Origin: an uncultured delta proteobacterium
Lineage (GTDB): Bacteria > Myxococcota_A > Polyangia > Polyangiales > Polyangiaceae
Length of the DNA: 64,000 nucleotides
Assembly (NCBI GenBank): GCA_963841435.1
Contig: CAWJCS010000006.1
Span: forward strand, 1,600,001 to 1,664,000
Direction: 5' to 3'
The position numbers and the translations under genes were made by a program. The notes under the pieces were generated by a model. The model was not told the origin of the DNA and did not search any database. It saw only the letters and a list, made by a program, of their open reading frames with translations. This document shows positions 1-64,000 of this stretch, piece by piece. Every line of letters begins with the position of its first letter. The first letter of the stretch is position 1.

Positions 1-1595
1 CAGGGCACCACGGTGCGCTCGGGCATGCGCCCCGGCTCGACGGGCGCGACCATGGAGAGCGGCTCGGCCGAGAGCACGAAGCCACCCACGTGAATCGACA
101 GGTGCCGCGGGAAACCCTCGAGCTCCCGAGCGAGGGCGAGCACCTGCTTCAGGCGCTCGGCCCCGGGATCGAATCCCATCTGCTCGATCAGGTTCGCGCT
201 CGACTCGCTCGTTTCCCAATGGATGATGGTGCTGCTCAGCCTGTCGAGCTGCTCCGCAGCAAGCCCGAACGCCTTGCCCACCTCGCGCAGCGCGCTCTTG
301 CCGCGGTAGGAGATCACTTCGGACACCATGGCGGCGCGGTCGCGACCCCAGCGCTCGTAGAGCTCTTGAATCACCTCCTCGCGCCGCTCGTGCTCGAAGT
401 CGATGTCGATGTCGGGTGGCTCGCGACGCTCTGCGCTCAAAAAGCGTTCGAAGAGCAAGCTCGAGCGCGCGGGATCGACCGCGGTGATGCCGAGGGCGTA
501 GCAAACCGCGCTGTTCGCCGCGCTACCCCTGCCCTGGCACAGGATGCGACGGCGCCGAGCTATTTCGACCACTTCGAGCGTCGAGAGAAAATACGACGCC
601 ACATCGATCTCGGCGATGAGCGCGAGCTCCTTTTCGACCTGCTCGGCGACGCCCGGCGGCGTGCCCCCGGGGTAGCGTCGCGAGAGCCCTTCGAGCGTCA
701 GGCGGCGCAGTCTTTCGTCGGCGCTCTCTCCCGGCTCGAGCGTACACGGGAAGCGATAGCGAAGCTCGGAGAGCGAGAAACTCAAAAGGCCCCCCAGCTC
801 CCCGGCGTGATCGACCCAGGCGGGCCGATCGGCGAAGACACGCCGCATTTCGAGCTCGGAGCGCAAAAAGGCCTCCGCGTTACCGTCGAGCGCGGTGCCG
901 GCGCGATCGAGCGTCGTGCCCGTGCGAATGCAGTGGAGCACGTCGGCGAGCGGCTTGCGCTCCGGCACGTGGTAAAGCGGGCGGGCGCTCGCGACGATCC
1001 CGAGGCCGTAACGATGAGCGGCGGAGCGCGCCGCCATCGTGCGCTCTCGATCGAACGCATCGAGGTGCCGATGCACGGCGATCGCCCCGCGCTCCCCGAA
1101 AACTTCCTTGATCGTCCCGAGAAGCTCCGGCGTCGGGGTGCTCGGATCGCCCGGTCGTCGCGGCGACGGAACGATCGCCACGAGACCTGCTGCGTGGTCA
1201 GCGAGCCAACGTGGATCGAGCGCGCTCTCGCCCTTCGGTAGATCCGCGTGCGCGCGCGTGAGCAGGTGGCAGAGGTTCTGGTAGCCCACGAGATTTTCGA
1301 CCAACAACGTCACCACGGGCAGCTCCGGCGCTGCCCTGCGCGTCGCGCTCGTCCGCCAGGAACCCTCGCGCTGCACGCTCGCGTCCACCCCGAGCTCCGC
1401 GCCCACGATCACGCGCGCACCAAGCTCCTTCGCGGCCACGTGAGCGCGCGCCGAGCCATAGAGCCCGTCCCGATCACAGAGCGCGAGTGCTTCGAGCTCG
1501 AGCTCCTTCGCGCGCGTCACCATTTCCTCCGGGCGAGAGGCACCCCGGAGGAAAGAGAAGGCAGAGCGGCCGAGGAGCTCGACGAAAGCCGGCAC
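1..1595 (-). CDS. dnaE2: Error-prone DNA polymerase III alpha subunit DnaE2 (5' part; runs off the window edge)
   Basis: Manual minus-strand translation from GTG at 1595 gives VPAFVELLGRSAFSFLRGASRPEEMV...LCDRDGLYG (PHP domain) and, near base 1, GFPRHLSIHVGGFVLS...EPGRMPERTVVP. Absent from the ORF track because its stop lies outside the window. Confidence 0.95.
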   Translation of the reverse strand, partial: MPAFVELLGRSAFSFLRGASRPEEMVTRAKELELEALALCDRDGLYGSARAHVAAKELGARVIVGAELGVDASVQREGSWRTSATRRAAPELPVVTLLVENLVGYQNLCHLLTRAHADLPKGESALDPRWLADHAAGLVAIVPSPRRPGDPSTPTPELLGTIKEVFGERGAIAVHRHLDAFDRERTMAARSAAHRYGLGIVASARPLYHVPERKPLADVLHCIRTGTTLDRAGTALDGNAEAFLRSELEMRRVFADRPAWVDHAGELGGLLSFSLSELRYRFPCTLEPGESADERLRRLTLEGLSRRYPGGTPPGVAEQVEKELALIAEIDVASYFLSTLEVVEIARRRRILCQGRGSAANSAVCYALGITAVDPARSSLLFERFLSAERREPPDIDIDFEHERREEVIQELYERWGRDRAAMVSEVISYRGKSALREVGKAFGLAAEQLDRLSSTIIHWETSESSANLIEQMGFDPGAERLKQVLALARELEGFPRHLSIHVGGFVLSAEPLSMVAPVEPGRMPERTVVP

Positions 1596-1598
1596 GGA

Positions 1599-1614
1599 CT
1601 GAACAGATGAGCAG
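1599..1614 (-). promoter_or_regulatory. LexA (SOS) box upstream of dnaE2
   Basis: Minus strand CTGCTCATCTGTTCAG matches 15/16 of the Myxococcus LexA consensus core CTRHAMRYBYGTTCAG, 3 nt before the GTG start. A TTGACC -35-like hexamer lies at 1627-1632. Confidence 0.85.
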
Positions 1615-1958
1615 TTACTGGGGTGGGGTCAAGTCAGAGGAAATATCTCAAACATTACTTGTGATTATGCCCTGATCAGCGGGAGCTCATCGGGGGCACC
1701 GGTGCCGGCCAGCCGTCTGGGCCGCGCCCGTGCACGTGACACGAGTCGTCGCCCGCGATCCGTCACCTGGACGACACGGTTCTCGACGCAACGCCCGACG
1801 CCCGAGCGATGATCGCCACAGTTGGACGCGTGATCCACGAGTCTCACCCACAGGTTCCCCCGAGTCTGTGGAATACCTCGCTGCCGCGGAGCGCGATGAG
1901 GCATTCGAATGGCAGCTCGGTTCCGATCGCGTGTTCGCACGTCGAACGCGCCGAGCGC

Positions 1959-3353
1959 TCAGCGGAGGCCGTAACGCGTCAGCCGATCACGCATGGTGGT
2001 TCGCGGCAATCCGAGCTGACGCGCCGCCGCACTCAGGTTCTTGCCGGACGCTTCCCACGCTTCCTCGATGAGCTGCCGCTCGAGCTCGCGAAGCGGGCGT
2101 GCCTTCGCCGGAGGGACGGCGCTGGTCGCGGAGCCGTTCTCGACCGATGGACTCGAATCCGCGAAGGCATTGTGGTCGTTCAGTACGGCGGAGACCTCGG
2201 CGACACCCACGAGCGGGCCGCCCGTGAGCGCGGCCGCTTCCTCGACGAGCCCCTTGAGCTCGCGGACGTTGCCGGGGAAGTGATAGGCGCGAAGCGCCTC
2301 GAGCGCTCGCGGCGAAAACGAGCGCGGGGGCCCGGCATACGTTGCGGACGAGGCGTTCAAGAATTGCGTCGCCAGCAACTCGATGTCGGCCGTCCGATCA
2401 CGCAGCCGTGGCATCAGGATCGTAAAACCCGAGAGGTGATAGTAGAGGTCCGACTGGAGCACCGCGTCGCGACCGGAGACGTTGGGGTTGGTGGCGCTGA
2501 TCACGCGGGCGCGAAATGGAATGTCGTAGTGGCCGCCAACGCGACGGAACGCACGCGTCTCGAGCGCCCTGAAAAGCTTCGGTGCGAGGGAGGTCGGCAG
2601 TTCGCGGAGCTCGTCGAGGAAGATCGAGCCGGACCCTGCGAGCTCCAAAAGACCCGCGCGCGTGCCCCACGAATCGGTGTTCGAGCCGGCGTCCTGGCCG
2701 AAGAGCTCGCTCTCGAAGAGCGTCTCGGGAATGGCCCCGCAGTCGAGGGGAAGGAACGGACCGTCGGTGCCACTCTGCGCGTGAATCGCCTTGGCCACGA
2801 GCTCCTTGCCCGTTCCTGGCTCACCGACGAGCAAGACGGACAGGTCGCGGTACGGGGCGACGGTGCGGATCTGCTCGTGCACGGCTCGCATGGCGGGGGT
2901 CTCGCCGAGGATCGACCCCGACTTTGGCGGTTGGCTCGGCCGCGGCCCTACCCGTGCCGAGCGACTCGACGCCGCGGCGCGCAAAAGGAGGTCGACTTCT
3001 ACCGCCGAGACCGGTTTCTGAATCACCTCGAAGGCGCCCGCCCGCATCGCGCGCACCGTGGACGGAACGTCAACGTGCCCCGAGAGTACGATACTCGCGA
3101 TGGGTGATTCGGATTGATCCTGCAGGCGCTCGATGAGCGTCACACCATCGCCATCCGGGAGCTGAAAGTCCACCAGCACGGCGTCGAAGCTCCGCTGGCC
3201 AGCCGCGGAGAGCGCGTCGGTCGCGTTCTTCACCGGCGTGACCTGCCACCCGAGGCGCGTGAACGCTCGCTCTGCAGAGCGCAGGAAATGCAAATCGTCA
3301 TCCACGATTAGCAACGAGCTACTAGCCGTCACTGCCATCACGTGTGTTTCCAC
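1959..3353 (-). CDS. NtrC-family response regulator (receiver-AAA+-Fis HTH) with degenerate sigma54-activation motifs
   Basis: Receiver LLIVDDD...LVDFQLPDGDG, Walker A GEPGTGKE, ESELFG, Walker B IFLDEL, FPGNVREL, C-terminal NLSAAARQLG HTH. Confidence 0.93.
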   Translation of the reverse strand: METHVMAVTASSSLLIVDDDLHFLRSAERAFTRLGWQVTPVKNATDALSAAGQRSFDAVLVDFQLPDGDGVTLIERLQDQSESPIASIVLSGHVDVPSTVRAMRAGAFEVIQKPVSAVEVDLLLRAAASSRSARVGPRPSQPPKSGSILGETPAMRAVHEQIRTVAPYRDLSVLLVGEPGTGKELVAKAIHAQSGTDGPFLPLDCGAIPETLFESELFGQDAGSNTDSWGTRAGLLELAGSGSIFLDELRELPTSLAPKLFRALETRAFRRVGGHYDIPFRARVISATNPNVSGRDAVLQSDLYYHLSGFTILMPRLRDRTADIELLATQFLNASSATYAGPPRSFSPRALEALRAYHFPGNVRELKGLVEEAAALTGGPLVGVAEVSAVLNDHNAFADSSPSVENGSATSAVPPAKARPLRELERQLIEEAWEASGKNLSAAARQLGLPRTTMRDRLTRYGLR

Positions 3354-4005
3354 TCCTCGAACTGATCACTAAAGGTCGCAGCCAATTTGGGCGGCGTCAA
3401 GCGTTCGAGGCTACCTTCGGGGCGAGGTTCCATCCGAGCGAGCGCGCGGGGACGCCACTCAACGCCGCCCGTCGGCGCAGCGCTCTCGTGCGCTCCGCCG
3501 GTCTCGTCGTGGTCGTCTTGGTTGTCGTCGTCGCGCAAGTTGCGCGAAAGCTCTTGGTGTCGGAAGCGATGAATCCGAGGGGGGAGATTGGTTGTGCGAG
3601 CAACGAATGGCGTCCAGGCCTGTGAAGCTAGACAACTTTGTCGGGTGGCTTCGCCGTGGCACTCGTTGGGCCCGCGACCGGAAGGCGGCCAGGCTGCCGT
3701 CCGCGCCGAGGCGCGGGAACGCCGACGAATTCGACCAAGACGGCCCACTCCTGCGCTCGTCAACGTATTCTGAACGGCCGTCTCGCTGTCAGTCATCGTC
3801 GGATTCCCTCTGCGCTCGCCGCCGACGGGTCGCCTTGTCTCGGGAGATATCGATTCTCGCCGGCAGGACGAATGGCACCAATGTAGGTCTCGCGGGCGAC
3901 CTTCGCCCGTCGCTGGTGCTCTGCCGAGCTCGGCACGGAGGTGCGCGGTCTCGCTCGACGCCGGACGCGAGCGCAGGCTCTACCCGCGCACCGCGCAAGG
4001 TTTCG

Positions 4006-4734
4006 TCAGTCGTTCACTTCGCGGAAATCCACCTCGTTGTGACCGAGGATGGCCGCGTAGCGGTCGGCCCAGGCGAGCGCCTCGGCCCGCGACGGCAAGC
4101 CGAGTAGCGAGAAGCCGGCGATGAGCTCCTTCGATTCGGCGAAGGGGCCGTCGACCCAGCCCCGCTTCCCCTGCGACGGCGCCCCGAGGCGAGCTCCGCG
4201 CGCGCTCGGCCCGAGGCTCTCGGCTGCCAGCACGACACCGTCGTCACCCAGCGACGCACCGAGAGTCTCTGCCGCACGGCGATGCTCTTTGCCGGCGCGC
4301 TCCCCGCGTTCGTCCGCGGCCGTCAACTTGCAGAGGAGCAGGAACTGTTCCGGCACCTTCCCCGAAGGACGCTCCATCAAACCGATGTCCCACGGCTCGA
4401 CGATCGGCCCGACCTCGACCTCGATCCCCCCGAGCAAGCTCGAAAGACGCTCGGCGTGCGCCACGGCCCCGTCCATCGACCGCGCACGCAGCATCACGAG
4501 CGATGCTACGAGCTCGTTGCGGCCTTCGTACGGTCCGCGCTCGACGCTGGGAGCACCACCGCCCGTCTTCACGCGAGCACGACGGGCGCTTCGGTGGAGC
4601 CCGGCGCCGTTCAGGAAGATGCCTTTCGCGAGGCTCTCCCGGACCAGCGTGCCCATGCCCTCGACGATGGCCTGGTTCGGCGGAGCACCGGCTTCCATCG
4701 CGGCATCGACCTTGTGCATGACCAGATAGCGCAT
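4006..4734 (-). CDS. YciI/DGPF-domain protein (two tandem YciI-like halves)
   Basis: MRYLVMHK start; ERGPYEGRNELVAS and VDGPFAESKELIAGF motifs. Confidence 0.88.
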   Translation of the reverse strand: MRYLVMHKVDAAMEAGAPPNQAIVEGMGTLVRESLAKGIFLNGAGLHRSARRARVKTGGGAPSVERGPYEGRNELVASLVMLRARSMDGAVAHAERLSSLLGGIEVEVGPIVEPWDIGLMERPSGKVPEQFLLLCKLTAADERGERAGKEHRRAAETLGASLGDDGVVLAAESLGPSARGARLGAPSQGKRGWVDGPFAESKELIAGFSLLGLPSRAEALAWADRYAAILGHNEVDFREVND

Positions 4735-4742
4735 GGGCCCTC

Positions 4743-5426
4743 CTAGCCGAGCAGCACGGACAGCGCGCCGGGCGACGCCAGCGAATCGAAGGCATGCGTC
4801 GCGCCGCAACCGAGGAGCGCGTCTCTGGTGTAGCGGCCGGTTCCGACGCCAATCGATTCGGCGCCGATACCCTGGGCGGCCGCGACGTCCTTCGGTGTGT
4901 CGCCGATGACGACGACGCGACAGCTCGCGAGCCCGACACCCAGATGCTCGGCGCCGCGCTCCGCCCCGCGGCGGATCAGCACCACCCGCTCCTCGGCGTC
5001 GGAGCCGAAGCCGCCGAAGGCGAACTCTTCGAACACCCCGAGCCCTCCGAGCTTGATGCGCGCCCCCTCGACGACGTTGCCGGTTCCGAGCCCGACACCG
5101 TGACCGCGTGCTTTGGCGGCGCGGATGGCTTCGGCCATGCCGTCGTGAAGGCGGTAGCTCGCGCGATCGACGAGCGAAAGCTCTTCTTCGAGCAGGCGAA
5201 GATAGAGCGTGATGACGGCGTCAATGGCGGCCTCACTGACGGCTTCGCCGATGGCTTCGAGCCCGCGCCGGGCGATCTGCCGGTCGGTGAGGCCGTCGAA
5301 GGGGAAGCGACAGGCGTCATCGCGCGAGAAACGTTCGCTGAAGGCGCGATCGATGGCACGGTGGCCGGCGCCGCCGGTCGTGATCAGGGTGCCGTCGATG
5401 TCGAAGAGCAGGATGGTAGGGGGCAT
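4743..5426 (-). CDS. HAD-superfamily hydrolase
   Basis: LLFDIDGTL motif I, GTGN motif II, VIGDTPKD motif IV. Confidence 0.92.
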   Translation of the reverse strand: MPPTILLFDIDGTLITTGGAGHRAIDRAFSERFSRDDACRFPFDGLTDRQIARRGLEAIGEAVSEAAIDAVITLYLRLLEEELSLVDRASYRLHDGMAEAIRAAKARGHGVGLGTGNVVEGARIKLGGLGVFEEFAFGGFGSDAEERVVLIRRGAERGAEHLGVGLASCRVVVIGDTPKDVAAAQGIGAESIGVGTGRYTRDALLGCGATHAFDSLASPGALSVLLG

Positions 5427-5549
5427 GGTGAAGACGAGAGGGCGCCGGCGCGCGCGTGTGAGGCGCGCAGCATAGTACGCGACGGCTGGCCCTGCGACCT
5501 GCGCTCGACCGAGTGAAGCGCCGCTGGAACCGTGCCGAAGGCCTTCTTG

Positions 5550-7229
5550 CTAGTCGGCGATGGCTTGGAGGTAGCGTTTACCGGTCCTGCGATCGACGTA
5601 GGCGAGCGCTTCGACGACGCCTTCCGTCCCCCGGAGTAGGAGCCGAACGTAGTCGCGCGCGATGGGAGCGCGGGTCCACCACTCGACGAGAGAAAGACGC
5701 TGCTCGAAGGACAAGGCGTCGACGCTGTACAGACGGCGCTCGATGGCCAGGGTGGCACCCCGTGCGAGCGCCCCGTCGAGCTCCACCGGCACGGGCAAGA
5801 GCCGCGTGAGGGGGGTACGCGCGGAGCCGGGGCTCCCTTCCCTGCCCTCGACGACGGCGAGCGGCGCACCCGCGACGTGCATGGCGATGGGCGTCGCGGC
5901 GCGCGGCCTCTTCGGCCTACGCCGCCGCGGCGTAGCCTGCGTGGAAATCAGCGCTGGACCGAGCGTGCTGCGCGCCTCGAGCCGATGGGCATCGAGCGTA
6001 GTGAGCACGCCGACGCGTTCCTCACCTATGTCGGCGAATAGCTCGGCGAGCACGAGCGGCAGCTCCCTGTCCACGTCGGTACCACCGGAGAGCACCTCAC
6101 CGAGCTCGAGCTGACGCGCGGCCGCCGGAGCGACGACGGGCGCCTCCAGACGCAGCCCCACCGAAGGCGCCGGAAGGCGCGCGCGCTCGAGCCGGGAGCT
6201 GACCACCCGGCGGATTTCCTCTTCGCGGGTGAGCGGCGTGGACAGAGCGAAGCGGAGACTCGTTTTTTCGGGCGCGCCGCGCAGGCGAGCTATCGAACGA
6301 TCGTGCTCGATGTGGAGCACGAGCGACTCGGCCGCGAGCCCGCGCCCGCCGAGCCGCCCGGCCAGCCGCGCCGAAAGCCCCCGCAGTGCGAACTGCAGGG
6401 GCTCGCTCCCCTCGACACCGTGCTCGAAGCTCACCCCCTCCGCGACGCGCGGCGGGAGCTGGTACGGCACGAGCGGCTGCGGATCGTGCCCGGCGGCAAG
6501 CTCGAGCGCGCGGCCCGCCTCCCCTTCGAGGCGGCTACCGAGCGCCGCGCGCGGCAACAGCGCGAGATCTCCCAGTGTGAGCACGCCGAGGCGCACGAGA
6601 AAGCTCTGGCACTCCGCGCCGAGCGGCAGCGAAACGATGGGAAGCTCTCGAACGGCGCGCGGCAGCTCCTCGTTCGTGATCACGAAAAGATCCTTGCCGT
6701 CGTGAGCGGGCGGCGACCAGCGCGCGAACGCGCGTGAGAGCGTGGGGCCGTTCGCGATGGCGAGCCGCGCCACGTGGCCGAGAGAACGCACGCGACTCGA
6801 GAGCTCTTCGCCGAGCGCGGCTTCACCTCCGAACAGATGCGCAGAGCCGGTGACATCGAGCCACACGGTATCTGGAGGGCCGAGCGCTACCGTGGCGCCG
6901 AAGCCGAGCGCCACCTCCGCCAGGGTGGCAAGCGCGCTCCGCAGCACCTCCGGAGAAAGACGCCGCACCTCGAAACCCGCGAAGAGCGCGCCGGCCTCGG
7001 CAATCGTTTGACCGGCGCGCACGCCATAACGCCTTGCCCGGGCGCTCACCGCGTCGAGCAGCAACGTCGGCTTGAGTGGCTCGTCCGGATCGACCCGCTC
7101 GTCCACGAGCACCACGCCGAGCTCGGCGGGAGGGCGATCCGGCGCGCTTCGCGCGCAGACTTCCACCAAGAGCTCGGGCAGATAGAGCGCCGCGATGCGA
7201 CGCCCGGTTTCAGGCGAGCTTTCGCTCAT
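5550..7229 (-). CDS. imuB: ImuB, Y-family polymerase-like accessory protein
   Basis: RRIAALYLP, ARRYGVRAGQTIAEA, VWLDVTGSAHLFGGE, LGVLTLGDL, C-terminal EWW...RDY; overlaps the imuA stop. Confidence 0.9.
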   Translation of the reverse strand: MSESSPETGRRIAALYLPELLVEVCARSAPDRPPAELGVVLVDERVDPDEPLKPTLLLDAVSARARRYGVRAGQTIAEAGALFAGFEVRRLSPEVLRSALATLAEVALGFGATVALGPPDTVWLDVTGSAHLFGGEAALGEELSSRVRSLGHVARLAIANGPTLSRAFARWSPPAHDGKDLFVITNEELPRAVRELPIVSLPLGAECQSFLVRLGVLTLGDLALLPRAALGSRLEGEAGRALELAAGHDPQPLVPYQLPPRVAEGVSFEHGVEGSEPLQFALRGLSARLAGRLGGRGLAAESLVLHIEHDRSIARLRGAPEKTSLRFALSTPLTREEEIRRVVSSRLERARLPAPSVGLRLEAPVVAPAAARQLELGEVLSGGTDVDRELPLVLAELFADIGEERVGVLTTLDAHRLEARSTLGPALISTQATPRRRRPKRPRAATPIAMHVAGAPLAVVEGREGSPGSARTPLTRLLPVPVELDGALARGATLAIERRLYSVDALSFEQRLSLVEWWTRAPIARDYVRLLLRGTEGVVEALAYVDRRTGKRYLQAIAD

Positions 7230-7959
7230 CGGAGGCTCCGAGCATCGGGCTTTCACCGTGCTGAAGGAGCACGGAGCGTGACGGCGTGACGCGCCCCCGG
7301 CGGTCTTTCGCGACCCGCACGACGAGACGCTCTCGCGTGGGACGAGACAGCTCGATGCGCTGCGCTACCGGCAACGGCAACGAGCGGGGCTGTGACGTCG
7401 AAGTGAGGAGCAGCACGTTGCTCTTGGTACCGTTGACGGCCATCGACAGACGCCGAACGACGCGCGAAAAGCTCTTCAACGAAAGATCGACCGTGCTGCC
7501 GAGCGTACCCGACGTGTCCACCACGACGAGGTCGAACACGCCCGACTCCACGAGCTTGATGGCCACTCGCCCGATCGCTTCCGCTTTCGGACGCACGACG
7601 AGCAAACGTTCGATCTTTACGCCGAGCGCTTCCACCCCGGGGGCATAAAGGCTCATGGACGGGTCGACGAAGGCGCACCACGGCACCCGGGCGGAGACGC
7701 TGGCCGCACCCGCACGCTGCGCGGAGCGCACGGCGCTCAGCGACAGCGTGGTGGCGAGCGCGCTCGACCCGGCGACCGAAAGCTCCACCACCCCACCGCG
7801 AAGCAGCCCGCCGTCCGGCAGGGCTCGATCGAGCTCGGCGATGCCGAAGGGCAGACCCTCTTCCTCCCGCCCGAAAGCGGTGCCGAGCTGGACCCCTGCC
7901 TTAACTAATGCGGGGGAAATACTGGCGAGAGCCGCGGGAAGCGCCACGACACTGAACAT
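7210..7959 (-). CDS. imuA: ImuA, RecA-like translesion synthesis accessory protein (start may be GTG 7947)
   Basis: LPFGIAELDRALPDGGLLRGGVVEL, WCAFVDPSMSLYAPG, LLVVRP, FDLVVVD, VAKDRRG; directly upstream of imuB. Confidence 0.88.
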   Translation of the reverse strand: MFSVVALPAALASISPALVKAGVQLGTAFGREEEGLPFGIAELDRALPDGGLLRGGVVELSVAGSSALATTLSLSAVRSAQRAGAASVSARVPWCAFVDPSMSLYAPGVEALGVKIERLLVVRPKAEAIGRVAIKLVESGVFDLVVVDTSGTLGSTVDLSLKSFSRVVRRLSMAVNGTKSNVLLLTSTSQPRSLPLPVAQRIELSRPTRERLVVRVAKDRRGRVTPSRSVLLQHGESPMLGASDERKLA

Positions 7960-7967
7960 AGTATCAG
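7952..7967 (-). promoter_or_regulatory. LexA (SOS) box upstream of imuA-imuB
   Basis: Minus strand CTGATACTATGTTCAG (CTGA-N8-TCAG, 13/16 to consensus) in an AT-rich patch; contains an extended -10-like TGATACTAT; TTGTCA at 7977-7982. Confidence 0.8.
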
Positions 7968-8047
7968 ATAACAAAATGACAAGCGCCGGCCCGCTGGCCC
8001 GGCCAAACAATGTCCTCCCAATGCCGCGCCTCGACCCTGTGCGCGCT

Positions 8048-8794
8048 TTAGCGCCCACCGCTCACGTCGAGCAGCGCGCCGGTGACGTACGACGCTTCTT
8101 CGCCGAGCAGCCACACGATGGCACGCGCCACCTCCTCAGGGTCACCGCCGCGCTTCATCGGCAGCGTCGTGCCCAATCGATCGACGCGCCCGGGGTCGCC
8201 GTAGGTCGCGTGGATCTCGGTGTGGATGAGACCGGGCCGCACGGCGTTCACCCGGACGCCCTCGGCGGCCACTTCCTTCGCGAGCCCGAGCGTCATCGTG
8301 TCGATGGCACCCTTCGATGCGGCGTAATCCACGTACTCGCCGGGCGATCCCAGGCGCGACGCTGCCGACGACACGTTGACGATCGCGCCCCCCGGACCAC
8401 CGTGCACCGTGGACATGCGCCGCAGGGCTTCGCGCGCGCACAAAAACGCACCGGTGACGTTGGTGGCAAAAAGGCGCGTCAGCCGCTCCGCATCCATCGC
8501 GTCAACGCGTGCCATCGGCGCGACGATGCCGGCATTGTTGACGAGCGCCGTCACCCGCCCAAGCTCGCGATCCACGCTCTCGAAGAGCCGCACCACCTGG
8601 GACTCGTCGGCCACGTCGCCCCGGACGGCGAGGGCGCGCCCGCCCTCTCGCTCGATGGCGGCGACGACCTCACGCGCGGCGGCCTCGTCGGAGCGAAAAT
8701 TGACGCACACGGCGAAGCCCCGCCCTGCCGCGAGCTTGCTGGTGGCGGCCCCGATGCCGCGACTACCCCCGGTGACGACGAGCACGGGCTGCAT
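8048..8794 (-). CDS. Short-chain dehydrogenase/reductase
   Basis: TGGSRGIG, NNAG, YAASKGA, VNAVRPG. Confidence 0.93.
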   Translation of the reverse strand: MQPVLVVTGGSRGIGAATSKLAAGRGFAVCVNFRSDEAAAREVVAAIEREGGRALAVRGDVADESQVVRLFESVDRELGRVTALVNNAGIVAPMARVDAMDAERLTRLFATNVTGAFLCAREALRRMSTVHGGPGGAIVNVSSAASRLGSPGEYVDYAASKGAIDTMTLGLAKEVAAEGVRVNAVRPGLIHTEIHATYGDPGRVDRLGTTLPMKRGGDPEEVARAIVWLLGEEASYVTGALLDVSGGR

Positions 8795-8886
8795 GGCGTT
8801 GCCTCTCGCCCATACCTTAGGCTCGGACGCGAAAACGCCCAGGCCCCGTACCGGTTTTTCTGTGGCACCACCCCTAAAGGCGGACA

Positions 8887-9735
8887 ATGTTTGACGGGAT
8901 GACTCCCGGCACCACCGCGGATCTCGACCGTCTCGACGGCATCCTGGAAGGCATGGGCTCCGTGCTCGTCTGCTACTCGGGCGGCATCGACAGCGCGCTC
9001 GTGCTCGCGACCGCGCGCCGCGTGCTCGGCGCGCGCGCTGTCGGCCTCACTGCCGTGAGCCCGAGCCTGTCAGCCACCGAGCGCGACGACGCGCGTCGCC
9101 TCGCCGAAGCCATGGGCGCCGAGCACCTGCTCGTCGAGTCTCACGAGCTCGACCGAGAGGGGTACGTCAAGAACGGCCCCGACCGCTGCTTTCACTGCAA
9201 AAGCGAACTCTACGAAATCGCGCGCGAAAAGGCGACCGAGCTCGGGCTCGACGCCGTCGCAAACGGCACGAACCGAGACGACCTCGGCGACCACCGCCCA
9301 GGCCTCGAGGCCGCGCGGAAGGCCGGCGTCCGCAGCCCGCTCGTCGAGGCGGACCTCGGCAAGGCGCGCGTTCGGGATCTCGCGAAGGCGCTGGGCATCG
9401 ACGCGTGGGACAAGCCGGCCGCCGCCTGCCTCTCGAGCCGCATCCCGTACGGAACGAGCGTGACGCGGGAGCGGCTCGCTCAGATCGAGGGCCTCGAGGC
9501 GGAGCTCCGAACGCTCGGCTTGCGGCAGCTGCGCGTCCGGCACCACGAGACCATCGCGCGCATCGAAGTCGGCCTCGACGAGCTCGAGCGGCTCGTCGCG
9601 CCCGGCGTGCGCGAGCGCATCGTCGAGGCCGGCATCCGCCATGGTTTTCGCTACGTCACGCTCAATCTCGGGGGCTACCGCATGGGCTCGCACAACGAGG
9701 TGCTCGTCGGCGCCCGCGCCCTCAGGGTCGTCTAG
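8887..9735 (+). CDS. larE: LarE-family ATP-dependent sulfur transferase (PP-loop)
   Basis: YSGGIDS PP-loop, NGPDRCFHCK, DDLGDHRPG, WDKPAAACLSSRIPYG. Confidence 0.92.
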   Translation: MFDGMTPGTTADLDRLDGILEGMGSVLVCYSGGIDSALVLATARRVLGARAVGLTAVSPSLSATERDDARRLAEAMGAEHLLVESHELDREGYVKNGPDRCFHCKSELYEIAREKATELGLDAVANGTNRDDLGDHRPGLEAARKAGVRSPLVEADLGKARVRDLAKALGIDAWDKPAAACLSSRIPYGTSVTRERLAQIEGLEAELRTLGLRQLRVRHHETIARIEVGLDELERLVAPGVRERIVEAGIRHGFRYVTLNLGGYRMGSHNEVLVGARALRVV

Positions 9736-9813
9736 CGGCCCTCGCGCGCCTCGATCGAGACAGAGCCGCAGGCTCGCTGGTTGCCCCGAGCGCTCGAGAT
9801 GATATCGCTCGGT

Positions 9814-10506
9814 ATGCGCTACCTCGCCAGCATGGTCCTCGTGCCCGCCCTGCTCGCGTGCCGAGCCGAGCCGAAGAACGAACAGAGTGAACGGACGCCT
9901 GCCGTGGTGAGCGCGACGGCCGCTGCCGCGCCGAACGCACCCGTGTCGGCCACGGCCAAGCCGGCCCGCGTCGGTGAGCCCGCCCCGAGCTTCACGCTAC
10001 CGGATCTCGAGGGCAAGCCCGTCGAGCTCGCGAGCTTTCGCGGCAAGACGGTGGTGCTCGAGTGGTTCAACCCGGAATGCCCCTTCGTGCGTGCCTCGCA
10101 CACCAAGGGCTCGCTCATCGACGCGGCCGTTCGACTGACCGGCGCGAACGTCGTTTGGCTCGCGATCAACTCGGCGGCGCCCGGCAAGCAGGGCTACGGT
10201 CGAGAGAAGAACCTCGCCGGCAAGCAGCGCTACGGCCTCACCCACCCCGTCTTGCTCGACGAGACCGGCGCCGTCGGCCACCTATACGGCGCCGCGCGGA
10301 CGCCGCACCTCTTCGTCATCGACGCGAAGGGAGTGCTCGTCTACCGCGGCGCCGTCGACAATTCGCCCGACGGCGAAGGCGAATCGCCCACGGGCGAAAA
10401 GCTCGTGCGTTACGTCGACGAGGCCTTGAAAGCGCTCGCCTCGAACGAGCCCGTCGCGCCGGCCGAGACGGAAGCCTACGGTTGCAGCGTCAAGTACGCG
10501 AAGTAG
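9814..10506 (+). CDS. Thioredoxin-like/redoxin lipoprotein
   Basis: Lipobox ALLAC, VLEWFNPECPFV, ARTPHLFVID, YGCSVKY. Confidence 0.88.
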   Translation: MRYLASMVLVPALLACRAEPKNEQSERTPAVVSATAAAAPNAPVSATAKPARVGEPAPSFTLPDLEGKPVELASFRGKTVVLEWFNPECPFVRASHTKGSLIDAAVRLTGANVVWLAINSAAPGKQGYGREKNLAGKQRYGLTHPVLLDETGAVGHLYGAARTPHLFVIDAKGVLVYRGAVDNSPDGEGESPTGEKLVRYVDEALKALASNEPVAPAETEAYGCSVKYAK

Positions 10507-10586
10507 CGCCGGCGACGCCGCAAGCGGCCGGACGAGCCCGCGAAGGCTCGCTCAGCGAGCCAAGCCGGCGCGGCTCTCGTTTCGCT

Positions 10587-12833
10587 TCAGTGCCGGGGAC
10601 GGCCGCCGCGGTCGCGCCCGCCGCGCGGACCACGATCACGATCGCGCCCACCGCCGGGACCACGCGGTCCACGCCCGCCACCGGGACCCGCCTCGCGCGC
10701 CCGCTGCAGGCGCTCGCGCGCTGCCTCGCCTTCCTCGCCTTCGGGGAACGGCAGAAGCTCGCGACGCGACAGGCGCACCTTGCCGTCGCGCTCGACGCTG
10801 ATGACCTTCACCTCGACTTCTTCGCCCTCCTGCAGCACGTCAGCGGGCGATTCGACGCGGGTGTGCGCGATCTCCGAAACGTGGAGCAGCGCTTCGGAGT
10901 TCGGCAGGATCTCCACGAAGGCACCGAAATCGACGAGGCGCGTGATCTTGCCGCGGTAGACGCGGCCGACCTCGGGCTCGGCGACCAAGCCCTCGATGAT
11001 CGCGAGAGCGCGCTTCACGGCATCCGAGTCGGCGCTCGCCACGGCCACCGTGCCGTCGTCTTCCACGTCGACGCTGCAGCCCGTCTGATCGACGATGCCC
11101 TTGATGGTCTTGCCACCGGGTCCGATGATGATGCGGATCTGGTCGGGCTTGACCTTGATGGTCGTGATGCGCGGCGCCCAGCGGTTGATCTCCGGGCGCG
11201 TGGCGGGCAGCGTTGCCAGCATCTTGCCGAGGATGTGCAGGCGCGCTTCGCGTGCCTGATCGAGCGCCCGCTCGAGGATGGTGCGTTCGAGACCGGCAAT
11301 CTTGATGTCCATCTGGATGGCCGTGACGCCGCGTTCCGTGCCGCAAACCTTGAAGTCCATGTCGCCGAGGTGATCCTCGTCGCCCAGGATGTCGCTCAGG
11401 ATCGCGACCTTTTCACCCTCGGCGATGAGGCCCATGGCGATGCCGGCGACGGGGCGGCGCAGCGGCACGCCGCAGTCCATGAGGCTGAGCGAGCCGCCGC
11501 AGACGCTCGCCATCGAGCTCGAGCCGTTGGACTCGAGGATCTCGCTGACGATGCGGATCGTGTAGGGGAACTCCTCGTGCGTGGGGAGCATGCGCGTGAG
11601 CGCCCGCTCCGCGAGCGCGCCGTGTCCAACCTCGCGCCGGCCAGGGCCGCGCATCGGCTTGGTCTCGCCGGTCGAGAAGGGCGGGAAGTTGTAGTGGAGC
11701 ATGAAGCGCTTCCACGACTCGCCCGTGAGCGCGTCGATCTTCTGCTCGTCGCTGGCCGTGCCGAGCGTCGCCGTGACGATGGCTTGCGTCTCGCCGCGCT
11801 GGAACAGCGCCGAGCCGTGCACGCGGGGTAGCAGGCCGACCTCGCAGCTGATCGGGCGCACCGTCTTGGTGTCGCGGCCGTCGATGCGCTTGCCCTCGTC
11901 GAGCACCATGGCGCGCACGACGGTGGCCTTGCGCTCCTCGAGCTCTTGTTTGACGAGCTTCTCCATGCCCACGAATTTCTCGGCCCCGAGCTCCTCGGTG
12001 AGCTTACCGAACACCGCCTTCTTGATCTCGCCGTAGCGCTCGTAACGGGCGTGCTTTTCCTTGATCACGCAGGCGGTCTTGAAGTCGCCGTCGGCGAGCT
12101 CGGCCACGCGGCGCGCGACGGCCTCGTCGAGCTTGGGGGCCGTGAAGGTACGCTTCTCGCGACCCACGGCGGCCTTGAGCTTCTCGATGAGCTCGATGAT
12201 CTTCTGCGCCTCGCGGTGGGCGAACATGAGTGCGTCGATGAGGTCGTTCTCGGTCGCCTCGTCGGCGCCGCCCTCGACCATGACGATGGCGCTCTTGCTG
12301 GCCGCCACCGTCAGATCGATGTCGGCGCGCGCGCTCTGCTCGAACGTCGGCAACGCGATCATCTCGCCGTCGATGCGTGCCACGCGGAGCCCGGCGATCG
12401 GGCCGTCCCACGGGATGTCCGAGATGCTGAGCGCGGCGCTCGCGGCGCTCAGCGCCAGCACGTCGGTCGGATTCTCCTTGTCGGCGGAGAGCACCGTGGC
12501 GATGACCTGCGTGTCCTTCTTGTAGCCCTCGGGGAAGAGCGGCCTGAGCGGACGATCCATCAGGCGCGACGAGAGGATTTCGTAGTCACGCAGGCGCCCC
12601 TCGCGCTTGAAGAAGCCGCCGGGGATCTTGCCGGCCGCGTAGGTCTTCTCGACGTACTCGCAAGTGAGGGGGAAAAAGTCGAGGCCCGGCCGTTCCTCGC
12701 TGGAAACGACGGTGACCAGCACGACGCTCTCGCCGTAGGTGGCGAGCACGGCGCCGTCGGCGAGCTTGGCGAGGCGTCCTGTTTCGAACGTGAGCGGTCG
12801 GCCGCCGATCGTGACGGATTCTCTGACGAACAT
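10587..12833 (-). CDS. pnp: Polyribonucleotide nucleotidyltransferase (PNPase)
   Basis: FETGRLAK, DFFPLTCEY, RREVGHG, ESNGSSSMAS, DHLGDMDFKV, KH and S1 domains; follows rpsO. Confidence 0.99.
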   Translation of the reverse strand: MFVRESVTIGGRPLTFETGRLAKLADGAVLATYGESVVLVTVVSSEERPGLDFFPLTCEYVEKTYAAGKIPGGFFKREGRLRDYEILSSRLMDRPLRPLFPEGYKKDTQVIATVLSADKENPTDVLALSAASAALSISDIPWDGPIAGLRVARIDGEMIALPTFEQSARADIDLTVAASKSAIVMVEGGADEATENDLIDALMFAHREAQKIIELIEKLKAAVGREKRTFTAPKLDEAVARRVAELADGDFKTACVIKEKHARYERYGEIKKAVFGKLTEELGAEKFVGMEKLVKQELEERKATVVRAMVLDEGKRIDGRDTKTVRPISCEVGLLPRVHGSALFQRGETQAIVTATLGTASDEQKIDALTGESWKRFMLHYNFPPFSTGETKPMRGPGRREVGHGALAERALTRMLPTHEEFPYTIRIVSEILESNGSSSMASVCGGSLSLMDCGVPLRRPVAGIAMGLIAEGEKVAILSDILGDEDHLGDMDFKVCGTERGVTAIQMDIKIAGLERTILERALDQAREARLHILGKMLATLPATRPEINRWAPRITTIKVKPDQIRIIIGPGGKTIKGIVDQTGCSVDVEDDGTVAVASADSDAVKRALAIIEGLVAEPEVGRVYRGKITRLVDFGAFVEILPNSEALLHVSEIAHTRVESPADVLQEGEEVEVKVISVERDGKVRLSRRELLPFPEGEEGEAARERLQRAREAGPGGGRGPRGPGGGRDRDRGPRGGRDRGGRPRH

Positions 12834-12880
12834 GGTATCTGGCGCTCCTGGCGCTTCGTGCCGCTGCGTGCAGCATGACG

Positions 12881-12982
12881 CCGGAGGCGAGCACCGAGTT
12901 CTTCAGCCTCGATGCCTGCGGCAGACCCAAGTGGGGTGCGCCGCACGAAGCGAAGTTGAAGCTCTGGTCGCTCGCGTTCCGG
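12881..12982 (-). promoter_or_regulatory. Long irregular hairpin in the pnp leader (probable RNase III processing/autoregulation stem)
   Basis: Minus-strand nested pairs CCGGA/TCCGG, GCGAGC/GCTCGC, ACC/GGT, GAG/CTC, CTTCA/TGAAG, CTTCG/CGAGG, TGCGGC/GCCGCA, ACCC/GGGT between rpsO and pnp. Confidence 0.65.
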
Positions 12983-13007
12983 TAGTGACTGACTGCTTGC
13001 CTCGCGC

Positions 13008-13277
13008 CTACTTGCGTAGGTTCAGCGAGGCGACGATCTTTCGGTAGCGGTCCACGTTGGTCCGCTTGAGATAGTCGAGAAGCTGCCGGCGTTGGGCGAC
13101 CAGACGCAGCAAGCCCCGACGGGAATGGTGGTCCTTGACGTGGACCTTGAAGTGCCCGGTGAGGGACTCGATGCGCTGGCTGAGCAGGGCGACCTGCACC
13201 TCCGGCGAGCCGGTGTCGGACTCGTGGAGCCGATGCCGGGCGACGACGGCTGTCTTGGCGCCGGGTTCGAGAGGCAT
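13008..13277 (-). CDS. rpsO: 30S ribosomal protein S15
   Basis: [13 protein letters not shown]...[15 protein letters not shown]...LRK, 89 aa. Confidence 0.99.
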
Positions 13278-13392
13278 GGTTGTTTCCGTGTTTCCTTGGG
13301 GTTTGAGGGGCCGCGAGTATACGCGCGGTCGCTTTTCGGTCAACAGGCGGCTGAACAACGGGCCGGCGCGGCCCGGACCTCGATTTTCTGGC

Positions 13393-14484
13393 TCATTGTG
13401 GCGAGGATCCTCGGCGAAAGAAGAGCGCCGTGAGGGCGAGCGGACCGAACAGGGGGAAAAGCAGTGGGAGACCGCGGGCGAGCACGGCCAGCGCTCCGAC
13501 GCCGCCCGCGGCCCTGCCGGCGCGGTCGAGCACCCTGATGGACGACCCGATGCGCCGTTCGATGCGAAAGCGGCGCAGCCAGTCGAGCCACGAAATGGTC
13601 CTCGCGAGCACGCGACCGAGCGGCGTTGCGGGGTCGAGCTGGACCACACGCTCGCCGAGCTCCGGCACGACGAACGCGACGTAGCCCGCGGCCATCACGT
13701 AACTGAACAGCTCGACCTGGGCCGATTGCTCGATGCCGAGGTGAAAGAGCGCGCCGAGGTAGAACGCGACCGTGCGCGTGCGGGGCAGCCATAGACCCAC
13801 GGCGAGGAACAGCTCGGTCGCGATGGCGGCCTTCGATGCGACACTGGCGAAATCGGGCGACGCGTAGATCCTGGCGACGAGATCCGGGAGGGGCCGGCCG
13901 TGTCTCGCGAGGTAGTCAACCGCGGACGCGAAGCGAACCCCCATCGTCTGCCCGCTCCGCCAGTCAGGATCGAGCAGCTTGCCTCCGCCGGACGACACGT
14001 AGATCGCGGACACTTGGAGCCGCAGGAGCCGGGTCGCGAAGAACGGCGCGCGACGGGCCGCCTCGTCGAGCGCGAGCCCACCGCGCCGCACGAACATGAG
14101 ACTGCGATCGCAGGGCGAGAAGGCGGCCAGGAAGGCGAAGAGCAGCAGCGCGAGGCGGTTATTGTGATACTCGCGTCGGTCGCACAAGAGCAGGAACAGC
14201 CCGATGCTCGATGCGACGAAGAGCCCCTCGCGAGGCCTCACGCCCACGACGGCGACCGCCGCCGCCACGAGTGACACGACGAGCAGCGCCACGTAGCCCG
14301 CCGCCGACGGCACGAGCGCCTCGGGGACGATGGGCAAGTGGAACACGTCGCCGAAATACGGGACGTGCTCGAGCTCGAGCAGGCGGTTCAACGTCTGCAC
14401 GATGAGCAGCACCCCGAGCGCGATGCGCATCACGCCGAGCGTGTAGGCGTCGCGCTCCGCGTGAGCGAGCGCTGGAAGCGTCAC
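13393..14484 (-). CDS. HTTM-domain membrane protein with C-terminal DCC-like remnant
   Basis: [44 protein letters not shown]...LFSYVM; GTG start overlaps the upstream stop (GTGA). Confidence 0.82.
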
Positions 14485-14963
14485 TTTCGTGCCGCCCGGA
14501 AACGTACGGTGCGCGGATCGCGTCCGTTCTTGAGCGTGTCGACGACGGCGACGAACGCGTGGGTCTCGGCGTCGAGCGGCACGTGCCGGGCAACGTCGTC
14601 GAGCGCGCGCTCGAGGTGAAAAAGCTGTGCGCCGAGGCCGTAGGAGGCGTGGACGAACCGGTCGACGTGGCTGATCGAGCCCGTGGGCACGCGGTCGTGC
14701 CAGTCGAAAAGGTGGCGATTTCCCCGTGCGTCGCGCGCGCGCCACGCCCCGTTTACCATGGGGACGAGTCGCGGGCTCCGCGCGGGACCGACCTCGCGGA
14801 ACAGCCGAATGCGGAGGCTGGACGACTCGTTGAACATCTGGAACCCGAACACATGGTCGGGCGCGAGCTGCCCGGCGGCAACCATCGCGACGAGGACCAC
14901 GACGTACGCCAAGGAAAACGGCAGGCGCGCCTTCGGGGGAAGATCGAGGAGGGAGCGGGGCAT
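14481..14963 (-). CDS. Small membrane-anchored protein coupled to the HTTM gene
   Basis: One N-terminal hydrophobic helix then VFGFQMFNE; stop overlaps the HTTM start. Confidence 0.72.
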   Translation of the reverse strand: MPRSLLDLPPKARLPFSLAYVVVLVAMVAAGQLAPDHVFGFQMFNESSSLRIRLFREVGPARSPRLVPMVNGAWRARDARGNRHLFDWHDRVPTGSISHVDRFVHASYGLGAQLFHLERALDDVARHVPLDAETHAFVAVVDTLKNGRDPRTVRFRAARK

Positions 14964-14990
14964 CTGGCGAGCCGATGGCACGCGCTCGCG

Positions 14991-15992
14991 TCAGTTACAC
15001 TGGTTGTTGTAGTTCTGTCGCCCGCGCAGCGACGCCTTGCCGAGCAGCGCCGTGGAATCGAGCGCATCGAGCTGGGTGCGGACCGAGTTGGCGTCGGTCG
15101 CCGCGGTGGGCATGAAGTCCGCGGTGGCGAGTGCGTAGAGCACGAATTCGTACACGTTGCAGGCAGATCCGGGGCCGAAGTAGCCGTCACCCTGGGACAG
15201 GTTCCGCTGCTCCGAGCCTGCGGGAACGGCGGGAGTGGTCGTGCTTTTGTCGACGTCCGCCGCGAGCATCGTCGCGTTGCCCGGGATGTTCCAGAGCACC
15301 CAGTGGGCAAACCCGTTGGTGAGATCCTGCAAGATGACGGCAAAGCTCTGCGTGCCGGCCGGTACGCCCGTCCAGTCGAGCTCCGGCGAGACGTTCGGGC
15401 CGCTCATGTAGCTCGCGAGCTCGCGCGGGAAGACGTCGCATGACGTTGCCGTGTCGGCGGCACAGCCAGGCATGCTCACGAAGTCGGGGTTGGTGAGCGT
15501 GAACGCGCCGCCACCGCTCGAGCCACCATTGCCCGCCGAACCGGAGGTGCCGGCATCGCCCGCCATGCCACCGGCACCGGCGCCGGCACTCGCCGCACCG
15601 GCACTACCGGCGTCGCCCGCCAAGCCGCCGGCACCGGCACCCGCTGCGCCGGCTGCCCCTGTCCCGCCCATCGAGCCCGCCGCGCCACTCGTCGAGCCGG
15701 CGGAGCCGGAGGTGCCAGCGCTGCCTGCGGCCGCGCCCGCCGTGCCCCCTTGCCCGCCGCCCGCTGCGCCCGCCGTGCCGGCGCCGCTTCCCGAGCTGCC
15801 GCCCGTGCCCGCGCTGCCGCTCGCGCCACTCCCCGCCGTTCCTCCGAGCGTGCCCGCGGAGCCGCCCGATGCGCCGCTGCCACCCGCACCGCCGTTGCCC
15901 GCCGGCGTCTCGTCGCTCGAGCTGCAGCCGACGAAAAGCGGGAGCGATGACAGCAAGAAGGCGGAAAGCGTCTTGGAGCGGCGGAAGGACAT
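14991..15992 (-). CDS. YbhB/YbcL (PEBP/Raf kinase inhibitor-like) lipoprotein with Gly/Ala/Ser linker
   Basis: Lipobox LFVGC, ~140-aa G/A/S linker, NVSPELDW, SFAVILQD, FAHWVLWNIP, YEFVLYAL. Confidence 0.88.
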   Translation of the reverse strand: MSFRRSKTLSAFLLSSLPLFVGCSSSDETPAGNGGAGGSGASGGSAGTLGGTAGSGASGSAGTGGSSGSGAGTAGAAGGGQGGTAGAAAGSAGTSGSAGSTSGAAGSMGGTGAAGAAGAGAGGLAGDAGSAGAASAGAGAGGMAGDAGTSGSAGNGGSSGGGAFTLTNPDFVSMPGCAADTATSCDVFPRELASYMSGPNVSPELDWTGVPAGTQSFAVILQDLTNGFAHWVLWNIPGNATMLAADVDKSTTTPAVPAGSEQRNLSQGDGYFGPGSACNVYEFVLYALATADFMPTAATDANSVRTQLDALDSTALLGKASLRGRQNYNNQCN

Positions 15993-16188
15993 GTCGACAG
16001 AATCTGCCCGGCGAGCGCGGTCGAGTCAACGCGCGGGTGCGTCAGCGCGCCCCAGGGATTCGCGCTGCCCGCTTCAATTTTTCGATGACGTCGGTGTGCA
16101 ACCCCGGGGCGCGCGTCGAGCCCCTCGCGGCGGCCGCGCTATACTGGCGGTTCCCCGCGCGCGAGCTTCGTTCTTCTTCAGGAGTTAC

Positions 16189-17361
16189 ATGAGCCAAGAG
16201 CGCTTTCTTTTCTCGACGATGGCCACGCTGCTTGCCCTTGGATGCTCTCCCGCCGCCAAGGTCGAAGGCACGGGCGGCAGCTCCTCCGGTGCAACGAGCG
16301 GCAGCGCTGGTGCGGCCAACGGCGGAACGAGCGGTGCCTTTTCTGGCGGCTCTTCTGGGATCGGCGGCACGGTGTCGGGGAGCTCGGGTGCGGGGGGCAC
16401 CAGCGGCAGCGCGGGCGTTGCCACGGGTGGGCTCGGCGGCGCGGGCGGTGATACGGGCGGGACCGCGGGCGGCTCGGGCCTCGGCGGCACGGCGGGCTCG
16501 GCGGGTGATGCCATCGACGCGGGATCGGCCGGGGCCGCGGGCGCGGGTGCCGGGGGCGACGCGGGCCTCGGAGGCCTGGGTGGCTCCGGTGCGGGTGGCG
16601 ACGCGGGCGGCGCCGGAGCCGGCGCGGGCGGCACGGCCGGCGCCCCGCCGTCCGGATTCTTCACCGAGGACTTCGAGAGCGGCGCGGACGGCATGGCGCC
16701 CGCCGGCTGGGACACGTTCATCGCCTACCAGAAGAACAACCCGCAGAACACGACCAGTAGCAGCGCCTACGCGCTCGTCAACACGACGCGCGCTCACGGC
16801 GGCACGAAGTCTGCGCACTTCCACGGCGGCGCGAGCCCCGCGATGATCACGCGGCCGCTGCCCGGCGGCACGAACAAGCTGTACGTGCGCGCGTGGGTGT
16901 ACATGACGCGCCAGCTCGGCAACGATCCGAGCCAGAACGCCAACCACGAGACGCTGCTCGGCATCCGCAAAACTTCGGGCGACGCCGGCGACGAGGTGCG
17001 CTTCGGCGAGATCAAGGGGGTCATCGGCACGAGCATGCCGGCCATCGGGGACGCCATCTCGCCTCCGATGGCAAGCTGGCATTCGGGCCCTTCCGTCGCC
17101 GCGAACACGTGGGCCTGCATCGAGGTCGCGTTCCTCGGCGATGCGACGCCGAACACGCTGCATGCCTGGGCCGACGGCACCCTGGTGCACGAGATCACGA
17201 GCGTTGGACCCGACCAATGGGAAAGTAAGACGCTGCCCGAAGACTGGATGGCGGGGCGCTTCACCGAAGTGATCCTCGGCTGGCAGAGCTTCAGCGGGTT
17301 CGACATCGACGTGTGGATCGACGACATCGTCCTCGGTACGTCGCCGATCGGTTGCGGCTGA
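16189..17361 (+). CDS. Lipoprotein with Gly/Ala linker and a carbohydrate-active beta-sandwich (Cip1-like) domain
   Basis: AGGAG RBS, lipobox LALGC, EDFES, RAHGGTKS, LYVRAWVYM, WACIEV, VWIDDIVL. Confidence 0.75.
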   Translation: MSQERFLFSTMATLLALGCSPAAKVEGTGGSSSGATSGSAGAANGGTSGAFSGGSSGIGGTVSGSSGAGGTSGSAGVATGGLGGAGGDTGGTAGGSGLGGTAGSAGDAIDAGSAGAAGAGAGGDAGLGGLGGSGAGGDAGGAGAGAGGTAGAPPSGFFTEDFESGADGMAPAGWDTFIAYQKNNPQNTTSSSAYALVNTTRAHGGTKSAHFHGGASPAMITRPLPGGTNKLYVRAWVYMTRQLGNDPSQNANHETLLGIRKTSGDAGDEVRFGEIKGVIGTSMPAIGDAISPPMASWHSGPSVAANTWACIEVAFLGDATPNTLHAWADGTLVHEITSVGPDQWESKTLPEDWMAGRFTEVILGWQSFSGFDIDVWIDDIVLGTSPIGCG

Positions 17362-17408
17362 GCCGGGGCGGCGGCAGCCTTCTGGGCGGCCGAACGGAAC
17401 GTTGTCGC

Positions 17409-18173
17409 ATGACTCCCGCGAAGACCACCCCACCGAGCTTCTCTCTCGCCGGCAAGGTCGCGCTCGTCACGGGCGCAAGCTACGGCATCGGCGCGGGCCT
17501 CGCGCGCTCGCTCGCGGCAGCCGGGGCGGAGGTGGCCGTCGCCGCGCGGAGCCGCGAGCCGCTCGAGGCGCTGGCCCACGAGCTCGCCGGCTTGGCCGTG
17601 CCGTTCGACGTGAGCGACGTGTCGAGCACGCGGCGCGGCATCGACCGCGTCGTCGAGCACTTCGGCCGCATCGACTTGCTCGTGAACAACGCGGGCCTCG
17701 GCGACAATCAAGACGCCGTCAACGTGACGGAAGAGGACTGGGACCGCATGTTCGCGGTCAACGCCAGGGGCCTTTTTTTCGCGTGTCAGGCCGCGGCGCG
17801 CCACATGCTCCCCCGCCAGTCGGGGCGCATCGTCAACATCAGCTCGCAGGCGGGCCTCGTCGGGATCCGGCGGCACGCCGTGTATTCCGCGACCAAAGGC
17901 GCCGTGAACATGCTCACGAAGGTGCTCGCGCTCGAATGGTCGCCCCACGGCGTGACCGTCAACGCCGTCGCCCCCACTTTCACGCTCACCCCCGGCACGA
18001 AGGAACGCCTCGAAGACCCGGAGTTTCGAGCGGGCGTGCTCGCACGCATTGCCACGGGCCGTTTCGGCACGATCGACGACATCGCGGGGGCCGTGATCTA
18101 CTTGAGCTCTCCCGCGGGCGCGCTCGTCACGGGAAGCGTGCTCGTCGTCGATGGCGGCTGGACCGCCGAGTGA
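17409..18173 (+). CDS. Short-chain dehydrogenase/reductase (KduD/gluconate dehydrogenase-like)
   Basis: TGASYGIG, NNAG, YSATKGA, VNAVAPT, VDGGWTA. Confidence 0.92.
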   Translation: MTPAKTTPPSFSLAGKVALVTGASYGIGAGLARSLAAAGAEVAVAARSREPLEALAHELAGLAVPFDVSDVSSTRRGIDRVVEHFGRIDLLVNNAGLGDNQDAVNVTEEDWDRMFAVNARGLFFACQAAARHMLPRQSGRIVNISSQAGLVGIRRHAVYSATKGAVNMLTKVLALEWSPHGVTVNAVAPTFTLTPGTKERLEDPEFRAGVLARIATGRFGTIDDIAGAVIYLSSPAGALVTGSVLVVDGGWTAE

Positions 18174-18198
18174 GCGCGACCGGCGCCGTCGGTGCCGC

Positions 18199-19752
18199 TC
18201 ACCACGCGGCTCGCACGGCGACGCCGTAGCCGAGCCGGTTGGGATCCGAGAATCCGCGACCGGTGAAGCCGCCCGGACCCGCGACGAGGCGCGTGCGGTT
18301 GAAATCGCGCCGGAGCTCGAGCCAGGCGAGCCCTACGAGCAGGTGTGAGAGCGCGACGCCGAACGATGGTCGAACCTCGACGATGGGCACGGGCGCCTGT
18401 CCAGGTGGCAAGAGCGCCGAGTCGCCAGCACCGTAGACGACGACGGTTCCGCCCGTCGGTTGCCCCAGGGTATCGAGCGTGTGGGTCATCACGGCCGCCG
18501 GTGCTCGCAGGCCGAGCGAAAGGCCCGGCACGAGGCCGTAGCGCAGCGCGAGCGTTGCGCCGAGGAGCGCCAGGCGGTCGCTTGCGAGCCTGGCGTCACG
18601 CGGCGGTGCCAGATCGGGAAAGACCCCGGGCACGCTCCGCGTCACGAACGCCGCGTCGCGCCAGACGAGCGCCGCGCGAGCCTCGAACGCTCCGAGCCGT
18701 GCCGTGCCGACGAGCGCCGCTGCGCGTGCCGGCAAGAGCAGCGTGCTCGCCGGGTCTTCGAACGCCCGGACACGCTCGAGCAGCGTCACGCCCTCGAGGC
18801 TCGCGGCCCAGGCGCTTTGGCCACGAGGCGCGACGGAGAGCCCCGCCGTAGGATCGTCCGGCTCGAGCCCAGCGCCGAACGCGACGGGCGGCTCCGGCTC
18901 GATCGCCCCGCCACGGACGGTCGCGCGCAGCGACGCGCCGGTCGTCGTCGCGCGCGGCGGGCGTCCGGGTCCGCTGAGCCTGCCGTGCTCGAAGCGGCCC
19001 ACCGCGACGCCGAGCCCGAGGGCGCGCGTCGGAGCGAGCTCGACGCGACCGAACGCGCCGTAGCTCGTTTCCTCGACGGGGGGCCCGGCCGGCGTCGGCT
19101 CGAGGAAGGCCGCCGTCTTGAGCCCGACTTGCAGCTCGAGTCCCGGCGTTTCGAAGGCGAGGGTCGCGCTCCGCACTGGCCCGCGCGCCGACGCGTACGG
19201 TGACTCGCGTTCGGGGCCGACGGCGCCGCCCCACGCGAGCACCTCGAGCCAGCCCACCCGCTCGCGATCGCCGTCGAGGGGGAAAAGCCGCAGCACGAGG
19301 CGTGCCGAGCCCGACGAGACGAGGCCGAGCGAAGCTTCGACGTAGCTGCCGAGGTCCTCGACGAGGGGCGCCGCGGGCCCGGTGGCGAGCGAATCGAGCC
19401 GGACCTCGGCTCGCAGCGCGGCGCTCGTCTCGAGCCGCGGCACGAGGCCCGGTGCCGTGGTCTTGGTCTCGAGCGTCAACCGGTTCTCGCGTCCCGTGCG
19501 GCTCGACGCGAGGCCGGTCGCGAGGCCATCGTAGCCGCGTCAATCGCCGATGCTCGTCGCCGGCGACGGTGGGCGCGTCTCGCTGGGCGCGTGCAACACG
19601 TCGTCGTCGCCCAGGATGAACACGAGGCGGGTGCTGCCGGCTTCAGCGCGCGGCTCGGGCTCGCTTTCGCGCGCTCCGGCGCGCGCTCCAAGCAGGAGAA
19701 CGGCGAGCGCGCCCGCGGCGACGAGCGAGACCCTCGGCCTGTTGCCCTTCAC
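18199..19752 (-). pseudogene. Secreted, probably outer-membrane beta-rich protein interrupted by one in-frame TGA at 19540-19542
   Basis: ORFs 19540..19809 and 18199..19479 share a frame and read ...ATSIGD*RGYDGLATG...TGRENRLTLE...; signal peptide; GTGA coupling to the upstream gene; ends ...GYGVAVRAAW. Confidence 0.7.
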
Positions 19753-21602
19753 GGCGCCTCGAAACGAAGTCGACCGTCGCGCAAGACACCGGCGCCTTCG
19801 TCGAGGCAAGGCAGGGCTGCACAGAGGGCGCGCGCGCGCTCACAGTCCCCGTCCCTGAAAGCATCGAGCGCGGCGCGAACGCACGGCGCGCCGCAATCGA
19901 GCGCACCCCCGCATGCCGGAGCTTGCTTGACCCAGTCGAGCACGGCGCTCGCGAGTCCGTCGCCGACGACTCGCCGTTCCACTTCGGGGATCGGCTCGAG
20001 CAGCCCGCTGCCGCCCTCGGCGAGGTACTCGGTCGTCGCGAGGACATAGCTCTCCTCGGGCTCGACCGGCGCGCGGCAACGCCCTTCGTGGCCCGGCTCG
20101 GCGTCGCAAATCCCCTCGAACGAGCCGCAGTCTAGGTCGTCACGGCACGCCTGGCCGGTGTCGTGCACCCACACGCGAGCGCACGTCCCCCCGGAGCACG
20201 GGCAACGCAAGCGAGCGACCGCCCCGGCGATCTGCACCTGCGTCCGACAGTCGCGGGCGGCAGCCGCGCGTGCCGCGCGTTCGAACGACGCGAGCAGGGT
20301 GCTCCCGCTCACGCGGGAAACGACGACGGGATCGGCGAACGGCAGGACGCGACCGAGCGTCTCGGGCTCGACGAGACCGGGTGGCAGGTCGAATCGCAGC
20401 GACGACGCGCCGATCACCGAAAGATCAGCGAGCGCGGCGTGGCGGACCGCCGTGGCTGCGAGGTTGCCGAGCGGTGAGTCGCCCGAGGTCACGCCGACTC
20501 GCTCGACGGCGGTGGGGGCGAACGCGACGTAGCGTCCCGGATCCGCGGCGCCGAGTGCGTCGGCATACGGCGCGAGCAGCTCGACGACGGTGGGGTCCTC
20601 GCTCACCCGGTCACTCACGGGCAAGAGCTCGAGCGTGAGCGACTCGACCTCGTAGCCGTCGAGCGCCGAGCGGTTCGACGCCGCGACGACCAGGCGCAGC
20701 CGACCGACGACTTTGCCGTACGCGCCGCTGTGCAGGACCGGCACGCGCCGGGGGTGGCAGCGGCGTGTGCGACCCCACGCGTCGACGACGCTGCCCGCCG
20801 CGCAGTCGTCAACGACGAGGGGCTCGTCGAGCGTGAGATGCTGGTGGCCGCCGAGGATGAGATCGAGGCCGCTGGTTCGTTCGGCGAGCGTCCGATCGGC
20901 GTCGAGCCCGACGTGCGTCACGGCCACGACGAGGTCAACCTCGGGGCGCAGGAGGTCGAGCGTGCTCTGGACGGCAGGCGCCGCCTCGAGCGCGACGGCG
21001 CCGAGCTCGCTCGGACGCGCTCTGAGCGCGCGCACGCTACCCGTGTTGCCGACCCCGATCACGCCCACGCGCAGCCCGCCAGCGTCGAGCACGGTGAACG
21101 GCTGGACGAGACCCGCGAGGCCCGTGGGGTCCCCGTCGGAGGCGTAGTTCGCGGCCAGCAGCGGAAACGTTGCGAGGGTCCGGTAGCGGTCGAGAACGAG
21201 GTCGGCCCCCAGGTCGAGCTCGTGGTTGCCGAGCGCCTGGGCCTCGACGCCGAGCGCATCGAAGGCCAAAAGCTCGGGCTCACCCTGGAAGGTTTGGAAC
21301 GCGAGCGACCCCTGGAACAGGTCTCCCGAATCGAGTGTGAGCACCCGCTCGGCGGCCGCGCGCTCCTCGCGCAACAGCGTGGCAAGCCGCGCGAATCCGC
21401 CGACGGAGCGCACCTCCCCCGCGGCGCCGAGGCCCCGCACGGCGTCAGTCGGGCCGATTAGCAGGCGGAACGGGAAGAGCTGTGAATGCGTGTCCGCCGT
21501 GTGCAAAATCGTGAGCTCGACGCGCGCCGGCAACGGCTCCCGTGACACGCCCGGCTCACAGGCGAGAACGGCGAGGGCTGCTAGCAAAAGGAGAGCGCGC
21601 AC
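19749..21602 (-). CDS. Metallophosphoesterase/5'-nucleotidase lipoprotein
   Basis: LHTADTHS, DSGDLFQG, LGNHELD, VTHVG, ILGGHQH, GDSPLGNL; Cys-rich inserts. Confidence 0.92.
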   Translation of the reverse strand: MRALLLLAALAVLACEPGVSREPLPARVELTILHTADTHSQLFPFRLLIGPTDAVRGLGAAGEVRSVGGFARLATLLREERAAAERVLTLDSGDLFQGSLAFQTFQGEPELLAFDALGVEAQALGNHELDLGADLVLDRYRTLATFPLLAANYASDGDPTGLAGLVQPFTVLDAGGLRVGVIGVGNTGSVRALRARPSELGAVALEAAPAVQSTLDLLRPEVDLVVAVTHVGLDADRTLAERTSGLDLILGGHQHLTLDEPLVVDDCAAGSVVDAWGRTRRCHPRRVPVLHSGAYGKVVGRLRLVVAASNRSALDGYEVESLTLELLPVSDRVSEDPTVVELLAPYADALGAADPGRYVAFAPTAVERVGVTSGDSPLGNLAATAVRHAALADLSVIGASSLRFDLPPGLVEPETLGRVLPFADPVVVSRVSGSTLLASFERAARAAAARDCRTQVQIAGAVARLRCPCSGGTCARVWVHDTGQACRDDLDCGSFEGICDAEPGHEGRCRAPVEPEESYVLATTEYLAEGGSGLLEPIPEVERRVVGDGLASAVLDWVKQAPACGGALDCGAPCVRAALDAFRDGDCERARALCAALPCLDEGAGVLRDGRLRFEAP

Positions 21603-21698
21603 ACCGCCCCGTCGGACAGCCGGCAGCCGAGTTGCGGACGCCCGCCTGCACGGGCGCTCGACTCGCGACGGCCGCGCGCTCCGTGCCGGGCGCTTCGC

Positions 21699-23483
21699 TC
21701 AGCCGGACTCGGGAGCGCCCGGTAGCCCCGCGAAGCGCTCGTCGAGCAAAGCCCGCACGTCGGAGGCCGTGGCGCACGCGAGCGCCAGATCGGCCACCTC
21801 GCGCGCCTCGGCCACGGTGATGCGCTCGAGGGCCGCACGCACTTCCGGGATGGACGAAGCTTCCATGCTGAGCTCCCTGAGCCCCATGCCGATGAGCAAG
21901 ACGGCCGAGAGCGCATCGCTCGCCATGGCGCCGCACACGATGACGGGCCGCCCGTGCGCGGCCCCGGCGGCGACAACGCCCTGGATCAGCCGCAAGATGG
22001 CCGGATCGAGCGAGGAAGCCAGGTACGCCAGCGCCGGGCTCGAGCGGTCGACGGCGAGCGTGTACTGCACGAGATCGTTCGTGCCGATGCTCAAGAATTC
22101 GGCCTCGGGCGCGAATCGGTCGGCTAGGATGGCCGCCGCGGGAACCTCGACCATCATGCCGAGCGGAATGTGCGGCGCACGCGGCTGGGAGCGCGCGTCC
22201 ACCTCGGCGAGCGCCTCGGCGAACAGGTGCTTCACCTCGCGCAGCTCGCCCATCGACGTGACCATCGGCAGCATCAGCCTGAGGCTTCCGTGCGCCGACG
22301 CGCGCACGATGGCACGAAGCTGCGTCGCGAACAGATCCGGACGTGCGAGCGCCAGGCGCACGGCGCGCAAACCGAGCGCCGGGTTCATGTCGTTCGGCAG
22401 CTTCATACTCGAGGCGAACTTGTCGCCGCCGATGTCGAACGTGCGCAGCGTCACTGGGAAAGGCGCGACAGCCTCGACCACGCCCCGATACGTCTCGTAC
22501 TGCTCGTCTTCGCTCGGGAGGTCGCTGCGATTGACGTACAAAAACTCCGTCCGATAAAGGCCGATGCCGCGAGCGCCGTGCTCGAGCGCGATCGGTGCCT
22601 CACCCGGCAGCTCGATGTTGCCCTTCAGGTCCACGAGCGTGCCGCAGGCCGTGTGAGCCGGTTCGTCTCTGGGCCCGCCGCGCGCCACCTGCGTTTCGCG
22701 GAACCGCTCGGCCCGCGAGAGGGCGTCCGCGCGCGTCGCAGCGCTCGGCGCCAGCGTGACGTGCCCGCGCAGCCCGTCAACGGCAACGATGTCGCCGTCC
22801 CCCACCCGACCGAGCAGCCCCTTCACGCCGACGACGGCTGGGATCTCGAGGGCGCGCGCGAGAATCGCCGTGTGGCTCGTGCGCGTGCCGACTTCGGTCA
22901 CGATCGCGAGCACGCTCCGGCGATCGAGCGTCACCGTCTCGGCGGGCGACAGATCGTGCGCAACGAGCACGCCCGGCTCGCGCCCGCGCGGCAACAGGAT
23001 CGACTCTTTGCGACCCGCGAGCGACTGCATGATGCTCTCGCCGACGAACTCGATGTCGTGACGGCGCTCGGCGAGGTACGGATCCGCCGCCTGGCCGAGC
23101 TGTTCGGCCATCTCTTCGATCGTGGTCGAAAGCGCCCATTCTGCGCACAAAAAGTCGATGCGAACGCGCCGCTCCACCTCCGAGCGCACGGTCTCGTCCG
23201 TCACCATCGCCACGTAGGCGCCGAGGATCGAAAGCTCGGCGCGGCCGCGCCCGGCACCCTCCGAGGCGGCCTCGAGGCGCGCCGCAGCGGCCGCGACGGC
23301 GCGGTCGAAGCGCTCCATCTCGTCATCGGCTCGGGCGCCTGCGATGTGACGCCGAACGGTGCCGCTCTTGCGATCGACGATGATCGCGGGCCCCACGGCG
23401 AAGCCGGGCGATCCGGCGATGCCGTCGAGCGAAAGCTCGCTCACGTGGGAGCTTGGCTCGGTCTCATCCGGCGCTCCGGACAC
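21699..23483 (-). CDS. ptsI: PTS enzyme I, phosphoenolpyruvate-protein phosphotransferase
   Basis: TSHTAILAR phospho-His, GIGLYRTEF, RTFDIGGDK, NPALGLRA, SIGTNDLVQY. Confidence 0.98.
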   Translation of the reverse strand: MSGAPDETEPSSHVSELSLDGIAGSPGFAVGPAIIVDRKSGTVRRHIAGARADDEMERFDRAVAAAAARLEAASEGAGRGRAELSILGAYVAMVTDETVRSEVERRVRIDFLCAEWALSTTIEEMAEQLGQAADPYLAERRHDIEFVGESIMQSLAGRKESILLPRGREPGVLVAHDLSPAETVTLDRRSVLAIVTEVGTRTSHTAILARALEIPAVVGVKGLLGRVGDGDIVAVDGLRGHVTLAPSAATRADALSRAERFRETQVARGGPRDEPAHTACGTLVDLKGNIELPGEAPIALEHGARGIGLYRTEFLYVNRSDLPSEDEQYETYRGVVEAVAPFPVTLRTFDIGGDKFASSMKLPNDMNPALGLRAVRLALARPDLFATQLRAIVRASAHGSLRLMLPMVTSMGELREVKHLFAEALAEVDARSQPRAPHIPLGMMVEVPAAAILADRFAPEAEFLSIGTNDLVQYTLAVDRSSPALAYLASSLDPAILRLIQGVVAAGAAHGRPVIVCGAMASDALSAVLLIGMGLRELSMEASSIPEVRAALERITVAEAREVADLALACATASDVRALLDERFAGLPGAPESG

Positions 23484-23758
23484 TACTCGCCCTCCCCGAA
23501 GCGATCGGCGATGAGCCGTCCGAGCTCCGTGACCGCTTCCTCGGCGCTATCTCCCGTGGCCTCGATCTCGAGCAGGCTGCCCTTCGAGCCGCAGAGCAAG
23601 AGCACCCCCATGACGCTCTTGGCGTTCGCGACCTGGCCCTCACGACCGACCGCGATCTCGCAAGGGTACTTGGAGGCGAGCTGGACGAGCTTCGTCGCGG
23701 CGCGCGCGTGAAGCCCGAGCTTGTTGACGACCTCGAAAGTCCCCCGAGCCGCGCTCAT
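23483..23758 (-). CDS. ptsH: HPr/NPr phosphocarrier
   Basis: VNKLGLHARAA (His15), NAKSVMGV (Ser46), 91 aa. Confidence 0.96.
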   Translation of the reverse strand: MSAARGTFEVVNKLGLHARAATKLVQLASKYPCEIAVGREGQVANAKSVMGVLLLCGSKGSLLEIEATGDSAEEAVTELGRLIADRFGEGE

Positions 23759-24738
23759 GATCCGATAACTCCTCGCCTCGGACCATCCGCGTGATCGGGG
23801 TCGGCTCCGGGCCCGGTCATGTTGACGCGATCGAGGTCGCGATGCACGACATCGACGAAAAGGCCCAATCGCTCGCTCAGAGCGGCTCCTAGCTTTTCGG
23901 CAACCACGACCGAGCGGTGCCTGCCGCCCGTGCAGCCGACGGCAATCGTGAGGTAGCTCCGCCCTTCGCTCTCGAAGCGGGGCACCGTGAACTCGAGGAG
24001 CTCGGACACGAGCTCGAGGTAGCGCCCGACATCCGGGGATCCGAGCACGTAGTCCACGACGAGGGGGTCCGTGCCGGGGCGCGCCGAAAGGTCGGGGACG
24101 AAGAAGGGATTTTTGAGGAACCGCACGTCGAACACCAGAATCGGCGTCGACGGGGCTTCCGAACTTGAAACCGAACGACACGACGCGCGTGCGAATGCGC
24201 GGCGCCTTGCCCCCCGCGGGACCGAAGTGGCGCACGATGGCGCGTCGGAGCTCGTGCACGCTGAGGCTCGTCGTGTCGACGACCAGCGTGGCTCGCTCGC
24301 GCAGCGCCGCGAGCAGGTCCCGCTCGGTGGTGATGCCGTCGAGCACGGCGTGCGCGCCACCCTCGCGCCCTTCCGAGGCACTCAGCGGATGCGGACGACG
24401 CGTGCTGCTGAAGCGGCGCAGCAGCGCCTCGTCAGCGGCATCGAGGAACACCACCTGAAGCTCCGAAGCGCTCGACTGCTCGAGCGTCTCCAGAACACCC
24501 GCGGCGTCGTCCAAGAACCCACGCACACGCACGTCGATGCCGAGCGCGATGCGCCGCAACCGCGCGCCGCGGAGCGCGTCGAGCGTGTGCCTCACGACGG
24601 GAGGGGGCAGGTTGTCGACGCAAAAGAAGCCGAGATCCTCGAGCGCGTTCACCGCAGTCGATTTGCCAGCGCCGCTCACACCCGTCACCACCACCACGAG
24701 CTCCGGTTCGAGCAGAGCGGCGGAGGGGGCGCCCATCG

Positions 24739-24742
<4 letters not shown>
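23755..24742 (-). CDS. rapZ: RNase adapter RapZ with an apparent +1 frameshift at ~24139-24140
   Basis: VTGVSGAGKS, CVDNLP, RRPHPL, SFGFKFG in one frame; LVFDVRFLKNP, GCTGGRHRSV, HRD in the next. Removing one T from GAT-T-CTG restores DADLVFDVRF. Confidence 0.93.
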
Positions 24743-25814
<1,072 letters not shown>

Positions 25815-25818
<4 letters not shown>

Positions 25819-26285
25819 CGGGCTTGGGCTTCGTGCGACTCGACGAGCTGGAGCGCGGCTTGAGGATTGACGCTCGCGAGCAGCTGCAGCCGCGTCTGCT
25901 CGTCGCGCAGGAGGCGCGAAATGCGCGCGAGCGTGCGCAAGTGCTCCCCGGTCGCGCGTTTGGGACCGACCACGCCGAACACGATCTCGACGGGCTCACC
26001 GTCGATGGCGTCGAACTCGATGCCGCGGGGACAGAGCAAAAGCGCGGCCGCTTGCGAGCCGGCACCGTCGAGGGCGCAATGCGGGATGGCCACGCCGTCA
26101 CCGATCCCGGTGCTCTGCAGCTTCTCCCGCTCGAGCAAGAGATGCTCGATGGTGTCGCCATCGACGCCGATTCCCGGTGACAGCATCTCCGCCAAAAGGC
26201 GGATTGCGTCGTCTTTGGTTTTCACCTGGCTCGCGTCCACGTCGACGAGAATGCGATCCGCAGTGAGGATGTTCGCCAGTTGCAT
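25815..26285 (-). CDS. ptsN: PTS EIIA (nitrogen-regulatory type)
   Basis: REKLQSTGIGDGVAIPH, FDAIDGEPV, HLRTLARISR. Confidence 0.95.
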
Positions 26286-26315
26286 GGGTGACCAAAAGAA
26301 AAGCGGGGCTCTGAT

Positions 26316-26735
26316 TCAACCGCGGGCCTTCGCGCGAGTGTCGCGGCGGGCGGGCCCCTTGCGGGCCGAGCCGGCGGTCGCGCCCTGCTTAGCGCCTGCG
26401 GCCCGCGGCGCAACAATCGGCTCGGTGCGCAGGCTTTTACCACCGCGCCGTTTGGCCCTGGCAACGCCTTTCGCGGCGCGGATCTGTCGGTCGAGCTTGT
26501 CCATCACCCGGTCGATCGACGCGTACATGTCGTCGCTCACCTCGCGCGCCTCCACGTGCTCGCCACCACTCGAAACGTGCGCCTCGACGACGTGCTTGAG
26601 ACGATCGATCGAGAGCGTCACCTTGCCGGTGAGCGGGCTCCGCAAAAATCTCTGCAGCTTCGCGAGCTTGGAGCTTGCGTAGCGCTTGATGGCCTCGCTC
26701 GAGTCCATGTGGCGAAACGTGATGCTGATGTTCAT
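26316..26735 (-). CDS. hpf: Ribosome hibernation promoting factor (HPF/RaiA) with a basic C-terminal tail
   Basis: MNISITFRHM, DMYASIDRVMDKLDRQ; GGAGG RBS; downstream of rpoN. Confidence 0.95.
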   Translation of the reverse strand: MNISITFRHMDSSEAIKRYASSKLAKLQRFLRSPLTGKVTLSIDRLKHVVEAHVSSGGEHVEAREVSDDMYASIDRVMDKLDRQIRAAKGVARAKRRGGKSLRTEPIVAPRAAGAKQGATAGSARKGPARRDTRAKARG

Positions 26736-26837
26736 CGGACCTCCCGAAACGTCCCGGGTCGAGACGTGTCCCCTCGAGCATACCAAAATCGCCCGATACG
26801 GGATCCCCCGCCGAGCACGCTGCTCTTCATTCGCCCC

Positions 26838-28331
26838 TCAGAAGACGCGACGGCGCTTGGACGACGCCAGGATGCCCAGCATCTCGCGGTATTTTGCGAC
26901 CGTCCGCCGTGCGATCTTGATGCCCGCGTTCTTCTCGAGCATCTCGACGATGGCCTGATCGGAGATGGGATTCGCCTTGTCTTCGTCGTCGATCAGGCGC
27001 TTGATCGCCTGTTTCACGCTCTCGCTCGCGATGTCCTCGTTGGCAACGCGCCGGATGCTCGAGTTGAAGAAGTACTTGAGCTCGAACAGCCCCTGCGGGG
27101 TGTGAATGTACTTGTTGGTCGTCACGCGCGAGATGGTCGATTCGTGCATGCCGACCGCCTCGGCGACGTCACGCAGGATCATGGGTTTGAGGTGGGCCAC
27201 GCCGCGATCGAAGAAGTCGCGCTGTTTCTCCACGATGCACTCGGCGACGCGGATGATGGTCTTGCGCCGCTGCTCGATGGCCCTGATCAGCCACTGCGCG
27301 TTGCGCAGTTTCTCGCCGACGAACTCCTTGGCGGCTGGGTCTTTGAGCAGCCGCTTCGTGAGCGACTCGTTGATGAACAGGCGCTGCATCCCGCGGTCGT
27401 TGTCGATCACGACGTAGTTGTCGCCGTCCTTGATCACGTAAACATCGGGGGTGATGCCGATCGTGCGCTCGTCCTGGTCGGAGAAATTGCGGGCCGGCCG
27501 GCTCTCGAAGTCCTGGATCAGCCGGGCGGCCTCGTACACCTCCTCGAGGGGAATGCGCATCTCGCGGGCAATGGCCTGATAGTTGTGCTTCTCGAGCTGG
27601 TGCAGGTGGCGCTCGATGATCTGGACCTCGGTATCCGTGTCGGCGAAGCCAGCGGCCTTGGCCTGCACGAGCAGGCACTCCCTTAGGTCGCGCGAGGCGA
27701 CTCCGATCGGGTCGAAGTTCTGAATCATCTCGAGCACGAGCGGCACGTCGTCGGGATGCAGCCCCGCCTCCTTGGCGAGGTCCTCGACGGTGAGGTCCGG
27801 CGTGCGGCTGCCGTCGGGCCGGTCGACGCCGATTAAGTCGAGGTAGCCGCGCTCGTCCAGGTTGCCGATGACGAGCTCGGCGAACGAGCGCTCGGCGTCG
27901 GCGAAGGCGCTCATCTGCAGCTGCCACAGGAGGTGGTCCTGAAGGCTGCGCGGCTTGGTTAGATTCGCCTCGATCGGGGGTAGGTCGTCGAAGCCCGAGC
28001 GCCCGGGCTGGGTCCCCGGCTGCTGGAGCGTGCGATTCTCGAGGAATTTTTCCCAGTCAACCTCGCGGGTTGCGCGCTCGGTCTCCTTGCGGTCGCCGTT
28101 TCGAGCGGCATCGTCGGGGATCTCGCGCGGCTGGGGCACGGACGCGTCGGACGGCTCCCCTCGCCTTCCCTCGGGAGGCTCCTCGTCCGAAAGGACCGGG
28201 TTGTTGTCGAGCTCCTTGCGGATCTCCTCGATCACTTCGAGCCGGGACAGCTGCAACAGACGAATCGCCTGCTGCAGCTGGGGCGTCATGACCAGCTGCT
28301 GGGACAGGCGGAGCTGTTGCTTGATTTCCAT
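26838..28331 (-). CDS. rpoN: RNA polymerase sigma-54 factor
   Basis: MTPQLQQAIRLLQL, HESTISR, RpoN box ARRTVAKYRE. Confidence 0.99.
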   Translation of the reverse strand: MEIKQQLRLSQQLVMTPQLQQAIRLLQLSRLEVIEEIRKELDNNPVLSDEEPPEGRRGEPSDASVPQPREIPDDAARNGDRKETERATREVDWEKFLENRTLQQPGTQPGRSGFDDLPPIEANLTKPRSLQDHLLWQLQMSAFADAERSFAELVIGNLDERGYLDLIGVDRPDGSRTPDLTVEDLAKEAGLHPDDVPLVLEMIQNFDPIGVASRDLRECLLVQAKAAGFADTDTEVQIIERHLHQLEKHNYQAIAREMRIPLEEVYEAARLIQDFESRPARNFSDQDERTIGITPDVYVIKDGDNYVVIDNDRGMQRLFINESLTKRLLKDPAAKEFVGEKLRNAQWLIRAIEQRRKTIIRVAECIVEKQRDFFDRGVAHLKPMILRDVAEAVGMHESTISRVTTNKYIHTPQGLFELKYFFNSSIRRVANEDIASESVKQAIKRLIDDEDKANPISDQAIVEMLEKNAGIKIARRTVAKYREMLGILASSKRRRVF

Positions 28332-28414
28332 CGCCGAGCCGCCCGGAGGCCTCGACCACGAGTCCCCGAGAGCGCTTCCCAGCTTACCACCCTGGTAGCA
28401 AGAAGTGCGCCCTT

Positions 28415-29866
28415 TTATCGAAGCGGGGATCTTCGTGGAGCCGGCGACGTCACCCTGCTCAAAACCAGGTAGTTTTGGGGCGTTCCCGCCAGCGGCAGCA
28501 GGCCGAGCCGCCTAAATTGCGCTAGGAAGGGGAACGCCGCGACGCGCACCTCAACACCGCGCTCGAAATGAGCACGCTCGCCGTCGGGGGGAGCGTCGCG
28601 CGTCAGGAGCACGACGCGATCGACGCCGCGGCTCTCGAGCAAGCCCTCCGGCACGCGTTTGGTGGTGTGGCCGCCGGGCAGCCTCGCCACGAGCGGGTCG
28701 GTGACCCCGGCGAGGTCGAGCACGTCCGACTGGGTCGCCGCACCAACCCACCCGACGTCGAGCGTCGCGACCGAGCGTGCGCCGGCGAGCAGAGGCCTGG
28801 CCGATCGGATGAGCATCAGGCGCTGTTCGAGAACACCGCGAGCCGGCCAGCCGACATAGGCAGCCACGACGACGCACGCGGCGACCGCCCCGCAGGCCCG
28901 GAGCACGAGCGGGCCGCGCCGGGACGCTTCCGCAAGCTCTGCGCCGGCGACGAGCGCGGTGGGCAAGACCGGCACCATCAGACGATAGAGCGCCATCCAG
29001 TCGCCGCCCACGGCCATGAGCGCCAGAAGGTGCACGGCGACCGCGAGCACCAGCAACTTGGTGGCCGCTGCGGCACGGCGCAGCGACGCCGGCGCGAGCA
29101 AGAGAAGCGGAGCCCCCGTGAAGACGAGCGCGCCGGCCGCGTAGCGCACGCCGTGCGCGAGGTCGGAGGGCTTCGCGAGCACCGCGAGCGGTGCGGGCGA
29201 GCCAAAGCACCATGTGCGCAGGATGGCGACGAGGACCGACGGCCCGAGCGCGAGCGCCACGGCGTAAACCACGCGCCCGAGCCGCTGCTTTTCATCGTCT
29301 CCCCCGGGCCAGGCTCGACCGGCCGAGAGCGTCACCGCCCAAGGGGCGAGCTCCGGCCGGAGCGCCGCCGCCACGCCCGCCGCCAGCGCGGCGCCGCGCC
29401 CGCGACCGAGCGAAAGCGACCCGAGCAGCGTGACGAGGCCGGTCTCCATCCCAGAGCTCGCCCACGCCGCGAGCGGCACCGTCACGGCCAGCACGAGTAG
29501 CGCGACGCCTCGCCCGGCCCCGCGCCGGGGGAGGCGCAGCCCGATGACCGCCGCGGCGGCGAGCCAGGCGGCGAGCCCGATGCCGCGAGCGCGTTCCAGC
29601 ATCCCGAGCGGGTCGGCGGCGCCGCCGAGCGCCAGCAAGTGCGCGTAGCCGAGCGGCGTGACGGCGTTGACGACCGGGCCGCCGAGGTTGTAGCGGTAGC
29701 CTTCGCCCGCCGCGAGGTGGCTCGCGACGCGCGCGGTGATGAGCGCGTCATCGACGGTGAAGCCACGAAACAGCCAGGCGGCCGGCAGCGCCGAAAGCAG
29801 CCCCAGCGCAGCCGCCGAAGCGTTGGATCGGCTCGCCCAGCGCTCGATGAGCGCCGTCATCCCCAT
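28415..29866 (-). CDS. Polytopic membrane protein, GT-C glycosyltransferase-like
   Basis: FTVDDALITAR, SGMET, LRPE, GGDWMALYR, DLAGVTDP; many hydrophobic helices. Confidence 0.72.
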   Translation of the reverse strand: MGMTALIERWASRSNASAAALGLLSALPAAWLFRGFTVDDALITARVASHLAAGEGYRYNLGGPVVNAVTPLGYAHLLALGGAADPLGMLERARGIGLAAWLAAAAVIGLRLPRRGAGRGVALLVLAVTVPLAAWASSGMETGLVTLLGSLSLGRGRGAALAAGVAAALRPELAPWAVTLSAGRAWPGGDDEKQRLGRVVYAVALALGPSVLVAILRTWCFGSPAPLAVLAKPSDLAHGVRYAAGALVFTGAPLLLLAPASLRRAAAATKLLVLAVAVHLLALMAVGGDWMALYRLMVPVLPTALVAGAELAEASRRGPLVLRACGAVAACVVVAAYVGWPARGVLEQRLMLIRSARPLLAGARSVATLDVGWVGAATQSDVLDLAGVTDPLVARLPGGHTTKRVPEGLLESRGVDRVVLLTRDAPPDGERAHFERGVEVRVAAFPFLAQFRRLGLLPLAGTPQNYLVLSRVTSPAPRRSPLR

Positions 29867-29968
29867 CGGATCCCGCGGCTAGCGGGTCCGGAGCCGCCTG
29901 TCCACTCTTGCGCGATCGAGCCGCAAAACTGTCCGTGTCGGTGCGGTGTTCCTACGATGCGACTCTGC

Positions 29969-32239
29969 ATGACGGCGATCGAGGTTCTGGTGCGAACTCC
30001 CGCGGCTCCGTCGCCCCTTGGGGCCGTGCTCGGGACCTTGGATTTCATCGTGGACGGCGTCAATCTGACGGCGCGCCTGGGCCACGGCGCAGCGCTCGGC
30101 TTACTCGGTGAGCTCGGGGGAGGCCTTTCGGCGCTGTGTCGCGGCAGGCTCGACCGCTTCACCACGCCCTTTTACTCCGGGGACGAGGCCTGGGAGGTCG
30201 GCATCGAGGCGGACGGAGCCGATTTGCTCGTCAGTGTCTTCCGGACGGCGCCCTCGGTGGCCATCGCGGTCCACGAGCGCCGGGTCGAGCTCCTGGCCTT
30301 CCGGACCGCCATTGCCAGTGCCCTCGACCGCGCCCTCGACGGGGGCAACGCCGGCGCGCCGGGCGCGCTGCGCTCGGCCCGCGACGGGCTCGCCTCGCCC
30401 TGGCCGAGCTATGGCCGTGCCCCCCTTGCCCACCGCAAGCTCACCGTGTCGAGCAGCGAGGACGCTCCCTTCGTCATCGAGGCCGAAACGCGGCTGCGCG
30501 TCGTCCCGGCTCGACCAGCGGCGGGCGGCGACGAGCCCCGGCTCGAGCGGGCGGACCTGCACGCGTTGCTCGCATCGGGCTCCCTCCGGCTGCGCGCCGG
30601 CGAGGCCGTCGTCGAGCTCGATCGCACGTTCCCTTTCCTGGCCGCCGAGCGTCTGCTCGGCCTCGCCCAGGAAGTCCTCGACGCACGACGCGACCATCGC
30701 CCGCTGTTTCGTCGCGTCGAGGTGAACGACGCCCAGATCGCACTCAGGAGCCTGCCCAAGGAGCAACACGTGGTGCTGCGCGTGCCGCCACGCCCGGGCT
30801 CGGACGAGGGGCAGGCGCTCGCGGGCGTCGACGGCCACGACTTCGCGCGCGGCGTCGCGTCGTTCGCGCTCGCGTTCGCCTGCGCGGCGGCCGAGACCGA
30901 CCCGGCGCAGGAGAAGAACCTGCGCCTCTCGCACCTCGCCCGCGAGGCGCGCGCGCTCGAGCAGCGGCTCGCCCTCGAAGCGGCCGATGACTCGCTGAAG
31001 AACCCCGATCCGGACAGCTACCGGAGCTTCGGCCTGCCGCGCCGCGAGAGTGGACGAGGCGCTTGGACGCACGGCGGCAAGATGCGCTTTTTGCCGCGCT
31101 GGGTCGCGAGCGTGCCCAACATCGATCTCGCTGCCACGTTCCTGTGCGGCGAGCGCCTGCTCGTGGGGTCCCCCCGCCAGACGGCCTGCCTCGACCGCAC
31201 GACGGGCGCCGTGCTGTTCCGCCGCGCGCTGCCGCGCGCCCTGTCCGTGCCCACGCCGCTCGGTCTCGCGCGGCTCGCCGACGACGGCACGGTGACCCTC
31301 TACGATCTCGAGCGCGGCGAGCCGCGTTTCACGCTCCGCCTCTCGCCTCGCGGCGGCGTGGCCACGACGGCGGCGGTCGTCAACGCGCCGGGCTTGCCGC
31401 GACTGCTCGCGCTGTCCGAAAACGACCGCAGCGTCGCGGCCATCGACCTCGTGACCGGCGATCTGCGCTGGCGCTACACCCAGCCGCGGGGCTCGTCCTT
31501 CCGCCTGCGCCGCGCGGGCCGGCTGCTTCTGCTCGCGGGCGGCGACTCGGCGCTCGTCGCGCTCGACGCCGCGAGCGGCGAGGTCGTGTGGCGCGTTCGC
31601 GATCGACTGCCCTTCACCGGTGACCTCATCGTCGACCGCGACGCCGCGTTCGCGACGGCGGGCGGACCGATCGGCCCGACGCGCCTTCTGCACGTGGATC
31701 TCTGGAGCGGCGAGGTGCGCTGGAGCCGCGAGATCGGCGCTCGTCCCGCGCCCTACCAGCCCCCACTCGTGACCCCCGACGTCGTCGCCGTGCCGACTCG
31801 TGATCGGCGTGGCTCGGGGCTCGCGTGGTTCTCGCGCGCCTCGGGCGAGCCGCTCGGCTGCCACGAGCCCGGGCTCAGCGCGCCTGCCACGGCATGGCTC
31901 GCCGTGGATGATCTCCTGCTCGCCAACTCCGCGCTCGGCAAGCTCATCGCCCTCGAGGCCGCCACGGGCAAGACCCGCTACGTGCGCGACTTCTCGCGTC
32001 ATGTCGAGGCCGACCAACCGCGACGCCTCGAGCCGGTGCTGCGCGGCGGCGCGCTGTTCGTGCCGCAGCACGAAGTGCATGTCGTCAGGCCGAGCGACGG
32101 CGAGCTCCTCGGGACCGTTCCCACCGATCTCATCCCCGACCTACTCCGCGTCGACGACGCGTGCAGCGTCTACGTTGCGGAGGAGAGCGGGCACGTGGCG
32201 GCGTTCGGCGTCGCGCCTCGCCTCACGCTCGTGCGCTGA
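29969..32239 (+). CDS. PQQ-like beta-propeller repeat protein with an uncharacterised N-terminal half
   Basis: Repeated ALD..TG...W blades (IDLVTGDLRW, LDAASGEVVW, VDLWSGEVRW, LEAATGKTRY). Confidence 0.8.
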   Translation: MTAIEVLVRTPAAPSPLGAVLGTLDFIVDGVNLTARLGHGAALGLLGELGGGLSALCRGRLDRFTTPFYSGDEAWEVGIEADGADLLVSVFRTAPSVAIAVHERRVELLAFRTAIASALDRALDGGNAGAPGALRSARDGLASPWPSYGRAPLAHRKLTVSSSEDAPFVIEAETRLRVVPARPAAGGDEPRLERADLHALLASGSLRLRAGEAVVELDRTFPFLAAERLLGLAQEVLDARRDHRPLFRRVEVNDAQIALRSLPKEQHVVLRVPPRPGSDEGQALAGVDGHDFARGVASFALAFACAAAETDPAQEKNLRLSHLAREARALEQRLALEAADDSLKNPDPDSYRSFGLPRRESGRGAWTHGGKMRFLPRWVASVPNIDLAATFLCGERLLVGSPRQTACLDRTTGAVLFRRALPRALSVPTPLGLARLADDGTVTLYDLERGEPRFTLRLSPRGGVATTAAVVNAPGLPRLLALSENDRSVAAIDLVTGDLRWRYTQPRGSSFRLRRAGRLLLLAGGDSALVALDAASGEVVWRVRDRLPFTGDLIVDRDAAFATAGGPIGPTRLLHVDLWSGEVRWSREIGARPAPYQPPLVTPDVVAVPTRDRRGSGLAWFSRASGEPLGCHEPGLSAPATAWLAVDDLLLANSALGKLIALEAATGKTRYVRDFSRHVEADQPRRLEPVLRGGALFVPQHEVHVVRPSDGELLGTVPTDLIPDLLRVDDACSVYVAEESGHVAAFGVAPRLTLVR

Positions 32240-32250
32240 CCCGCTCCGAC

Positions 32251-33075
32251 TCAGCCGCTGTGCGCCTCGCCGCCGTCAACGAAGAGCACGTTGCCGTTGA
32301 GCCAGTACGTGCAAGTCTGTGACAACGCCACGAGGGCGTTCGCCACGTCGTCCGGGACGGTGAGGCGGTGCGATGGATTCTTGCGGATCGCCACGCTTTG
32401 CAGGCTTTCGGCGTTCGGGATCTTGTTCATCGAGGGCGTGTTGGTGACGCCCGCACAGATGGTGTTGGCCGTGATCCCGCGCGGGCCGAGCTCGAGCGCA
32501 AGCTGACGGCAGTGCGACTCGAGCGCCGCCTTGGCCGCGCTGACCGCCCCGTACCCCGCCCACACCTGGCTCGAGCCCGTGCTCGTCATCGCGAAGATGC
32601 GTCCGTCCGAACGCAAGAGGTCGTTCGAAAGCAGATCCTGCACCCAGTAGACGAGGCTGTGGGCCATGACGTCGAGCGTCATATCCATCTGCTTCTGGTT
32701 CAGCTGCTCCACGGGCTCGGCCGAGACCAGAGGCCGCAGCGTGCCGAACGCGAGCGAATGCAGGAGCACGCGCACCTTCTCGCCTTTCTTACGCTCGGCG
32801 AAGCGCTGCTTCACTTGCGAGAGGACCTCCGCTCGCTTTTCGGCGTCGCAGGCATTCACGTTGAAAAACCAGGCTTCCCTGCCCATCCCGCGAATCCGCT
32901 CGGTGAGACGCTCCACGTTGGCGAGCGTCGAGCGACGATCGAGGTGGACGCCGATGATGTCCGAGCCGGCCTCGGCGAGCTTGAGACAGGCGGCGGCTCC
33001 GAAGCCGCTCGAGGCGCCGAGCACCAGCGCGAAGCCGTCGAGCGGTGGCAGGGGGATCTTGTTTGGGTCGGGCAT
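32251..33075 (-). CDS. SDR oxidoreductase, enoyl-ACP reductase (FabL/FabI)-like
   Basis: LGASSGFG, YGAVSAAKAALE, VDGG. Confidence 0.85.
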   Translation of the reverse strand: MPDPNKIPLPPLDGFALVLGASSGFGAAACLKLAEAGSDIIGVHLDRRSTLANVERLTERIRGMGREAWFFNVNACDAEKRAEVLSQVKQRFAERKKGEKVRVLLHSLAFGTLRPLVSAEPVEQLNQKQMDMTLDVMAHSLVYWVQDLLSNDLLRSDGRIFAMTSTGSSQVWAGYGAVSAAKAALESHCRQLALELGPRGITANTICAGVTNTPSMNKIPNAESLQSVAIRKNPSHRLTVPDDVANALVALSQTCTYWLNGNVLFVDGGEAHSG

Positions 33076-33170
33076 GACGTCGGGGCAGGATTCTTACTAC
33101 ACCGCGGCAGATGCCGGCTAGCCCGCAAGCCTCCCGAAGAAACGGCGGCCGATGCGGCGCGCGCGACGAG

Positions 33171-33647
33171 CTAGTGACCGCGAGGTGGCAGGGACGGAAC
33201 CCGCGCCGGCAGCGGCAGCGGACCTCCGACGGCGTCGGCCTTGTCGCGCACGAAGCGTGCGATCCGGCGGAAGGGAATGCGAACGGGGCAGATGGCTTCT
33301 TTGTCGGCGAGCACGGCGTCCGGCACGAAGCCGAAGCCGTACGCCGCCGCGCGAAACTCCGGCATGCTCCGCGACCCTGCCACCACGAGCGCCATGACGC
33401 CGCGATATGCTCCGCCCGAGCGCGCGATGCGCCCCGCCTCGCCGCGATCGCAGAGGCCGCAGGCGGTGCAACGCTCGAACGATGCGAACCGTGCGCGTTC
33501 CTCGGGGGTGACCGGTGGCAAGCCGTCGGCGTCGTAGTGCTCTCGGAAGCGGGCAAGGCCCTCACCCTCGCGCGCGAACAGGCGCCGGAGCAGCGTTCCG
33601 ATCAGCGCTACCAACAACAAAAGCAGCGCCTTGAATCGTCCGCTCAC
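33171..33647 (-). CDS. Small membrane-anchored protein with a probable [4Fe-4S] site
   Basis: N-terminal hydrophobic helix, CTACGLC and distal ICP. Confidence 0.7.
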   Translation of the reverse strand: MSGRFKALLLLLVALIGTLLRRLFAREGEGLARFREHYDADGLPPVTPEERARFASFERCTACGLCDRGEAGRIARSGGAYRGVMALVVAGSRSMPEFRAAAYGFGFVPDAVLADKEAICPVRIPFRRIARFVRDKADAVGGPLPLPARVPSLPPRGH

Positions 33648-33777
33648 TGACTCGCCTCGCGCTCAGTCTAGCGCCCTGGCCGATCGAGCGTGGGGAGAAC
33701 GACCCGCGCGTCGCGTACCACCTCGAGGTTAGCCCGCTCTCCCGACCCCGAGCGGGACGGAGAAAAGCCCGAGGTGA

Positions 33778-33802
33778 GCGTCACAGCGTGACGCTGTGAC
33801 GC
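33778..33802. promoter_or_regulatory. Perfect 11-bp inverted repeat, candidate enhancer (bEBP) site
   Basis: GCGTCACAGCG-TGA-CGCTGTGACGC. Confidence 0.65.
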
Positions 33803-33817
33803 CCTGTTACGGATGCT

Positions 33818-33830
33818 CAACTAGCTGATT
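33818..33830 (-). promoter_or_regulatory. IHF-like site
   Basis: Minus strand AATCAGCTAGTTG fits WATCAR-N4-TTR in an AT-rich patch between the palindrome and the -24/-12 element. Confidence 0.6.
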
Positions 33831-33847
33831 TCACTTACGTAAAAGCT

Positions 33848-33863
33848 TGGCACGGCGGGTGCT
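33848..33863 (+). promoter_or_regulatory. Sigma54 -24/-12 promoter
   Basis: TGGCACG-GCGG-GTGCT with exact GG-N10-GC spacing, 50 nt before the ECF sigma ATG. Confidence 0.8.
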
Positions 33864-33912
33864 CAAGGGACGGCATGGGCCAACACGGCCCGCGCTCCGA
33901 AAGGCACCGAGC

Positions 33913-34569
33913 ATGTCGTCCCACGTCCCCTCGCCCACTCTCGAAAACAGCCCCCGCGCCCTCGCCATCCGCACCTTCACCGAAGCGAGCGACCTCGAGC
34001 TCGTCGAAGGGCTCGTGCACAATCATCCCGAGGCGTGGCAAGCCCTCACGCTCCGCTATGGCCGACTCATCCAGAGCTGCATCCAGCGCGTGACGGCGCG
34101 GTTCTCGTCCGTCGTTCAGAAGGACGATGCCGCCGAGATCTACTCGATGCTCTTCGTGCAGCTCCTTTCGAACGATCGCCACAAGCTTCGGACGTTCGCT
34201 CCGGAGCGTGGCTGCAAGCTCGGCACCTGGCTCGGCATGCTCGCGACGCACACCGCGTACGACTTTCTGCGCAGCATCCGCAAGGCGCCCCACGCGACCG
34301 GCCTCGCGGAGGCGGAGGTGCTCTCCGGCGACGCTCCCGACCCGTCCGAGGTCACCCTTCAGCACGAGCGCATGGCGCGCGTCTCCGCGGTGCTCGCCGA
34401 GTTCACGCACAAGGATCGGCAGTTTCTCGAGCTCTACTTCGCCCAAGGGCTCGAGCCGGACGAGGTGGCCCGGCGCATGGGCATCAGCGTCAAGACAGTC
34501 TACTCGAAAAAGCACAAAATCCAGCGGCGACTCCTCAGCCTGCTCGGCACTCCCGCCCTCGCCGCCTGA
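33913..34569 (+). CDS. ECF-type sigma-70 factor
   Basis: SDLELV, AWQALTLRY, KLGTWLGMLATHTAYDFLR (region 2), EVARRMGISVKTVYSKKHK (region 4). Confidence 0.93.
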   Translation: MSSHVPSPTLENSPRALAIRTFTEASDLELVEGLVHNHPEAWQALTLRYGRLIQSCIQRVTARFSSVVQKDDAAEIYSMLFVQLLSNDRHKLRTFAPERGCKLGTWLGMLATHTAYDFLRSIRKAPHATGLAEAEVLSGDAPDPSEVTLQHERMARVSAVLAEFTHKDRQFLELYFAQGLEPDEVARRMGISVKTVYSKKHKIQRRLLSLLGTPALAA

Positions 34570-34615
34570 GCCCGCCCGGGTGCCGAGGGCGCCGCGTGTC
34601 GTGGTAGGACGACGC

Positions 34616-36961
34616 GTGGCTCGTCTGTCCGCCACCCTGCTCGTGCTCGCAGCGTTCGGTTGCCACGGCGAAGGCACGCCGAAGGTTCCGCTCGTGCCGG
34701 GCGGCCAGGGTCCCCGTCTTGCCGAGCGCGCGCTTGCCGAGCGCCCCAAGCTCGTGCTCGTACCCCGCGAAGGCAATCCGGCGGGTGCGGTGGCGTTCGT
34801 GGTCGAAAGCGACGCGGGCTCGCTCGCTGCCGCGGTGACCTCCGCCTTCGTCGCAGCGCGACTCGAAGCACGCGGCGTGCGGGGCGTGAGCAGCCGACCC
34901 CACGCGCTCGGCTTCTCGCTTTCCATGCTCGTCGCCGACGCCAAGCAAGCGGCCCGCTTCGAGAGCGCGCTCGAGGCCTCGCTCGCGCAAGCGCCCCGCG
35001 CGGGTGAGCCAGCGCTAAAGGCAGCCGCGACGGCGGCGGCCGCACTCGCGACGCTCCCCGTGCTCGGCGCGGCCCAGTCGGCCGTCACCTCCTGCTCCGG
35101 CGAGCTCGCGCGACCAGCTGGCGAGCCACGCTGGGGCCCCACGGCAACGGGGCTCGCGACGCTCTCCGGCTGGCTCCGCGCGGCCCGCTCGGGACGCGCG
35201 AGCGCCTTCGGCGCCGTTGGCCCGGCGTCGGTGCTCACCGGCATCGAGGCGTCCCTCGAGCGGGGCCCCGACTGGCCCGACGGACCGGAGCCGACCGACA
35301 CGTGGCCCGCGGCCGACGCGCTCGGCGTCAACTTCACGCCCGGTGCCGCGCGTCACCTGTCGGTGGCCGTGCGCGTCGAGAGCGCCGCCCTGGCCGTCGG
35401 CGCCGCTGAGGAGCTCGCGGCGACCGAGAGCATGCTGACGGCCCGGCTCGCGGCGCTGCGTCCGCCGTGGCGGCTCGAGCGAGCGAGCGCCAGCAGCCGG
35501 GCGCGCGGCGCGTGCATTCGCCTCGACCTGACGCCCCCCGCGGGTGACCCCGGGCCGAACCCACCCGACGTGGCGCACGCGCTCGCCGTGGCATCCCAGG
35601 AGCTCGACGCAGCGCTCGCAACGCCCGCGAGCACCGCGCTCGAGCGAGCCGTGCTCGCGCCCAAGGATCCGAGAGACGCAGCGGCCGCGGCGGCCTGGAG
35701 CGCGCTCACGAAGCGCGTCCGCCCGGGCGCCCGCCGGCGACTCGCCGCCTATGTCACGAGCCCCGCCGAGCAGCCCCTGGACCTCGCTGGCGCCGTGGCA
35801 CGCGAGCGCGCTTTCGCCGCGCGACCGAGCGTCGAGCTCTTGGTGCGGAGCGAGCGCGGCCAGGCGCGCATCCTCGCGCTCCTCGGCTCCGCGTGCGGCA
35901 CGGCCCTCGAAAGCGACGCCGACGCCGGCGAAGCCGCGCTCGTCGTGACAGCGCTCGCGTCGGGCGCCCCGCGCGACGGCGTCACGTTCTCGCCGTACGT
36001 CACGACCGGTGGCCTGGGGCTGCTCGTCGAGGCCGCACGCCGCCCGGGCGAGTCCTCGGGTGCGCAGGCGGTGCGGCTCGGGCGCGCGCTCGGTGCCCGG
36101 CTCGCGGCGCTGCATCCGTCGCCGACCGAGGTCGCCGCGGTCCGCGAAGCTCTGCTGCACACCATCGGCGCACACGAGCGGCCCGGCTTCTTCGCGGCGC
36201 TCGGTGCCACGACGCGCGGGCACTCGTCGTGGCTCGAGCCTCGCGGCACGCCCGGAGGGCTCGAGAGCGCGCCGGCGGGCGGCTTCGAGGCGGCGCTCGC
36301 CCGTTTCCTTTCACACCCGCTGCGCCTCGCCGTGCTCGCCAACGACGACGGCGCACAGGCTGACACCGTGCGAAAGGCCGTGGAGCAACTGCTGCGTCCC
36401 GTGCGCGGCACCGTGACGCGCTGCCCGAACCGCCCACCGCCGACCCCCGAGACGAGCGAGCTGACACTGCTCGCGGAGCCCGACGAGCAGGGCAAGACCA
36501 TCATGTCCGTGCCGTTCCCGCCCGCGCGTGGCCGGCTGCCCCGCGAGGCCCGTGCGAGCGTTCTGCTCCTCAACGGGCCTCGGGGCTGGCTCGCGGAGTC
36601 GCTCACCGACCTGTCAGCGTCGGCCTCGGCCACGGCGCTCGGCGGCCCGGAGGCCGCGGCGCTCGTAATCGAAGTCCTGGCGACGGCGGGGAGCGAGCAA
36701 GCCGCGCTCACCCGCATTCTCGCGCTGCTGGATCGGCTCGCGGCGGGGACGATCCCGGCCAGGGACGCCGCGGTGGCGCGCCAGACGCTCGAGCAGCAGG
36801 ATGCCGAGGCTCGCCTCGACCCGCGGGTCCGTCTCGTGGAGCTCTTCCAGGGCCAGACGGACGCCGGGCCGCTCGACGTGAAGCGTCTCGCGGCTTTCTT
36901 CGCCTCGCTCCGTCGGGAGAGCGCGGTCGTCGTGACCGTCGCCCCGCGCGGCGCGCCGTGA
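34616..36961 (+). CDS. Large Ala-rich lipoprotein, possibly a degenerate M16 peptidase-like fold (no HxxEH)
   Basis: Lipobox [18 protein letters not shown]; fills the gap between the ECF sigma gene and guaA; start uncertain. Confidence 0.6.
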
Positions 36962-36980
36962 TAGCCGAGACCCCAAGTCC

Positions 36981-38531
36981 ATGGCGGTCCGCCAGTCCGT
37001 TCTGATCCTCGACTTCGGCTCCCAGTACACGCAGCTCATCGCGCGCCGCATCCGCGAGTGCCACGTGTACTGCGAGATCCAACCCGGAACCCTCTCGGCC
37101 GCCGAGGTGGCGAAGCTCTCGCCGCAGGCCATCGTGCTGAGCGGCGGCCCCCAAAGCGTCTACGACGCGGCCTCGCCGCAGCTCGACGCGGAGGTGCTCG
37201 GCCTCGGGGTGCCCGTGCTCGGCATCTGCTACGGCGAGCAGCTCATCGCCCACAAGCTCGGCGGGAAGGTCGAGCCGAGCAGCAAGCGCGAGTACGGCCC
37301 GGCGCGCGTCCGCGTGAAGGAATCGGTGGGCATCTTCGCGCCCTTCAGCGTCGGCGAAGAGCTCGGGGTCTGGATGAGCCACGGCGACCGACTCACGCAG
37401 ACTCCGCCCGGCTTTCGCACGATCGGTGCGAGCGAAGCGGCCGAGCACGCCGCTATCGCCGACCCGGAACGTCAGCTCTACGCCATCCAGTTTCACCCCG
37501 AGGTCGCCCACACGCCGCGCGGCGTCGAGATCCTGCGTGCCTTCCTGTTCGACGTCGCCAAGCTGACGCCGGACTGGACGCCCGGCTCGTTCGTCGACGA
37601 GGCGGTCGCGGCGATCACGGCGCGCGTCGGCGCGAACGAGCGCGTGATCTGCGGCCTGAGCGGCGGCGTCGACTCGTCCGTCGCCGCCGTGCTCTGCCAC
37701 CGTGCGCTCGGCGACCGGCTCGTCTGCATCTTCGTCGACAACGGGCTGCTCCGCGAGGGCGAGTACGAGAGCGTCGTCCGCACGATGCGCTCGAGCTTTC
37801 ACCTGAATCTCGTGCCGGTGGACGCACGGGAACGCTTCCTCACGGCCCTCGCGGGTGTCACCGACCCCGAAACGAAACGGAAGATCATCGGCCGCGTCTT
37901 CATCGAGGTGTTCGACGAGCACGCCACCCATGTCGAGAACGCGAAGTACCTCGTGCAGGGCACGCTCTACCCCGACGTCATCGAGAGCGTGAGCGTGCGG
38001 GGTCCGAGCGCCGTCATCAAGAGCCACCACAACGTCGGCGGGCTACCGGAGCGCATGAAGCTCGGCCTCATCGAGCCCCTGCGCGAGCTCTTCAAGGACG
38101 AGGTGCGCAACGTCGGCGAGGCGCTCGGCATGCCGCACGACGTGCTCTACCGTCACCCCTTCCCTGGCCCCGGCCTTGCCGTGCGCTGCTTGGGTGACCT
38201 CAGCGAGACACGCCTCGCCGTCTTGCGACGCGCCGACGCGATCGTCGACGAGGAAATCCGCGCAGCGGGTCTCTACGAAAGCGTGTGGCAGTCGTTCGCG
38301 GTGCTCTTACCCGTGAAGAGCGTGGGCGTCATGGGCGACGACCGCACCTACGAGGAGACCTGCGTCGTGCGAGCCGTCACCTCGAGCGATGGCATGACGG
38401 CCGATTGGGCGCGCTTGCCGCACGACGTGCTCGCGACCATCAGCAGTCGTATCATCAACGAGGTGAAGGGCATCAACCGCGTGGCGTACGACATCAGCTC
38501 CAAGCCCCCCTCCACCATCGAGTGGGAATGA
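36981..38531 (+). CDS. guaA: GMP synthase (glutamine-hydrolysing)
   Basis: [49 protein letters not shown]. Confidence 0.99.
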
Positions 38532-38887
38532 GCGAAGGCAAGCCGAAGCTCTCGACACGCGTCACGGCGTGGCTCGCGATCCTCGGCACGTTCGGCTACA
38601 TCGTCGCGATCGCCATCGCGCTTCTCACGGGTTGCGGCCCGGAGCTCAAGCCCGCCGTCTCCCTGCACATCGAGACGCTCGACAAGACGCCGCGCAACGC
38701 CTCGGTCACCATCGACGAGCAGTACATCGGCCCCTTGGGCTACGTCGCCGCGCGCGGCGTGCGGCTGCCGGTCGGCCAGCACAGAATCAGCGTCGAAAAG
38801 CCGGGCTACTTCCCGTTCGACGCGCTCGTGAGCGCCGACCGAGACGACGTCACCGTGAAGGTCAAGCTCGAGCCCGTGCCGGACTGA
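38528..38887 (+). CDS. PEGA-domain membrane/lipoprotein
   Basis: ATGA overlap with guaA; hydrophobic helix ending [28 protein letters not shown]. Confidence 0.8.
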
Positions 38888-38889
38888 GC

Positions 38890-39651
38890 ATGTTCGAGAC
38901 GTCCGGGCCCTCGAAAGCGCTCAGCTCCGTCGTCAACGGCTTCTGGGAGCGTCGGGGCACGGGCGCCGAGCACCGCATCCTGCCCGACGGTTGCCTCGAC
39001 TTTTTTTTCGACCTCGCGAGCGGCGAAGCGCGCGTCGTCGGCGCGATGACGGCGGCGCGCCTGTACCGCGCCGAGCCCGCTGCTCACGTTTTCGGCGTCC
39101 GGTTTCGACCGGGCCGCGCGGCAACGTTCCTCGACGAGCGCGCCGATGCGCTCACGGACGAAACGCCCGCCCTCGCGGACTTTCGCCGCGGGCTCTTCGC
39201 CCGACTCGGGGCACCCCTCGCCGAGGCAACGAGCTTCGCCGAGCGGCGGGCCGTCGTCGAAAGGGCCCTCCTCGAGCCCGGTGCGCGGAGCCGCGCAGCC
39301 GATGCTCGCCTCGATCGCGCCGTTCGGTTGCTCGAGGCGTCGCACGGCCGCACGTCGCTGGGTGACGTCGCCCGTGCCGTCGATCTCGGCGAGCGCCACC
39401 TCGAGCGGCTCTTCGCCGAGCGCGTCGGCGTCGGCCCCAAGCTGTTCTCGCGCGTGAAGCGTCTCGAACGCGCCCTCTCCCTGCTGGAGGCCCCGCTGTC
39501 GAGCCAGGCCGCGCTCGCAGCGCAGGCAGGCTACGCCGACGAGCCGCACCTCCTGCGCGAGCTCCGCGCCCTCGCCGGCGCCACCCCGCGCACCCTGCGC
39601 GCCGAACGCCATGTCGGATCCGTTCAAGCGCCGCCGGCAACCGGGCTCTAA
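38890..39651 (+). CDS. AraC-family transcriptional regulator
   Basis: HRILPDGCLD, GVRFRPG, ERHLERLFAERVGVGPK, GYADEPHLLRE. Confidence 0.9.
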   Translation: MFETSGPSKALSSVVNGFWERRGTGAEHRILPDGCLDFFFDLASGEARVVGAMTAARLYRAEPAAHVFGVRFRPGRAATFLDERADALTDETPALADFRRGLFARLGAPLAEATSFAERRAVVERALLEPGARSRAADARLDRAVRLLEASHGRTSLGDVARAVDLGERHLERLFAERVGVGPKLFSRVKRLERALSLLEAPLSSQAALAAQAGYADEPHLLRELRALAGATPRTLRAERHVGSVQAPPATGL

Positions 39652-39677
39652 GTCAACCTCACCCGGAGGTTTTTCCC

Positions 39678-40049
39678 ATGCTCAAAAAGCTCACGACCCT
39701 CATCGTCGTCGAAGCGATCGAACCGTGCCTGCCCAATTGGGAGGCGCTTGGCTACACCGTCGCGGTTCGCGTGCCCGACCAGGGCGCGCTCGACTTCGTC
39801 ATCCTACGAGCCGAATGCGGTGAGCTCATGCTCCAAACGAACCAAAGCCTCGCGTCCGACGTGCCCCCCGTCGCCGCGCGCAGCCCGCGCACGCTGCTCT
39901 ATGCCAACGTCCCGTCGCTCGCGAACGCCAAGCGCGCGCTCGACGGCGCGGAGGTTCTCATCGCCGAGCGCCAAACGTTCTACGGCGCCACGGAGGCGTG
40001 GCTCGCGCTCGGCGACGGCACCATCCTCGGTCTCGCCGAGCACGGCTGA
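39678..40049 (+). CDS. VOC/glyoxalase-like protein
   Basis: GGAGG RBS; LKKLTTLIVVEAIE, ELMLQT, ERQTFYGATE. Confidence 0.78.
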   Translation: MLKKLTTLIVVEAIEPCLPNWEALGYTVAVRVPDQGALDFVILRAECGELMLQTNQSLASDVPPVAARSPRTLLYANVPSLANAKRALDGAEVLIAERQTFYGATEAWLALGDGTILGLAEHG

Positions 40050-40205
40050 AACACACGCCCGAAACGCACACCCCCGCCGCGGCGAAGGGCCCCGCGTCGA
40101 GCCAATCCGGCCCTCACCGCTGGCCCGGATGCATGGCAGCGCGCCGTGAGCTAGGCTCCGCGCCCCTCCGCCCGAGGAGGAGAACGAACGCAAAACCGAC
40201 ACCTT

Positions 40206-40282
40206 CGGGGTGTACCTCAACCTGGTAGAGGGCCGGCTTTGGGTGCCGGCTGTTGCAGGTTCAAATCCTGCCACCCCGACCA
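40206..40282 (+). tRNA. tRNA-Pro (anticodon TGG)
   Basis: Acceptor CGGGGTG/CACCCCG + ACCA, D stem CCTC/GAGG, anticodon arm CCGGC-TTTGGGT-GCCGG, T arm GCAGG-TTCAAAT-CCTGC. Confidence 0.97.
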
Positions 40283-40364
40283 CACCCGCGCCGCTGGCAG
40301 CACCCGTCCGAGAACGCACCGGGGCCCGCCTCCCCCCCGGCGACCCGTGCTGCCCGGCAGGCGC

Positions 40365-40706
40365 TCAATCCTCGACGAACGCACGCAGGCGCTCGAGCGT
40401 TTCGTCCCACTCGCCGGAGATGGCGTCGAGCAGGCGACGTGCGTGAGAAAGACGCAGCGTCTCGAGCCGGCAGACGCTCTCGCGTCCCGCTCGCTCGACC
40501 GTGAGCAGACCGGCGCCCGCGAGCACGCTGAGGTGCTTGGTCACGGCCTGGCGCGAGACGCCGGCGCCCTCGACGAGGCGCGTGATCGAGAGCGGGCCCT
40601 CGGACGAGAGGCGAGCCACGACGCGCAGGCGGCGCTCGTCGCCGAGCGCGGCGAACAGGCGTGCTTGCTGCCGGTCCGCGCGCGCCACCTCGCTACGCCG
40701 CCGCAT
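40365..40706 (-). CDS. ArsR/SmtB-family transcriptional regulator
   Basis: LFAALGDERRLRVV, VSRQAVTKHLSVL, GRESV, WDETLERLRAFVE. Confidence 0.9.
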   Translation of the reverse strand: MRRRSEVARADRQQARLFAALGDERRLRVVARLSSEGPLSITRLVEGAGVSRQAVTKHLSVLAGAGLLTVERAGRESVCRLETLRLSHARRLLDAISGEWDETLERLRAFVED

Positions 40707-41187
40707 CGAGGTACTTCTCGATGAGCCGCGTCTGCGCTTCCCAGCCGCCCTCGTTCGCCGTGAAGGCCTTGAGCCGCCGCTCGAGAGGGATGCGATCGAA
40801 GCCCGACTCCGTGATGGTGAGACGAGTCCCACCGTGCACTTTTTCGAGGGCGAACGTGACGAGCGTCGAGGGTTCCTCCGAATAGTCAACGCCTGTCTCG
40901 ATCGCGAAGGGGTGCCAGCGAAACGAGAACGATCGCTCGGGCTCGATGCGCTCGACCGTGAATGTGACGGACAGACCGCGGTGCGGCTCCTGAAGCTTGG
41001 CCACCTCCGGATCGACGCGTGTCGGCACGATGCGCGCCCCAACGCGCTCCCCCTCGACGAAAGCCCCGTCGATCTCGACGCCGAACCACGCGCCGAACTC
41101 TCGCGCGTCGCTGATGGCGCGCCAGACGCGCGACGACGACGCGCGCAGAACGATGGTCTTTTCGATGCGATCGGGGACGCCGGCCAT
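40693..41187 (-). CDS. SRPBCC/AHA1-like protein
   Basis: DRIEKTIVLRA, RVWRAISD, FSFRWHP, TRLTITESGF, NEGGW. Confidence 0.92.
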   Translation of the reverse strand: MAGVPDRIEKTIVLRASSSRVWRAISDAREFGAWFGVEIDGAFVEGERVGARIVPTRVDPEVAKLQEPHRGLSVTFTVERIEPERSFSFRWHPFAIETGVDYSEEPSTLVTFALEKVHGGTRLTITESGFDRIPLERRLKAFTANEGGWEAQTRLIEKYLDAAA

Positions 41188-41189
41188 GA

Positions 41190-41250
41190 GCAACCTCCAG
41201 GTTGCGCATCCGATAGCGCGCCCGGGCACGCAACGCAACCCTGCGGTTGC
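41190..41250. promoter_or_regulatory. Two GCAACC-N4-GGTTGC palindromes, probable ArsR operators
   Basis: GCAACCTCCAGGTTGC (41190-41205, overlapping the RBS) and GCAACCCTGCGGTTGC (41235-41250). Confidence 0.75.
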
Positions 41251-41306
41251 CCTTTGGCTGACCCTCACCAAAGGCTCACGGGCCGGACCGGTGGTACCCT
41301 CCGCTC

Positions 41307-42956
41307 GTGACGGGTGAACCTCGGTCGAGCCTCATCGAGCGCGGACGCGCTCACTACGCGAGCCGCGCGTGGGCCGACGCCTACGACGCCCTGACATCAG
41401 CCTCGCGCGCGGAGCCGCTCGACGTAGCGGACGTCGAACGGCTTGCCTTTTGCGCCGCCATGCTCTCGCGCGACCAGGAGATGCTCGAGGGGCTCGAGCG
41501 CGCGCACGACCTCTACCTCGCCGCCGGAAATGCGGAGGCGGCAGCGCGCACTGCATTCTGGCAAGGCTTCCGGCTCGCTGGCATGGGCGAGATCGGCCGC
41601 AGCAGCGCCTGGTTCGGCCGTGCCCAGCAGCTCGTCGAGCGCCTCGGCGAGCCGTCCGTGCTCGACGGGTTCTTGCTGCTGCCGGCCTGTGCTCGCCACC
41701 TCGCGAGTGGCGAGCCCGAAAAAGCAGCCGAAACCGCGGCTCGCGCCGGCGAGATCGCCCGGCGCTACGCTGATCCCGATCTCGAAGCGCTCTCCCAGAG
41801 CTGGCACGGACGCGCCCTTTTGAGGCTCGGCGAGCTCGAGCGCGGCCTGACGTTGCTCGACCTCAGCATGCTCACGGCGTCCGGTTCGACGGTGACGCCG
41901 GCGGTCGTCGGCGTCGTCTACTGCAGTGCCATCAGCAACTGCACGCGTGTCTTCGCGCTCGATCGGGCACGCGAATGGACGCGCGAGCTGACGCGTTTCT
42001 GCGACGCCCACCCCCAGATGATCACGTTCAGCAGCACGTGCCACGTGCACTGCTCCGAGGTGTACCAGGCGACGGGCAAGTGGTCGGAGGCGGAACGGGA
42101 AGCCGAGCGCGCCATCGATCGCATTCCGGACGGCGCGACGATCGACCCGGGCCCGCTCGCGCTCGCGCTCTATCAACGAGCCGAGCTCAAGCGCTTGCTC
42201 GGCGAGTTCGACGAGGCCGAGCGGCTCTACCGGCAAGCGAGCGAGAACGGGCGCGAGCCGCAGCCGGGGCTCGCCTTGCTTCGCCTCGCGCAGGGAAAGC
42301 ACGACCAGGCGACCGTCGCGATCCGGCGCGTGCTCGCGGGCACGACTTCGACTTACGACCGGATGTGCCTGCTGCCCGCCGCGGTGGAGGTGCTGCTCGC
42401 GGCGGGCGCGCTCGACGAGGCTCGCGTGCTCGTCGAGGAGCTCGAAGCCGCCCTGCCTCGCTACCCGAACGAGGTGCTGCGAGCGACGGCGGCCCATGCG
42501 CGCGGCTCCCTCTGCCTCGCCGAGGGGGATCCCCGTGCGGCGCTCACCCCCCTGGGCGCAGCGTTCGAAGCCTGGCAGCGCATCGGGGCGCCCTATCTTG
42601 CCGCCCGCGTCCGCGTGGAGCTCGGTCGGGCTTGCGAAAAGCTCGGCGATCGCGACGGTGCCGAGCTCGCCTTCGCCGCGTCGCGCGCGATCTTCGAGAG
42701 CCTCGGAGCACGGCACGACCTCGAGCGAATCGGCGCCCCGACGGCCGCGCCTGCGGCAGCCGGCGGGCTCACGCCGCGCGAGCTCGAGGTGCTCCGTCTC
42801 GTCGCCGCCGGCCTCACGAACAAGGTCATCGCGGCACGCCTGTCGCTCAGCGAAAAGACCGTCGATCGCCACCTTTCGAACATCTTCGTCAAGCTGAACG
42901 TCAGCTCCCGCTCGGCGGCCACGGCGTACGCGTTCCAGCACGGGCTTGCCGAATAG
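41307..42956 (+). CDS. LuxR-family regulator with TPR-like helical N-terminus
   Basis: GLTPRELEVLRLVAAGLTNKVIAARLSLSEKTVDRHLSNIFVKL. Confidence 0.93.
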   Translation: MTGEPRSSLIERGRAHYASRAWADAYDALTSASRAEPLDVADVERLAFCAAMLSRDQEMLEGLERAHDLYLAAGNAEAAARTAFWQGFRLAGMGEIGRSSAWFGRAQQLVERLGEPSVLDGFLLLPACARHLASGEPEKAAETAARAGEIARRYADPDLEALSQSWHGRALLRLGELERGLTLLDLSMLTASGSTVTPAVVGVVYCSAISNCTRVFALDRAREWTRELTRFCDAHPQMITFSSTCHVHCSEVYQATGKWSEAEREAERAIDRIPDGATIDPGPLALALYQRAELKRLLGEFDEAERLYRQASENGREPQPGLALLRLAQGKHDQATVAIRRVLAGTTSTYDRMCLLPAAVEVLLAAGALDEARVLVEELEAALPRYPNEVLRATAAHARGSLCLAEGDPRAALTPLGAAFEAWQRIGAPYLAARVRVELGRACEKLGDRDGAELAFAASRAIFESLGARHDLERIGAPTAAPAAAGGLTPRELEVLRLVAAGLTNKVIAARLSLSEKTVDRHLSNIFVKLNVSSRSAATAYAFQHGLAE

Positions 42957-42995
42957 CGCTGAAGCGCGGCCTTCTTCTTGGGGGTGTTCGGGGGC

Positions 42996-43013
42996 ATGGG
43001 GAAGATCACCCAT
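42996..43013. promoter_or_regulatory. Palindrome, candidate binding site of the adjacent LuxR regulator
   Basis: ATGGG-GAAGATCA-CCCAT, with a weaker similar site at ~43031-43049. Confidence 0.5.
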
Positions 43014-43115
43014 CCGAAAAAGCGACGGGTCTGGGGGATTGTCCGGAAGCGGCGGCAGGGGCCGAATTCCTAGATTGGGAGACACAGCGCCCGCGTGGGC
43101 GCGCAGGAGGTCACC

Positions 43116-44345
43116 ATGTCGAATCCCAGCTTCCAAAGCGAAACCATCGCCGAAGAGGGCACCGCGCTCAGGGCGCTCGCTCCCACCCCGGTCGCCGAGC
43201 GCGTCGAGACCATCGTCATCGGAGGCGGACAGGCCGGGCTCTCCGTCGGCTACCACTTGCAGCGACGCGGCGTGCGCTTCGCCATTCTCGACGCCGAAGA
43301 GCGCGTCGGCAACGTCTGGCGCAGGCGCTGGGACTCGCTCAGGCTCTTCACCCCGGCGTGGCTCGACAGCCTGGACGGCATGCCCTTCCCCGCCCCGCCC
43401 CACTACTTCCCGACCAAGGACGAGATGGCGGACTATCTCGAGTCCTACGCACGTCACTTCGAGCTTCCCGTGCGAAAGCGAACCCGCGTGGTCTCACTCT
43501 CGAAAGGTCCGTTCGGCTACCGCGTCGAGACCGATCGCGGTGTCTTCGAAGCAAGCACCGTCGTCATCGCGATGTCGAGCTATCAGCGGCCGAAGATCCC
43601 CGCCTGGGCTCGCGAGCTTCGCTCCGACATCGTCCAGATCCACACGAGCAACTACGAGAATCCCGACGCCTTGCGACCGGGCGCCGTGCTGATGGTGGGC
43701 GCCGGCAACTCGGGCGCGGAGATCGGCGTCGAGCTCGGGCACGCCGGGCATCCGGTCGTGCTCGCGGGCCGCGACACCGGCTCCGTGCCGTTCCGGGTCG
43801 GCGGCTTCTGGGGTCGCCTCGTGCTCGCGCGCATCGTTTTGAGGCTGGTCTTTCATCGCCTGCTCACGATTCGCACCCCCTTCGGCCGCAAGGCGCGCAA
43901 AAAGATGCTCCACCAAGGCGGCCCGCTCATCCGCCAGAAGCCCGACGACCTCCGGGCGGCAGGCATCGTGCGGGCGCCGCGCGTCGTCGGCGTCGAAAAC
44001 GGGCAGCCGAAGCTCGCGGACGGCAGCGTCGTCGAAGTCGCGAACGTCCTCTGGGCGACGGGCTTCGAGAACGGCCTCGATTTCGTGAAGCTCCCGATCT
44101 TCGACCAACACGGCGACCCCCGCCACGATGGCGGCGCGGTGTCCGGCCAGCCAGGCCTCTTCTTCGTCGGTCAGCACTTTCTCTACGCGCTGTCGTCCAC
44201 GATGATCCATGGGGTCGGTCGCGACGCCGAGCGCATCGCTGGCGCAGTCATGGAGCGCGCCGGCGAACGCTCACTCGAGCGCGAGAACGGGGCGTCGCGC
44301 GAGGTGGCGCCGCCACCCGCCATGCAGCGGCCCGCTCGCCCGTGA
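43116..44345 (+). CDS. Flavin-containing monooxygenase / NAD(P)-FAD oxidoreductase
   Basis: AGGAGG RBS; GGGQAG, WDSLRLFTP, GAGNSG, WATGF. Confidence 0.9.
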   Translation: MSNPSFQSETIAEEGTALRALAPTPVAERVETIVIGGGQAGLSVGYHLQRRGVRFAILDAEERVGNVWRRRWDSLRLFTPAWLDSLDGMPFPAPPHYFPTKDEMADYLESYARHFELPVRKRTRVVSLSKGPFGYRVETDRGVFEASTVVIAMSSYQRPKIPAWARELRSDIVQIHTSNYENPDALRPGAVLMVGAGNSGAEIGVELGHAGHPVVLAGRDTGSVPFRVGGFWGRLVLARIVLRLVFHRLLTIRTPFGRKARKKMLHQGGPLIRQKPDDLRAAGIVRAPRVVGVENGQPKLADGSVVEVANVLWATGFENGLDFVKLPIFDQHGDPRHDGGAVSGQPGLFFVGQHFLYALSSTMIHGVGRDAERIAGAVMERAGERSLERENGASREVAPPPAMQRPARP

Positions 44346-44558
44346 GCGCCCATGTGAAGCACGCGACGATGGGCGAACCCCGCGTCGTTCGGGACCGAGC
44401 GGAGCTTCCGATGAGTCAGGTCGAATCGGGAACGGGCGCACCGGACGGATTTGAAGCACGGGTGGAACTGGCGCAATGCGAGCCATTTGCTAGGTCTGGT
44501 CCCACCAAGCAGGCTGTAAAATTGGAACGTCGCCACTACCGCGACCGACTGCTCCGCC

Positions 44559-47500
44559 ATGCCCAACCGACTCCCACTCACCCGTCATCTGCGGTTTCTC
44601 GCGCCTTGCTTGGCGCTTTTCATCGCATTCGCATGCAGTGGAAAGCCGGAAGTGGCGTTGCCTCCGAGCCACACGGGTGGCGCGGCGGGTAGCGGCGGCA
44701 GCAGCGGGCGCGGCGGGAGCGGGCTCGGGGGCAGCGGTGGCACGATCACCTTCGGCGGTGCCGGCGACAACGAAGGCGGCGCGGCGGGCGATCGACGAGG
44801 ATCCGTGCGCGGTCGCGGATCCGCCGCCCGAATGTTTCGAGCTCGAGCCGTCGGGCCCGGCCTGCGGCGACGGCGTCATCAATCAGGCCGACGAAGAATG
44901 CGACGACGGCAACAGCCTGCCCGGTGACGGTTGCTCGGGTCGCTGCGTCGTCGAGCCGTACTTCGAGTGCGACGAGCCCGGAAAGCCCTGCAGGAGCACG
45001 ATCGCCTGCGGCGACGGCACGCGCGATCCAGGCGAAGTTTGCGACGACGGCAACACCGAGAGACGACGGCTGTAGCGCCGATTGCCTGTCGATCGACGCA
45101 AGCTACGCGTGCCCGACTCCCGGCGAGCTCTGCATCCTGCTCTACGAGTGCGGCGACAAGCGCGTCAACGGCAGCGAGGAATGCGACGACGGCAACCACG
45201 GTAGCGGCGACGGCTGCAGCTCGCGCTGCAAGGTCGAGACGGGGTACACCTGCCCGCGACCCGGCGACCCGTGTACGCCGCGCGTCGTGTGCGGCGACGG
45301 CAAGCGCGAAGGGCTCGAGCAGTGCGACGACGACAACACCGACGGCGGCGACGGCTGCTCGGCGCAGTGTCGAATCGAGGCTGACTACTCGTGCACGGGG
45401 GCCGTCGGCGAGAAGAGCACGTGCAAGAGCCTGATCGTGTGCGGCGACGGGATCCTGAGCACGGGCGAAGCGTGCGACGACGGAAACACCGACGACGGTG
45501 ACGGCTGCGCCGGCGACTGCTCCGGCGTCGAAACCGGCTACGGCTGCGCGCGACCCGGCTTCGCCTGCCGCGCCATCTGCGGCGATGGGCTCAGGCGTGG
45601 CGCCGAGCAGTGCGACGACGGTGCCCTCATCGACGGCGACGGCTGCGACCACCTCTGCCACATCGAGGACAACACCGTGTGCACCGGGGGGCCGAACGCC
45701 CCTTCGACCTGCCACACCGCGACCTGCGGCGGTGGGACGGGCAAGGAAGGCACCGAGCCCTGCGACGACGGCAACAACGACTGGGGCGATGGTTGCACCC
45801 CGGCTTGCACCAAGGAGCCGAGCTGCACGAACGGGCAAGCCTGCACCTCGGCCTGCGGCGACGGCATCAAGTTCCCGAACGAGGCGTGCGACGACGGCAA
45901 CAACACCGACGGCGACGGCTGCTCCGCGAGCTGCAAGATCGAACAGGGCTACTCGTGCACGACGGCGGGCGGCACGCCGGATCTCATCTCGCTTGCCATG
46001 GTGCTCCGCGATTTCAAGCGCGGCGCGCCGTACAGCGAGCCGAACGACCCCGGGATCACGACGGGCCACACCGACTTCGAGTGGGCATCGTTCGGCAACG
46101 GCGACCCCGACGCCAACGTCGCCGACAACTGGACGAACTACCCGACGCTCCCCGGTGTCGGCGACGCCTTCACGGGCGGCCGCAACGGGAACATCGTGGC
46201 GCAGAGCGTGCTGCTCGGCGGCAACGGCGGGAACGAGTACGGCTTCGTCGCGAGCGCCCTCGGCGTGGACAAGAAGCCCGCCTTCGCCTTCGTCGACCTC
46301 GACGGCGGCGGCGACTGCCCGCTGCCGTTCGGCGCGCTGATCCGCAACAACCAGGGCTTTTGCGTGCGGCAGGTGCAGAACGCGAACAGCTTTTTCAGCT
46401 GGTATCACGACGTCAACGCGCTCAACAACACGTACCTGCGCTCGCTCCCGATGCAGCACTGTGTGGCGCCGTTCGCCGGCGCGTGCACCGGGCAGACCGC
46501 GAACACCTACGTGTACGACAGCGACTTCACGCGCGCCGACGGCACCGACTATCCGACGCCCGGCACGGGTTACAAAGGCTTCTGGCCGCTCGACGACGTC
46601 GCGAACGTCCAAAAGTACCAGCAGTGCAACATCTCGGGCCAGGGCACGGCGCCGAGCCACGATTTTCACTTCACGAGCGAGGTGCACCACTGGTTCCGCT
46701 TCGACCAGGCCGCTCCGCCCACGCTGATCTTCACCGGCGACGACGACGTGTTCGTGTTCATCGCCGGCACGCTCGTGCTCGATCTCGGTGGCATTCACGG
46801 CCGCGTTCAGGGCAGCGTCGTGCTCGACGCCGCCGGCAACGCCGTGACGACGCGGCCCAACGCGAACGGCGGCGGCACCCAGACCCAAAACATCGCCCTC
46901 GGCCTCGCGAACGGCTCGGTTTACGAGATCGTCGTCTTCCAGGCCGAGCGCAACACCTGCGAATCGAACTACCGGCTCGCCCTGCAAAACTTCAATCTGC
47001 AGCGCTCCACTTGCACGCCGATCTGCGGCGAGAACCCCGACATGACCGTGACGGTCACGCCGCCGGAGGAGTGCGACGACGGCAACGCCAACACCTCGAC
47101 GCCGACGTACGGCGGCTGCACGGCCGGCACCTGCACGCTCGGACCGTACTGTGGCGACAAGATCAAAAACGGCCCCGAGGAGTGCGACGACGGCTCGAAC
47201 CGCGCCGTCTGGGGCCAGTCAGGGTGTGCGCCGGGCTGCAAGAACCCGCCACGTTGCGGCGACGGGCGCATCGATGCGGCGTTCGAAGAGTGTGACCTCG
47301 GGTCGGGCAACACCGACGACGGCTACGGGGGCTGCACCAAGAGCTGCACCATCGGCCCGTACTGTGGGGACGGGCACGTGCAAGCGCCCGAGACCTGCGA
47401 CGACGGCGTCAACGACGGGCGCTACGGCAGCTGCCTCGAGGATTGCAGCGAGGGGCCGCGCTGCGGCGACGACATCGTGCAAAAGGAGTGGGGCGAAGAG

Positions 47501-47869
47501 TGCGACGACTCGAGCGACCCGAACTGCTCCAACTGCCGACTCGGCGCGCAGTGCGGCGACAAGGTCGTGCAACCCGGCGAGGATTGCGACGATGGCGTCA
47601 ACGACGGCGGGTACGGCGAGTGCGGCCCCGGTTGCAAGACGGGGCCGCGTTGCGGCGACGGCGTCGTGCAGACGAGCCACGAGCAGTGCGACGACGGTGA
47701 CAAGGGCAATACCGGTGGGTACGGCCAGTGCGCTCCCGGTTGCGTCTACGGCCCGTACTGCGGCGACGGCAAGACCCAGAAGCCGTACGAGGAGTGCGAC
47801 GACGGCAACAAAAAGAGCGGCGACGGCTGCAGCCCCGCCTGCAAGAAGGAAGTGGTCATCCCGAAGTGA
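44559..47869 (+). CDS. Myxobacterial cysteine-rich repeat (DUF4215-type) lipoprotein with a fibro-slime domain; two apparent frameshifts (~44790, ~45062)
   Basis: Lipobox AFAC and Gly linker in ORF 44559; CGDG..EECDDGN..DGCS repeats continue through ORFs 44638 and 44924; fibro-slime FHFTSEVHHWF...FTGDDDVFVFI...DLGGIH...FQAERNT. Confidence 0.88.
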
Positions 47870-47916
47870 CGGGGCCGGCGCCCGACGCCCCGAGCGGGTG
47901 CTCGCGCCCTTGCGGC

Positions 47917-49368
<1,452 letters not shown>

Positions 49369-49733
49369 GCCGGGTTCCCGGACGCGACGACGCAGGGCGC
49401 GTCGCGTACCCCAGAGGATACTACGGAGATAGCCCGCCGCCCTGCTCGCGCAAGAGATCCGCGATCCGCTACCCCCCCCGCGAGTCGGCGGGGCCGTCCC
49501 GGGCCGCGGAACCTCGGCCGCCGCGCAGCTGTGCAAAACGGATCGGTTCGGGCGCGCCATTTTGCGCGCCACTTATGGAAAAGCCGGGGCGAGGCCCGGG
49601 CCGCCGCGTGCCGCTGAACGCGGCGACGAGGCGAGAAATACCCCAAAAGGGGACCCGTGGGAGAGCTCGCCCGACCGCCCTGCCCTGTTCCTGGTCTAAC
49701 CTGCTACGCTAGAGGATCGTACCGAGAGCCGAG

Positions 49734-52205
49734 ATGAGCGACTCGCGAGAAGGGCCCCCGCCGTCCCGGGAAGACGACGAGAGCGACCGGCGGACGACCG
49801 GGAGGCGCGCCATTGCCCCCGAGGGCCGCCCCCGGAGCCCCATCGCCTCCCGCACCCAGGAGGCCGGCGAGCTCTGGGCCGGCAAGTTCGAGATCACCGG
49901 GGAGCTCGGCAGCGGAGCCATGGGGCGGGTGCTGCGCGGCTTCGACACGAAGCTCCGGCGCGAGGTCGCCATCAAGGTCACCAAGGTGCCGCGTGGGCAG
50001 ATGCCCCGCGACGAGCTCGCCCGCTTCGTCGAGGAAGCCCAGATCACGGCCCAGCTCGAGCACCCGAACGTCGCGCCCGTCCACGACCTCGGGCTGTCGC
50101 CCGAGGGGCACGGTTACTTCTCGATGAAGCTCGTGCACGGCCGTTCGCTCGAGGCCATTCTCGACGCGAGGAGGGCCGGCGACAGCGCGACGCTCGCGCA
50201 GTTCGGCCTGCGCCGCCTGCTCGACGTCTTCCAGCAGGTCTGCCAGGCGATCGACTACGCCCACTCGCGCGGCGTCGTGCACCGCGACCTCAAGCCCGCC
50301 AACATCATGGTCGGTGACTTCGGGGAAGTCTTGGTGATGGACTTCGGCGTCGCCAAGCTCGTCGAGTCGGCGGGCGGCGTCAGCACCGAGGTCGAGGACG
50401 GCGGGGAGGTCGCGAGCGGCGAAGTTGCACCCTCCACACCAACGCCCGGCGTCACTTCCGTGCGCACCATCACCAAGGCCTGGGAGACCCAGTCCGGCAC
50501 GATCGTCGGAACGCCCGAATACATGGCGCCGGAGCAAGCCAAGGGTGTCGCCGTGGATGGCCGCGCCGACCTGTACGCGCTCGGCGTGATCCTCTTCGAA
50601 ATCCTCTGCGACCGCGTGCCCTTCGAGAACGACGATCCGCGCTGTACGCTGGTCGAGGTCGTGAGCAAGCCGCCGCCACGACCGAGCGATTTGCACCCTG
50701 GAACCCCGGCCGCCCTCGAGGCGCTCACGCTACGCCTGCTCGTCAAGGATCCCGAGCACCGCACGCTCTCGCCCGCCCAGGTGCGCGCGCACGTGCAAAA
50801 CTACCTCGAGGGAGTCGCGCGAAAATACGATCGCGATCCGCTCTGGAGCGGGGTCGCCTGGAGCGGCGGCGCCCTGCTCACGTTCGCGTTTTTGGTCTGG
50901 TACCTGACGGGACAGTCGATCGCGAAGGTGTTGACGCTCGGCCCGCCCGCCGTGCTGAACGCCATCGGCTGGTTCTTGCTGGTGCTCTCGGTCGGCTACC
51001 CGCTCTGGGCGGGCGCGACTGCGTTCCGCCTGAGCCGCGAGGAGCCGGACCCGTTCCGCCCGCCTCGGCCGAACGAGCTCTTCGTGTCCGGATTCCTTTC
51101 GTATCGCACCTTCGCCGCAGCGCTCGCGCCAGTTTTCCAGCTCGTCTTCATCGTCGAGCTCCTCGTGCTCGCGTACGTGCAGGTACGGCGCGGGGCGCTC
51201 GCTTCCGTCGAAGCCGTGCGCCTGGTGTCGCTGCAGATGCGCGCCGAGTGGTCGGAAGCGCTGATCGTGATCCTGGTCTTCCAGTTCGCCTACCTTTTTC
51301 TCATGACGGGCGAGGTGCGCTTCGCGCGGCGCATCGACCGCCACGAGCTCCTCGTCACACGGCCGCGCTGGGAGTCCGTGTGGCCGTTCTTCCTCGTCGT
51401 CGTGCTTTTATCGACGGTCGTGACGACGCGCGTCCTCGACTTTGCCCTCGGAACGCGCGTGCTCGATTGGCAAGCCTGGCTCTTGCGGGAGCTCTGGCCG
51501 CTGTCGCTCGATCTCGTCAACATCGGCAAGACGCTGGTCTTCCAGGGCACGTTCCTGCTCGCGCTGTCGTCGCTCACGCTCGTGGCCGCGTACTCCTTCC
51601 CCGAGCTGCTCGCCGCGCTGCGCGCCCCCGCTCAGCCCGCCGACGCCGCGTCGGTCACGAGCCGATCCCAGTACTTTTTGCGCTCGGTCGCCACGTTCCG
51701 CACGGCGCGCGCCGTCTGGCTCTATGGCGGAGCGATGATCGGCAGCCTCACGGCGATCCGCATCCTGTCCGGCGCCGGCGAGCAGCCCCTGCTCGTGACC
51801 ATTCTCTACATCCTCGGTCCCTCGGTGATCGGCTTTATCGGCTACACGATGCTCCGGCGCGCCACGCTGCGTTACGTTTCCGAGGAGCCGGCGCTCGCGC
51901 ACATGCTCGAGGAGCAGCTCGCGAAGGCGCGCGATGTGCAACGCCAGGCGAACCTTGCGGCGCTCGAGAGCGCACCGCGCCGCTATGCCTGGCTCGGCCT
52001 CGCTGCTCCGGTGGTGTGCGTGGCGGGCTACGTCGTGTGGCTCGGAAGCCGCGTCGGGCTCGAGGCGGCCCAGAGCGCGGTGCTGCCCGTCACCACAAAG
52101 GACTGGCTGCTCGTCCTGCCGTACGTGCTGCTCTTTCCCGTACTGCCGACGCGCGATCTCGTGCAGCGCTGGTTCTTGAGGCGGCGCGCGGCGGCCCGCG
52201 GCTGA
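49734..52205 (+). CDS. Ser/Thr protein kinase fused to a multi-pass membrane domain
   Basis: GSGAMGRV, VAIK, HRDLKPAN, DFG, YMAPE; about 10 hydrophobic segments in the C-terminal half. Confidence 0.92.
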   Translation: MSDSREGPPPSREDDESDRRTTGRRAIAPEGRPRSPIASRTQEAGELWAGKFEITGELGSGAMGRVLRGFDTKLRREVAIKVTKVPRGQMPRDELARFVEEAQITAQLEHPNVAPVHDLGLSPEGHGYFSMKLVHGRSLEAILDARRAGDSATLAQFGLRRLLDVFQQVCQAIDYAHSRGVVHRDLKPANIMVGDFGEVLVMDFGVAKLVESAGGVSTEVEDGGEVASGEVAPSTPTPGVTSVRTITKAWETQSGTIVGTPEYMAPEQAKGVAVDGRADLYALGVILFEILCDRVPFENDDPRCTLVEVVSKPPPRPSDLHPGTPAALEALTLRLLVKDPEHRTLSPAQVRAHVQNYLEGVARKYDRDPLWSGVAWSGGALLTFAFLVWYLTGQSIAKVLTLGPPAVLNAIGWFLLVLSVGYPLWAGATAFRLSREEPDPFRPPRPNELFVSGFLSYRTFAAALAPVFQLVFIVELLVLAYVQVRRGALASVEAVRLVSLQMRAEWSEALIVILVFQFAYLFLMTGEVRFARRIDRHELLVTRPRWESVWPFFLVVVLLSTVVTTRVLDFALGTRVLDWQAWLLRELWPLSLDLVNIGKTLVFQGTFLLALSSLTLVAAYSFPELLAALRAPAQPADAASVTSRSQYFLRSVATFRTARAVWLYGGAMIGSLTAIRILSGAGEQPLLVTILYILGPSVIGFIGYTMLRRATLRYVSEEPALAHMLEEQLAKARDVQRQANLAALESAPRRYAWLGLAAPVVCVAGYVVWLGSRVGLEAAQSAVLPVTTKDWLLVLPYVLLFPVLPTRDLVQRWFLRRRAAARG

Positions 52206-52247
52206 GCGGGGTTCTCATGCCCCGTGGACCTGGTACCCTGCCGGCCC

Positions 52248-53048
52248 ATGTCGAACGCACGCCCGATGGTCATGCCGTTCTTGGTCGGAATGTTCGCCCT
52301 CGCGGCGTGTGACAAGACCGAGCCGCCGGCGGAGGCTACGACCACACCGAGCGCGACGCCGGCGGCCGTCCCGACCCCGGCCCCCACACCGAGCGCGGAG
52401 GCACCTCCCCCCGCCCGTCCGAAGAAGAAGCTCGCCGATTGCCCCGCGGGCAACGAGGTCGCGGTCGAGGACACCGCCATGGAGCAGGAGCTCCGAAAGA
52501 AGCTCGAGAAACCGAGCGGCGCGATCACGAAGAGCGATCTCAAGCGCCTTCGCTCCCTCAACCTCTCGCAGCTCAAGGACCTGCACGAGCTCGACCCCTG
52601 CCTGTTCACGCCCATGACGGGCCTGAAGGAGCTCTTCCTCGGCACGGGGGACTACGACGACCTCTCGCCAATCGCGGGCGCCAAGGGGCTCGAATCGCTG
52701 CGCGCCTCGATCAATCAGGTCAAAGACATCGCACCCCTCGAGAAGCTCACGAAGCTCGACCGCCTCGACCTCGGGCGCACGCAGGTGAGCGACCTCAAAC
52801 CGCTCGCCGAGCTCACGAGCCTGACGGAGCTTCAGCTCGACGACACGCCCGTCGAGGACCTGTCACCGCTCGCCGGGCTCACGGCGCTCGAGACGCTCAG
52901 CATCAAGCGCACGAAGGTCAAGGACGGCAGCCCGCTCAAGGGGCTGAAGAAGCTCAAGTTCCTCTACATCGGCGGGAGCCCCCTCGACGACGACCCGCTC
53001 ACGATCGGCCCCGTGCGCGCGAACGGCGCGAAGGTGATCAGCGACTAG
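52248..53048 (+). CDS. Internalin-like leucine-rich repeat lipoprotein
   Basis: Lipobox LAAC, P/T/A linker, 22-aa repeats DLxPLxxLxxLxxLxL. Confidence 0.9.
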   Translation: MSNARPMVMPFLVGMFALAACDKTEPPAEATTTPSATPAAVPTPAPTPSAEAPPPARPKKKLADCPAGNEVAVEDTAMEQELRKKLEKPSGAITKSDLKRLRSLNLSQLKDLHELDPCLFTPMTGLKELFLGTGDYDDLSPIAGAKGLESLRASINQVKDIAPLEKLTKLDRLDLGRTQVSDLKPLAELTSLTELQLDDTPVEDLSPLAGLTALETLSIKRTKVKDGSPLKGLKKLKFLYIGGSPLDDDPLTIGPVRANGAKVISD

Positions 53049-54181
53049 AGATTCGAGCCTTTTCTCGAGGCCTGTTCACCCACGGGAAGGTCGAGGTCGG
53101 CGCGGGCTTTCGACAGCGCGACGGGCGGGGGTCGAACGCTGACGTGGAGCCCACACTCGCGCTGGGTCGCCTCTTCCCACCACCAGCGACCCGCGCGCTC
53201 GTGCTCGCCGGGGCGCATCGCGCGCGTGCAAGGCTCGCAGCCGATCGACACGAACCCCTGCGCGTGCAGCGGATTGGTCGGCGCGCCGTGCTTGGTCAGG
53301 TATGCCCAGGTGTCGGAGAGCGTCCAGTTCGCGAGCGGGTTCGACTTGAGCAGCGCGCCCCCGGGTCCGCCATGCACGGTGTCGAGCTCGAACTTCTCGA
53401 CGTCGGCTCGTGTCGGGCTCTGATCGCGGCGTTGCCCGCTGATCCAGGCACGATAACCGATGAGCGCGCGCCCGAGCGGCTCGACCTTGCGAATCGCGCA
53501 GCACTGGCCGTGTCCGTCCTCGTAGAAGCTGAAGAGCCCCTTCTTGCGCACGAGGGCTTCGACGGCGACCCGCTCTGGGAACACGAAGTCGATGTCGACC
53601 TTGTAGTGGGTGCGCACCTGATCGATGAAGCGATAGGTCTCCGGGTGAAGGCGTCCGGTGTCGAGGGTGAACACCGAGAACGGGTAGCCCGTCGCGCAGG
53701 CCAGATCGATCAGCGCGACGTCCTCGGCGCCGCTGAAGGCGATGCCTGCGGCCTTGCCGTAGCGCTCGAGCAAGTAGGCGATGACCTCCCTCGGCTCCGC
53801 GCGAACGAAACGCTCGTTTAGTGCGGCGACCTCGTCGGCGTCGAGCTTCGTCGCCGCGCCGTTCTCCGCGCCTGGGGCGCCGCTCGTCGCGGGCAAAGGA
53901 CCCGAGGCGGCGGCAGGCGCGAGCCGATGCGAAATCAGCTCGAGCACGCTCGTGAAAAGCTCCTCGCGGCGATCGTCCCGCACGATGAAAAAGGGCGCGA
54001 GCATCACACCCCGCGAGCGGGCGAGCGCCATGCCGGGCGATTCGGGGTCCGCCTCGCGGGCAAGGACGACCTCGTCGATGAGCTGCCAGAGGCCGCGGCG
54101 GCGGAGCAGGGCTTCTGCCTGAGCGCACTTTTGGCACGGGCTACCGTCCAGAAGCTCCTTCTTGATCATCGTGACGTGCAT
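53045..54181 (-). CDS. cysH: [4Fe-4S] adenylyl-sulfate (APS) reductase with an N-terminal CxxC domain
   Basis: AFSGAED, LDTGRL, CCAIRKVEPL, SIGCEPCT, RAGRWWWE, RECGLH. Confidence 0.93.
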   Translation of the reverse strand: MHVTMIKKELLDGSPCQKCAQAEALLRRRGLWQLIDEVVLAREADPESPGMALARSRGVMLAPFFIVRDDRREELFTSVLELISHRLAPAAASGPLPATSGAPGAENGAATKLDADEVAALNERFVRAEPREVIAYLLERYGKAAGIAFSGAEDVALIDLACATGYPFSVFTLDTGRLHPETYRFIDQVRTHYKVDIDFVFPERVAVEALVRKKGLFSFYEDGHGQCCAIRKVEPLGRALIGYRAWISGQRRDQSPTRADVEKFELDTVHGGPGGALLKSNPLANWTLSDTWAYLTKHGAPTNPLHAQGFVSIGCEPCTRAMRPGEHERAGRWWWEEATQRECGLHVSVRPPPVALSKARADLDLPVGEQASRKGSNL

Positions 54182-54306
54182 CGGGGACCCAGGTCTTTGG
54201 GGGTGTTCTAGGCTACCGGAACGGAGGGGCAAGGCCCATGCTTCGGCCCATTTCCCGCCCCCCGGCTTGCGGGACCCGCGCTCTTCGGCTAAAGACCGCC
54301 GGCCCC

Positions 54307-54465
54307 ATGGCGAATCGCGCGATTTGGAACGTTCGACGGCGACACGAATGGCTCGCTACCCCGCTCAAGGGCAAGCGCCTGAAGCGGCGCAAGCGCCTGC
54401 GCATCGGCCTCCAGCAAGCCATGGATCGCAAGCAGCAGCCCGCCGAGCCCGCCGCCGAAGGCTGA
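54307..54465 (+). CDS. Small highly basic protein (52 aa)
   Basis: MANRAIWNVRRRHEWLATPLKGKRLKRRKRLRIGLQQAMDRKQQPAEPAAEG; mostly G/C third positions, especially in the 3' half. Confidence 0.6.
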   Translation: MANRAIWNVRRRHEWLATPLKGKRLKRRKRLRIGLQQAMDRKQQPAEPAAEG

Positions 54466-54511
54466 GCCCGGAAGTTGGCCCCGAATTGTCGGGGCTGATA
54501 GCGGCCAGGCG

Positions 54512-55054
54512 GTGGTGCGCTCCGCCTACTCGCCGCTCCTCGTGCTCGCTCTCGGGGCGAGCGGTTGCCTGAACTGGGGCAAAGTCGACGATGCGAAGGT
54601 CCCCGGTGACCTGCTCGGGACGTACGACGTGTCGGCCAAGCTCGAGCGCTCGACCTGCGGCGACGGCATACTCGGCGCGAGCGATGCGTGGCGCTTCCAG
54701 GTCAAGCTCTCGCGCTTCGAGAACGACCTTTATTGGTTGAACGGGCGCGAGGCCATCGTCGGCAGCATCGAGCGTGACGGTCGATCCTTCAGCTTCGAGA
54801 GCGGCGTCCAGGTCCCCATTCCGCCCGAGGCGGGTGGCGACCCCGACTGCACCGTGCGCCGCGACGACCATGCGAGCGGCAAGCTCTCCAACGAAGGCGT
54901 CAACGTCGAAAGCTTCGAGGGCTCGCTCACGTTTTCCTATCGTGCGCTCGACGCCGCGAGCTGCGAAAGCTGGCTACTCACGCCCGATGCCCCTGCCCGA
55001 CTGCCCTGCGACATCGAGTACCAGATGAGCGCAGAACGAAGCTCGAGCGAATAA
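54512..55054 (+). CDS. Hypothetical lipoprotein
   Basis: Lipobox ASGC; beta-rich sequence with paired Cys; normal codon bias. Confidence 0.8.
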   Translation: MVRSAYSPLLVLALGASGCLNWGKVDDAKVPGDLLGTYDVSAKLERSTCGDGILGASDAWRFQVKLSRFENDLYWLNGREAIVGSIERDGRSFSFESGVQVPIPPEAGGDPDCTVRRDDHASGKLSNEGVNVESFEGSLTFSYRALDAASCESWLLTPDAPARLPCDIEYQMSAERSSSE

Positions 55055-55231
55055 CAGAGCGCGCCACGCGGGCGGCACGTGGCGAGAGCAGAGCGCGGGG
55101 ACCGGTCGAGGGAGCCGCCCGGGTGGGCCGAGCGGCCGAATCGGGCGCGGAGAAAAGCGGCCAACACGCGGTGGAATGGGACGGCGCGCTCGTGGGTTTT
55201 GCTGTGCGACCACGCGGTTTGCGTGCTATGT

Positions 55232-55247
55232 CTGAACCAACGTGCAG
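55232..55247. promoter_or_regulatory. LexA (SOS) box overlapping the predicted start of the structured RNA
   Basis: CTGAACCAACGTGCAG; reverse complement CTGCACGTTGGTTCAG is 15/16 to CTRHAMRYBYGTTCAG; abuts extended -10-like TGCTATGTC (55224-55232). Confidence 0.75.
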
Positions 55248-55645
55248 CATGGAACCTTGGTTCCCGGGCCGGTCCGTCGGGGGGTTACCCTCGAGTGGTG
55301 CATCAGGGATGAAGCCGCGACTCCGCGGCTTCCTTTCGGAAGCGCCCCCATCGAGAACGGTGGCGATGGAGCGCTCGGAAATCGGTTTGGGCGTCTCTCG
55401 CTCTGCCGTTGCTCCGGGGCGTCCGGCCAAGGCCGGAGGAGGTCAGTGCACAATGCATAGATGTTGTACCCCTTGCCCGGAGGTAACCCTCTAGCCTCGG
55501 ACCCCGCGCCTACGGCGCGAGCCTGAGGTATCGGCTGCTGACGCTCTGCACACGGCAAAGCTCGTAGCCGGCCCCCACCCTCCGGGTGTGTCGGGGCTAC
55601 ACCGCGAGCCGGGCGGCCAGGTTGCCGCCCGGCTCGTCTTACTTT
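55240..55645 (+). ncRNA. Putative large structured non-coding RNA of unrecognised class (~400 nt)
   Basis: More than 12 mutually compatible nested helices with many G-U pairs, a possible loop-loop interaction, an upstream promoter-like element and a downstream terminator, in a 700-bp gap with no credible ORF. Confidence 0.65.
55604..55645 (+). terminator. Intrinsic terminator
   Basis: GCGAGCCGGGCGGC-CAGGTT-GCCGCCCGGCTCGT then CTTACTTT. Confidence 0.85.
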
Positions 55646-55763
55646 GTGACGCGGGTGCCCAAAGTGCGGGCGTCGCCTGTTGGGACTGGACATTCGGGCC
55701 AATCTGCTGGAAAAACCTCCGTCGCGTGGGGCGACGGCCCACCTCGCCTGAGGAATCAGCCTG

Positions 55764-57551
55764 ATGATCGAGCACTTGATGGCGCTTGCCGCCGCGCACC
55801 TGCACTCGCTGGGGCTCGGCTCCGATTTTTTCCTTTACGAGCGCTGGGAGGGTCCCTGGTTCGAGAAGGACAACTGGGAACGGGCCATGAAGGGCCTGCG
55901 CATCTTCCTGACGATGTCGGGGGCGCTGTTCCTCATCTACGAGATCCGCGCCCGCCGGCTACGCGAGAAGCTCAGCCTGCGCTTCCGCCGCCGCATCGCG
56001 TACGTGATGACGGCGCTCGCGTTCCTCGTCTACTTCGACTTTTTCAATCCGAACGTCCGCTACGACCAGTACTACCACCGGCACGAGTTTTATCATTACT
56101 ACCTAGGCTCGAAGTTCTCGAAGGAGCTCGGCTATCTCCGGCTCTACGAGTGCACGATGATCGCCGAGATCGAGCTTGGCCGCGGCGCGAGCGTCCGCAA
56201 GCGCGAGGTCAGAGACCTCCGCGTCAACCTCATCAAGCCGGTCGAGGCGACGTACATCGTCAGCGACCCCGATCAGTGCAAGCGCCACTTCACCCCCGCA
56301 CGCTGGGAGGCGTTCAAGAAGGACGTCGACTGGTTCTACCACTCAGCCGCCGGCAGCTATTGGGAGGGCATGCAGAAGGACCACGGGTACAACCCGCCGC
56401 CAGTCTGGACGATGACCGGCAAGTTCTTCGGCAGCTTCGGTCCAGCGGGCGACGGGTATTTCAAGGCCCTCGCCTTCATCGACATCTTCTTCCACCTCGG
56501 CTGCGTGCTGATGTTCGGCTGGGCGTTCGGCTGGAGGGCGATGGCGGTCGCCACGGTGTTCTGGGGCTGTAATGCGCCCGCAAACTTCTACTGGACCGGA
56601 GGAGCGTTCCTCAGACAGGACTGGATCTTCCTTCTGGTCGCGTCTCTCTGTCTGCTCCGGAAGCGAAAGTTCTTCATGGCGGGGTTCGCGCTCACCTGGT
56701 CGGCGTTGCTCCGCATCTTCCCGGGTCTCTTCATTTTCGGCGTCGCGATCATCGTGGGCTTTCACCTGATCGAGAAGATCCGGCAGGCCCGCGCCGGCAA
56801 CCCACCGAAGACGCTGCTCGACTACCTCCACGTCGATCACCGGCGCTTCATCGGCGGGTGCGTCGTGTGCCTGGCGACGCTCGTCCCAGCGAGCATCGTC
56901 GTCACGGGCGGGACGGAAGCCTACAAGGACTTCTACGAGCACACGCTGAAGACCCACCAGCGGACCCCACTGACCAACACCATGGGTCTCGAGACCATGG
57001 TCGAGCACAACTGGGCGGGTCGCATGCGCTTCACGCGCGACGACAACCTCGACGATCCGTTCGAGGGCTGGAAGCAAGGGCGCCTCGACCGCTTCCAGCA
57101 GATGAAGCCCGTATTCTTCGGCATCATCGCAATCATTGCCGCATGGACGGCGTGGGCGCTGCGCCGGACCAAGCTCCTTTGGGTCGGTCTCGCGCTCAGC
57201 GCGCCGATGGTGGTCTGCCTCACGAACGTCACTTGCTACTACTATTCGTTCTGGATGGTGGTCGGAGCGCTCGTGATCGCGCGCCGGCAGATCGGCCCAC
57301 CGCTTTTGGTCGCGAGCGGCGTGAGCCAGATCCTGCTCTACGCGCCGAACGGCTACTATTGGGTCAACGACCGGTACAACGCGCAGTCGTACCTGTTCTT
57401 CGCGCTGTCGCTCGTCGTGCTCTTCGTCTACTCGCGGCCGTTCAGCATCCAGCGTCTGAAGGCGTGGTGGGACCACAAGCCTGAGCCCAAGGGCAAGCTA
57501 AAGCTCCTGGTCTCGTCGGGGCCGCCACCTGCCCCCACGCCGGGCGAATAG
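55764..57551 (+). CDS. Polytopic membrane protein, GT-C/GT87 glycosyltransferase-like
   Basis: HEFYHYYLGSKF, DHGYNPPPVW, WTGGAFLRQDW, LLRIFP, CYYY; over 10 TM segments; GAGG RBS. Confidence 0.7.
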   Translation: MIEHLMALAAAHLHSLGLGSDFFLYERWEGPWFEKDNWERAMKGLRIFLTMSGALFLIYEIRARRLREKLSLRFRRRIAYVMTALAFLVYFDFFNPNVRYDQYYHRHEFYHYYLGSKFSKELGYLRLYECTMIAEIELGRGASVRKREVRDLRVNLIKPVEATYIVSDPDQCKRHFTPARWEAFKKDVDWFYHSAAGSYWEGMQKDHGYNPPPVWTMTGKFFGSFGPAGDGYFKALAFIDIFFHLGCVLMFGWAFGWRAMAVATVFWGCNAPANFYWTGGAFLRQDWIFLLVASLCLLRKRKFFMAGFALTWSALLRIFPGLFIFGVAIIVGFHLIEKIRQARAGNPPKTLLDYLHVDHRRFIGGCVVCLATLVPASIVVTGGTEAYKDFYEHTLKTHQRTPLTNTMGLETMVEHNWAGRMRFTRDDNLDDPFEGWKQGRLDRFQQMKPVFFGIIAIIAAWTAWALRRTKLLWVGLALSAPMVVCLTNVTCYYYSFWMVVGALVIARRQIGPPLLVASGVSQILLYAPNGYYWVNDRYNAQSYLFFALSLVVLFVYSRPFSIQRLKAWWDHKPEPKGKLKLLVSSGPPPAPTPGE

Positions 57552-57560
57552 CCGACCGCG

Positions 57561-58427
57561 TCAGAGCCCGACGGCCGAGCGCAGCTCGGGGCGACCCCGG
57601 ATGCCGAGCGCCATGCGGTAGAGCGTCCCGTCGGGCGTGGCGGCGCCCTCGACGCCTCCGGCGGTCGTGGCGTAGAGCACGTCGAGCTCGGGCCCTCCGA
57701 AGGCCGCTGCCGAGACGCGCGTCACGGGGAACACCAGGCGCTCGAGCACTCGCCCGTCCGGGTCGATCCGAAGCACGCTCGAGGCGCCCCAGCGGGCACT
57801 CCAGAGGCAATCTTCGGCGTCGATCGACAGGCCGTCCGGCGTGCCCTCGCCGTCGGACGCCGTGTAAAAGCGCATGCGGTTGGCGAGGGCGCCCGTCGCG
57901 CGGTCGTAGTCGAAGCGATCGATGGTCTTCGTGGTGCTGCACGTGAAGTAGAAGCGCGAATAATCGTGCGCAAAGCCCATGCCGTTGGCGCAACCCGTGC
58001 CCTTGAACAGGCAGTGCACGCTGCCGTCACGATCGACCCGGTAAAGCCCTCCGCTCTCGCTCGTCTTGCCGATGCTGCCAACGAAGACGCGGCCTTCTGG
58101 ATCGGCCAGGCAATCGTTGAAGCGGGCCATGTCCTGGTCGATGCCCTCGAGGAGCACACGCCGCTCGCCCTCGGGCGAGAGCGAAACCATGCGGTCGGCT
58201 TCGAACAGCAACAGCGAGCCGTCGGCCTGGAACGTGAACCCGCCGACGACCGGGCCCCTGTAAAAGCATTCGTGCTCGAGCGTCGCGTGGTCGAGGCGGA
58301 AAAGACGACCGGTCTCGATGTCGAGCCAGTAGAGCCGCTGCTCCTCGGCGTGCCAGCGGGGATTTTCACCCACCACGCAGTGGTAGTTCGCGAGGGCCTG
58401 GGGAGGGGGCCTCACGGGCCGCGTCAC
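57561..58427 (-). CDS. SMP-30/gluconolactonase/LRE family protein
   Basis: GENPRW, LYWLDI, RFNDCLADPEGR, CANGMGF, PDGLSIDAED, FGGPELDVLYATTA. Confidence 0.93.
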   Translation of the reverse strand: MTRPVRPPPQALANYHCVVGENPRWHAEEQRLYWLDIETGRLFRLDHATLEHECFYRGPVVGGFTFQADGSLLLFEADRMVSLSPEGERRVLLEGIDQDMARFNDCLADPEGRVFVGSIGKTSESGGLYRVDRDGSVHCLFKGTGCANGMGFAHDYSRFYFTCSTTKTIDRFDYDRATGALANRMRFYTASDGEGTPDGLSIDAEDCLWSARWGASSVLRIDPDGRVLERLVFPVTRVSAAAFGGPELDVLYATTAGGVEGAATPDGTLYRMALGIRGRPELRSAVGL

Positions 58428-59098
58428 GCGAGACCGAGAGCGCGGCGAAACCCCGCCAGCACCTCGGGCAGGCCGTCGGGCAACGCCTGAAGCTTCACGT
58501 CGAGGTGCTCGGGGTCGGTCTCGATCGCGCCCACGGTGATGATCGGCAAGACCAGCGACAACGCGCGCTGCAGCCGCTCGTCTTTGGCGATCCTGGGGTG
58601 TTTCATGAGGTCGAGCACCACGCGGTCGTCGCGAGCCTCGACGAGCAAGGCGGGGCGCTTCGGCATGTAGGCGGCGAGGTTGCCGGGCTTGCTGAGATCG
58701 AGCGCGCCCGACCTCAAGAGCGCCGCCACCGGTGTTTCCTGGGTTTCGTCGAGCACGCGCAGCGACACGTCCGCGAGCTTGAGCTCGACGCGCAGGGTGT
58801 CGGGTCCGAAGCGCACGTCCTTGACGAAGACCGTCGCCTTGGCGCGCACCGTCGTTCCCATCAGATCGATGGTCGCGGAAGCGCGGATCCCGGGCGGGAC
58901 GGCAGAGATTTCGATGTCGCGGGGCGCTTTCTTGCCGCTCAGTCTGCCCGCACCCCAGCGCAGCGCCGCGATGGGCACACCGAAGCGCAACCCGACGGCA
59001 TTGCGCGCGGCCCGCAGCAGCTCCTCGGGATGCCGGCGCAGGTACGACGCCAGCGTCTCCACGAGTGGAACCACCAAGGAAGCAATCGGGACGCTCAT
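58424..59098 (-). CDS. Hypothetical protein
   Basis: Clean 224-aa ORF with typical codon bias, GTGA-coupled to the SMP-30 gene. Confidence 0.75.
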   Translation of the reverse strand: MSVPIASLVVPLVETLASYLRRHPEELLRAARNAVGLRFGVPIAALRWGAGRLSGKKAPRDIEISAVPPGIRASATIDLMGTTVRAKATVFVKDVRFGPDTLRVELKLADVSLRVLDETQETPVAALLRSGALDLSKPGNLAAYMPKRPALLVEARDDRVVLDLMKHPRIAKDERLQRALSLVLPIITVGAIETDPEHLDVKLQALPDGLPEVLAGFRRALGLA

Positions 59099-59199
59099 CG
59101 GGGCACGGAGCAAACCACAGCTCTTCTCGGGAGTGGGAGGCAAATCGCCGCGCCCGAGCGGGTGCGACGGACGCCGGGGTTTGCTAACCTCGCCCGGCC

Positions 59200-59940
59200 A
59201 TGCGCGTGCAGAAGCTCGGCGAGCTAACCGTGAGGATCGCTGGAGGGGTGGATCGCGAGGGGGGTGGTGACGGGCCGGTCGTCGTGCTCCTTCACGGCTT
59301 CGGCGCGCCGGGCGCCGATCTCGTGGGGCTGCATCGCGGCATCGTCGTGCCACGGGAAGTGCGCTTCGTGTTTCCCGCCGCACCCATCGCGCTCGAGCCG
59401 AACGCACCCGAGGAGCTCATGCCGCGCGCCTGGTGGCTCATCGACATCCCAGGCCTGCAAAGCGCCATCCGAGAAGGCCGCGCGGTCGAGCTCGCTCGCG
59501 AGACGCCGCCGGGCCTCGATGAGGCGCGCGACAAGATGATGGGCCTACTCACTGCCGTCGAGCAGGAGCTCGGGACGCCCGTGGAACGTGTGGTGCTAGG
59601 CGGGTTCTCCCAGGGCGCCATGCTCGCCTGCGACGTGGCGCTACGCGCCGAGCGGGCACCCGCCGGCCTGGTCATGATGAGCGCGGCGCCCGTTTCGGTG
59701 CCGGAATGGCGGGCGCTCGCGCCTGCGCGAGCGGGTCTTCCCGTCTTGCAGAGCCACGGGCGCGCCAATCCGGTGCTCCCCTTCGCGGGCGGCGAGTACC
59801 TGCGTGACATGCTGCGTGAGGCGGGGCTTGCCGTGGAATGGATCGAGTGGAACGGCGGGCACGGCGTCCCCGACGGCGTGATCGAGCGGCTCGGACCCTT
59901 CATCGCTGCGACGACCGCACCGCGAGAGGCCGCGCCCTAG
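59200..59940 (+). CDS. Phospholipase/carboxylesterase (alpha/beta hydrolase)
   Basis: LLHGFGAPG, RAWW, GGFSQG nucleophile, GGHG. Confidence 0.92.
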   Translation: MRVQKLGELTVRIAGGVDREGGGDGPVVVLLHGFGAPGADLVGLHRGIVVPREVRFVFPAAPIALEPNAPEELMPRAWWLIDIPGLQSAIREGRAVELARETPPGLDEARDKMMGLLTAVEQELGTPVERVVLGGFSQGAMLACDVALRAERAPAGLVMMSAAPVSVPEWRALAPARAGLPVLQSHGRANPVLPFAGGEYLRDMLREAGLAVEWIEWNGGHGVPDGVIERLGPFIAATTAPREAAP

Positions 59941-59976
59941 TCCCGAATTGGGGGATTTTGGCGGAACGGCTCGCGA

Positions 59977-60972
59977 TCAGCGCGGGCCGGCGACTCTAAC
60001 GACGGCGGCTCCGGTGAAGGCGCCGCGCCGCAGATCTTCGAGAGCGCGTGGGGTTTCCGACAGCGAGTAGCTCGTGACCTCGGTCTTCACGGGGACTTTC
60101 GGCGCGATGGCCAAGAAGGCAAGTCCATCGGCGCGCGTGAGGTTCGCGACGGAAGCGACGCTCCGCTCGCCCCACAGAAGCTCGTAGGGAAAGCTCGGGA
60201 TGTCGCTCATGTGGATGCCGGCGCAGACCACGCGACCCCCGCGGTCCACGGCGGCGAGCGCCCGCGGCACGAGCTCCCCGACCGCCGCGAAGATGATGGC
60301 GCCATCCAGGGGCTCGGGCGGGCCCTCGTCGGACCCCCCTGCCCACTCGCAGCCGAGCCGACGAGCGAAGGCCTGTGCGGCCGTGTCGCCGGGACGCGTG
60401 AACGCGAACACGCGGCGTCCCTGGAACCGCGCCACCTGGGCCACGATGTGCGCCGACGCGCCGAAACCGTAGAGCCCCAGTCGCCCGGCGTCGCCCGTCC
60501 GTTGAAGCGCCCGATGGCCGATGAGCCCGGCGCACAGCAGCGGCGCCGCCTGCTCGTCCGGATAGCCCGCCGGGATCGGCAGCGCGAACGCCGCGCAAAC
60601 CACGGCGTGCTCCGCAAATCCGCCGTCGAGGTCGTACCCGGTAAACTTCGCTGTTTCGCAGAGGTTTTCGCGTCCGCTCCGACAGAACCGGCACGTTCCA
60701 CAGGCCCAACCGAGCCAAGGCACGCCCACGCGGTCCCCGACCTCGATGCCCGCGACCCGTTCGCCCAACGCCTCCACCTGCCCGACGATCTGGTGGCCGA
60801 GCACGAGCGGGATCTTCGGGTGCTCGAGCTCGCCGTCGAGGACGTGCAGATCGGTGCGACAGACGCCGCAGACCAGGACCCGGAGCCGCACCTCGTCGGG
60901 GCCGGGGCGCGGCTCGGCGAGCTCCGTTTCGCGGAGCGGGCCCTTCGGACGCTCGAGGACGATGGCGCGCAT
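59977..60972 (-). CDS. Zinc-dependent alcohol dehydrogenase family protein
   Basis: CGVCRTDLH, LGHQIVG, CGTCRFC...ENLC, PLLCAG, GLYGFGASA. Confidence 0.95.
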   Translation of the reverse strand: MRAIVLERPKGPLRETELAEPRPGPDEVRLRVLVCGVCRTDLHVLDGELEHPKIPLVLGHQIVGQVEALGERVAGIEVGDRVGVPWLGWACGTCRFCRSGRENLCETAKFTGYDLDGGFAEHAVVCAAFALPIPAGYPDEQAAPLLCAGLIGHRALQRTGDAGRLGLYGFGASAHIVAQVARFQGRRVFAFTRPGDTAAQAFARRLGCEWAGGSDEGPPEPLDGAIIFAAVGELVPRALAAVDRGGRVVCAGIHMSDIPSFPYELLWGERSVASVANLTRADGLAFLAIAPKVPVKTEVTSYSLSETPRALEDLRRGAFTGAAVVRVAGPR

Positions 60973-61032
60973 GGCCGGAACCGCCCGAGATGGTAGCGTG
61001 CTCCTGGCCGCGTGCTAGGCGAGGCGACCCCG

Positions 61033-63474
61033 ATGGCCCAAGACGCAGCGCACGTTCTCGAGGACCCCGAGCTCGAACGCATCGTGGGCGAGGAGGAAGA
61101 CTGTCTCGAGCGCGTGGGGCAGGCCCTGTCCGTCCGCTCGCAGCGCACGCCTCGCGCCGACGCGGCCGAATACGACGCCCGGCTGCTCGACCTGCGCGAC
61201 CAGATCGGGGCGGCGCGCACGGAGGACCTGCCACCTCTCGTCCAGGAAATGGAGCGCGTTCAGGCGCTCGCGAGCCGGCTGCGCGAGATCGAGGAAGTGC
61301 CCGTCAACGTGCGCTCCCCCTACTTCGGGCGCCTCGTCCTCGCGGAGGGCGAGCGGCAGCGCGAGATCCTGATCGGACGTGCCACTCATCTCGATACGAA
61401 GAGCAACGTGCGCATCGTCGACTGGCGCGACGCTCCCGTGAGCCGCCTGTACTATCGCTACGAGGAGGGCGAGGAGTACGATGAGGAGTTCGGGGGGCGT
61501 GAAATCTCGGGGGAGGTAAAAGTGCGCCGCAGCGTCGGCATCACCGATGGCGTGCTTCGCCGCATCGGCTCGCCGCAGGGCACCTTCCTGCGCGGCTCGA
61601 ACGGCGCGTTCCGCCGCCTCGACGGCCAGGCGAGCCAGCTCGCCGGCGGCGCAGGCAGCGCCATCCGCGCCGAGCAGCATCACCGCCCCGGCCGCCTCGG
61701 GACGGGCACCGAAGGCGGCGACGACCGGCACCTCAAGGAAATCACCGCTCTCATCGATCCGCGACAGTTCGAGCTCATCACACGCTCCGACTCGGGGCTT
61801 TGCGTGATCCAGGGCGGCGCGGGCAGCGGCAAGACCACGATCGCGCTGCACCGACTCGCCTACCTCGCGTTCCGCGATCCGCGCCGCTTCCGTCCCGATC
61901 GCATGCTGATCATCGTCTTCAACGATGCTCTTGCCCGCTACATCGACAAGGTGCTGCCCGCGCTCGGCGTCGCCGGCGTCACGATCCGCACCTACAGCCA
62001 CTGGGCGAGCCGGGTGCGCCAAGCGCTCTACCCGCGCCTGCCGACCGGGTACCACGAGGACACACCGAGCACCGTCACCCGCCTCAAGAAGCACCCCGTC
62101 GTGCTCGGCATGGTCGAGAGCCTCGTCGCGGAGCGGGCCAACGCGATCGAGGCGGACCTTCGCGCGGCCCTCGCGCGCGATGGCGAGGCCGGCGAGCGCA
62201 TCATCGACACGTTCCGAAAGGGCGCTGGTCGTCCCCTCGCCCACCGGCTCCACGCGCTCGTGGGGCTCGCACAGGGCGACCCCGGGCGAGCGCTCTCCAC
62301 GAACGGCCGCGTCTCGCTCGAGCGCATCGGCGGGCGCGCCCTCAGCGCCGCGCGCGACGTGCTCGGCGCCTGGGCGGAGCTGTTCTCCGATCGCGGAGCG
62401 CTCGGCCGCGCGTTCGACGCCGCGGCGCCCGGCGCCTTCTCCAAGGGCGAGCTGGACCGCGCGCACGCCTGGTGCGTGGCCCGTGCCACCGAGGTGCAAA
62501 ACGAGGTCGAAGCGACGCACGCGGGCCGCCCCGGCGGCCGCACCGGCGGCCGCCCTCGCGACGCCAGTGACGACGCCGAGGGGTTCACGGGGGAGGAGGA
62601 CGACGGCGAGATCGAGATCCGCGCGGGCGCCGACGGCGCCGAGCTCACGGAGCGGGCGTACCTCGACGTCGAGGACGACGCGCTCTTCCTGCTCCTGCAT
62701 CAGGTGCTTCGGGGCCCGCTCACCCGCGGTGCCACGCGCGAGCCGATCGTCTACGAGCACGTGCTCGTGGACGAAGCTCAGGACCTCAGCCCCGTCGAGC
62801 TCGCGGTCGTGCTCGGGACCGCGAGCCCCCAGAAGAGCGTCACGCTCGCAGGCGACGCCCAGCAGCGCATGCTGCTCGACAACGGTTTTACCGATTTTTC
62901 CACCGTGCTCGGCGAGCTCGGCTTCTCGCACGTGGCCGTCGAGCCGCTGAAGCTGAGCTACCGCTCGACGCACGAAATTATCGAGTTTTCCCGCGAGGTT
63001 CTGGGCCCGCTCGCGTCCGCTGACGCGCCCAAGGCGACGCGCGTCGGGGCCCCCGTCGAGCTGTTCCAGCTCGCCCACGCCGGCGACGCCGTGGCGTTCC
63101 TCACCGAAGGCCTGCGTGATCTCGGTCAGCGCGAGCCGGCCGCTTCGGTGGCGGTGATTGCACGCTTCCCCGAGCAGGCGGACGTTTACTACGAGGCGCT
63201 CCGCCGCGCGGAGCTCCACCACGCACGCCGCGTCGCCGAGCAGGACTTCTCCTTCAAACCCGGCATCGACGTAACGGACGTGCGGCAGGTCAAGGGCCTC
63301 GAGTTCGACTACGTGATCCTGGTCAACGTGAACGACGGCGTGTATCCCGTCAACGACGAGGCGCGCCACCTCCTGCATATCGCTGCCACTCGCGCCGCGC
63401 ACCAGCTCTGGATCGTGGCGACGGGCAGGCCGAGTCAAATATTGCCCGCGTCCCTCCTGGAGCGGAGCAGATAG
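61033..63474 (+). CDS. SF1 (UvrD-like) ATPase, HelD-like RNA polymerase recycling factor
   Basis: SPYFGRL, IVDWRDAPVSRLYY, IQGGAGSGKTTIALHRLAYL, VDEAQD, AGDAQQ, SYRST, KGLEFD, TRA. Confidence 0.88.
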   Translation: MAQDAAHVLEDPELERIVGEEEDCLERVGQALSVRSQRTPRADAAEYDARLLDLRDQIGAARTEDLPPLVQEMERVQALASRLREIEEVPVNVRSPYFGRLVLAEGERQREILIGRATHLDTKSNVRIVDWRDAPVSRLYYRYEEGEEYDEEFGGREISGEVKVRRSVGITDGVLRRIGSPQGTFLRGSNGAFRRLDGQASQLAGGAGSAIRAEQHHRPGRLGTGTEGGDDRHLKEITALIDPRQFELITRSDSGLCVIQGGAGSGKTTIALHRLAYLAFRDPRRFRPDRMLIIVFNDALARYIDKVLPALGVAGVTIRTYSHWASRVRQALYPRLPTGYHEDTPSTVTRLKKHPVVLGMVESLVAERANAIEADLRAALARDGEAGERIIDTFRKGAGRPLAHRLHALVGLAQGDPGRALSTNGRVSLERIGGRALSAARDVLGAWAELFSDRGALGRAFDAAAPGAFSKGELDRAHAWCVARATEVQNEVEATHAGRPGGRTGGRPRDASDDAEGFTGEEDDGEIEIRAGADGAELTERAYLDVEDDALFLLLHQVLRGPLTRGATREPIVYEHVLVDEAQDLSPVELAVVLGTASPQKSVTLAGDAQQRMLLDNGFTDFSTVLGELGFSHVAVEPLKLSYRSTHEIIEFSREVLGPLASADAPKATRVGAPVELFQLAHAGDAVAFLTEGLRDLGQREPAASVAVIARFPEQADVYYEALRRAELHHARRVAEQDFSFKPGIDVTDVRQVKGLEFDYVILVNVNDGVYPVNDEARHLLHIAATRAAHQLWIVATGRPSQILPASLLERSR

Positions 63475-63488
63475 TAAAAGTCTACGCG

Positions 63489-64000
63489 CTACGCCGTTAG
63501 CAAAACTGGCAACGCGTGGCGTTCGACGTGGGCTCGGTGGACGCGCAGGTTTCGGTCGACTCCGATGATTTCGCCGGGGGCGAAGGGCTGCCAGACGTTC
63601 TCGCCGGACAGCGGCTCGCTCGAGACGATGAAGTGATTCACGTCACCCGTCGTCGTGGGGGCCTCGCACACTGCGGAGAGGCTCGGACAGTGATCACGGT
63701 CGGAACAGCGGTGCTTGTGGGTCGAGAAAAACAGATCCTTGCCGCCCTGCGTCGCGACGAGCAGCTCGCCGTCGGTCACCATCAACGTGAGCAGCGATGT
63801 CGGCTCGCCCTCGCGGTCGCAGAGGGCGCGCACGCGCTCGACGGCCGTTCTGAGCGCCCAGGTCACGTCCCCGAGCTCGAAGCGCTCCGAAAGCGGGCCG
63901 CGGCGGGCGAGCTGAGTTAGGAACAGGAAAAAAACGATCTCACTGTCCGTCTCGCCGAGGATGAAGCGCGCGAGCTCGGGCGCGATCTCGGCGACCATGG
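63489..64000 (-). CDS. Class II glutamine amidotransferase (YafJ/EgtC-like), 3' part
   Basis: GETDSE, VTDG, IVSSEPLS...WQ; 5' end lies outside the window. Confidence 0.85.
   Translation of the reverse strand, partial: MVAEIAPELARFILGETDSEIVFFLFLTQLARRGPLSERFELGDVTWALRTAVERVRALCDREGEPTSLLTLMVTDGELLVATQGGKDLFFSTHKHRCSDRDHCPSLSAVCEAPTTTGDVNHFIVSSEPLSGENVWQPFAPGEIIGVDRNLRVHRAHVERHALPVLLTA

Follow-up and report, generated by a model that had tools for sequence, protein, structure and literature searches.

The question raised by this locus is whether the space between two + strand genes holds a gene of its own and, if so, of what kind. It lies in a 64,000-nt stretch of Polyangiaceae DNA, called hereafter the window. 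A preliminary description had put the gap at about 700 bp (it measures 709 nt, between 54512-55054 and 55764-57551), and had proposed that it encodes a large structured RNA under SOS control; its observations are partly confirmed, and its interpretation partly supported, by the analysis reported below. The flanking genes are the following.

54512..55054, + strand: upstream neighbour; its 180-aa product begins like a lipoprotein (lipobox read by eye from the translation)
55764..57551, + strand: downstream neighbour, a 595-aa polytopic membrane protein

Neither protein matched a Pfam or NCBIfam family, and these collections together with the protein Atlas gave no function beyond a weak lead to GT87-type glycosyltransferases for the 595-aa protein (13% of the members of one protein Atlas cluster).

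Extent of the RNA gene

Comparison of the gap with its homologues delimited the following elements.

55224..55232, + strand: extended -10 promoter element (TG, one base, TATGTC), at the sharp 5' edge of conservation
55232..55247, + strand: LexA-type box CTGAAC-N4-GTGCAG, covering the final base of the -10 element as well as the predicted start
55240..55647, + strand: inferred transcript of about 408 nt, predicted from the promoter and terminator positions
55604..55647, + strand: intrinsic terminator with a 14-bp stem, a 6-nt loop and a T-rich tail

The transcript start was set about 7 nt 3' of the -10 element and its end at the T-tail of the terminator. Elements of the TGnTAnnnT type are present in nearly all aligned homologues and, in other genera, a TTGGC-like -35 element is found 17-18 nt upstream of the -10. 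A generic sigma-70 scan detected no promoter in the window, so that the -10 element of the window, which ends in C, is recognised by its conservation. The 14-bp terminator reported earlier was found again (stem at 55604-55637, followed by the T-tail); a terminator was seen by eye in all 30 loci inspected, and located by an automated finder in 61 of 68 distinct loci. Between terminator and downstream gene, a conserved TAGCCT-like -10 element was noticed by eye in several genera.

Conservation is sharply bounded at the promoter and at the terminator, the family transcription unit measures about 400-510 nt and is single copy by sequence comparison, and blastn found one copy in the window's own genome. 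The gap also folds strongly, as had been noted: the + strand fold has an energy of -221.2 kcal/mol (z = -4.46), and none of 100 shuffled sequences folded as well. The z value was -3.33 for the - strand. Judged from sequence comparison, 55240-55647 (+) holds an RNA gene that is present once, is complete in itself and has a promoter and a terminator of its own, and the earlier idea of a stand-alone structured + strand RNA of about 400 nt is supported.

Conserved fold of the 5' part

The nested architecture closed by four long-range helices, which had been drawn by eye, was not conserved. Two of these helices (55279-89/55482-92 and 55297-302/55465-70) could be tested in a 30-sequence alignment, where 73.8% of the cells were paired; three of their pairs had changed on both sides, versus 3.6 expected, and 447 of 500 shuffles reached three. 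The other two reach into 55530-55551, which is conserved only in the closest relatives. Local alternatives fitted far better, with 94.8% of cells paired, 10 covarying pairs and none of 500 shuffles as good (alignment A2). Of the hairpins proposed earlier, two show both conservation and covariation, namely 55251-64, with its CUUG loop, and 55311-32. The elements of the local fold are listed here.

55242..55303, + strand: 5' four-way junction, in which P1 (55242-48/55297-303) encloses P2, P3 and P4
55251-55/55260-64, + strand: P2 hairpin, inside the junction
55265-68/55273-76, + strand: P3 hairpin, inside the junction
55277-83/55288-94, + strand: P4 hairpin, inside the junction
55311..55332, + strand: P5 hairpin of variable length, GAAGCCGCG/CGCGGCUUC
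55333..55342, + strand: conserved joining segment YUNCGGAAG, GGAA being invariant within the genus (invariant columns)
55343..55421, + strand: P6 helix (55343-48/55416-21), closing a long irregular arm of variable sequence
55422..55437, + strand: P7 hairpin UCCGGC-CAAG-GCCGGA, whose 3' strand runs into a Shine-Dalgarno (SD) sequence

In A2, pairing dropped from 94.8% to 47-52% once the partners were slid against each other. A multi-genus alignment (A3) gave 93.9% of cells paired, with 28 of 30 pairs changed on both sides and none of 500 shuffles as good; these pair counts are inflated, because A3 was fitted to the model. For P5, both-side changes affect 5 of 8 pairs within the genus and 7 of 7 across genera. 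Although its sequence turns over, the P6 arm adopts the same fold in each of the 30 sequences from the genus, P6 itself having compensatory variants within the genus and, by eye, between genera, and in P7 a CG pair is replaced by GC in three sequences and by AU in two. Indels in the 5' part are mostly not multiples of three (195 of 222 pairwise indels), and in the window the consensus fold lies only 4.5 kcal/mol above the minimum free energy (MFE). From the 5' end onwards, the conserved fold consists of the four-way junction (P1-P4), P5, the variable arm closed by P6, the small P7 hairpin and, lastly, the helix that closes the 3' domain, which is described below with the mini-ORF.

Distribution and relation to known RNA families

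Homologues had been expected in Myxococcota, and were found in Polyangiaceae. Within the genus, blastn detected the RNA in 32 of 36 genomes. A covariance model (R1) detected one copy in 45 of 151 genomes of Polyangiaceae, belonging to 28 of the 89 sampled genera. With a second model (R2), a draw from the order gave 12 of 23 family genomes versus 0 of 127 genomes of other families, and a draw from the phylum 5 of 11 versus 0 of 139. When the collection was scanned for the P7-SD-ATG pattern, at least 120 stretches matched, and R1 confirmed 30 of the 80 loci examined. The other 50 came from Streptomyces, Acidobacteria, Sorangium and further groups; the ones that were inspected proved to be coding DNA or the starts of ordinary genes, and were rejected as homologues.

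The RNA had been described as belonging to no recognised class, and none of the 4227 models of Rfam 15 matched it at gathering score, the only Rfam match in the whole window being a tRNA at 40206-40279. With E values up to 10, only chance-level matches, on the terminator hairpin, were obtained for 55000-55800, the best sub-threshold one being PtaRNA1 (24.3 bits, for a cut-off of 47). The statement that signatures of RNase P RNA, tmRNA and 6S RNA are lacking also held at the locus with RF00010, RF00013 and ARAGORN, the latter detecting no tmRNA or tRNA-like structure in 55100-55800. The bona fide RNase P RNA of the genome lies elsewhere (C4:576007-576390, 286 bits), as does the best 6S-like match (39.5 bits, below cut-off). 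Full-text literature searches on non-coding RNA, LexA and structured RNA in myxobacteria, Polyangiaceae and Myxococcota returned no description of the RNA. By sequence, the homologues form a family of stand-alone RNA genes, not described before, in myxobacteria of the Polyangiaceae type.

A LexA-type box over the predicted start

The 16-nt LexA box that had been placed over the predicted 5' end is present at 55232-55247. Starting on the final base of the -10 element, it runs to about +8; in the RNA, its right half becomes the 5' strand of P1. An M. xanthus LexA-box consensus has no exact match in the genome, and the genome's own palindrome, CTGAAC-N4-GTTCAG, was used in its place for scoring. 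The box matches this palindrome at 11 of 12 positions. Only eight sites of this quality or better exist in the 7.78 Mb genome, including those at uvrA, dinB and dnaG, and the two perfect ones are at uvrA and dinB. Boxes matching at 10 of 12 positions are found in the recA1, lexA, imuA and dnaE2 promoters of the same genome, and an exact GTTCAG lies about 31 nt upstream of lexA in 27 of 30 lexA genes of the family. The organism's own operator motif lies over the predicted promoter and start of the RNA gene, as it would for a member of the LexA regulon.

Among distinct homologous loci, a box of at least 10/12 was present in 49 of 87, versus 0 of 84 control segments. A good box is missing from the other 38, so that SOS control is not family-wide. 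Since the right half-site doubles as P1, part of its conservation is explained by P1 alone. The LexA-box reading of 55232-55247 is well supported by this comparative evidence, and the RNA gene appears to be inducible by DNA damage. A related arrangement comes from LexA ChIP-seq in M. tuberculosis, where the abstract of the study places a LexA site at a non-coding RNA gene (PMC3381160); the phylum is different, and the M. tuberculosis RNAs are much smaller, with no structural class reported there. Passages of two papers on myxobacteria describe the DNA-damage response as only partly LexA-dependent, and contain no LexA-box consensus (PMC9705874, PMC12288472).

A mini-ORF and the predicted closing helix of the 3' domain

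The gap had been described as lacking any ORF with normal codon bias and the RNA as purely non-coding. The gap does contain a conserved frame, and a purely non-coding RNA is not supported: a conserved SD, ATG and stop define a mini-ORF at 55453-55494, within the following arrangement.

55435..55442, + strand: SD-like GGAGGAGG, found in 93 of 93 loci evaluated
55453..55494, + strand: mini-ORF of 13 codons and TAG
55465..55483, + strand: predicted 5' strand of P8, inside ORF codons 5-11 (UGUACCCC, 2-nt gap, GCCCGGAGG)
55495..55577, + strand: variable inner 3' hairpins, including a GCGCG-type hairpin at 55495-55529
55579..55601, + strand: predicted 3' strand of P8 (CCUCCGGG, spacer, GGGGCUACA)

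GGAGGAGG is invariant and precedes an invariant ATG by 6-11 nt. An ORF of 12-21 codons was open in the mini-ORF frame in all 67 complete distinct homologues (L015, which runs into a contig end, was left out of this census), and its stop is always in frame though ORF length varies. In the other two frames, the first stop fell within 12-21 codons in only 4 of 66 and 4 of 65 cases.

The mini-ORF is predicted to form one strand of P8, a helix that would close the 3' domain just before the terminator. P8 was derived from duplex prediction and from folding of the 3' half. The inner 3' domain differs in length between homologues, being about 45 nt at its shortest and about 300 nt at its longest, and P8 was the closing helix of the 3'-half MFE structure in 7 of 8 properly delimited cases, the boundaries being set by hand coordinates for the window; the 3' halves of L062 and L072 folded otherwise. 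An exact 8-nt complement in the window type is replaced by a different 8-nt pair in L057/L058, three compensatory changes separating the two types. The cognate duplex was stronger than that with a shuffled ORF in 52 of 61 cases, whereas cognate and non-cognate duplex energies were not discriminated (32 of 61), so that covariation of P8 rests on few lineages. Alternatively, the 3' strand is predicted to form a local hairpin with CCUCCGGG in its loop. This C-rich segment is complementary to SD-like GGAGG sequences.

Proposed mechanism

The reading that we favour, with a probability of about one half, is that of a new SOS-inducible, mRNA-like RNA that regulates as a dual-function RNA and in which translation gates the fold. 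At this locus, and at roughly half of the homologous ones, LexA would bind the box over the start and keep the gene off until DNA is damaged. Once the RNA is made, ribosomes would load on the mini-ORF and unzip P8 during translation; opening of P8 would free the C-rich CCUCCGGG and remodel the 3' domain. By this release, the RNA would act as a translation-gated regulatory RNA during the SOS response.

Known dual-function regulatory RNAs with an embedded small ORF are S. aureus RNAIII/hld, SgrS/SgrT and B. subtilis SR1. Like them, the RNA is long and multi-hairpin, it has in its sequence the promoter and terminator of an independent transcription unit, and it carries a short SD-led ORF in its middle and a C-rich, SD-complementary element that could pair with mRNAs. 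Unlike them, it has an ORF of only 12-21 codons, whose peptide is not conserved and which would be a strand of a conserved long-range helix, and it is putatively under LexA-type control. No Rfam match, and hence no homology in sequence or structure, connects it to them. More speculatively, and in our opinion rather improbably, the family could be a new class of DNA-damage-induced, ribosome-gated riboregulator, in which the 5' junction would be a sensor or protein platform, and translation of the mini-ORF would work as a mechanical switch, unlocking the helix at the base of the 3' domain and releasing an anti-SD-like loop. This loop would then reprogramme translation or recruit a partner in the SOS response of Polyangiaceae.

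Alternative readings

One alternative, which we hold to be unlikely yet worth serious attention, is a pure non-coding RNA (scaffold, sponge or ribozyme), in which GGAGGAGG, the AUG and the in-frame stop are structural or protein-binding and the ORF is never translated. The 190 nt at the 5' end are richly structured and covarying, conservation of the peptide is poor, and P8 pairing accounts for the ORF nucleotides (AGU AGU UGU ACC CC, CCGGAGG). With these nucleotides constrained by P8, the SD and ATG could have a structural role, or ribosomes could bind there and yet make no product. Chance alone, besides, is expected to give an open frame of 12 codons at 69% G+C, as estimated from base composition. 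Against this stand the SD, invariant in every locus evaluated, with its ATG 6-11 nt downstream, and the predicted folds, which leave both SD and AUG unpaired or put them in loops. Frame 0 is also the sole open frame in all 67 distinct regions. Its stop is kept at 12-21 codons despite variation in length and, in some lineages, insertions that are not multiples of three, which makes a purely structural element unlikely.

The large structured bacterial RNAs of unknown function OLE, GOLLD, ROOL, HEARO and raiA, all in Rfam, share with the present one a size of 400-500 nt, a multi-junction covarying structure, a narrow taxonomic range and a single copy. None of their Rfam models matches here, and the translation-initiation region with its mini-ORF and the recognisable stress-regulator box set the present RNA apart from them.

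A second alternative would make the RNA a cis-acting leader-peptide attenuator, translation of the mini-ORF deciding on read-through of the terminator (55604-55647) and placing the 595-aa gene under SOS control. The layout fits, with a promoter, an SD and ORF pairing with a distal segment, an intrinsic terminator and a same-strand gene. A homologue of the membrane-protein gene lies 3' of the RNA in 33 of 39 loci of relatives, in several genera, and this tight synteny leaves room for a role in cis. The upstream-gene homologue, however, is found 5' of the RNA equally often (33 of 39), so that gene order may simply be inherited. Linkage to the downstream gene is not obligatory, since each occurs without the other: the RNA is found without the membrane-protein gene in L055-L058, its full architecture being kept beside convergent genes (tRNA-Gly in L055, an ORF in L056), and in G116 the membrane-protein gene is present with no RNA upstream. 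The TAGCCT-like -10 element between terminator and gene also argues against an attenuator.

The leader-peptide transcription attenuators trpL, pheL and mgtL offer a comparison. They share with the present RNA an SD with an ORF of 12-21 codons, which on being translated would open a helix in the RNA, and an intrinsic terminator followed, usually, by a same-strand gene. The differences are that inspection of the sequences revealed no antiterminator pairing of the P8 3' strand with the terminator arm, that 45-300 nt lie between ORF and terminator, that the mini-ORFs of the homologues have no regulatory codon runs, that the RNA is retained where a convergent gene follows, and that it has a large conserved 5' domain. 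We regard an attenuator as improbable.

As a third alternative, the RNA could be the mRNA of a functional SOS micro-peptide of 12-21 aa, for instance a division or repair modulator, its structure serving only to tune stability and translation. SOS regulons elsewhere do contain small proteins, such as TisB, DinQ and SidA. The SD, ATG and stop are conserved, and a loose consensus, M-x-S-S-C-x-P-x-P-E-V/G, recurs in many genera. This motif is nevertheless missing from several genera, where variants resemble MKTQRTLTLEV, MHKRSGSHLGG or MQRSNNPFYLE, and in the L050 lineage the frame and the CCGGAGG element are out of register. Those residues that are conserved fall on nucleotides of P8, and 190 nt of conserved 5' structure would be left unexplained. 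To our knowledge, the peptide is also shorter than any known SOS effector.

The SOS-induced type I toxin mRNAs of E. coli, tisB/istR-1 and dinQ/agrB, resemble this gene in that their promoters bear a LexA box and that a short ORF sits in a highly structured RNA, where long-range pairing, here predicted, governs ribosome access. A type I toxin should be a membrane peptide, hydrophobic and at least about 25 aa long, whereas the present peptides (12-21 aa) are hydrophilic and half the size; they are therefore not membrane toxins. No antisense partner was seen here, and the 190-nt junction domain that precedes the ORF is a further difference. The peptide itself is probably unimportant, and the chances of a micro-peptide mRNA appear slimmer still than those of an attenuator.

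Finally, that there is no functional RNA at all, only a protein-coding region or a chance fold, is very improbable: long overlapping ORFs (123 aa on the + strand, 158 aa on the - strand) do exist and G+C-rich DNA folds well regardless, but neither ORF matches a Pfam family, the z value of -4.46 and the sharp bounds at promoter and terminator speak for an RNA, and the compensatory covariation and the indel pattern already contradict this reading.

Implications

Large, strongly covarying bacterial RNAs outside known families are rare, and have repeatedly led to new biology. For this one, the regulatory handle is unusually clear, the LexA box being common to uvrA, dinB, recA and imuA-imuB-dnaE2, and a mechanistic hypothesis is built in, the mini-ORF being in the model one strand of a conserved long-range helix. 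With these two features, function is directly testable in any cultured member of the Polyangiaceae. The gene would add a structured RNA to the myxobacterial SOS regulon, and it is a reminder that labels such as "intergenic, no ORF" overlook frames of 12-20 codons. In three soil-metagenome contig sets, only short contigs of the organism or its relatives span parts of 54900-55900.

An RNA gene outside the known families

Two + strand ORFs (54512–55054 and 55764–57551) bound a 709-nt gap that houses the RNA element. Folding of the + strand gave -221.2 kcal/mol, much below shuffled controls (z = -4.46), and the - strand of the same gap gave z = -3.33 versus shuffles. The preliminary description had proposed an RNA of unrecognised class, distinct from RNase P and 6S RNA, and the searches agree with it. 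Apart from a tRNA at 40206, no Rfam 15 family reached the gathering score in the whole window; a permissive Rfam scan of 55000–55800 returned chance-level matches only, all on the terminator hairpin, and ARAGORN found no match at the element. The RNase P RNA of this genome and its best 6S-like match are both located elsewhere. Full-text literature searches found no description of the RNA. It most resembles dual-function RNAs (RNAIII, for example), SOS type I toxin mRNAs, leader-peptide attenuators and the large orphan Rfam RNAs, each of which has single features only in common with it.

The RNase P RNA gene proper lies at C4:576007, C4, C5 and C6 being contigs of this genome. Sub-threshold matches to RNase P RNA were also seen at C6:177059-177252 (80.5 bits), C4:550300-550417 and C5:897710-897827 (57.7 bits each); the identical scores of the last two suggest a repeated element.

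A single copy of the element is present in its own genome. Conservation begins sharply at GTGCTAT (55223) and dwindles past ~55500 except among the nearest relatives. The terminator described earlier at the end of the RNA is present:

55604–55637, +, terminator stem, followed by a T-rich tail

Homologues carry an equivalent, a strong intrinsic terminator 130–260 nt 3' of the invariant CCGGAGGT (30/30 loci by eye, 61/68 with an automated finder), which gives RNA lengths of ~390–510 nt. The 30 rows used include L030, a locus from a genome flagged unpublished (G033), and no statement depends on L030 alone. A generic sigma-70 scan of the window found no promoter; the promoter was called from a conserved TGnTAnnnT element, with a TTGGC motif 17–18 nt 5' of it in other genera.

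A conserved fold around a four-way junction

Comparison of homologues revealed the following helices:

55242–48/55297–303, +, P1, closing helix of a four-way junction with P2, P3 and P4
55251–64, +, P2, hairpin
55265–76, +, P3, junction hairpin
55277–94, +, P4, junction hairpin
55311–32, +, P5, hairpin, followed by a joiner with an invariant GGAA
55343–48/55416–21, +, P6, closing helix of a long arm
55422–37, +, P7, last helix before the Shine-Dalgarno-like element

In the genus alignment (30 sequences), the 31 pairs of P1–P5 were 94.8% paired, versus 47–52% with slid partners, and 10 pairs showed changes on both sides, a number equalled by none of 500 shuffles. In the multi-genus alignment 93.9% of cells were paired and 28/30 pairs had compensatory changes, counts that are flattered because this alignment is model-fitted. 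The P6 arm shows complete sequence turnover between clades and like folding in 30/30 sequences. At several conserved pairs G-U alternates with A-U or G-C, which fits the + strand only, the strand first proposed. Enforcing P1–P7 on the window RNA costs 4.5 kcal/mol above the MFE.

Two hairpins noted from the sequence alone, one with a CUUG loop and one at 55311–32, thus reappear as P2 and P5. The nested long-range architecture drawn around them gives way to the junction P1–P4, P5, the P6 arm and P7: its two testable long-range helices were 73.8% paired, with covariation not above shuffles, and reflect G-run/C-run complementarity peculiar to this genome.

A mini-ORF that is also one strand of a helix

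Directly 3' of P7 begins a short putative translation module, part of which is complementary to the 3' end of the RNA:

55435–42, +, Shine-Dalgarno-like GGAGGAGG
55453 (ATG) to 55492–94 (TAG), +, mini-ORF of 13 codons, its ATG ten nt past GGAGGAGG
55465–83, +, P8 5' strand, codons 5–11: UGUACCCC then GCCCGGAGG
55579–601, +, P8 3' strand, CCUCCGGG then GGGGCUACA, just 5' of the terminator

A Shine-Dalgarno-like element with an ATG 6–11 nt 3' was found at all 93 loci evaluated (of 94). These represent 68 distinct regions, 67 of them complete, and all 67 contain an ORF of 12–21 codons in the mini-ORF frame; for the two alternative frames, a first stop within 12–21 codons is seen in just 4/66 and 4/65 regions. 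Length varies by clade, and the stop is nonetheless in frame. The earlier view that the gap holds no ORF with normal codon bias thus needs correcting for this frame. The bulk of the RNA, by contrast, is non-coding: over the first 285 columns of the alignment, counted from the 5' end, 195/222 pairwise indels have lengths not divisible by three, and the overlapping long ORFs have no Pfam family.

In the MFE structure of the 3' half, P8 closes the entire variable 3' domain in the window. It is likewise the closing helix in six of seven other properly delimited homologues (L002, L009, L020, L026, L049, L051), a set outside which fall two further cases with overshot terminator ends; L062 and L072 fold differently. 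In the genus of L057/L058 three positions are changed both in the octamer of the ORF, whose offset is unchanged, and in the 3' segment that pairs with it; all three changes are compensatory, and another genus preserves P8 via a G-U pair. Cognate duplexes were stronger than shuffled-ORF duplexes in 52/61 cases. Comparison of cognate with non-cognate duplexes did not discriminate (32/61), so that P8 is supported less firmly than P1–P7. A local hairpin with CCUCCGGG in the loop is an alternative fold for the P8 3' strand. Shine-Dalgarno sequences of the GGAGG type, that of this RNA among them, are complementary to CCUCCGGG.

A LexA-type operator at the promoter

55232–47, +, LexA-type box CTGAAC-N4-GTGCAG, covering the final -10 base and the predicted start

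This box, already reported over the 5' end, matches the SOS operator of the genome: only 8 sites in 7.78 Mb agree with CTGAAC-N4-GTTCAG at 11/12 positions or better, and it is one of them. Of the two perfect palindromes, one is at uvrA, at its 5' end, and the other precedes a dinB-type polymerase gene by 20 nt. Boxes with 10/12 matches were seen in the recA1 promoter, between -35 and -10, within the promoter of lexA, and 5' of both imuA (window 7952) and dnaE2 (window 1599). Across the family, 27/30 lexA genes have an exact GTTCAG ~31 nt upstream. Boxes of at least 10/12 were found at the promoter in 49/87 distinct RNA loci versus 0/84 control segments, and loci without a good box keep the right half alone, which is part of P1. 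Therefore, as judged from these sites, SOS control of the RNA is probably widespread and old, though not universal.

Other SOS genes were also seen. Positions 1–8058 of the window hold a mutagenesis cassette on the - strand:

3–1595, -, dnaE2-like gene, PHP and DNA_pol3_alpha domains
5550–7256, -, imuB-like Y-family polymerase gene
7210–8058, -, imuA/RecA-like gene
1599–1614 and 7952–7967, LexA-type boxes of the cassette

The genome has two recA genes, C3:1236694-1237503 and C3:439225-440007 (C3, a further contig). The first carries a LexA-type box in its -35/-10 spacer, whereas none was found within 350 nt upstream of the second. An 11/12 box 72 nt upstream of dnaG (primase), at C6:550490 (2001–2016 of locus L045), makes this gene an unusual SOS-regulon candidate. 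A second, shorter protein with a LexA DNA-binding domain (C4:849934-850074, in a 143-aa open frame) has AT-rich palindromic DNA upstream.

A possible translation-gated regulator

At the level of sequence, the comparisons establish the gene boundaries, the conserved fold, the frame running from Shine-Dalgarno element through ATG to stop, its overlap with P8 and the operator match. We propose that LexA would repress the gene and that DNA damage would lead to synthesis of the RNA. Ribosomes initiating at 55453 would unzip P8 while translating the 13 codons, which would remodel the 3' domain and expose the CCUCCGGG element, so that the RNA would act as a translation-gated regulator.

The most serious alternative, a scaffold RNA that is never translated, would suit the conserved fold and the poor conservation of the peptide; set beside the invariable start module and in-frame stop, it is less likely than the translation-gated regulator. 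An attenuator acting on the downstream gene through a leader peptide appears improbable. The upstream neighbour is a lipoprotein-like 180-aa gene, the downstream neighbour a gene for a polytopic membrane protein of 595 aa; both lack a Pfam or NCBIfam family (a weak GT87 lead only), and each is represented by a homologue next to the RNA in 33/39 loci. However, the full RNA architecture also occurs beside a convergent tRNA-Gly (L055) and a convergent ORF (L056), and one genome (G116) has the membrane-protein gene without the RNA; on these arrangements we take the RNA to be a unit of its own, with a cis contribution to the downstream gene by read-through possible. Slightly less probable still is an mRNA for a functional micro-peptide: a loose pattern, M-x-S-S-C-x-P-x-P-E-V/G, recurs in many genera, but very different strings occur elsewhere and the peptide is poorly conserved.

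Between the RNA and the membrane-protein gene, just upstream of the latter, 55646–55763 contains an inverted repeat CCGTCGC/GCGACGG (55719–55737) and a conserved CGTCGCGTGGGGCGAC, both common to close relatives; this may be a site that regulates the membrane-protein gene itself.

Distribution

By blastn the element was found in 32/36 same-genus genomes and in 0/24 genomes from other genera of the order. A covariance model built on the 5' 103 positions of the genus alignment (R1) detected one copy in 10/23 genomes from further genera within its family, Polyangiaceae, and none in 127 genomes from 23 other families of the order. In a family-wide draw, 45/151 genomes were positive with R1, representing 28/89 genera. 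A model rebuilt on 50 multi-genus sequences (R2) gave 12/23 within and 0/127 outside the family for the order draw, and 5/11 versus 0/139 for a phylum draw. As both models were run under stricter Infernal filters and many genomes are incomplete, absences mean that these searches did not find the element in the genomes they covered.

A pattern scan of named public genomes yielded at least 30 loci confirmed by R1, whose titles, among the matches listed, were Polyangiaceae, Myxococcales, Myxococcota, 'delta proteobacterium' and other Proteobacteria-labelled MAGs. Fifty other fetched matches (Streptomyces, Acidobacteria, a Sorangium coding region and others) were, where inspected, unrelated gene starts or coding DNA. 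Among them, a conserved hairpin-GGAGGAGG-ATG module precedes one orthologous gene in Streptomyces (L083, L085, L088, L094, L102 and others), hemerythrin-like by its N-terminus in L094; having no R1 match, it was ruled out as a relative of the myxobacterial RNA.

In another genus of the family (genome G182, locus L206, ~640–1000), a shorter element lies between the same lipoprotein-like and membrane-protein genes. It scores only 11.4 bits with R2 and has no recognisable Shine-Dalgarno-ORF module; with its similar promoter, GUGCAGG start and own terminator, it may represent a relative that has diverged or been reduced.
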